DNA of 34,295 bases from Archangium sp. (GTDB taxonomy: Bacteria; Myxococcota; Myxococcia; Myxococcales; Myxococcaceae): positions 1 to 34,295 of the forward strand of contig JANLPS010000209.1 in NCBI GenBank assembly GCA_031367385.1, in the 5' to 3' direction. The notes below the pieces were generated by a model. It did not search any database. It saw only the letters and a program-made list of their open reading frames with translations, and was not told where the DNA came from. How positions within the stretch are numbered: the stretch's first letter is position 1; each line of letters starts with the position of its first letter. Position numbers and translations under genes: made by a program. Shown in pieces: positions 1 to 34,295 of this stretch.

Positions 1-2
1 AT

Positions 3-1658
3 CGCGCTCCGTGGCTCCTGACCGTGTCGCTGCTCACCGCCTGTGAAGGAAGCATCGATATTCGGGGCGACCTGACCGATGTCACCCCTGGCATCGAGGC
101 CCCCCAGCTGGCGCTCCGCTGCAAAGCGCCGGGGCAGGGCACCTCGGCGAAAATGCGATTGCTGTGGAAATCTGCGTATTTGGCTGAGCTGGGCGCTCGC
201 CTCGGCCCGGGTGCGGCGACGGTCGCAGAGACGGTTGGGCTCTCGCCGGCCACCGACCGAAACTTCACCTTCGAGACCGCTGGCTCGCTTCAGACCAACG
301 TGACCCTCGAGTCGCTGGCCGATACCGCCGACGCGGTGGCCGCCTGGTCGTTGTCGACCGATGCGGTCGCCCAGTCGGTGTACGGCTGCGCGGCTCGCAC
401 CGTCACGGGCGCCCAAGCTGAGGCCTGCTTCACGACCTTCTTGAGCACCACGGGCGCCCGGCTGTTGCGCCGCTCGCTCAGCTCGAGCGAGGTCGATCAG
501 CTGCTCACCTTCTTCAAAGCCGAGGTGCTCAAAGGTGAGACCGACGGCGTGCAAGAAGGCTTTCGCCAGGGCCTGGCGAGCTTGCTGGTCGACCCCGACT
601 TCTTGTACCTGCGCGACGTGCCCCAGGGTCAGGGCTCGCAGCTCGACGCCTTTTCGCTGGCCTCACGCGTCTCGTTCGCGCTGACCGGCCGAGGCCCCGA
701 TGACGAGCTGTTCAACGCCGCGCGCGATGGCTCGCTGAGCCGCCCCGACGTGCTCAAGACCGAGGTCACCCGCCTGCTGCAGAGCCCCGACGCCCGCGCC
801 CGCTCGTTGGCGTTCTACCGGCAATGGCTCGGGTACGACCGCGGCAGCTTCAGCTACAGCGCCGGCTTCTTGAATGGCCTCGACGCGACCGGCCTCAAAG
901 ACGCGTCAATCGCCGAGCTCGATGCGTTCGTGAATGAGGCCACCTGGTCGAAGAAGGGCACCCCGGCACAGCTGCTCACCTCGAACAGCGTGGCGCCGCT
1001 CACCAAATCGCTGGCGCTCATCTACGGAGCGCAAGAAGGCGCGACCACCTTGCCCGACACCCGCGCTGGGTTGCTTACCCGTGTCGGCATGGTGGCCTCG
1101 GGCGGAGACGACTGGCACGTCGTCGCGCGCGGCCTGGCGGTGGTACAAAAGATTCTCTGCAAAGACATCCCTCCGCCGACCATCAACGTGGCCGACGCCA
1201 TCAAACAAGCCGAGTCGCTCAAGGTCTCGAATGTCGACCGAATCAAGAGTGTCACCGCCGGTGCGGCGTGCGCTGGTTGCCACACCACCATCAACCCGCT
1301 GGGCGCGGCGCGGGCAGACTTCGACGCGGTGGGCCGCACGGTGACCGTCGAGAAACACTTCACGGGCGGCGTGCTCGACTACGAGGTGCCGGTCGTCTCG
1401 ACTGCTGACCTGTCGGTGCCGCTGGGCCGCGAGGTCACCGCCAAGGGGTCGGTTGACCTCTCGAACCTGGTCGCCACGATGCCTGAGTACGACAGCTGCT
1501 TCGCCGCGCAGTACACCCGCAGCGTGCTCGGCCGCGCCGACACCACCGACGGGTGCGTCGAAGACGAAGGGGCCAAGGCGATTTTCAAGGGCGGCTCCAT
1601 CGTCGACGCGATGACCGCCGTGATGACCTCACCCGAGCTGACGCTGTGGAGAGACTAA
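3..1658 (+). CDS. DUF1592/DUF1588/DUF1595-type lipoprotein with a CxxCH motif (5'-partial)
   Basis: The frame is open from the window edge (RAPWLLTVSLLTA|CEG, lipobox). Family-like segments include LASRVSFALTGRGPDDEL, FYRQWLG, RAGLLT, CAGCH..INPLG and a C-terminal SPELT. A DUF1552 gene follows 4 nt later, which is the usual pairing. Confidence 0.85.
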   Translation, partial: RAPWLLTVSLLTACEGSIDIRGDLTDVTPGIEAPQLALRCKAPGQGTSAKMRLLWKSAYLAELGARLGPGAATVAETVGLSPATDRNFTFETAGSLQTNVTLESLADTADAVAAWSLSTDAVAQSVYGCAARTVTGAQAEACFTTFLSTTGARLLRRSLSSSEVDQLLTFFKAEVLKGETDGVQEGFRQGLASLLVDPDFLYLRDVPQGQGSQLDAFSLASRVSFALTGRGPDDELFNAARDGSLSRPDVLKTEVTRLLQSPDARARSLAFYRQWLGYDRGSFSYSAGFLNGLDATGLKDASIAELDAFVNEATWSKKGTPAQLLTSNSVAPLTKSLALIYGAQEGATTLPDTRAGLLTRVGMVASGGDDWHVVARGLAVVQKILCKDIPPPTINVADAIKQAESLKVSNVDRIKSVTAGAACAGCHTTINPLGAARADFDAVGRTVTVEKHFTGGVLDYEVPVVSTADLSVPLGREVTAKGSVDLSNLVATMPEYDSCFAAQYTRSVLGRADTTDGCVEDEGAKAIFKGGSIVDAMTAVMTSPELTLWRD

Positions 1659-1662
1659 ACGC

Positions 1663-3267
1663 ATGGCACGCCTGACCCGCCGAGAGATTCTGAAACGATT
1701 CGGGCTGACCGCGGGCAGCCTGCCCTTGCTCGATGCGCTGGGCCGCAAGGCCTGGGCGGGTGGCCCCGATGGAGGCACCGACGCTGGCACCTACACGCCG
1801 CCGCCCAAGCGCCTGGTCTGCATCTTCATCGGCCACGGCATCTTCGCGCAGAACTGGGTGCCGTTTCAGCCTTCGACGATGCCGATTGGCACCGACTCGC
1901 CTGGCAGCATGCTCAAGGCGGCCAAAGACTACCTGCGCCCGGTGGCCTTTCAGCAGGGCCAAAACTGCAAGATCATCGACCTCGACCCGTACACCGGCGC
2001 GCTCAGCCCGATCTTCAGCGCGAAGTGGCAGGGGCTCAAAGCCAAGACGGCCTTCATTCACAACCTCGGCTGCTCGAACGATTTGATTCAGGGGCACACC
2101 AACACCGCCACGCTGGGCGGCTACAAGAACGCCGACACCATCACCGGCGTGCCGTATGGCACCGTCTTCACCGGCGAGACCATCGACGTGGTCGTCGGCC
2201 GCAAGCTCAACGGCCAAGACCCGTTGGTGCTCAAGGCGCCCGACACCGTCGATGACGTGCGTTTCTTACAAGACGCCTTCAGCCCGAGCGTTCACAAGAC
2301 CGCGACCGGGTACGAATTCGTGCCCTCGTTTCGCGACCCCCGCTCCGTGTGGGACCGCTTGTTCTCAGGGTACATGCCGCCGGTCACCGGCCCGAAGAAG
2401 CGCGACCCCACCGATCGCCGCATCGCGCTGCTCGACCGCACCTTGAGCCGCATCAGCACCATCAAGACCGACTCGCGGCTCTCGGGCTACGACAAGCAGC
2501 GGCTCGAGACCCACTCCGGGTTTCTCGAGGGGCAGCGCACGCACCTGCAGTCAATGAGCTCGATACCGATGGTAAACCCGGTCGTGCCGCCCCAGCGGGT
2601 CAACGACAAGGGCATCAGCGACACCGGCGACACCTTTGCGGTCGCCAAGGCCAAGCTGGTGCGCGCCACCTACCAAAACGCGTCGGCGGCCATCAAGATG
2701 AACAAAGCCCAGGTCGTCACCATCGACGCTGGCCTCGAGAACGGGTGGGTGACCGAAGGCATCGCGCTCGACGGCAACTACCACGGGCAGGGCGGCCACC
2801 TGGCGAACCCGTCTGACGCGAACATCGAGGCGATTCGGCAGGTGCAGCAGTTGCACTTCGACGCCATCGCCGACTTTCTGCTCGACCTCGACGTGCTCGA
2901 AGACCCGGTGAGCGGCGCCACCTACCTCGACAACACGCTGGTGATGATCGGCACCGAGCACGACGGCCGGCCCAATGGGCACCTCCGCGCTGGCCTCAAG
3001 TCAGTGCTGATCGGCGGCTTTGGCACCTTCAAGACCGGCCGCATCTACGACTTCTCGAACCCCGCCTGGTGGAACCGAGAGAATTACGATTTGACGACGG
3101 GCGTCTACCCCGGCTTCTCGTACGGCCGCTTGCTGCGCACCGTTCAAGACTCGTTTCAGCTGACCGCCGCCGAAAAAGCCCAGATGGACATTCAGGCCAT
3201 TTATCACGACTGGTGGCAGACGGCCGACATCACCGACGCAGACAAGCCGCTGCCTGGGCTCACGTAG
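1663..3267 (+). CDS. DUF1552 family protein with a twin-arginine (Tat) signal
   Basis: N-terminus LTRREILK..G, then PPKRLVCIFIGHG, TIDVVVG, LSGYDKQRLETH and TYLDNTLV. It lies directly downstream of the DUF1592-type gene. Confidence 0.85.
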   Translation: MARLTRREILKRFGLTAGSLPLLDALGRKAWAGGPDGGTDAGTYTPPPKRLVCIFIGHGIFAQNWVPFQPSTMPIGTDSPGSMLKAAKDYLRPVAFQQGQNCKIIDLDPYTGALSPIFSAKWQGLKAKTAFIHNLGCSNDLIQGHTNTATLGGYKNADTITGVPYGTVFTGETIDVVVGRKLNGQDPLVLKAPDTVDDVRFLQDAFSPSVHKTATGYEFVPSFRDPRSVWDRLFSGYMPPVTGPKKRDPTDRRIALLDRTLSRISTIKTDSRLSGYDKQRLETHSGFLEGQRTHLQSMSSIPMVNPVVPPQRVNDKGISDTGDTFAVAKAKLVRATYQNASAAIKMNKAQVVTIDAGLENGWVTEGIALDGNYHGQGGHLANPSDANIEAIRQVQQLHFDAIADFLLDLDVLEDPVSGATYLDNTLVMIGTEHDGRPNGHLRAGLKSVLIGGFGTFKTGRIYDFSNPAWWNRENYDLTTGVYPGFSYGRLLRTVQDSFQLTAAEKAQMDIQAIYHDWWQTADITDADKPLPGLT

Positions 3268-3269
3268 CC

Positions 3270-4514
3270 GTGGCTTCACCCTGGGCGAGGCTGTCGCGCA
3301 TCGCGGCAGTGGTGCTCATCACGGCGTGCGAGGGGCACGTTGGAGGCGACGGTTTCGTCGACGCCTCGGTTCGCGATGCAGGTCAACCGACGACGCCTGA
3401 TGGCGGCGCCAGCGACGCGGGCTTCGATGCGGGGGCCATGGCCAGCACCGATGCCGGTCGGCCCGATGCGGGCATCACCTTCGACGCCGGCCCGCCCGAC
3501 ACCGGAGTGCCCGATGCCTCGACCCGGCCTCCCGGGTTGGTACCGATGTTCGTGGTCTCGGGGTGGGAGGGCCGGCTGGTGAGCTCGTGCGACGACGGCC
3601 GCACCTGGGTCGCCAACGACGAGCCCCACACCACCACCGGCGGCGAGTTCAACGACAAGGGCATTGCGTACGCACAAGGCGTGTTCATGCAGATCATCGG
3701 CTGGGGCGCGCTGTGCTCGTTCAAGCGCACCGTCGACGGCGTCACCTGGCAACACCTGAGCTTGGACGACGTGGGCTTGCCCCCAATGGCGGAGTGCGGC
3801 GGCATCGCGTCGACCGGCGACGGCTTCGTGATGCTTCACGGCCCCTCGGGTCAGGCCTTTCTGTCGTCTGACGCGGGCCTGCGCTTCTCGCTCATCGGCG
3901 CGTTCGACAACCACGAGTACATTCGCGACGTCGGCGGTGGCGGCCCCGTGCCAGGCGTCATCGGCGCCGGCGGCGGCAATGACGACAAAGGCGTGCTCAA
4001 GAACCCGCCGCACTTCAGCGTCGACCGCGGCCTGACGTGGAAAGAGACGCCCGGCTGCTCGACCTTCAACGCCGTGAGCGTGGGGCAGAACGGCGGAGTG
4101 GCGTACGGCAACCACCGGCTGGTCTTCGTCGGGTACCGGGGGCAGGTCTGCGTCACGAGTGACCTGGCGACCTTCTCAGAGGCGCAGCTCGATGTGAGCA
4201 GCTCGGTCGTCATTCAGGGCCGCGCCAGCTTCGCCGGAGGCCGGTTCTGGGTCGGCAACGGCGGCACGCTCTTCGTGAGCCCCGACGGCCTGAATTGGGA
4301 TGCGGGCACCTTGCCGAGCGGCATGCAGCTGCACACGGTGGCCAGCAGTGACGAGACCGGGACGTTGGTCGCGTTCAACCAGGGCACCAGCGCTTTTTAT
4401 CGAAGCATTGATCACGGCGCGACCTGGTTGCCTGCGACCGGGCCCGGCACTGGCCCGAACCTGGGCCGCATCGTCTTCGGGTACGGGCAGCCGTCGGCCA
4501 ACTGCCCTCCGTAA
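3270..4514 (+). CDS. lipoprotein with Asp-box/BNR-like repeats (probable beta-propeller)
   Basis: GTG lies 2 nt after the upstream TAG. Lipobox LITA|C, then a DAG-rich linker, then Asp-box-like motifs SCDDGRTW, TVDGVTW, SVDRGLTW, SPDGLNW and SIDHGATW. Confidence 0.75.
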   Translation: MASPWARLSRIAAVVLITACEGHVGGDGFVDASVRDAGQPTTPDGGASDAGFDAGAMASTDAGRPDAGITFDAGPPDTGVPDASTRPPGLVPMFVVSGWEGRLVSSCDDGRTWVANDEPHTTTGGEFNDKGIAYAQGVFMQIIGWGALCSFKRTVDGVTWQHLSLDDVGLPPMAECGGIASTGDGFVMLHGPSGQAFLSSDAGLRFSLIGAFDNHEYIRDVGGGGPVPGVIGAGGGNDDKGVLKNPPHFSVDRGLTWKETPGCSTFNAVSVGQNGGVAYGNHRLVFVGYRGQVCVTSDLATFSEAQLDVSSSVVIQGRASFAGGRFWVGNGGTLFVSPDGLNWDAGTLPSGMQLHTVASSDETGTLVAFNQGTSAFYRSIDHGATWLPATGPGTGPNLGRIVFGYGQPSANCPP

Positions 4515-4601
4515 TCTCCTCTCACCTCACGCCGATCGCGGCCGAACCGAGCCCACCTGCGGCGCGAGGCTGGGGCTGTGAACAGGCCCGGCGGTTTCAA
4601 G

Positions 4602-5381
4602 TCACGACAATGACTGGAGCGTCGAGCGCAGCCACCGAACGGCCTCGGTCAACGCCTCATGCGAGAACGCCCGAATCGGCCAGGTCGGCGTCATCACGCT
4701 CGCTGCGCCCACCGCCATTCGCTCGAGCCGCGAGGCCGTCACGACGGCCACGCCCGTTCTCACCGAGCTCGACTGCGCCCGCAGCGGCGCGAGCCACTTG
4801 GGGGCCGAGGCGACCTTGGAGACCGACAACCCGGCGCTCGGCTCGATGATCAACAGCACCGCGTGGCGCAGCCCGGTGTCGAGCAGCTGCTGTTGCCAGC
4901 TCATCAACGCGCGCAGCTCGGCCTCCGAAGGCGCCAGTTGCACCACCAGCTGCACCAACGGCAAGTCATCGAGGCTGCTGACGAACGCGCCGCTCAGCGC
5001 CCCGAGCGCCGCCAGCCGCATCGCCGTGAGGCCCAGCACCTGCGCGGCATGGTCGATGTCGAAGGGCTTGTTGAGGCGCGCGTGAATCGTGCCGTCGTCG
5101 AGCTCGGTCTGCAGCCCGGTCGGCTCGTCGGTCATCAACACCCGCCTCACCAGGGGAAATTGGTTCGCCACCGAGGTCAGCAGCTCGACGCCGTTTTCGC
5201 CTGGCATGTTGAAGTCGCTCAAGACGACGTCGAAGGGGTAGGTCGAGAGCAGGGTACGGGCCTGCGAGGCGCTCTCGGCGGTCGAGACGTCGACGTTGCG
5301 GCGAAAGGCCTTGGCCAGCGAACGGCACACCAGCGGCTCGTCATCGACGATCAGCAGGCGGGGTTTCGCGGCGGTGCTCAC
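4602..5381 (-). CDS. response regulator: N-terminal receiver domain plus a non-DNA-binding C-terminal domain (STAS/SEC14-like?)
   Basis: Receiver motifs LLIVDDEP, DVVLSDFNMPGENG and KPF are present. The GTG start overlaps the upstream TGA (GTGA). The C-terminal domain call is tentative. Confidence 0.75.
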   Translation of the reverse strand: MSTAAKPRLLIVDDEPLVCRSLAKAFRRNVDVSTAESASQARTLLSTYPFDVVLSDFNMPGENGVELLTSVANQFPLVRRVLMTDEPTGLQTELDDGTIHARLNKPFDIDHAAQVLGLTAMRLAALGALSGAFVSSLDDLPLVQLVVQLAPSEAELRALMSWQQQLLDTGLRHAVLLIIEPSAGLSVSKVASAPKWLAPLRAQSSSVRTGVAVVTASRLERMAVGAASVMTPTWPIRAFSHEALTEAVRWLRSTLQSLS

Positions 5382-5950
5382 TCGTTTTCGAGCCTCCACC
5401 GGCGCGCGACCGGCAGCAAACCAAAAACCATCAGCGCCATGCCGAACAGCACGCCACCCACCGAGCGCAGCCGTGGCGCTGGTCGCCCTTGAGTCAGCCT
5501 TGGCGTACCATCGGGGCCCCGCTGCGGCTCGACGAACGCGATCAGCGTGGGTGGAGCGAGGGTCGTTTCAAGGTCTGCCGTGTGCTCAGCGAGAAAGGCC
5601 TGGCGCTTCTGCGGCGAGTCGAGACGCTGAAGCTCGGCGTTGGCCGGCGCGACGAAGGCTCGAGGTGCATCGCCCGAGCTCTTCAGCGGCACGAGCAGCT
5701 GCCCTTGATGCACCTGGCTGCGCTCAAGGTCGAGCCGGCAGCCGGTGAGGGCCACCCACCGGGGCTCCAAAGCAGGCACCGCCGACAGAAACGGCTCACA
5801 CGGTTGCTCGGCCGGCTGGGCATGCACGGTGTCATTCAAATCAGAGACGCCGCGCCAGACGAAGCCGAGGCCGGCCGCGATGAACAAAAACGTACCCACC
5901 GAGGCGCCAAGCCCGCCATCTCCCAGGAGTACCCGCCTGGTCTTCGACAC
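5378..5950 (-). CDS. hypothetical membrane protein with two TM helices flanking a soluble loop
   Basis: Hydrophobic stretches near both termini. Tightly packed between the phosphoesterase and response regulator genes. Confidence 0.65.
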   Translation of the reverse strand: MSKTRRVLLGDGGLGASVGTFLFIAAGLGFVWRGVSDLNDTVHAQPAEQPCEPFLSAVPALEPRWVALTGCRLDLERSQVHQGQLLVPLKSSGDAPRAFVAPANAELQRLDSPQKRQAFLAEHTADLETTLAPPTLIAFVEPQRGPDGTPRLTQGRPAPRLRSVGGVLFGMALMVFGLLPVARRWRLENE

Positions 5951-5954
5951 CCCC

Positions 5955-7541
5955 TCAGCCCACCGTCAGCGGCCAGGAGATGCGCAGCAGCATTCGCGCG
6001 GGGCACTGTGGGTACACGCACCACACCCGCTGGCCTTCACGCTGGAGCGAGATCGGCCGCTCCTTGCCGCTGGTGAGGTCAGTCGCGCTCGCGAAGGGCA
6101 CGGTCTGAATCGGGCCCAGGTCGACCGACAGCGTGGCCAGCTCGCAGCGGCTTCGGTTGAGCAGCTGCACGAATTCGTAGGCGGTGCCCGCTCCGTACCG
6201 CCGCTCGGCCTCGCCCGCGGTGGTGACGGCGCCGCCCTGCACGACCCACTGGCTGACGCCGTCCAACGGTATGCGCACGCGGGCGGGCACGGTGGCGTCA
6301 TCGAGTGGCAACCCATCGAAGCGCAGCTGCGTGACGCGAGCCCCTGGCGGGCCACTGACGACCTCCCAGTACTCTTTCATGTACGCGCTGGGCGTGGCTT
6401 TCACCCGGCGGTGCACCACCAGATCTTGCCGCTCGAAGAATTGCAACGAGGGGCGCACCTCGAAGCGGGCCTCGTTGAGCGCCAGCGTGGCATCGAAGGG
6501 TTGGGCGCTGACCGTGGGCCGTCGCACCGACCAGCTCAAGCCGTCACGGGCCGCGCTGATCAGCGGCTTGAGCGGGTTGACCCGCGAGGGCTCGTACGGA
6601 GACCACGCCAACTGCTGCACGTCGATGCCGTCGTCGGTGAGGTCGAGAATGTTGAGCGAGGGCCACAGGCGGGGCGACTCGTCGAAGTCACCGTCTCCGA
6701 AGACCGTCGCGGTGCCGCAGCTGCCCGCCGAGGCGATCAGCAGGTCGCCTTCATCGGCCTCGAGGCCTTTGAGCAGCCGCGCCGTCGGGTAGTGCTTGTG
6801 CCCATGCAGCACGACCACCGCGCGCCCCAGCTGCTGCAGCGTGCTCAGGGCGGTGCCGGCACCGAGCGCGGTCATGGTGAGCTCTTCGCGGTCGCCATTG
6901 CCGATCAAATCGGGGAGCACCTGGCCGACGAGATACTTCTGCCACCAGGGCCGGCCTTCGAGCCCGATGAGCGACGTGTCAGTCACCGGCGTGGGGATCA
7001 GGTGGTGGTGCAGCAGAAACAGTACCGGGCGATCATTCGAGCGGGTGCGCAGTTGATCAGCCAGGTTGATCAAGTCGACCTGTCGAATCAGGCCACCGGC
7101 GGTGACGAAGCCTCGCGGCAGATAGGTCGAGTCGTAGCAGGCGATGTCGGCGGCGATGCCCGGCACGTCGATGAGCTTGCCCAAGAAGGGCGCGTCGAGC
7201 CCGAGCACGGTCACGTGGCGAAACAGGGTCAGGCGGTGAGCCAGGCGCTCGAAGAGCTCGCCGCTCCAGGGTGAGAACACGCCTTGATCTCGTCGGTCGT
7301 GGTTGCCCGGCAGAATCAGCGTGCGCACCCCTCGCAGCTCGCGGTCGAGGCGCTCGAAGAAGGCCATGAACCGCTCGATCATCGACGGGTCGGCGGTGCT
7401 CGAATCGAAGACGTCTCCGGTCAGCACCAGCAGGTCGATTTTCTGTTCTGCGAGGGCGGAAATGAGCCCGTCGAGAATGACCGGCTGCAATCGGTCGTCG
7501 CTGCCGAAGTGCAGGTCTGAGAGGTGCGCGAGGCGGCTCAT
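5955..7541 (-). CDS. calcineurin-like metallophosphoesterase with a C-terminal extension
   Basis: Motifs HLSDLH, TGDVFD, PGNHD, LLHHH and LHGHKH are all present. Confidence 0.85.
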   Translation of the reverse strand: MSRLAHLSDLHFGSDDRLQPVILDGLISALAEQKIDLLVLTGDVFDSSTADPSMIERFMAFFERLDRELRGVRTLILPGNHDRRDQGVFSPWSGELFERLAHRLTLFRHVTVLGLDAPFLGKLIDVPGIAADIACYDSTYLPRGFVTAGGLIRQVDLINLADQLRTRSNDRPVLFLLHHHLIPTPVTDTSLIGLEGRPWWQKYLVGQVLPDLIGNGDREELTMTALGAGTALSTLQQLGRAVVVLHGHKHYPTARLLKGLEADEGDLLIASAGSCGTATVFGDGDFDESPRLWPSLNILDLTDDGIDVQQLAWSPYEPSRVNPLKPLISAARDGLSWSVRRPTVSAQPFDATLALNEARFEVRPSLQFFERQDLVVHRRVKATPSAYMKEYWEVVSGPPGARVTQLRFDGLPLDDATVPARVRIPLDGVSQWVVQGGAVTTAGEAERRYGAGTAYEFVQLLNRSRCELATLSVDLGPIQTVPFASATDLTSGKERPISLQREGQRVWCVYPQCPARMLLRISWPLTVG

Positions 7542-7612
7542 GGGCGAGGCGACGACTTACCAGCCGGCGAGTCGGTTGCACCACGATGTCGCGATGTACC
7601 TGATGCCAAACC

Positions 7613-8002
7613 TCACTCGAGGGTGATCGTGGTCGAGCCGGAGGTGCAGTCGGTGCCGCACACTCGCTGCCCTGTCTTCATCATCGATACCGTGAACTCA
7701 CCAACGAATGACTCACCGCTCGCGGCCCGCACCGAAGCCTTGACCACCGTGCCATCACCGAGGCCGTACAACGTGACGCGATCCACTCCGCAGCCTTCAG
7801 TACCGACGCCGCCGTCAGCAGGGCGACAGTCGAGCTCGAGGGGCCCTGCGCCTGGCGCCGTGATGGTGCCGCTCGATGGAGCCAGTCGCTGACCATTCGC
7901 GCCGCTCAGCACCAAAACGAATTGAGAGAGGCAAACAGCCTGGCACTGACCGCACCCCGAGAGAGACACCCCAACCCCGACCAGCAGCAACGCCAAGCGC
8001 AT
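7613..8002 (-). CDS. small Cys-containing lipoprotein, hypothetical
   Basis: ATG start, hydrophobic signal ending LSG|C, and paired cysteines. Confidence 0.65.
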   Translation of the reverse strand: MRLALLLVGVGVSLSGCGQCQAVCLSQFVLVLSGANGQRLAPSSGTITAPGAGPLELDCRPADGGVGTEGCGVDRVTLYGLGDGTVVKASVRAASGESFVGEFTVSMMKTGQRVCGTDCTSGSTTITLE

Positions 8003-8171
8003 GTGCGCAGGCGTAGCACGACACGACTGCGTTCTCGCAGAGTCGCTCCGAGACGCAGCGCCACAAACGGCCCACGGCTGCTGTCAGGGTGAGGGAGACC
8101 TCGAGCCCGCGCGAGAACCCGCCCGCCGCGCGGAAGTTGCATGCCTGGGCCTGCAGACGTAACTGGGGCCG

Positions 8172-8666
8172 ATGATTCGTGTCTTGGGCCTCGTTGTGGT
8201 GGTGATCAGCGCCTGTCGCGCGCCTCCGAAGGCGGGCTCCTCATGCGCGGAGACAGAGCTGCCGCTGTGCGCTGACACCCAAACAGCCCTGGTCTGCGAC
8301 AACCACTTCTGGGCGGCCAAGAACTGCGGCGCCGCGTGCACCGAGGCCGGCGGTCGAATCACCTGCAGCGGAGAGGGCGATGTCTGCTCGTCAGGCACCG
8401 TCTGTTCTTCGCCCAACAAGGGGCTCGACTGCTTCAGCGGGAGGTACGCCGCAGTCGATTGCAACGGGCCCGCGGGGTGCTCGGGCACCGCGTGCGATCA
8501 GTCGACCGCCGCTGAGTCGAGCCGCTGCCTCACCGCCAACGAGGGCTCCGGCGCCTGTAACTTGAACCACGACGCCGTGCTGAGCTGCACCCACGGCTTC
8601 TGGGTGAAGAGCCAGCAATGCAGGGCCTGCGCAGTCTCGAGCGGCGAAGTCGTCTGCACCAAGTGA
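8172..8666 (+). CDS. Cys-rich lipoprotein with three 6-Cys repeats
   Basis: Signal MIRVLGLVVVVISA|C followed by 18 further Cys in three similarly spaced groups. Confidence 0.75.
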   Translation: MIRVLGLVVVVISACRAPPKAGSSCAETELPLCADTQTALVCDNHFWAAKNCGAACTEAGGRITCSGEGDVCSSGTVCSSPNKGLDCFSGRYAAVDCNGPAGCSGTACDQSTAAESSRCLTANEGSGACNLNHDAVLSCTHGFWVKSQQCRACAVSSGEVVCTK

Positions 8667-8676
8667 AGCGCCGCGG

Positions 8677-9927
8677 CTACTTGGTCGGCAGGTTCGAGTC
8701 GGGCTGCTGCGCTCGGCGCTTCTCGACCAGCCACACCAGCAACACGCCCAGCTCGTAGCAGAGCAACATCGGCCCGGCCATCAGCGAGAGGTTCACCGCG
8801 TCGCCGGTAGGCGTGATGATCGCCGCGACGATCAGGCAGACCACGAAGGCATGGCGCTGGTACTTGAAGAGAAACGACGACTTCACCAGCCCCACCATGC
8901 CGAGCACCATCATCACCAGCGGCAGCTCGAAGATGACGCCGAAGGCCAGCTCGAGCACCAGCACCAGGGTCAGCTGCTCGGTCATCGAGAGCATCGGCTT
9001 CGTCCAGTTGATGCTTTCGGCCTTCGCCTTGCCGATGCCCAGCAGCCGCTCGAGCCGCCACACTTCGGCCAGGTCGTTGGCGCGGTCAGGCGAGACGCCG
9101 CCCAGCAGCGCCGCTGCCTCGTCGCACAGCCGCAGCGAGGTGTCGAAGTCGCGAGCGCCGAACGCCGCGATGGCCTCGAGCCGCTTGGCCATCACCGCCT
9201 CGAGCACGTCGCGGGCGGGGTTGCCGAACCCGGTGCGCGCGGCGTCGATCAACCGGCCCAGGCCCTCGAGCCGGGTGATGGTGTCGAGGCTGGCCTTGGG
9301 CACCAGCGTCAGGCCCATCATGCCGTCAGTCGTCTGCCCTTCGCCTGCAGCCTCGATGTCTCCGATGGCTGAGCGGGCCAGCGCCCCCGCGCGGTCGATG
9401 TCGCCCAACATCAGGTAGCGCACCGCGTCTTCTTCACGCAGCTTGGCGGTGTTGATGCGGCCCTCGATGGCGGTGACGTCTTCTTTCTGCAGCAGAAATT
9501 GAAACATCTGCGGCAGCAGCACGAAGTAGCAGAACGAAGCGCCGGCCATGAAGGCCAGAGTGCCCACCACGATGAAGGGCCCGGCCAGCTTGCGCTCGGC
9601 CTCGTACAGCCCGGGCGAGATGAAGCCCCAGATCTGCCAGAGCAGAATCGGCGTACTGGCGAAGACTCCGGCGTAGAGGCCGATCTTCATCAGCACGTTG
9701 ATCTCTTCAATCGCCGACGTGTAGACCAGCGAGGCGGCGTCGGGCGGCAGGGCCAGCAGCACCGGGCGCATCAAGAACCCGTAGATCTCTCGCGCGAAGA
9801 TCAGCGAGGCGGCCCCGGTCACCACCACCGCGATGGTGAAGCGCAGCAGCCTCGTGCGCAGCTCCGAGAGGTGCTCCATCAGGCTCATCTTGAAATCGTC
9901 GGGGGTCCCCGTCGCCGGCGCCGTCAT
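8677..9927 (-). CDS. tatC: twin-arginine translocase subunit TatC with a large loop insertion
   Basis: MSLMEHLSELRTRL, WQIWGFISPGLYEAER, FELPLV, AAIITPTGD and LLCYELG. Adjacent to tatB. Confidence 0.95.
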   Translation of the reverse strand: MTAPATGTPDDFKMSLMEHLSELRTRLLRFTIAVVVTGAASLIFAREIYGFLMRPVLLALPPDAASLVYTSAIEEINVLMKIGLYAGVFASTPILLWQIWGFISPGLYEAERKLAGPFIVVGTLAFMAGASFCYFVLLPQMFQFLLQKEDVTAIEGRINTAKLREEDAVRYLMLGDIDRAGALARSAIGDIEAAGEGQTTDGMMGLTLVPKASLDTITRLEGLGRLIDAARTGFGNPARDVLEAVMAKRLEAIAAFGARDFDTSLRLCDEAAALLGGVSPDRANDLAEVWRLERLLGIGKAKAESINWTKPMLSMTEQLTLVLVLELAFGVIFELPLVMMVLGMVGLVKSSFLFKYQRHAFVVCLIVAAIITPTGDAVNLSLMAGPMLLCYELGVLLVWLVEKRRAQQPDSNLPTK

Positions 9928-9930
9928 GAG

Positions 9931-10308
9931 CTAAGGCTTCTCCTCAGTGGGCGCGGCCACGGCCGGCTCGGGGGCACTCTGAGCGACCTCGGGCTGCGGT
10001 GGCATCATCGCCTGCGAGTGGGTCACCTCGACGATCGGCGGCAGCGCCACCTCTGGCTCGGGGGGCGGCACCACGGTGTTCGCAACCATGCCCTGCGCGG
10101 GCAAAATCGCCGGGGGCGGCTCCATCACGTCTTGGTCCATTCGGTAGAACTCGCGCTCGACGACGCCCCGCACTTCATCGGTTTGCCGCCGAAACTCGCG
10201 CATGAACTTGCCGAGGCCTCGCGCCAGCTCGGGCAACCGCTTGGGCCCGAGCACCAGCAACGCCACAATGGCGATGAGCGCCATCTCGCCTGCGCCAATG
10301 TTGAACAT
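9931..10308 (-). CDS. tatB: twin-arginine translocase subunit TatB
   Basis: MFNIGAGEMALIAIVALLVLGPKRLPELARGLG followed by a Pro-rich tail. Directly upstream of tatC. Confidence 0.9.
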   Translation of the reverse strand: MFNIGAGEMALIAIVALLVLGPKRLPELARGLGKFMREFRRQTDEVRGVVEREFYRMDQDVMEPPPAILPAQGMVANTVVPPPEPEVALPPIVEVTHSQAMMPPQPEVAQSAPEPAVAAPTEEKP

Positions 10309-10354
10309 AGCGCCGGTGAGTCTGGCACGAATCGAGTCAACCGCCCTCGATTGA

Positions 10355-12640
10355 CTACTTCTTCACGGGAAAAGCGCTGCCCTTGCCGCAGTACACGGGA
10401 GTCCCGTCTTGCCCCTTGCCGGCGCGGCGCAGGCCGGTGAAGGCCAGCATCGCACCCGATCGGGCAGGCCCCAGGGTGGGGTCTTCGACGCGCAGCACGA
10501 CTGGCACGCCGGCCGACAAGCCGTCGAAGGTCGAGGTGAGCTCGGCGACCACGTAGCTCTTGCCCAGGCTGCACCCGTTATTGGCGAGCGCGCTGTAGGT
10601 GAAGCTGTCGGTGACAGCCATCACCTTGACGCGGGCCTCTTCGACCACGCCGCGGGCCTCGACCATGCGGGGCTGCTCGACCGCAACTGACGGCGAGACG
10701 ACTGGTGACGAAGCGGCCACGGTGACCGGCGTCGGCTTGCTCTCGACCATCTCGGCGGTGGCGAGCTGCGGGGCGACGTTCTCGACCGGGCGAATCACGC
10801 GGCGGGTGGGGGCCGCGACCTCGGCCGGCTTGTCGGCGGAGGCCAGCTGGGCATCGGCCTCGAAGCGCTTCTGCTCTTCGACCGAGCGCTTGCGGTTCTC
10901 GAGGCCTTGGCGGCGCAGCTCTTCGGTGAGCAGGCGCTGCTCTTCGATGGCCTTCTTCTTCGCCTCGTCGCTCGAGACCGCGGGAGCGGCGGCGACGGCC
11001 GGGCTCGGAGTCATCGCGGCAGCAGCGGCGGCCTCGCGGCGTTGGCGCTCCTCGAGAACCGCGCGCTTCTTCTCTTCGAAGACCACGCGGGCCTTCTCGT
11101 CGGCTAACTTTCGCTCGTCGTCGCGGCGCTGACGCTCTTCGGCGAGAACGCGCATCTTCTCTTCGAGCTCCTGCTTGCGCTTCTCTTCGGCCAGCTTGCG
11201 CTCGGCGTCTTTGCGCAGCTTCGCGTCTTCGGCGGCCAAGCGCTTCTCTTCGGCGCTCATCTTCGCCTTCTCTTCGGCGGCGAGGCGATCGGCCTCTTTC
11301 TTCGCCTTGGCGGTCTCGGCGGCCAGGCGCTTGTCGTCGGCGGTCTGCTTGGCCTTCTCTTCAGCCAGCTTGCGGTCGAGCTCTTTCTTGAGCTTGGCCT
11401 CCTCAGCGGCGAAGTGTTTGTCTTCGAGGTCGCGCTTGCGCTTCTCTTCGGCGAGCTTGGCGTCGATCTCTTTGCGCAGCTTCACGTCATCGGTCGCGAG
11501 CTTCTTGCTCTCGAGCTCTTGCTTGCGCTTCTCGTCGGCCAGCTTGCGCTCGGCGTCTTTGCGGGCCTTCGCCTCTTCGAGGGCGAGCTTCTTGTCTTCT
11601 TGGTCTTGGCGGAACTTGAGGAGGTCGACCCGGCGCTTCTCGAGCTCGGCCTCTTTCTCGGCGGCGGCGGCCTTCTCTTTGGCCAATTCACCGACCCGCT
11701 GCAGCTCTTCGAGCATCTTCTTCTCGGCGTCAGCGGCCTTCTTCTCGTCGGCGGCGAGCTGGGCCTTGTCGTCGGTGCTCACGGGCTTCTTCGCGGCGCG
11801 GGCATCTTCGAGGCGCTCACGCTCTTCGTCGAGCTTCTTGCGGCGGGCGTCGGAGACCTCTTTGAGGGCCTGCTCTTGCTTCTTGGCTTCTTGTTCGATG
11901 CGGGCGCGGGCGTCTTCGAGGCGCTTGGCGCGCTCGGAGTCGGCGACGAGGCGGTCGGCTTCTTTCTGCGCGCGAGCATCGTCTTCGGCCTTCTTCTTCG
12001 CGTCGAGGTCGGCACGGTACTTCACCAGCTCGAGGCGGCGCTTCTCGACGTCGGCTTCTTTCGCGTCGAGCTCGGCCTTCTTCTTGGCGAGCTCGCCCTG
12101 GTTCTTGAGCTCGGCGAGGGCCTTCTGCTCGTCGTCTTTCTTCTTCTTCTCTTCGAGCGCGAGGCGCTTCTTGTCTTCGGCGTCGTTCTTCTTCTTGTCT
12201 TCGGCGAGCTGCTTCTCTTCTTCTTTGCGCTTCTTGTCGGCCTCGGCCAGACGCTTCTTGTCTTCGTCGGCTTTCTTCAGGCGGTCGGCGGTGTCTTTCT
12301 CGGCTTGCAACCGCTTGAGCTCGGCCTGCGCCTTGGCACGGGCCTCGTCTTCGGTCTTCTTGCGAGCGATTTCGGCGTCAGCGAGCTTCTTGGCGGCGTC
12401 GGCTTCGGCCTTGAGCTTGTCTTCAGCGGCCTTCTTCGCGGCGAGCACTTCGGCCTTCGCTTTTTCTTCGGCGGCTTGAAGCGCGGCTTGGCGTTCTGCG
12501 GGCGTGATGACGTGGCGCTTGCCGCCGACATCGGTCGACGACGCGGCCGACTTCGGAGAAGCGACCACCGGGTCTTCTTCTTGAGCAAACGCGGGAGTCG
12601 CAAAAACGAGCGCAAGGGAGCAGACGGCGAAATTCTTCAT
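10355..12640 (-). CDS. secreted E/K/A/R-rich long helical (TolA-like) protein with a small C-terminal beta domain
   Basis: Sec signal ending AFA|Q, about 550 aa of E/K/R/A-rich helix with internal repeats, and a C-terminal domain with two Cys. Confidence 0.8.
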   Translation of the reverse strand: MKNFAVCSLALVFATPAFAQEEDPVVASPKSAASSTDVGGKRHVITPAERQAALQAAEEKAKAEVLAAKKAAEDKLKAEADAAKKLADAEIARKKTEDEARAKAQAELKRLQAEKDTADRLKKADEDKKRLAEADKKRKEEEKQLAEDKKKNDAEDKKRLALEEKKKKDDEQKALAELKNQGELAKKKAELDAKEADVEKRRLELVKYRADLDAKKKAEDDARAQKEADRLVADSERAKRLEDARARIEQEAKKQEQALKEVSDARRKKLDEERERLEDARAAKKPVSTDDKAQLAADEKKAADAEKKMLEELQRVGELAKEKAAAAEKEAELEKRRVDLLKFRQDQEDKKLALEEAKARKDAERKLADEKRKQELESKKLATDDVKLRKEIDAKLAEEKRKRDLEDKHFAAEEAKLKKELDRKLAEEKAKQTADDKRLAAETAKAKKEADRLAAEEKAKMSAEEKRLAAEDAKLRKDAERKLAEEKRKQELEEKMRVLAEERQRRDDERKLADEKARVVFEEKKRAVLEERQRREAAAAAAMTPSPAVAAAPAVSSDEAKKKAIEEQRLLTEELRRQGLENRKRSVEEQKRFEADAQLASADKPAEVAAPTRRVIRPVENVAPQLATAEMVESKPTPVTVAASSPVVSPSVAVEQPRMVEARGVVEEARVKVMAVTDSFTYSALANNGCSLGKSYVVAELTSTFDGLSAGVPVVLRVEDPTLGPARSGAMLAFTGLRRAGKGQDGTPVYCGKGSAFPVKK
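11036..11557 (-). repeat. six degenerate in-frame 87-bp (29-aa) tandem repeats
   Basis: DAERKLADEKRKQELESKKLATDDVKLRK / EIDAKLAEEKRKRDLEDKHFAAEEAKLKK / ELDRKLAEEKAKQTADDKRLAAETAKAKK / EADRLAAEEKAKMSAEEKRLAAEDAKLRK / DAERKLAEEKRKQELEEKMRVLAEERQRR / DDERKLADEKARVVFEEKKRAVLEERQRR. Confidence 0.8.
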
Positions 12641-12887
12641 AGGGCCCGCGCATAGCCCAGTCTTGCGGGGAGGATCAACGTGCTCCGTGACGGCTGGAAT
12701 GGCCGTAACGCCGAGTTACAGCCTCCGGAGCGGGCGTGCTCCACCGGGTCATCGATTTCTCAGCGTGCGGGAGGAGCGCTCGGTTTCGACGCGGTTCGGC
12801 AACTGCGCGGAGCGGGTGCGATGGCAGGAGTGGGTGGGGCAGAGGTCAATTCCGTTCGTCCTGAGCAGGGCCCCTGCCGCACCAAGC

Positions 12888-13257
12888 AGCCCGGAACGCG
12901 GCGACCCCCCGCCGAAACCCAGCAACACCCCGCCGGAACCCGGCAACCCCCCGCCAATGTGGTCCGGGGCCCGTCGGAGGGGACAACTCCCGCCGGGGAG
13001 CGCTCAGATGTTGCGCGGGAAGGCGGAGGACCGCGCGCGGGGCAATGCCAGGGGTCCGCCGGAACGTGGCAACCCCCCGCCGATCTGGTGTCGGGGCCCG
13101 CCGGAGGGCACAAAGCCCGCCTCGAAGCGCTCAGATGCCGCGCGGGAAGGTGGAGGACCGCGCGCGGGGGCGATGCGAGGGGCCCGCCGGAAGGTGGCCA
13201 CCCCCGCCGATGTGGTGCCTGACCCCGCCGGAGGGCACAAAGCCCGCTGGGGAGCGC
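12888..13257. repeat. intergenic tandem repeat: ~21-bp monomers arranged in ~126-128-bp higher-order units (about 2.6 copies)
   Basis: ccgccggaa-initiated units start at 12930, 13056 and 13184. The 21-bp period is visible at 12888, 12909, 12930 and 12951. Shared blocks include agcgctcagatg..gcgcgggaagg.ggaggaccgcgcgcgggg and ccgccggagggcacaaagcccgc. Confidence 0.85.
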
Positions 13258-13317
13258 CCGAAAAAGGTGCCAGGCACTTTAATTGTTTAGTACTTGCGAA
13301 GGGTTACGGCGTTCGAA

Positions 13318-13358
13318 CTGAACCTCGAGGTTCAGATTTCTGAACCCTGAGGTTCAGA
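13318..13358. repeat. two related palindromes in tandem at the 3' end of the GT9 gene
   Basis: ctgaacctcgaggttcag is a perfect 18-bp palindrome (13318-13335). tctgaacc-ctga-ggttcaga follows at 13339-13358. Confidence 0.65.
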
Positions 13359-14405
13359 GGCGCGAGGGAGCCGGCTCGCGAGAAAGGACCTCGTCTCGAT
13401 TTCGACCACCCGCTCGAGGCCGGTCGAGTCATCCAACAGGGGCGTCACGTCGACGGAGCGCGAGGCCTCCCCCGAGTGGCTCCACCGCCGCATGTCGATT
13501 CGCGAGAACAGCGCCAGCGTTGGGCACCCGACCGCCACCGCCAGGTGCATCGGCCCGGTGTTGTTGCACAGCACCATCACCGCCCCGCTCAAGGCCGCTG
13601 CGAGCCCATCGAGGTCGGTCGGCACCGCGAGCACCGCCTCGGGGCACCCTGCGCAGACCTCCTGCGCCAGCGCTTCTTCGCCGGGCCCCCACGTCACCAC
13701 CGGCGTCACCCCCGTCGCTGCCATCACCCGAGCACCCGCCGCAAAGGCTGCCGCCGCAACGCGACGTTCGCCCAGCCGCCCGCCAGGGTTCACCACGGCG
13801 TATCGCGGCCCAACGCTCGCCAAGAACGCACGCACCTCAGCGCTCGGGCGCGGTGCCCGAAACGACAACCGAGGAGCGCCCTCTGTGGCCCAGCCATCGA
13901 CCAGATGCGCGCGCTGCAGCACTTCACTCGGCTGCTCGGTGAGCGGGGTGACCGCCACGTCCATCAGCCAGGAGGTCGGCGCGGTCGCAGGCCCGACCGC
14001 CACGCCTCGGCCAGCAATCAACCGCGAGACGATCGCCGAGGTCACCGCCGGGCTCGACCAGTTGCCGCAGTTCACCACCGCGTCGAAGCGCTCCGCCCGC
14101 AACGCGAGCACCGAGCCCAGCCGCTTCTCGAACGGCCACACCCGCGCGACACCGGGCAAGCCCTCGACCACGCGCGCCATCTTCGGGTGCACCAGCAGAT
14201 GCACTTCGCGCCCAGCCAACCGGTTCACCAGCGGAGTCGTCAGCAGCACCTCGCCGACCCGCTGATCAATTCGCACCAACAAGATGCGTTTGGCCGAAGC
14301 CAGTTGCCGTGTGCGGGCCCGACGCCACGGGCGCAGCATCAACAGCGCGACGAACGCCGCGAGGGTGAGCTTGGCCCAATGTTCGAGTGACTTGACCAGC
14401 GCCAT
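13332..14405 (-). CDS. glycosyltransferase family 9 (ADP-heptose:LPS heptosyltransferase-like)
   Basis: KRILLVRIDQRVGEVLLTTPLV, VVNPGG, VTWGPGEE and CNNTGPMHLAVAVGCPTLALF. Confidence 0.9.
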   Translation of the reverse strand: MALVKSLEHWAKLTLAAFVALLMLRPWRRARTRQLASAKRILLVRIDQRVGEVLLTTPLVNRLAGREVHLLVHPKMARVVEGLPGVARVWPFEKRLGSVLALRAERFDAVVNCGNWSSPAVTSAIVSRLIAGRGVAVGPATAPTSWLMDVAVTPLTEQPSEVLQRAHLVDGWATEGAPRLSFRAPRPSAEVRAFLASVGPRYAVVNPGGRLGERRVAAAAFAAGARVMAATGVTPVVTWGPGEEALAQEVCAGCPEAVLAVPTDLDGLAAALSGAVMVLCNNTGPMHLAVAVGCPTLALFSRIDMRRWSHSGEASRSVDVTPLLDDSTGLERVVEIETRSFLASRLPRASEPQGSEI

Positions 14406-14462
14406 GAGCCTGCCCCGATGCCTCTTTGAGGGGCGGCAGCCTTACTACACGAGCGCGCGACT

Positions 14463-14603
14463 TCAGCGACGAGGTTGTTGGCGCGACTTCACGCGAACCG
14501 GCACCGGCGCCGGGCCACGAAGGCCATTCAAGACAGTCGCGGCGAGCGCGCCGAGACCAATCGCAGCAATCGAAGGGAGAACGATGTTGAGGAGGCCAAC
14601 CAT
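14463..14603 (-). CDS. small single-TM protein (46 aa), not in the ORF track
   Basis: ATG..TGA reads MVGLLNIVLPSIAAIGLGALAATVLNGLRGPAPVPVRVKSRQQPRR: a hydrophobic helix, PAPVPVRV and a basic tail. It fills an otherwise empty gap and is co-oriented with its neighbours. Confidence 0.6.
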   Translation of the reverse strand: MVGLLNIVLPSIAAIGLGALAATVLNGLRGPAPVPVRVKSRQQPRR

Positions 14604-14720
14604 GCTTCAAACTCTAAACGCGAATCGCTGCGAGTGCACTACCCCTACCCGTGTGGGCGCGCGTGCGCTGTGTGGGAGCACGTGTGCCGATCAACTGCTC
14701 CGACCAAAGTTCGCAGGGGC

Positions 14721-15104
14721 TTACGGTTCGAAGGGCTTGGCGAGCGGGCCCTCGAGCGCCCACGCATTCCATCCGGGCTGGCTCCCGGGCGAAAGCCTGG
14801 CCAATAGGGCCCCCCGCACATGCACATCGGCGAACAGCGAGACCTCATCCATCGTCCACTCCACGGTGAGATCAGCAGGCCCGCTGGGCAGGGGCTGATC
14901 AGGCAGCCTCGAGTCGGGGTTCAAGAAAGGCGCGGGGCCCTCGAAGTCGATCTCAGTGCCCGGGTCGGCCCGGTTGTAGAGCCAGACGTCGCCCACGATG
15001 GCGCCTTCGGAGTCGAGCAGGTACGCGTACGCGACGCGGCCGTCGTCATCGATGATCAGCCGGCAATCGGTTTCAGGGTGACGCGATTCGAGCGCGAGCT
15101 TCAT
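14721..15104 (-). CDS. hypothetical protein (127 aa)
   Basis: The ATG overlaps the upstream TGA (ATGA). MKLALESRHPETDCRLIIDDDGRVAYAYLLD..IVGDVWLYN..PGW..GPLAKP reads as a globular protein. Confidence 0.7.
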   Translation of the reverse strand: MKLALESRHPETDCRLIIDDDGRVAYAYLLDSEGAIVGDVWLYNRADPGTEIDFEGPAPFLNPDSRLPDQPLPSGPADLTVEWTMDEVSLFADVHVRGALLARLSPGSQPGWNAWALEGPLAKPFEP

Positions 15105-16018
15105 CGGGTCGCCACCGAGAGCGCCGAGGTGAATGCCGAGAGCAGGTGGCCCCAGACACGCGAGGTGGTGCTGGCTTCCGCCGAGCGGCCCCAGTCGAAG
15201 TCGCGAAGCCGGTCGAGAAGGTCGTGCTCGACGCAGCCCTCGAGGCTGAAGAGCGAAAGGTCGCTGCAGCGCGCGCTGGCCAGCAGGAGATCTCGTTCGA
15301 GCTCGGCCCAGGTCAGCTTGGGAAAGTCGTCGACTCCGCCGCCGGTGCTGCCGACGCCGATGGCCTGGCACCTGGGCGCGAGCCGTTCGATCAGGCCAGG
15401 CCCCGAGACGCCCAACAAGCTGCTGTAGAGCATCGTCACCTCGCGGTCTGACGCGACATCGAGGCCGCCGGCGATGCGCTGCCACAGCGAGCCCTTCGCC
15501 GCGCGATCGGCCAACACGAGGGGAAATTGGTAGGTCTCGACGCGGGCCCCGGCCTCGCGAATTCGCGCGATGAACCGGCCGTACTCGGTGTGAGCGGCTT
15601 GCCACCGAGTCGCGTCACGGGCGCGCCAGCTCCACCGAGCGAAGGTGGGCAGGGGCGTGCGCATCAGGGCTTCGAGCGCAGAGAGCGCGGGCTCGAAATC
15701 GAACCCCAGGGCTTCGAAGGTCAGGCCTTCAGCCCGGGCCCAGTCGAGCGTCTGCGTCACGAGCGCTTCGATGAGCGCAAAGTTGTCGTGGGTGGCGAAG
15801 TAGCCGTCAGCGCGGGGCAGGAGCAGCCAGGCCCCGACGGGTACGCCCTGGTCGGTGAGCTCGCGAATGAGTCGCGCCCGCGCGGGGCTTCGGTCGAGCA
15901 GGCCCATGGTGACGCCGGCGCCGAGGGCGCGGAGTGCGCGAAGGGTGGTCGGGGTGAAGACCCTGGCGAGGGCGGGCTCGGCGACCTCATTGAAGAAACG
16001 CAGCGTCGTCGGCTTCAC
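15101..16018 (-). CDS. hypothetical protein, possibly a TIM-barrel/glycoside-hydrolase-like fold
   Basis: Probable GTG start (VKPTTLRFF), alternating beta/alpha pattern and LGFDFEP (DxE). Divergent from mnmE. The fold call is weak. Confidence 0.65.
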   Translation of the reverse strand: MKPTTLRFFNEVAEPALARVFTPTTLRALRALGAGVTMGLLDRSPARARLIRELTDQGVPVGAWLLLPRADGYFATHDNFALIEALVTQTLDWARAEGLTFEALGFDFEPALSALEALMRTPLPTFARWSWRARDATRWQAAHTEYGRFIARIREAGARVETYQFPLVLADRAAKGSLWQRIAGGLDVASDREVTMLYSSLLGVSGPGLIERLAPRCQAIGVGSTGGGVDDFPKLTWAELERDLLLASARCSDLSLFSLEGCVEHDLLDRLRDFDWGRSAEASTTSRVWGHLLSAFTSALSVATR

Positions 16019-16113
16019 GCGGGGAGTCCTAAAGCCGAATTGGCCCGCGCGCGAGGGTCCTTCGAGCTCCTCAGGACGCGGCCTTGGCACGAACGGGTGA
16101 TAGAAGGCGCCCC

Positions 16114-17430
16114 ATGTCGTCACCCACCATCGTGGCCATCGCCACCGGGCCCGCCGCGGGTGGCATTGGCATCGTGCGCGTCTCGGGTGATCAATGCCTC
16201 GAGGTCGTGCGCCGCCTGTGCCCCGCGGCGCCCGAGGTGCTCCCGCCGCGAGAGGCGGTGTTCACCCGCTTCGTCGACGCCGATCACTCGCTGCTCGACG
16301 AGGGCCTGGTGCTCTTCTTCGCCGGGCCCCACTCGTACACCGGCGAGAACGTGGTCGAACTTCAGGTGCACGGCGCCCCCCGCGTGCTGCAGCGCTTGTT
16401 GGCCTCGGCGCTCACGGTCGAGGGGGTACGCCTCGCAGAGCCTGGCGAATTCACCCGCCGTGCCTTCATGTCGGGCCGAATCGACCTGGCCCGCGCGGAG
16501 GCAGTCGCAGACCTCATCGCCGCCACCTCGAACAGCGCGGCGCAGGCCGCGGCGCTCCAGCTCGTCGGGGGCCTCTCGCAGCGCATCGAAGAGCTTCGCG
16601 CCCCTCTGGTGGGTCTTCACGCTGACCTCGAGGCCGCGCTCGATTTTCCCGAAGAGGCAGAAGACGTCGAGGTCGACGTGGCCCTGAGGCTCGAGGCGGC
16701 GGCGCTGGCGATCGACCAGCTGCTGCGCTCGGGCCAGGCGGGCACGCTCATTCGGCGCGGGGCTCGCGTGGTGCTCTACGGGCCGGTGAACGCGGGCAAG
16801 TCGACGCTCTTCAATCGGTTGGTGGGTGACGCAAAGGCCATCGTCGACTCCGAGCCGGGCACGACCCGCGATGCTCTCGAAGCCCGCCTCGAGCTTGAGG
16901 GCCTGGGCATCACGCTGGTCGACACCGCTGGCCTGCGCGACGCCCCCGGCCGCATCGAAGCGATTGGCATTGAGCGTACCCGGCAGGCGCTGGCTTCGGC
17001 AGATCTGGCGGTGCTGGTGATGCCTCCGAACGCGAGCGCGGTGCAATCGGCGCAGTGGCGCAGCGAAGTCACAGACACCCGCCGCCTCGACGTGTCGGGC
17101 AAGGCCGACCTGGGCCCCGGTGCGGCTGATCAGCTGGCGGTCTCTGGCGAGACTGGCGCGGGCGTGCCCGAGCTTCGCGCGGCCATCTTCGAGACGCTGG
17201 CGCCCGGCGACGCGTCTGGCGTGCTGATCAGCAGTGAGCGCCATCTCTTCTGCCTCAAGACCGCAGCGGGGGCCCTCGAGCGCGCACGCTCCGCTGCGAA
17301 GGTGTCGACGCTCGAGGTCATCGCAGGCGAAGTCGGCCTGGCGCTGACCGCCCTGGGCGACATCACCGGCCGCGATGTCTCAGCCGACCTGCTCGACGCG
17401 ATTTTCGCGCGGTTCTGCATCGGGAAATAG
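16114..17430 (+). CDS. mnmE: tRNA modification GTPase MnmE (TrmE)
   Basis: TIVAIAT..GGIGIVRVSG, PHSYTGENVVELQVHG, AEPGEFTRRAF, G1 GPVNAGKST, PGTTRD, DTAG and terminal FCIGK. Confidence 0.97.
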   Translation: MSSPTIVAIATGPAAGGIGIVRVSGDQCLEVVRRLCPAAPEVLPPREAVFTRFVDADHSLLDEGLVLFFAGPHSYTGENVVELQVHGAPRVLQRLLASALTVEGVRLAEPGEFTRRAFMSGRIDLARAEAVADLIAATSNSAAQAAALQLVGGLSQRIEELRAPLVGLHADLEAALDFPEEAEDVEVDVALRLEAAALAIDQLLRSGQAGTLIRRGARVVLYGPVNAGKSTLFNRLVGDAKAIVDSEPGTTRDALEARLELEGLGITLVDTAGLRDAPGRIEAIGIERTRQALASADLAVLVMPPNASAVQSAQWRSEVTDTRRLDVSGKADLGPGAADQLAVSGETGAGVPELRAAIFETLAPGDASGVLISSERHLFCLKTAAGALERARSAAKVSTLEVIAGEVGLALTALGDITGRDVSADLLDAIFARFCIGK

Positions 17431-17458
17431 GCGCTCGGCGCATAGACTGAATCGCTCA

Positions 17459-18625
17459 ATGGCTCGTCAGAAGCGAATCAAGAAGATCGCCCGATACCCG
17501 GCCCTGCCCACGCGCTGGCGAGCGCTGATCACCAAGGGCGAGCCCTTCATCGTCACCGGCGGAGCGCGCTCGCGGCTGACGCTCGCGCTGGTCGCCGAAT
17601 TGGGCACCTCGACCGAAATCGTGGTGAAGAACCAGGCCACCGGCGATGTGGGCCAGGCCACCTTGAGCGAGCTGGTGGGCTGCCTCGATCAAGATGACGC
17701 CATTTGGTACATGGCGCAGCACGCCGTGCCGGCCTGTCTCGATGGGCACTTTCCGCTCCGGCCGATTACCGGTGTCGCCGGGTTACGAAAGCCCAACATC
17801 TGGCTCGGCTCGACCCGCGCTTTCACGCACCTGCACCAAGACGTGCTGCACAACTGCCTCTTGCAGCTCGACGGCAAGAAGCTGTTCACCGTCTTCGCTC
17901 CGCAAGACGACGTGTACTTGTATCGCGAGCCGACCGTGGTGCGGCCGAACTACTCGCAGATCAAGCTCACCAGCGCCGTCGACGCCAAGCAGTTTCCAGA
18001 CTTTCGCAAGGCGACGCCGTTCTTGGTCGAGCTGGGGCCGGGCGATCTGTTCATGATGCCGGCCTTCTGGTGGCACGAGGTGCTCACGCGCGAATCGAGC
18101 TTGATGCTGAACTACTGGTTCGCTCCGACGCTCGAGGCGGTTGAGGGCATCGACGTCGAGCGGCACATCTTCTCATCGGCGATCGCGCGCCGGCACGTGC
18201 TCAAGCACTTCGATCTCACCTCGATGAAGTCAGACCATGGCTTGGTCGAAGCGTTGGTGCGCCAGAAGCTGGGCCTGTTGGCGGCGGTGGTGTTGGGTGA
18301 CATGGGCGACGAATTTCTGGGCAGGCTCAGCGCCAAGCACCGGTTCGACCCGAGGTTGTACCCGGCGACGTGCGAAGCGCTCCTCAAGACCAAGGGCAAG
18401 TTGCCGAGCGGCGCGGCTGACCTGCTCAAAGAGATTCGCGACGAAGCGGCGACCGCCGACACCTTCTTGCGCAGCAAAGCCCCGGCGCCAGCGCTCAACA
18501 CCGCGGCGCTCAATCAGCGCTTGCGACGGTTGTGCTCGGCCTCCCGCGTGCCCGGGTGCAGCCAGATGGTGCAGAACAACCGCGCGTGGATGAAAGACGT
18601 GAGCGCCGACAGCTACCTGTTCTAA
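17459..18625 (+). CDS. JmjC/cupin-like (Cupin_8-type) Fe(II)/2-oxoglutarate oxygenase with a C-terminal extension
   Basis: EPFIVTG, YMAQ, NIWLG, THLHQD (HxD), NCLLQLDGKK, LGPGDLFMMPAFWWHEV (distal His) and LNYW. Confidence 0.9.
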   Translation: MARQKRIKKIARYPALPTRWRALITKGEPFIVTGGARSRLTLALVAELGTSTEIVVKNQATGDVGQATLSELVGCLDQDDAIWYMAQHAVPACLDGHFPLRPITGVAGLRKPNIWLGSTRAFTHLHQDVLHNCLLQLDGKKLFTVFAPQDDVYLYREPTVVRPNYSQIKLTSAVDAKQFPDFRKATPFLVELGPGDLFMMPAFWWHEVLTRESSLMLNYWFAPTLEAVEGIDVERHIFSSAIARRHVLKHFDLTSMKSDHGLVEALVRQKLGLLAAVVLGDMGDEFLGRLSAKHRFDPRLYPATCEALLKTKGKLPSGAADLLKEIRDEAATADTFLRSKAPAPALNTAALNQRLRRLCSASRVPGCSQMVQNNRAWMKDVSADSYLF

Positions 18626-18666
18626 AAAAAGAACCGCGAAGAAAGGCGAGTGCCCCTCTTCGCGGT
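18624..18666 (-). terminator. intrinsic (Rho-independent) terminator oriented for the minus strand
   Basis: The minus strand reads accgcgaagaggggc-actc-gcctttcttcgcggt (15-bp stem, two G:U pairs) then tcttttttt. It begins 26 nt after the peptide stop codon. Confidence 0.85.
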
Positions 18667-18692
18667 CAGTGATGAAACGACGCGAGCCTGAA

Positions 18693-18800
18693 TTACGCGG
18701 CCGCGTGCGAGGGCCAGCCGATACCGCCGACGACCTTCTTGGCCTGGTCTGCAGACAACGGCTTCAGGTTCAGGCTGGGCTTCTTGGTCAGCTTCTTCAT
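18693..18800 (-). CDS. 35-aa precursor peptide with a double-glycine leader (candidate RiPP precursor), not in the ORF track
   Basis: MKKLTKKPSLNLKPLSADQAKKVVGG|IGWPSHAAA*. Codons are mostly G/C-ending. SD-like AAAGGG lies 7 nt before the ATG, behind an A-rich stretch. It has a dedicated terminator. Confidence 0.85.
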   Translation of the reverse strand: MKKLTKKPSLNLKPLSADQAKKVVGGIGWPSHAAA

Positions 18801-19049
18801 GGGGAGACCCTTTGGTTTTTGAATCGTGAGTGAGCGCTACGGCGGCGATTCGTACCAGCCGGTAAAAGAGGTGGTCAAGTGTGTGCCGGGTACAAAACGC
18901 GTCAGCCGGTGAGACGTTGCGCGCCCGAGAGGTGCCCTGATCCGCTCCCTGCGAAATTTTGCAGCGGCATGGTGCGCAACGCACGATCGACCCAGGGCGC
19001 GTTGCGACACTGGCTTGCGTCGATCATCTGTGCTCGACGTGCAGCCACG

Positions 19050-20108
19050 ATGCCCACCAAACTGCTGTGGCTGCTGTGCCTGGCACTCGCTGCTTGCGGG
19101 AGTACGGCGGGTGCGATTGATGCCTCGATTGATGCCTCGATCAGCGACGACGCGGGTCTCAAACCCGATGCAGGGCAGCCCGTCGACGCCGGAGAAGCCG
19201 ATTCGGGCCAGGCCCCTGACGCGGGCTCAGGTCTCGACGCCGGCGTGCGGGCTCCGATTCAAAGCGTGTTCGTCATCGTGATGACGAGCCACTCTTGGAG
19301 CACCCTCACCGGCGCGCAGGCCAGCTCGGCACCGTACATCAATCAACTGGTGGTCTCGGCCGCGCACGCCGAGCAATACTTCACGCCTCCCAACAATCAC
19401 CCGAGCGAGCCCAACTTCATCTGGCTCGAAGCGGGTGACAACCTGGGCATCACCGACAGCAATTCACCGTCAGCGAATCACAAGGCGACGACCGAGCACT
19501 TGTCGACGCAGCTCGAAGCGGCGGGCATCTCGTGGCGGGCCTACGCCGAAGGCATCTCTGGCACCAGCTGCCCGCTCACCGCCAGCGGCTCTTACAACCC
19601 CAAGCATCTGCCGCAGGTGTACTTCGACGACGTCACCGATGGCACCATCGGCACCAGCGCGCACTGCATCTCGCACGTGCGGCCGTACACCGAGCTCGCG
19701 GCTGACCTGAGCGCCGACCGGGCGGCGCGATACACCTTCATCACGCCAGATCTCTGCAACGACATGTCGGGCATCGCCTTTGGCAGCACGTGTGCGAGCA
19801 ACCTCATCAAAGCGGGCGACGACTGGCTGCACACGGCGGTGCCAGTCATCACCGCTTCGGCCGCGTTCAAGCGGGGCGGCGTGCTGTTCATCGTGTGGGA
19901 CGAGGGGGAGCCGACTGTCGGCGCCGGAGCCGACGGGCCGATCGGGCTCATCGCCATCGGCGCGAGCGTCAAACCAGGCTTCGCAAGCCAGGTTCACTTC
20001 ACCCACAGCAGCTTGCTGAGAACCATCGAGGAGATCTTCGGGGTCACTCCGCTTCGGGGTGCGGCGACCTCCAATGATCTCTCAGCGCTCTTCACCAGCT
20101 TCCCCTAG
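19050..20108 (+). CDS. phosphoesterase-family (AcpA/phospholipase C-like) lipoprotein with degenerate motifs
   Basis: Lipobox LAA|C, DAG linker, VFVIVMTSHSW, HPSEPNF, SWRAYAE, YNPKH, FITPDLCNDM, FIVWDE and FTHSSLLRTIEEIFG. Confidence 0.85.
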   Translation: MPTKLLWLLCLALAACGSTAGAIDASIDASISDDAGLKPDAGQPVDAGEADSGQAPDAGSGLDAGVRAPIQSVFVIVMTSHSWSTLTGAQASSAPYINQLVVSAAHAEQYFTPPNNHPSEPNFIWLEAGDNLGITDSNSPSANHKATTEHLSTQLEAAGISWRAYAEGISGTSCPLTASGSYNPKHLPQVYFDDVTDGTIGTSAHCISHVRPYTELAADLSADRAARYTFITPDLCNDMSGIAFGSTCASNLIKAGDDWLHTAVPVITASAAFKRGGVLFIVWDEGEPTVGAGADGPIGLIAIGASVKPGFASQVHFTHSSLLRTIEEIFGVTPLRGAATSNDLSALFTSFP

Positions 20109-20118
20109 CAGCGAGGGG

Positions 20119-20205
20119 TCAGAAGAACAGGCGAGCGAACCGTCGTCGAGGGCCACGGGGGAGTCGACGCCCCGCTGGGCCACGGAGCCGTGCACCTTCA
20201 TGCCC
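20119..20205 (-). pseudogene. internally deleted remnant of the 3' part of the TlpA-like gene
   Basis: 20130-20197 matches 23206-23273 at 65 of 68 nt. 20119-20136 on the minus strand reads GCT CGC CTG TTC TTC TGA (ARLFF*), the same C-terminus as the intact gene. Confidence 0.85.
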
Positions 20206-20220
20206 GATGACGTCAGACCG

Positions 20221-22983
20221 TCAGGCGTCTCGCGGCCGCCCGGCCCGACGCCCCACCAACGCGAGCGCGAGGGCGATGATCAGCTCGTTCGCGCCCACTG
20301 CGTCACATGAGCAGCCGACCGCTTTGGGGGTGACTCCGGGGCATTCAACGGCAATCGAGAACACCTGCTCATCGCGGCCCAACGCATTGGTGACGACGAG
20401 GCGCACCGAGGTCGCCCCGGCGTTGGCTTTCTGCGGAGTCCACGTCAGCTCGCCGGTCATCGCGTCGATGCTCAGCTCGGCCGGCAACGCGCCGCCGACG
20501 AGGGGCTCGATTGAGTACGTCAGCGGAGCCGCACCATCGGCCTCGGGCAACCGGGTGCCTGAGTAGTGGTACGGCACTCCGCAGAACGCGGTCGTCGAGG
20601 GCGTCGAGCGAAACCTGGGAGCCCCCGATACCGCCGCACCCGCGTCTGGGCTCGCCATCATCGACCCTGCGGCAGTGACCTGCACCGCGAAGCACTGGAG
20701 CGCCTCACCGACGGCGTTGGTCGCCTTCAAGCACACCGAAAACGCACCGACCGACGCGGGCACCCACGCAACGGCGCCGGTCTGGGCATCGATGGTCAAC
20801 CCTGGCGGCCCTGCGAGCACCGACCAGGTGATGGGGCCCGAGCCGGTGGCCTGCACGGTCGAGTCAGCGTCGTACGCGTAAGGGGCATTGAGCACGGCGC
20901 TGAGCGTGGCGGTGCTGGTGATGCTCGGGCTGGTCAAGACCTCGAGCGCAAAGGTCTGCAGGTCGGTCGCGGGGCCATCGCTCGCGCTCAACGAGAAAGC
21001 GACAGGCACGGTGCCTGAGGCGGCCCACGTCACCAGACCGGTCGCTGAAACGGCCGCTCCTGCGGGCGCGGTGGGCAATGACCAGGTGACCGCCGCGGTC
21101 GCACCGACCACGGTCGCTTGGTACGAGAACGGCGTACCCGTCTTGACCCCCTTCGAGGGCAGGCTGACGATCTTCAAGGCCGCCGAGAGGTGCTCGACGA
21201 CGGCTCCGACGGTGCCGGGGGCCGCTCCACCACCCCCCGCCGCGCTGCGGGTCACCGAGCTGGCGATGCTGCTGGCATCGATGCGCACGATGCCTCCGCC
21301 GCCCCCCGAGCCACCGATGGTGCCGAGGCCCCCGCGCGCGGTGATCTGGCCCGCTCCCGACAGCGGCCCGGTCGAGAGCACGACGGTACCCCCGGCGCCG
21401 CCGCCGACCGGGTCGGTGACGTACTGACCTGTGAACGCCGCCTGACCATCGGCCGAGATGCGGCCATCGACGATGGTCGACGCGGCGGAGATGCGAAGTA
21501 TGCCGCCGCCGTTGCCGCCCGCGACGTTGATGTTGTTCGACCAGCCGCCGCCGCCCCCGCCCGGGTACACCGGCAGCTCGGGGTTGTCATAGACGGCGGC
21601 CACCTGATTCGCGGTCACTGCTTGACCGCCCAGCCCGGCGTGCGTGCCTCCGTTGCCCGGGCCGCTGCCGGCGACAATGGCTGATGAGGTCGGGTCGATG
21701 GTGGCGCCGTACTTGTCGAACATGCGGCCGTTGAGCCCGGCCTGGAGCCCCAGGCCCGTCGCGTCAATCAACCCGCCGGAGAAGAGGTGGAGGCTGCCAG
21801 CGACGGCGAGATTGAAGGTGCGCACGAACCCGGAGTGGGTCACGACGCCGGTGGCCGTGATGTCGAGATCTGGCACCGAGAGCGTCTTGTCGAGCACCAG
21901 GGTGCCGCCCAGCACCAGCTTGCGGCTCAGGGCAATTGGTTCTTTGACCGTCATCGTGCCGTCGACCGTGCTCAGCGAGAGGTGATCTGCGGCGCGGGGG
22001 TGGTTGAAGGTGATCTTCACTCCGGCCGGTACTGCGATTGGCTGCACCACGGTCGAGTCGCCTGAGAGCGTCAGCGCTCCGCCTGACTCGAAGAGCACTG
22101 CTGCGAAGCTCTCGCCCCCAGTCAGCTCGACCGGCGTCACCACGTGCAGCCGGTTCATCGAGTCGACCAGCGACACGCTCCCCGAGGCGCCCGCCCCGAA
22201 GGCCTTGGTGGTACCGCTGAAACTCCAGGTGGTGAAGCTCGCCTTGATTCGCCCGGCTCCGCCAGCGGCTGCTGCGAGGCCCCCGTTGGCGAGAATCGAG
22301 CCGCCACCCGAGATGGTGGTGGCGACGATGCCGACGCTGCCGCCAGCGCCCGAACCCGCGCCAACGCCGCTGATGCCATTGGCCCGAATTTCACCGTTGA
22401 GCACCAGCGAGCCCGCGGCGAGGTCGCAGATGCCGCCGCCCGAGCCACCGCCGTTCTCGCCGCCGCCCCCGCCCGGGTTCAACATCAGCGGGTTGCCATA
22501 CACCGGCGCCGCCGGAAACTGGCCGTACCCCCCGGGCTCACCCAGCGTGGCGTGGCTGCCGCCGGGGTTGAAGATCGGGCCGGCAACCACCACGAAGGTG
22601 CTGGGGTCGAGGGTCGCGCCGCTGCGACCGAAGCCTGCTGAGCCACCGCCGTGCAGGCCTTTGCCGTCGGCGTCGACGCTGCCGCCGAAGTCGACGGTGA
22701 GCGTGCCGGTGACCGCCAGCTGCAGCCGAATGACCGTGTCGTCGACCGTGACCCGACCACCGCCCAGCACCGTCATGTCGCCGGTGACGGTCAGTTTGGC
22801 GTTCACCACCAGCACGCCACCCGACGTCACCTGTACCTGGGTCACGGCGGTGGGGCTCGAGATCACGTACGGGCTGTTGCTGCCATCGACGACGATGCTC
22901 TGGGCGGCGACGGTGCTCGCAGCGAGAGAGATCACCAACGCGCAAGTGGTCGCAGCCCGACGTGACACACCGGCGTTCTTCAA
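20221..22983 (-). CDS. large surface protein: two Gly-rich domains, three Ig/cadherin-like (He_PIG-type) repeats and a MYXO-CTERM-like anchor
   Basis: Signal ending VAA|Q, duplicated GG-rich modules, and repeats of the form PxGxxIdaxTGxxxWxP. C-terminus VGCSC, then a hydrophobic helix, then RR. The start codon (TTG) is uncertain. Confidence 0.85.
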   Translation of the reverse strand: MKNAGVSRRAATTCALVISLAASTVAAQSIVVDGSNSPYVISSPTAVTQVQVTSGGVLVVNAKLTVTGDMTVLGGGRVTVDDTVIRLQLAVTGTLTVDFGGSVDADGKGLHGGGSAGFGRSGATLDPSTFVVVAGPIFNPGGSHATLGEPGGYGQFPAAPVYGNPLMLNPGGGGGENGGGSGGGICDLAAGSLVLNGEIRANGISGVGAGSGAGGSVGIVATTISGGGSILANGGLAAAAGGAGRIKASFTTWSFSGTTKAFGAGASGSVSLVDSMNRLHVVTPVELTGGESFAAVLFESGGALTLSGDSTVVQPIAVPAGVKITFNHPRAADHLSLSTVDGTMTVKEPIALSRKLVLGGTLVLDKTLSVPDLDITATGVVTHSGFVRTFNLAVAGSLHLFSGGLIDATGLGLQAGLNGRMFDKYGATIDPTSSAIVAGSGPGNGGTHAGLGGQAVTANQVAAVYDNPELPVYPGGGGGGWSNNINVAGGNGGGILRISAASTIVDGRISADGQAAFTGQYVTDPVGGGAGGTVVLSTGPLSGAGQITARGGLGTIGGSGGGGGIVRIDASSIASSVTRSAAGGGGAAPGTVGAVVEHLSAALKIVSLPSKGVKTGTPFSYQATVVGATAAVTWSLPTAPAGAAVSATGLVTWAASGTVPVAFSLSASDGPATDLQTFALEVLTSPSITSTATLSAVLNAPYAYDADSTVQATGSGPITWSVLAGPPGLTIDAQTGAVAWVPASVGAFSVCLKATNAVGEALQCFAVQVTAAGSMMASPDAGAAVSGAPRFRSTPSTTAFCGVPYHYSGTRLPEADGAAPLTYSIEPLVGGALPAELSIDAMTGELTWTPQKANAGATSVRLVVTNALGRDEQVFSIAVECPGVTPKAVGCSCDAVGANELIIALALALVGRRAGRPRDA

Positions 22984-23085
22984 ACAGTCACCTGGGGAGG
23001 GGGAATCGGCAGGCGTGAACTTATCATCGCGGGGCTGACGGAGCCGATGCGCTCAGTTCACCGACATGGTGGGTCGATGTGCGCT

Positions 23086-23607
23086 TTAAAAAAACAACCG
23101 GGCCAGCAGCCCCGCGGTGGTCGTGTAGCCGACCGCCGAGTGCTTGAGCTGCCCGTCGGCGTCGAGAAAGTAGACCGTCGGGTACGCCTCGATGTGAAAG
23201 GCCTCGGCGAGCGAACCGTCGTCGAGGGCCACGGGGTAGTCGACGCCCCGCTCGGCCACGTAGCCGTGCACCTGCCGCAGATCAGTGAACGCGGTCGCCA
23301 CCGAGACCACGTGCGCGTTCGAGCCGGCGGCCTTCATCGCCCACGACAGATTCTGCGACTCGGTCTTGCACACCCCGCACCACGGCGCCCAGAACGCCAG
23401 CAGCACCGGCTTGCCTTTGAGTGACTGGTTCGAGACCACCTCGCCCGAGAGCGACTGCAGCGTAAACGCCGGAGCCGCCCCCCGCAGGTGACCTCGCGTC
23501 TGCCACGCGCCCACCACCAGCACGATCAGCAGCACCAGGCTCGCATCGAAGCCCCAGCGAAACCAGCGCTGACCTCGCAGGTGGGCCCACCGGGCCTGAA
23601 GCGTCAC
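23086..23607 (-). CDS. TlpA/ResA-like membrane-anchored thiol:disulfide oxidoreductase
   Basis: N-terminal [31 protein letters not shown] and YPTVYFLD. The GTG start overlaps the trxA stop. Confidence 0.9.
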
Positions 23608-24002
23608 TTGGCTTCGGGCTTCTGCGCGTCGGCCTCGGCCTGGCGCTTGGCGGCTTCGGCCTTGACCTCGGTCATGTCCATCTCGCGCACCTTGCCGATG
23701 ATTTCCTCGAGTGCGGCAGCGGGCAGGGCCCCCGAATTGACGCCCAGCAAGATGCCATCGCGAAAGATCGCCAGCGTGGGGATGGCTTGAATTTCAAAGG
23801 CCTGCGCCAACCCCTGCTGTGCCTCGGTATCGACCTTGGCGAAGGTGATGTCGGGGTGCTTGCCCGCCGCGGCCTCGAAGGTCGGGGCGAACGCACGACA
23901 CGGCCCGCACCACGCCGCCCAGAAGTCGATGAAGAGCATGCCGCCCTTCGCGAGGGTGTCTTCGAAGTTTGCCTCGGTCAGCTCCAGCGTCGCACCAGCC
24001 AT
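23604..24002 (-). CDS. trxA: thioredoxin
   Basis: [16 protein letters not shown] and IQAIPTL. SD-like AAGGA upstream of the ATG at 24002. Confidence 0.93.
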
Positions 24003-24064
24003 GTCTTTGACTTCCTTTCGGGTCAGCTTTTGGGGGTAGCGGGTAACGCGGCTGCAAACAAATG

Positions 24065-25426
24065 TCACGGCTCGAGCGCGGTCTCGGTCAACTGAAGGCT
24101 GCGCCAGGTGCCTCGGCGAAACCGCCAGACCAGAGCGATGGCCACCAGGCCCATGTAGACGACCAGCCAGGCGGCCGCGCCGACCTCTCCGACATGAAAC
24201 ACCCGAACGCTGATCAGCGAGCCGGGTACGAACACGCACCAGGCCACGATCAGGCGCGCGGCGAGAGGAAAGAGGGTGTCTCCGGCAGCGCGGAGCGCCT
24301 CGGCAAACGTGCTCACTGCCGCGTCGAAGAGCTGCCAGGCGGTCGAGACCATCAACATGCGCGCGCCCAGGGCGATGAATTCAGCCGAGGTGTCGCCCTC
24401 TGAGAACGGCTTGATCAAGAGGGTGGGTATCGAGAGGTAGAGCGCTCCGACGATCAGCTGCCAGACGCACGAGGCCGCGAAGGTGAGCTTCACCGCGTGG
24501 GGCACTTCGTCTTTCTTGCCCGCGCCGATGGCCTGACCGACCAGCACCGCGCCTGCGCTGGCGATGCCGAAGGCCGGCATGAACGCCGCCGAGTTGAGCG
24601 CGAGCACGCTGTTCCACGCGGCGAGGGGCAGGGTGCCCAGGCCCGCCACCACGATGTTCACGAAGAACAGGTACGCCAAGAACTCGAAGAGCCAGTTGAA
24701 GCCCGACGGCAGGCCGAACCGGAGCATGCGCTTGAGCTCGACCCAGGCCAGCTTCGACTTGGCCAACAGCCGGCCGTCGCGAAAGAAGTAGAGAAAGAAG
24801 CCCACGAAGGCGACCCAGGTCGCGATGCTGCTGGCCCAGGCCGAGCCGACGACGCCCAACACGGGCAGGCCGAAGTGGCCGTTGATCAGCACCACGTTGA
24901 GCAGCACGTTGAGCGACATCGCGACCACGTTGGCGATCATGCTGGGCCAGGTACGGCCGAGGCCTCCGAAGTAGCTGCCCAGGGCCTCGATGCCGATGGC
25001 GGCGCCACCCGAGAGCAGCCGAATCGAGAGGTACCCGGTCATCAGCTCGCGAACGTCGTGCTCGTAAGGCAACAACCCGAGCAGCGGAGCGACGAAGGCC
25101 AACGACGCGAACGCCGCCACCTGGGTCACCGCGGCGATGATCAGCCCGTACCACCCGTACCGTCGCGCGCTGACCAGGTCGTTCTTGCCGAAGTACTGCG
25201 CGGCGTAGCTCTGCACGATGAACACGATGCCCATCGGCAGAATCAGAATGGTGAAGGCGTTCGCGGCCCCCGTCGCGGTGGCGGCCACGGCCGAGGGCCC
25301 AAGCTTCGCCACCAACAGCACGTCAGAGAGCCCGATGATGGTCTGGCTCGCGCGCGAAATGACGATTGGCCACGCGAGCAGCAGCAACGTCTTCAAGGTG
25401 TTCGAGGGCCGCGGTGCTTCAGACAC
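24065..25426 (-). CDS. MATE family efflux transporter
   Basis: LLLLAWPI, about 12 hydrophobic segments, GVVGSAWAS, LRFGLP, VGQAIGAG and LRAAGDT. Start placed at the GTG right after the upstream TAA. Confidence 0.92.
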   Translation of the reverse strand: MSEAPRPSNTLKTLLLLAWPIVISRASQTIIGLSDVLLVAKLGPSAVAATATGAANAFTILILPMGIVFIVQSYAAQYFGKNDLVSARRYGWYGLIIAAVTQVAAFASLAFVAPLLGLLPYEHDVRELMTGYLSIRLLSGGAAIGIEALGSYFGGLGRTWPSMIANVVAMSLNVLLNVVLINGHFGLPVLGVVGSAWASSIATWVAFVGFFLYFFRDGRLLAKSKLAWVELKRMLRFGLPSGFNWLFEFLAYLFFVNIVVAGLGTLPLAAWNSVLALNSAAFMPAFGIASAGAVLVGQAIGAGKKDEVPHAVKLTFAASCVWQLIVGALYLSIPTLLIKPFSEGDTSAEFIALGARMLMVSTAWQLFDAAVSTFAEALRAAGDTLFPLAARLIVAWCVFVPGSLISVRVFHVGEVGAAAWLVVYMGLVAIALVWRFRRGTWRSLQLTETALEP

Positions 25427-25427
25427 G

Positions 25428-26107
25428 TTAACGAACCTCGTCAGTGACCAAGATGTAGTGCAGCGAGACGACATTGCCCTCGCGGTGAACCGTCAGTGAC
25501 GCATGGCTGGTCACTTCTTCGAGCCGCGCCTCGAAGGGCAACGGTTGGCCTCCATCGACGTCCCACCCGTCGGGGAGCGCCGTTGCGCGCCACTGACTGT
25601 TGGCCAGGAGCAACCTGACCAGCTGCCGGGTCAAGAACTCGGCCCGAATGAACGGCGCGGTCTCGTAGGTGAGCGTGACGTCGAACACCTCGCGCTCGAT
25701 ATCAATCGACTTGTCGCGGGGAAACCACATGCCCAGGTCGGCGGTGCCCATCGCGGTGGGGGCCATGTAGAGCCGCTCGACGCTGCCCTGGTCGAGGGGC
25801 ACGGCGATGCTCCAGGTCGAGCCCTCGATGCTGGCCTCGAACGGGTCACGAACCCACACCTCGCCGCGTTTCATGAACCGGTTCAGCTCGAGCGTCTTCA
25901 AGGCGAGCGCTTCGTTGCTCTGGGGCGCCCCGGCCACGACGCGGGTCAGCTTCGCCGCGCCCGACACCACCTGCGCGCCCCGATACTCGGGGAAGATGAT
26001 CAGCAACGTCGAGCGCAGATCAATCTCGCGCTTCACGTGCTCGACTCTGGGCGCCGCGGGCTTGGTGCAGCTGATCAACACCAGCACCAGGGCCAAAAAA
26101 ACTCGAC

Positions 26108-26111
<4 letters not shown>
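25428..26111 (-). CDS. hypothetical lipoprotein
   Basis: MSRVFLALVLVLIS|C. The ATG overlaps the glpK TGA. Confidence 0.75.
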
Positions 26112-27589
<1,478 letters not shown>

Positions 27590-27739
27590 GAAACCTCCAA
27601 AGAATGCAGTGACTTAGCCGACTTTTGGCCGTTCTGGCGCGTCAAGACGACCGCAAATCGCCGTGCAAATCGCTTCAAAGCCGCCCGCTCGCGCTATAGG
27701 GCCGCCTGGCCGCATCAGAACCTCTCGTGGAGAACACAC

Positions 27740-28300
27740 ATGTTTCAGCGTTTCGTCGGGCTCGTCGTCGTCTTGGTTTCTTTGGGTGCGCAGGCTGGTG
27801 ACTTCAAGGCCGCCTACGTCGATGTGCAGCGCGCGGTGCAAGAGGTCGATGAGGGCAAGGCCGCGAAGGCCCGGTTGCAGGCGCTCGTTGGTGAGAAGCA
27901 GAAGCTGCTCGAGAAAGAGCAGACCGCGCTGAAAGCCGAGAAAGAGGCCTACGACAAGCAGGCCGCGACGATGACCGACCAGGCGCGCCGCACCAAAGAA
28001 GACGACCTGCAGAAGAAGTTCATCGACTTTCAGCAGCGGGCCGAGAAGTTTCGCACCGACATGGCCGAGCAGGAGCGCAAGGAGCTGGGCAGCATCTTCC
28101 CCAAGCTCGAGGCGTTGCTGGGCACCATCGCGCAGCGTGATGGCTTCACCATGGTCTTCGACCGCTCGAACAGCGGCCTGGCCTGGGCGCCCCCCTCGCT
28201 CGACGTCACCAACGAGCTGATTCGCATGTACAACGCCCAGGCGACCAAGCCGGGCGGCGCGCCCAAGGCTGACGCTCCGAAGGCCGAGCCGAAGAAGTAA
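27740..28300 (+). CDS. skp: OmpH/Skp periplasmic chaperone
   Basis: Signal peptide, KAAYVDVQRAV, a long coiled coil, GFTMVFD and LDVTNELIRMYN. GGAG lies upstream. Confidence 0.9.
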   Translation: MFQRFVGLVVVLVSLGAQAGDFKAAYVDVQRAVQEVDEGKAAKARLQALVGEKQKLLEKEQTALKAEKEAYDKQAATMTDQARRTKEDDLQKKFIDFQQRAEKFRTDMAEQERKELGSIFPKLEALLGTIAQRDGFTMVFDRSNSGLAWAPPSLDVTNELIRMYNAQATKPGGAPKADAPKAEPKK

Positions 28301-28308
28301 CAGCGGGT

Positions 28309-28328
28309 TGAAGTTGACATCACATTCA
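28309..28328 (+). promoter_or_regulatory. putative TetR operator overlapping a -35 box
   Basis: Imperfect palindrome TGAAgtTGAcaTCAcaTTCA (14 of 20 positions symmetric). It contains TTGACA (28314-28319) and ends 31 nt before the tetR ATG. Confidence 0.55.
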
Positions 28329-28359
28329 TGTTGCCTGTACGGGCGCGGGACCTTTTGCC

Positions 28360-29028
28360 ATGAACAGCTCTCCTTCGCTCTCAGCGCCCCGAACCAAGCC
28401 TTTGACCGTGCGCGGTCAGCGTACGAGGCAGCAGCTGCTCGACGCGGCCGAAGCCGTGTTTGGTGAGGTCGGCTACGACCAGGCGTCAATCGCCGAGGTG
28501 ACCCGGCGTGCGGGCGTGGCGCTGGGCACGTTCTACGTCTACTTCCCCCACAAGCAGGCCATCTTCGTCGAGCTGATCGACGAGCTCGGGTCGCGGCTGC
28601 GTGGCGCGTTGGCCGAGGGCATCAAGGGCCTGACCGACCGCCTCGAGCTCGAGCGCGCGGGCTTCGAGGCGTTTCTCGACTTCGCCCGGCTGCACCGCAA
28701 CTTGTACCGCGTGGTGCGGCAGGCCGAGTTCGTCGACCTCGACGCGTACCACCGCTACTACCGGCGCATCGCCGAGGCGTACACCCACGGCCTGTCGAAG
28801 GCGATGGACGCGAACCAGATCTCGCGCTTCGACCCTGAAGTGGCGGCCTACGCGTTGATGGGCATCGCTGACTTCGTCGGTATGCGCTTCGTGCTCTGGG
28901 AGACTCCGGCTGATCGCCAGCGGGTGGTCAACGAGGTGATGGCGCTGATCAGCCACGGCCTCTTGAACCCCGAGCGTCGAGGGCTGCCGAAGCCTTTGCC
29001 GACGCTGGTGGTCGCGAAAGAGCCGTAA
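28360..29028 (+). CDS. TetR/AcrR family transcriptional regulator
   Basis: HTH: TRQQLLDAAEAVFGEVGYDQASIAEVTRRAGVALGTFYVYFPHK. Confidence 0.93.
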   Translation: MNSSPSLSAPRTKPLTVRGQRTRQQLLDAAEAVFGEVGYDQASIAEVTRRAGVALGTFYVYFPHKQAIFVELIDELGSRLRGALAEGIKGLTDRLELERAGFEAFLDFARLHRNLYRVVRQAEFVDLDAYHRYYRRIAEAYTHGLSKAMDANQISRFDPEVAAYALMGIADFVGMRFVLWETPADRQRVVNEVMALISHGLLNPERRGLPKPLPTLVVAKEP

Positions 29029-29049
29029 CGATTCAAAGCTGGGGGAAGC

Positions 29050-30333
29050 ATGACGCCGAGCACCACGATGGCCGCAGCGCAGGTCGAAGAGCCGATGCAG
29101 CAGAAGAGCGGCTACAAGTACGCCGTGCTCGCGATGTTGATCGTCGCGTACATCTTCAACTTCGTCGACCGGCAGATTCTCGGCATTCTGGCGAGCTCAA
29201 TCAAAGGCGAGCTGGGGCTGAGCGACACCGACATCGGCAAGCTGGGTGGCCTGGCGTTCGCGGTCTTCTACACGGGGCTCGGCATACCGGTGGCGATCAT
29301 CGCTGACCGCTGGAGCCGCACCTGGATCATGACCGGCGCGCTCACCCTCTGGAGCGGCTTCACCGCGGCCTGCGGCTTGGCGACGGGCTTCGGCTCGCTG
29401 TTCTTGTTTCGCATGGGCGTGGGCATCGGCGAGGCGGGCGGCGTCGCCCCCGCGTACTCGTTGATTTCAGACTACTTTCCCAAGGCGCAGCGGGCTCGGG
29501 CGCTCGCGGTGTACTCGTTCGGCATACCGGTCGGCAGCGCGGCGGGGTTGTTGTTCGGTGGGCTCATCGCGCAAAAGGTGAGCTGGCGCGCGGCGTTCAT
29601 TGCGGTCGGCCTTGCGGGCCTGGTGTTGGCGCCGTTGTTTCGCATGGTGGTGCGCGAGCCGGCTCGCACGGCTCCGAAGCCCGCCGCTGAGGGCCTGGGC
29701 AAGACCTTCTCGGCATTGCTGAGCAAGCCGTCGTTCTGGTTGCTGGCCTTCGGCGCGGCGTCGTCATCGGTGTGTGGGTACGGCATCGCGTTCTGGTTGC
29801 CGTCGTTCTGCGACCGCAGCCTTCACCTCGACCTGGCGCAGCGCTCGTACTTCTTGAGCGCGATCACCTTCTTCGGCGGAGTGGCCGGCATCTGGAGTGG
29901 CGGTTGGCTCGCCGATCGCCTCGGCAACAAGTCGGTGGCGGCGTACCCGACGATACCGGCGGTGGCGTTCTTGTTGGCGATGCCGCTGAGCTTCGCGGCG
30001 TTGAACACCGAGTCGCTGGTGACGGCGTTCTTCTGCTTCTTGATACCGCAGGCGCTGAACCTGGTGTGGCTCGGGCCGATCTTGACGGCGGTGCAGCACC
30101 TGGTCGCTCCGGCGATGCGGTCGACGGCGTCGGCGGCGTTTCTGTTGGTGAACAACCTGCTCGGCATCGCCGGTGGCATTTATTACTTCGGCAAGGTCGC
30201 TGACGTGCTCAAGCCGCACTACGGCAACGAGTCGCTGCGGTACGCGCTGTACAGCGGGTTGGCGTTCTACTTCTTGGGCTCGATGCTGTTCTTGGCCGCG
30301 GCGCGAAGGCTCAAGCGCGACTGGGTCGGGTAA
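29050..30333 (+). CDS. MFS transporter (spinster-like)
   Basis: FNFVDRQIL, IADRWSR, RMGVGIGEAG, LISDYFP..RARA, GGWLADR and about 12 TM segments. Confidence 0.92.
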   Translation: MTPSTTMAAAQVEEPMQQKSGYKYAVLAMLIVAYIFNFVDRQILGILASSIKGELGLSDTDIGKLGGLAFAVFYTGLGIPVAIIADRWSRTWIMTGALTLWSGFTAACGLATGFGSLFLFRMGVGIGEAGGVAPAYSLISDYFPKAQRARALAVYSFGIPVGSAAGLLFGGLIAQKVSWRAAFIAVGLAGLVLAPLFRMVVREPARTAPKPAAEGLGKTFSALLSKPSFWLLAFGAASSSVCGYGIAFWLPSFCDRSLHLDLAQRSYFLSAITFFGGVAGIWSGGWLADRLGNKSVAAYPTIPAVAFLLAMPLSFAALNTESLVTAFFCFLIPQALNLVWLGPILTAVQHLVAPAMRSTASAAFLLVNNLLGIAGGIYYFGKVADVLKPHYGNESLRYALYSGLAFYFLGSMLFLAAARRLKRDWVG

Positions 30334-30375
30334 GAGCCTCGACAAGGCGAACGACTCCGAAATCGCGCTGACCCA

Positions 30376-30389
30376 ATTGTCCGGACAAT
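30376..30389. promoter_or_regulatory. perfect 14-bp palindrome, possible regulator site
   Basis: ATTGTCCGGACAAT is intergenic and lies about 75 nt before the next ATG. Confidence 0.35.
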
Positions 30390-30465
30390 CGACAACCCCG
30401 CGTGACCACAGTTGCGACGACGAACGATTCGCTTCGGCACGACGGCTTCGGCAATAGTCGCGCGC

Positions 30466-31632
30466 ATGAAGGCGAAGACGATTTGGCTCGCATCGATTCT
30501 GGTTCTCTCGGGTTGCCCCGCGGCACCCGGCGATGAAACCGATGGCGGCTCGATTCGAGATGCGGGGCCCTCGCGCGCCGACGCGGGCAGCATCACCGAC
30601 CCACGAGACGCGGGCACCGTTGTGCCAAGTGGCGATGCGGGCCTCGTGCCGCGTGACGCTGGTACAGCGCCTGCGACCGGCTCCGATGGCGGGCTGTTCA
30701 CGCACCCCCAACCGTGGACACGTGATGTCAGCGCCTCGACCAAAGCCACTCGTTCTGACGCCATCATTCAAGCGCTGATCGACCTCGGCGGCTGGGGCGC
30801 CGGCGCTCTCAAAATCGACTTTTCGATACCCATTTTCTACGCGTCGAGCTCGACGCCAAGACGAACCATCACCGCCAACACCGCGAGCGGCGCGTATTGT
30901 TACGGTGGCCCTGATTGCGACCCGGTACCGCTCCAAATGCCCGTGCCACTCGACGCGAACATCGAGGGCAGCACCGACTTCACCTGCGACACGTCGTACA
31001 ACAACCCTGACCAGGGCGATTGCCATCTGCTCGTCGTCGAGCAATCAGAGAAAAAGCTTTACGAGCTCTACAACTCGACTCAACAGGGCAGTGTCACGGG
31101 CCTGGTCGCCCTGGGCGCCTTCGTGTGGGACTTGAACGCCACCTACCCCGACAGCGAGCGCGGAGACGGCTGCACTTCGGCCGATGCGGCCGGCTTCCCC
31201 ATCGCGGGGTTGTTGGCGACGGCCGATGAAGTCGCGAGCGGGGCAGTCAATCACGCGATTCGCTTCATTCTGCCCAACCCGCGAATGAAGAAGGGCGTCT
31301 TCGTGCACCCCGCATCACACGCCGGCGGGCCTTCATCGACCAACGAAAACGCGCCCCCATACGGCGTTCGCTTTCGATTGAAGTCGACCTTTTCTGAAGC
31401 AGGCTACAGCGCCGGCGAAGTGGTCATTCTCAAGGCGCTCAAGAAGTACGGCATGATGCTCTCTGACGGAGGCAACATCGCCTTCACCTTCGCTGATGAC
31501 CGAACCTCGAGAGCGAAGTGGGCCGACCTCAACATCGATGCGAATTCATTCACGGCGATACCGGTGAATGCCTTCGAGGTCGTTGAGCTCGGGAGTGAGA
31601 TTTCTTCGTCAGCCGACTGCGTACGCAACTAA
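30466..31632 (+). CDS. lipoprotein of unknown function with a DAG-rich linker
   Basis: MKAKTIWLASILVLSG|C, then a globular domain with GDCHLLVV, LYELY, GCTSADAAGFPI, HAIRF, PYGVRFRLK and ALKKYGMMLSDGG. Confidence 0.8.
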   Translation: MKAKTIWLASILVLSGCPAAPGDETDGGSIRDAGPSRADAGSITDPRDAGTVVPSGDAGLVPRDAGTAPATGSDGGLFTHPQPWTRDVSASTKATRSDAIIQALIDLGGWGAGALKIDFSIPIFYASSSTPRRTITANTASGAYCYGGPDCDPVPLQMPVPLDANIEGSTDFTCDTSYNNPDQGDCHLLVVEQSEKKLYELYNSTQQGSVTGLVALGAFVWDLNATYPDSERGDGCTSADAAGFPIAGLLATADEVASGAVNHAIRFILPNPRMKKGVFVHPASHAGGPSSTNENAPPYGVRFRLKSTFSEAGYSAGEVVILKALKKYGMMLSDGGNIAFTFADDRTSRAKWADLNIDANSFTAIPVNAFEVVELGSEISSSADCVRN

Positions 31633-31761
31633 AATCGGTGAAGTCGCAAGCAGCGTTCTGGTTGTTGAAGTCAGCGTGGGTCGCCGGCGCTGTGCTTGAG
31701 TTGACCTCGATGGCGCGGAGCCTCCTGCTCGCGGTGCTGCTCGGTCGTCCCCTGCCCCGGG

Positions 31762-32070
31762 TCACGCTTTACGGCGCAACTTGCGCAGGACGAGCGTTGC
31801 CAGAGCGATGACAATGACTCCGCGAGTGCCGTCGAGGAGCAGCGCGTTCAATCTGTGGAGCTGCACGTACGCGACCACGCCGAAGACGAGCATGTGAACC
31901 CCGACGACGTAGGCGCAGACGAGCCCCTCGATGCGCCCGCGTTGGGTCCACACGATGGCCAGCACGTGTACCGCGATGTGGACCATGACCTGGAACGCCA
32001 CCACGAGCCCGAGGATCTCCATCGCAGGAGTGAACGCGACCTGGAAGCCCGTCGCGATGGTGGTGGGCAT
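31762..32070 (-). CDS. small membrane protein (about 3 TM), hypothetical; may be a fragment
   Basis: ATG start, three hydrophobic segments and a basic C-terminus. Confidence 0.55.
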   Translation of the reverse strand: MPTTIATGFQVAFTPAMEILGLVVAFQVMVHIAVHVLAIVWTQRGRIEGLVCAYVVGVHMLVFGVVAYVQLHRLNALLLDGTRGVIVIALATLVLRKLRRKA

Positions 32071-32241
32071 GTCGAACGCTCGCCGATCTGGCCAGACTCA
32101 CCAGCGCCCGCTCGACGCGGCCTTTCTGTTTCGCTGACGCAATTGACCCAGACGGGGTTCGGTTGCGTCGTCGCACTGGCGAGCTATGACGCCCTCGCGC
32201 CGTCAAAAGGGGTCACCCGGGTGGTGAAAGGTCGGCCGCGC

Positions 32242-34293
32242 TCACTTCTTCGACCGGCCCCACGCCTCGATCATCTCGGGCTCGAGCAGCAGCACGCTGT
32301 CGACGAACGCCGAGCCGTAGCGGGCCCTCGCGTGGTCGATGGTCGCCGGCGTGCCATCGCGAAACACGCGCACCCGATCGCTGACCTGAAATACGAACAA
32401 CCCGTCAATCACGGCGGTGAAGGCCTCCCGTTGCTGGGCGCCCAGCGGGCACGGCTCGAGGGCGCCGCTCTCGGTGCTGGGTGCTTCTCCGGCCAGCTGC
32501 TGATCAATCGCGTCATGCACTCGGGACCGCCAATGGATGTAGGCGAGCGCGGCCGTCTTGGGCAGCGCCGGCAGAATCCCAGCTCCGGGCTTCGCCAACA
32601 TCGGCATCTGCTTCGCGTCGAGCCCGGTGCTGGCTTTGAGCACGCCATTCTCGATGCTGGCAAAGCGCTTCATGACGGGTTGGTACCAGCGGCCGTCACC
32701 TTCGAGCACGATGGTCTCGTCGAAGAGCAGATCATTGCCATCGAAGATGCCGCGAACGCCGACACGAAGGTCTCTGACCGAGAGGCTGCCGGTGAAGAAC
32801 GGCGGGTGCACCGCTTCGATGACCAGGCTCAGCGCGCTGGTGCCTTCGGTGCCCAGCCACGTCGACGGAGCGAGCTCAAACGCGGCGGCATGCTCGAACG
32901 GCAACGGGTGCGCGAGGCGGTATGCGGCCAAGGCACGGCTGACCAACCGGGCGGCCTGAGCGGTCGGGCGCAGCCGTGCGCTCTCGAGCAGCAAGAGCTC
33001 TTCAGTGCCCTCGAGCGGTTTTTCGCGAATCACCTCGACCTGCCGCGGCGGAGGCGGCGCCGGCGCAACGGTCGATTTTTGGGACGTTCGGAAGAAGAGC
33101 AACCCGGGCACCGCCACGAGTGCCATGCCCCCGAGCACCCACAGCAGCGGCGAGGTGCGTCGCTCAGGGAGATTGACGAACTCGTAGGGCGCGGCACCGT
33201 GAAGCGCTGCATCGCGCAAACGCTTGTCGACCGCCGCCGCCTGCTCCGCCGAATCAGACGACTCGGCTTCTGCTCGAGGCGCCTGATCAGGTCGCGCGCG
33301 AATCACCGTCGGAGGCCGCACGGACTCCGTTGGAGCGAGCTCACGCCCACCTGGCATCACCGCCGGAGCCCGCGCCGACGGCTCTTCCCGGGGCGCTCCC
33401 CGTATCTCTGGGCGAGTGGGCGGCCTCGCCTCGGCGTGCGCAGGGCCCTCTGGTGAGTCGGCGATAGGCTTGAGCGCCACCGTGGGAGCCCGTTTCGGCG
33501 CGGCAGCCCCATCACCCACCTCGAGCTGAAACACGAGCGGCCCGTCGGGCTCTTCGACGTGGGCGAGCCCCCCGCGGTCGACCCATTCGCGCAGGGCCTC
33601 ATTGAGCGCCTTCGCCGAGGGGCATCGCTGAGGTGCTTCAGGCTCCATCGCCCAGCGCACGACCCGGTTCAGCTCGGTAGGGACGCCCGAAATCGCCGGA
33701 GGCGCACTCTTCATCGCCTGCATCAGCGCCGCGACCTGCTCGCCTTTGAAAGCCATCGAGCCCGACAGCAACCGGTACAGCGTCGCGCCACAGGCATACA
33801 CATCGGTGCGCGCATCGAGCGGGTCGCCCATCGCCTGCTCGGGTGACATGAACCCGGGAGTGCCCATGGTGAACCCCGACGCGGTCAGCTGGGTCGCGTC
33901 GCCGGCGGTGAGCTTCGCCAGCCCGAAATCGACCACCTTGACCTGGTCGATGAACACGCCGCTCTGGCCGCGAACGCGGGTCAGCATGATGTTGCCAGGC
34001 TTGATGTCGCGGTGAAGAATTCGAAGCGCGTGCGCCGCCTCCAGCGCCTGGAGTGCCTCGCTCATCACCGTGCAGGCCCGTCTCACGTCGAGGCGGCGAC
34101 CTCCCGAGGTCAGGTGGGCGAGGTCACGCCCTTCGATGAACTCCATCGCCATGAAGAACAGCCCGTCGGGCTCGAAGCCGCTCTCGTAGAGCTTCACCGC
34201 GTTGGGGTGGTCGAGCATGCGCAAGGCGGTGGCCTCGAAGCGCAGCCGTTTGGCGAGCTCGGGCTCCGCGTTTCGGGGTGGCAACACTTTGAT
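32242..34293 (-). CDS. Hanks-type Ser/Thr protein kinase with a TM helix and C-terminal domain (5'-partial)
   Basis: The frame is open to the window edge (IKVL). HRDIKPGN, DFGLAK, GTPGFMSPEQ and DVYACG are present, followed by a Pro/Ala linker and TM LLWVLGGMALVAVPGLLFF. Confidence 0.93.
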   Translation of the reverse strand: MKVLPPRNAEPELAKRLRFEATALRMLDHPNAVKLYESGFEPDGLFFMAMEFIEGRDLAHLTSGGRRLDVRRACTVMSEALQALEAAHALRILHRDIKPGNIMLTRVRGQSGVFIDQVKVVDFGLAKLTAGDATQLTASGFTMGTPGFMSPEQAMGDPLDARTDVYACGATLYRLLSGSMAFKGEQVAALMQAMKSAPPAISGVPTELNRVVRWAMEPEAPQRCPSAKALNEALREWVDRGGLAHVEEPDGPLVFQLEVGDGAAAPKRAPTVALKPIADSPEGPAHAEARPPTRPEIRGAPREEPSARAPAVMPGGRELAPTESVRPPTVIRARPDQAPRAEAESSDSAEQAAAVDKRLRDAALHGAAPYEFVNLPERRTSPLLWVLGGMALVAVPGLLFFRTSQKSTVAPAPPPPRQVEVIREKPLEGTEELLLLESARLRPTAQAARLVSRALAAYRLAHPLPFEHAAAFELAPSTWLGTEGTSALSLVIEAVHPPFFTGSLSVRDLRVGVRGIFDGNDLLFDETIVLEGDGRWYQPVMKRFASIENGVLKASTGLDAKQMPMLAKPGAGILPALPKTAALAYIHWRSRVHDAIDQQLAGEAPSTESGALEPCPLGAQQREAFTAVIDGLFVFQVSDRVRVFRDGTPATIDHARARYGSAFVDSVLLLEPEMIEAWGRSKK

Positions 34294-34295
34294 CG

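Follow-up and report, generated by a model that had tools for sequence, protein, structure and literature searches.

An unannotated reading frame of 35 codons that faces the 3′ end of a JmjC oxygenase gene in the genome of an Archangium species raises the question of whether the two genes are chance neighbors or an enzyme and its substrate. The preliminary description of the window (the whole stretch of DNA analyzed here, 34,295 nucleotides long) took the latter view, proposing a candidate minimal RiPP system in which the oxygenase oxidizes the short core of a double-glycine precursor peptide.

The precursor gene, its leader and the probable means of export

Both genes are present as described: the JmjC gene at 17459..18625 on the forward strand and the 35-aa precursor gene, recognized by its open reading frame, codon use and homologous precursors, at 18693..18800 on the reverse strand, the two being convergent with 67 bp between their stop codons. 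The coding signals ascribed to the small frame hold up as well. Its codons are host-like (GC3 0.91; CAI 0.763, as compared to 0.645–0.772 for ten genes of the window), with a CAI that high being reached by 5 of the 147 short ATG frames of the window, the precursor frame included. A Shine-Dalgarno-like AAAGGG (18808..18813, reverse strand) lies 7 nt before the peptide ATG, and GAAGGAG or GAAAGG occurs at similar spacing upstream of the precursors at three homologous loci introduced below (L019, L016 and L015). The gene also has its own strong intrinsic terminator (18624..18667, reverse strand), a 16-pair stem (18667–18632) followed by a T run, whose hairpin region has a folding energy of −30.1 kcal/mol (z −4.1; 0 of 200 shuffles equally stable); it was the sole site found by the minus-strand terminator scan of 16500–20500, a count that by itself is not above chance (shuffles 2.6 ± 1.9). 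The sigma-70 consensus promoter scan yielded 0 sites, and TTGACC (18873..18878, reverse strand) might be a weak −35 element of the peptide gene; TTGAC is also seen about 50–75 nt upstream of the precursor at L015, L016 and L020 and is absent at L019. Near one end of the window, a separate gene pair at 24–3267 resembles what we take to be the DUF1592/DUF1552 pair common in myxobacteria.

From sequence and alignment, residues 1–26 (18723..18800, reverse strand) can be read as a leader made up of a Lys-rich KKPxLxLK strand, an amphipathic stretch and a terminal GG. V23, A20 and L15 occupy positions −4, −7 and −12 before G25-G26 and are all hydrophobic, as described for PCAT substrates, which combine a GG, GA or GS site with hydrophobic residues at these three positions (PMC10885120). 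The earlier assignment of a double-glycine leader hence fits the PCAT rule, and the same GG site and hydrophobic positions are common to the ComC/LahA-type leaders that serve in PCAT secretion, from which the present system differs in that its transporter is unlinked. The GG is invariant in all 13 aligned precursors. Curated leader models score the precursor below their thresholds (Pfam Bacteroid_pep PF14406, E 0.18 and 12.6 bits against a cut-off of 25; NCBIfam lanthipeptide leader NF038158, E 0.07 and 13.2 bits against a cut-off of 27), so that support from curated libraries is weak; the case for the precursor rests on conservation at homologous loci.

The preliminary description had cautioned that the window carries no transporter or protease. 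This stands for the locus itself, with no such gene linked to the module at any of five loci, but is weakened by the genome search that it had proposed: the window's own genome (G000, 7.97 Mb) encodes two complete C39-ABC transporters (716 aa on contig C365 and 743 aa on C277), each with C39, ABC_membrane and ABC_tran domains. Both are unlinked to the precursor/JmjC module, the C277 copy being accompanied by two HlyD-type genes; three C39 matches are found in a same-genus genome (G001). Cutting at the GG and exporting the product would likely fall, in trans, to one of the C39-ABC transporters.

The same genome holds further GG precursors in other settings. A thioamitide-like cluster split over two contigs whose ends overlap by 73 bp (G000:C215:13826–18144 and C451:6919–8858; L102 and L089) codes for YcaO, TfuA, an FKBP-TylF methyltransferase, a carnosine-N-methyltransferase-like enzyme and two GG precursors whose cores, KPSCHAAF and WKPSCHAAA, resemble that of the window; cross-talk of this cluster with the window peptide is possible. 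At G000:C512:103–3504 (the L122/L123 set), a radical SAM gene and two JmjC_2 genes, one of them sharing 50% identity with the second cupin of L003, accompany a GG precursor with the core VFCVTPWD, a near-twin of which (SLFCVTPWD) lies ahead of a GMC oxidoreductase gene at G000:C201:19–1671. A LanC-like gene flanked by two identical GG precursors (core LCESAHGGA), with an ATP-grasp gene adjacent, is found at G000:C19:31617–34811 (L103), while G000:C365:9001–16079 (L104) combines a PCAT, a C39-VKOR fusion and a metallo-beta-lactamase-fold gene with a Cys-rich GG precursor at 16079–15915. More short GG-leader frames occur on C158, C178, C92, C480, C485, C270, C333, C428, C286 and C47; those of C158, C178 and C485 directly follow 1400-aa genes, two of which are WD-repeat-like by eye, and that of C270 carries VVNSPGRL repeats.

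Pairing of the oxygenase and the precursor across loci

Full-length readable homologues of the JmjC enzyme were found at two loci of G001, L015 and L016 (identities of 47% and 39%), and at the metagenomic loci L018 and L019 (both 60%) and L020 (44%). L018 is not counted as independent because it is near-identical to L019, which leaves five loci (the window, L019, L015, L016 and L020) with enzymes 39–60% identical to that of the window, a small and related sample in which three of the five come from one genus. The generic GG motif for the scan was fixed before any profile was built. At all five loci, a Lys-rich GG precursor lies within ~1.5 kb of the full-length clade enzyme, whereas the same scan of more distant JmjC matches, many of them short or eukaryotic, gave a loose motif match at 3 of 76 loci and a Lys-rich one at none. 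With ~18 Lys-rich GG leader frames in the 7.97 Mb of G000, the chance of such an encounter is ~0.7% per 3-kb neighborhood. The precursor and the JmjC enzyme are co-conserved; the search for short GG-leader frames beside JmjC homologues that had been proposed as a check, and which could have gone against the pairing, returned the same leader type throughout.

What surrounds the pair is far less constant. The precursor of L019 (core IGWPSHAAAN) is co-directional with the enzyme and lies 101 bp upstream of it; that of L016 (IVGLPPPYAAN) is likewise co-directional and lies downstream; and the two tandem precursors of L015 (ETIVGLKAY and SIVGLKAE), like that of L020 (STVIGLGAAF), are convergent with it. 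The earlier caveat that the genes are convergent rather than co-transcribed is thus true of the window but does not describe a fixed arrangement, two of the five loci being co-directional and the peptide being transcribed apart from the enzyme in the other three. A second, different cupin is encoded between enzyme and peptide at L015, L016 (where its frame is broken in the assembly) and L020, while the JmjC enzyme is the sole linked oxygenase in the window and at L019. All other neighbors differ at every locus and the peptide is retained. Additionally, an enzyme (P0006) and a precursor (P0018) are each found on a single contig of 9877 bases, which is suggestive of a sixth pairing.

At two further loci the pair is not seen intact. 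At L017, a third paralogue of G001 cut off at a contig end, no such precursor was found in the 6.4 kb downstream, the upstream DNA being missing; at L017:3661–6875 (G001:C153), three unnamed genes face this paralogue in convergent orientation, the first of them weakly matching DUF6065. At L018, an IS21-family element (L018:2590–5281) with a 5-bp duplication sits in the first codons of the precursor, and L019 represents the uninterrupted allele; since the enzyme is left intact while the precursor is interrupted, the pair may be dispensable. At L019:923–1741, a gene for a class I SAM methyltransferase lies 414 bp upstream of the precursor in the same direction; it was not seen at the other loci.

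The enzyme itself (388 aa, with a start codon supported by homologue alignments) matches Pfam Cupin_8 (PF13621; E 3.9e-29, 102.8 bits, cut-off 27.4), and its structural model (pLDDT 87.8) matches JMJD5, TYW5, FIH and JMJD7, with a Foldseek E of 3e-14 to JMJD5. These human proteins are the closest solved folds of the catalytic domain, yet they share only 17–23% identity with it, offer no match to its HEPN-like tail and act on other substrates. The intact HxD…H triad noted earlier comprises H126, D128 and H206, of which the first two fall in an HxDxxHN motif; these residues and T123, N132, K141 and W220 (17834..18076, forward strand) do not vary among the 9 clade sequences and align with JMJD5 and TYW5, and the latter four presumably line the cosubstrate site, as at the corresponding positions of JMJD5 and FIH. 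Sequence and model together point to an FIH/JMJD5-group JmjC Fe(II)/2-oxoglutarate oxygenase, with predicted activity and a predicted role as the modifier of the peptide.

The catalytic domain is followed at about residues 257–365 (18227..18553, forward strand) by a HEPN-like helical domain, recognized by structure match and tail profile. Its best VIA-align match is the HEPN structure 2hsb (Z 8.6, a value below the level that excludes a generic helical bundle; rmsd 2.6; 105 aligned), and HEPN entries are frequent among the top 17; the domain has no Pfam match, no Foldseek match at E ≤ 0.001 and an uninformative best ESM Atlas value of 0.78. RxxxxH, the nuclease motif of HEPN domains, is absent from the aligned clade tails, and the domain likely plays a structural role. 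Many distant bacterial matches likewise have such a tail behind their JmjC domain, and a profile made from 19 aligned examples proved homologous to the clade tail (hhalign 92.5%, as against ≤0.21% for 20 shuffles). These relatives include a PoyI-like hydroxylase, and several others adjoin NRPS genes, in line with JmjC genes beside NRPS genes described by Iyer et al. (PMC2938197); because distant relatives so often have such neighbors, the JmjC-plus-tail architecture does not by itself imply a RiPP. Precursor-like short frames are also seen near distant JmjC-plus-tail genes at L073:5333–5554, L075:5316–5531 (with an ABC transporter) and L079:3283–3480 (with DUF6895), which are possible further RiPP families. 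In a quick tree (41 rows; two dropped because they lack the anchor motif), the window clade separates from all these on a long stem with an SH-aLRT of 100. The tail profile finds matches only in G000 and G001 among 401 Myxococcota genomes, as does the full enzyme profile, at full length, among 201 family genomes; the peptide profile has matches in 3 of the 401, those within the clade being circular because the profile was built from those sequences. The clade appears to be rare, and its distant full-length members may be missed.

Co-folding of the pair, which had also been proposed as a check, gave a score of 0.61 as against 0.02 for the best control. Among solved pairs 116 of 157 attain the mark applied, and among mismatched pairs 2 of 215; this calibration is only rough with the alignment used and the Fe ligand. 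At least 63% of contacts are shared between runs, and the partner pLDDT is at least 56. In the confident part of the interface, leader residues 7–16, 19 and 22–23 lie on enzyme residues 53–83, a β-hairpin and helix (17615..17707, forward strand) on which the KPSLNLK strand of the leader docks. L10, L12 and K13, the best contacts, are among the most conserved leader positions; on the enzyme side V56, L72 and W83 are invariant in 9 of 9 sequences and N58, G65, A67, C75 and A81 are kept in 8 of 9, with the interface as a whole being barely more conserved than the rest of the enzyme (0.61 versus 0.58). The model supports binding of the leader by this hairpin and helix. The HEPN-like tail is not supported as the leader binder, with only residues 387–388 appearing in the interface. 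For the core, no confident placement in the active site was obtained, and for this reason no structural prediction of the modified site is offered.

The proposed modification and its rivals

These observations are probably best explained by a minimal two-gene RiPP system, in which leader-guided hydroxylation of the core by the JmjC enzyme is followed by cleavage and export in trans. The oxygenase would hold the 35-residue precursor by its Lys-rich leader, chiefly at residues 7–16 as in the predicted docking, and hydroxylate one side chain of the core by a +16 Da C–H hydroxylation with Fe(II), 2-oxoglutarate and O2; an unlinked C39-ABC transporter would then cleave after the double glycine and export a nine-residue product.

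The predicted core, IGWPSHAAA (residues 27–35; 18696..18722, reverse strand), is under purifying selection: the window and L019 differ by 5 synonymous and 0 replacement changes over the GG and the nine core codons, whereas their leaders are not the same. A precursor profile search recovered 12 proteins among 267 candidates, six of them new; of these, five carry IGWPSHA and the other carries IVGLVPYARQ, and one is labeled 'bacteriocin-like protein' by its source. Of 12 related cores, five come without known neighbors. IGWPSHA is invariant in seven of the 12 related precursors, and no core has a Cys. Trp and His, on the latter of which FIH also acts, are each present in seven cores, Pro in nine, and Val and Leu in five. 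Only Ile, Gly and Ala are universal, with Ile27 being the sole such residue other than Gly or Ala. The core type tracks the motif of the enzyme, HQDVLH going with the Trp cores (the window and L019) and H[QH]D[HY]MH with the Leu cores at three loci, and the second cupin is confined to loci whose cores contain Val or Leu, among them the separate G000 locus with the core VFCVTPWD; this restriction would leave the shared Ile to the clade enzyme.

The preliminary description had named Trp, Pro and His as candidate targets, a set that would miss Ile27, common to all 12 cores, and that includes Pro, absent from three. If the reaction is a hydroxylation, covariation tentatively places Ile27 first, at somewhat less than even confidence, because it is present in all cores, the second cupin occurs only with Val/Leu cores and PoyI acts on Val, being a hydroxylase of Val and Asn (PMC10373908, PMC9505594). 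His32 is a possible second choice, a little behind it, because the cores conserve an aromatic position and a precedent exists in ThoJ, given as a hydroxylase of dimethyl-His in PMC11575548. Trp29 is a more doubtful candidate, put forward on the precedent of CgnC, the Fe/2OG enzyme of crocagin, which hydroxylates Trp and Tyr (PMC10070186); Pro30 or some other residue would be an unlikely target.

The best-surviving rival, if an unlikely one, accepts the pairing and takes the enzyme for an oxidative cyclase or desaturase (−2 Da), which would join the Gly-adjacent Trp/Leu carbon to an aromatic residue 3–4 places further on to give a small macrocycle. In its favor, 11 of the 12 cores have an aromatic residue 4–5 places past the conserved Gly, mostly with Pro, Gly or Ala in between, the seven residues of the Trp subgroup are strictly kept as in a constrained scaffold, and the window and L019 have no second linked oxygenase; moreover, the crocagin Fe/2OG enzyme makes a ring system together with two partners (PMC10070186). 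However, the core SIVGLKAE is devoid of an aromatic residue and the spacing varies, the characterized JmjC RiPP enzymes CzlI, BipG and PoyI are described as giving +16, and CgnC requires partner proteins that are absent here. An extended form of such a scheme, equally improbable, would see here a new RiPP class with a stand-alone JmjC protein as its defining catalyst, an oxidative Trp/Leu-to-His/Tyr/Phe cross-link, and a leader read by a JmjC hairpin instead of an RRE, set within a genus-wide toolkit of ~18 scattered GG precursors that share a leader grammar and exporters, each with an enzyme of its own.

Still less probable is that the peptide is an unmodified secreted GG peptide, with the JmjC enzyme acting elsewhere on a free amino acid, a receptor or an imported peptide. 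The peptide gene's own terminator and its separate transcription at three of the five loci would suit this, as would the several other GG peptides of G000 without an obvious modifying neighbor and the enzyme relatives beside NRPS genes, which presumably use non-ribosomal substrates; against it, the predicted interface employs the leader, present only before export, and the core type covaries with the active-site motif. Very improbable, too, is that the enzyme is transcribed together with mnmE and hydroxylates tRNA or a translation factor, the small frame then being an unrelated neighbor: mnmE lies on the same strand, with the JmjC gene beginning 28 bp behind it, and the tRNA enzyme TYW5 is its best PDB sequence match, but conserved linkage is ruled out, mnmE adjoining the enzyme at none of the four other loci and a different, unrelated gene following mnmE in G001, and a housekeeping role does not fit a clade found in only 2 of the 401 Myxococcota genomes searched. 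Just as hard to credit is a toxin–antitoxin or defense unit in which the tail would act as a nuclease held in check by the peptide: the tail resembles HEPN folds, including Csm6 and HEPN toxins, but lacks RxxxxH, has a Z of 8.6 that helical bundles can reach through a common arrangement, and faces a peptide with an export-type leader whose predicted contact is with the N-terminal part of the JmjC protein.

Relation to known systems and implications

Among the known systems closest to the favored hydroxylation system is PoyI, as which we identify, from its source name and gene order, the 'hydroxylase' AFS60645.1 of Ca. Entotheonella pTSY (L059), where an I42 inhibitor, a C1 protease and Cupin_8 follow in order. 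Like the window enzyme, it is ~390 aa long, with a Cupin_8 JmjC domain (hhalign 99.6%, 31% identity over 202 columns), the HxDxxHN motif, a homologous helical tail and a GG-leader precursor as its substrate, in the window a predicted one. PoyI differs in being one of seven tailoring enzymes that act on a 49-residue proteusin core behind a long NHLP leader, whereas the window enzyme is the only linked oxygenase, would serve a 26-residue leader and a nine-residue core, and falls in a separate clade in the quick tree. At 26 aa and with no such Pfam match, the window leader is not of the long nitrile-hydratase-like proteusin type. Lanthipeptides and thioamitides were rejected as well: no LanB/C/M or YcaO-TfuA genes are linked to the module, whose neighbors are mnmE and a phosphoesterase, and the cores are Cys-free.

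That JmjC enzymes act on RiPP precursors is already known. CzlI of curacozole (PMC11575548), which needs flanking sequence, and BipG of biphenomycin (PMC12707348) are JmjC Fe/2OG enzymes that add +16 to a precursor peptide; as far as their descriptions allow comparison, they differ from the window enzyme in being tailoring enzymes of multi-gene clusters, and the top structural homologue given for CzlI is YxbC. Crocagin (CgnA/B/C/E) offers a parallel that is likewise myxobacterial, with a very short core, Ile/Trp chemistry nearby and an Fe/2OG enzyme; it differs in its three-residue core, in its need for CgnB and CgnE and in the removal of the leader by CgnD, such partners being unlinked in the window, and CgnC is not termed a JmjC protein in the available text of PMC10070186. 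A GG precursor with an Fe/2OG enzyme is also already known from the sma cluster (PMC12186529). In the literature covered, for the most part main texts from journals open without subscription, no description of the clade, of the core IGWPSH or of such a one-enzyme family was found. What is apparently new here is a rare FIH-type, apparently one-enzyme variant of PoyI-like architecture, together with a predicted natural product that is apparently undescribed.

With one soluble enzyme and one 35-residue peptide, this is about the smallest testable RiPP system, and its natural variants, the Trp cores with one oxygenase and the Val/Leu cores with two, predict the site of each enzyme. If confirmed, it would provide a peptide oxygenase that is directed by a leader and whose predicted binding surface is defined, and it would stand in, in compact form, for PoyI-like enzymes, whose rules of recognition are poorly understood. 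One might guess from the short linear peptide that the product is a secreted signal rather than an antibiotic. The system would also, if confirmed, afford a view of small-peptide signaling that escapes both gene callers and RiPP tools in uncultured myxobacteria.
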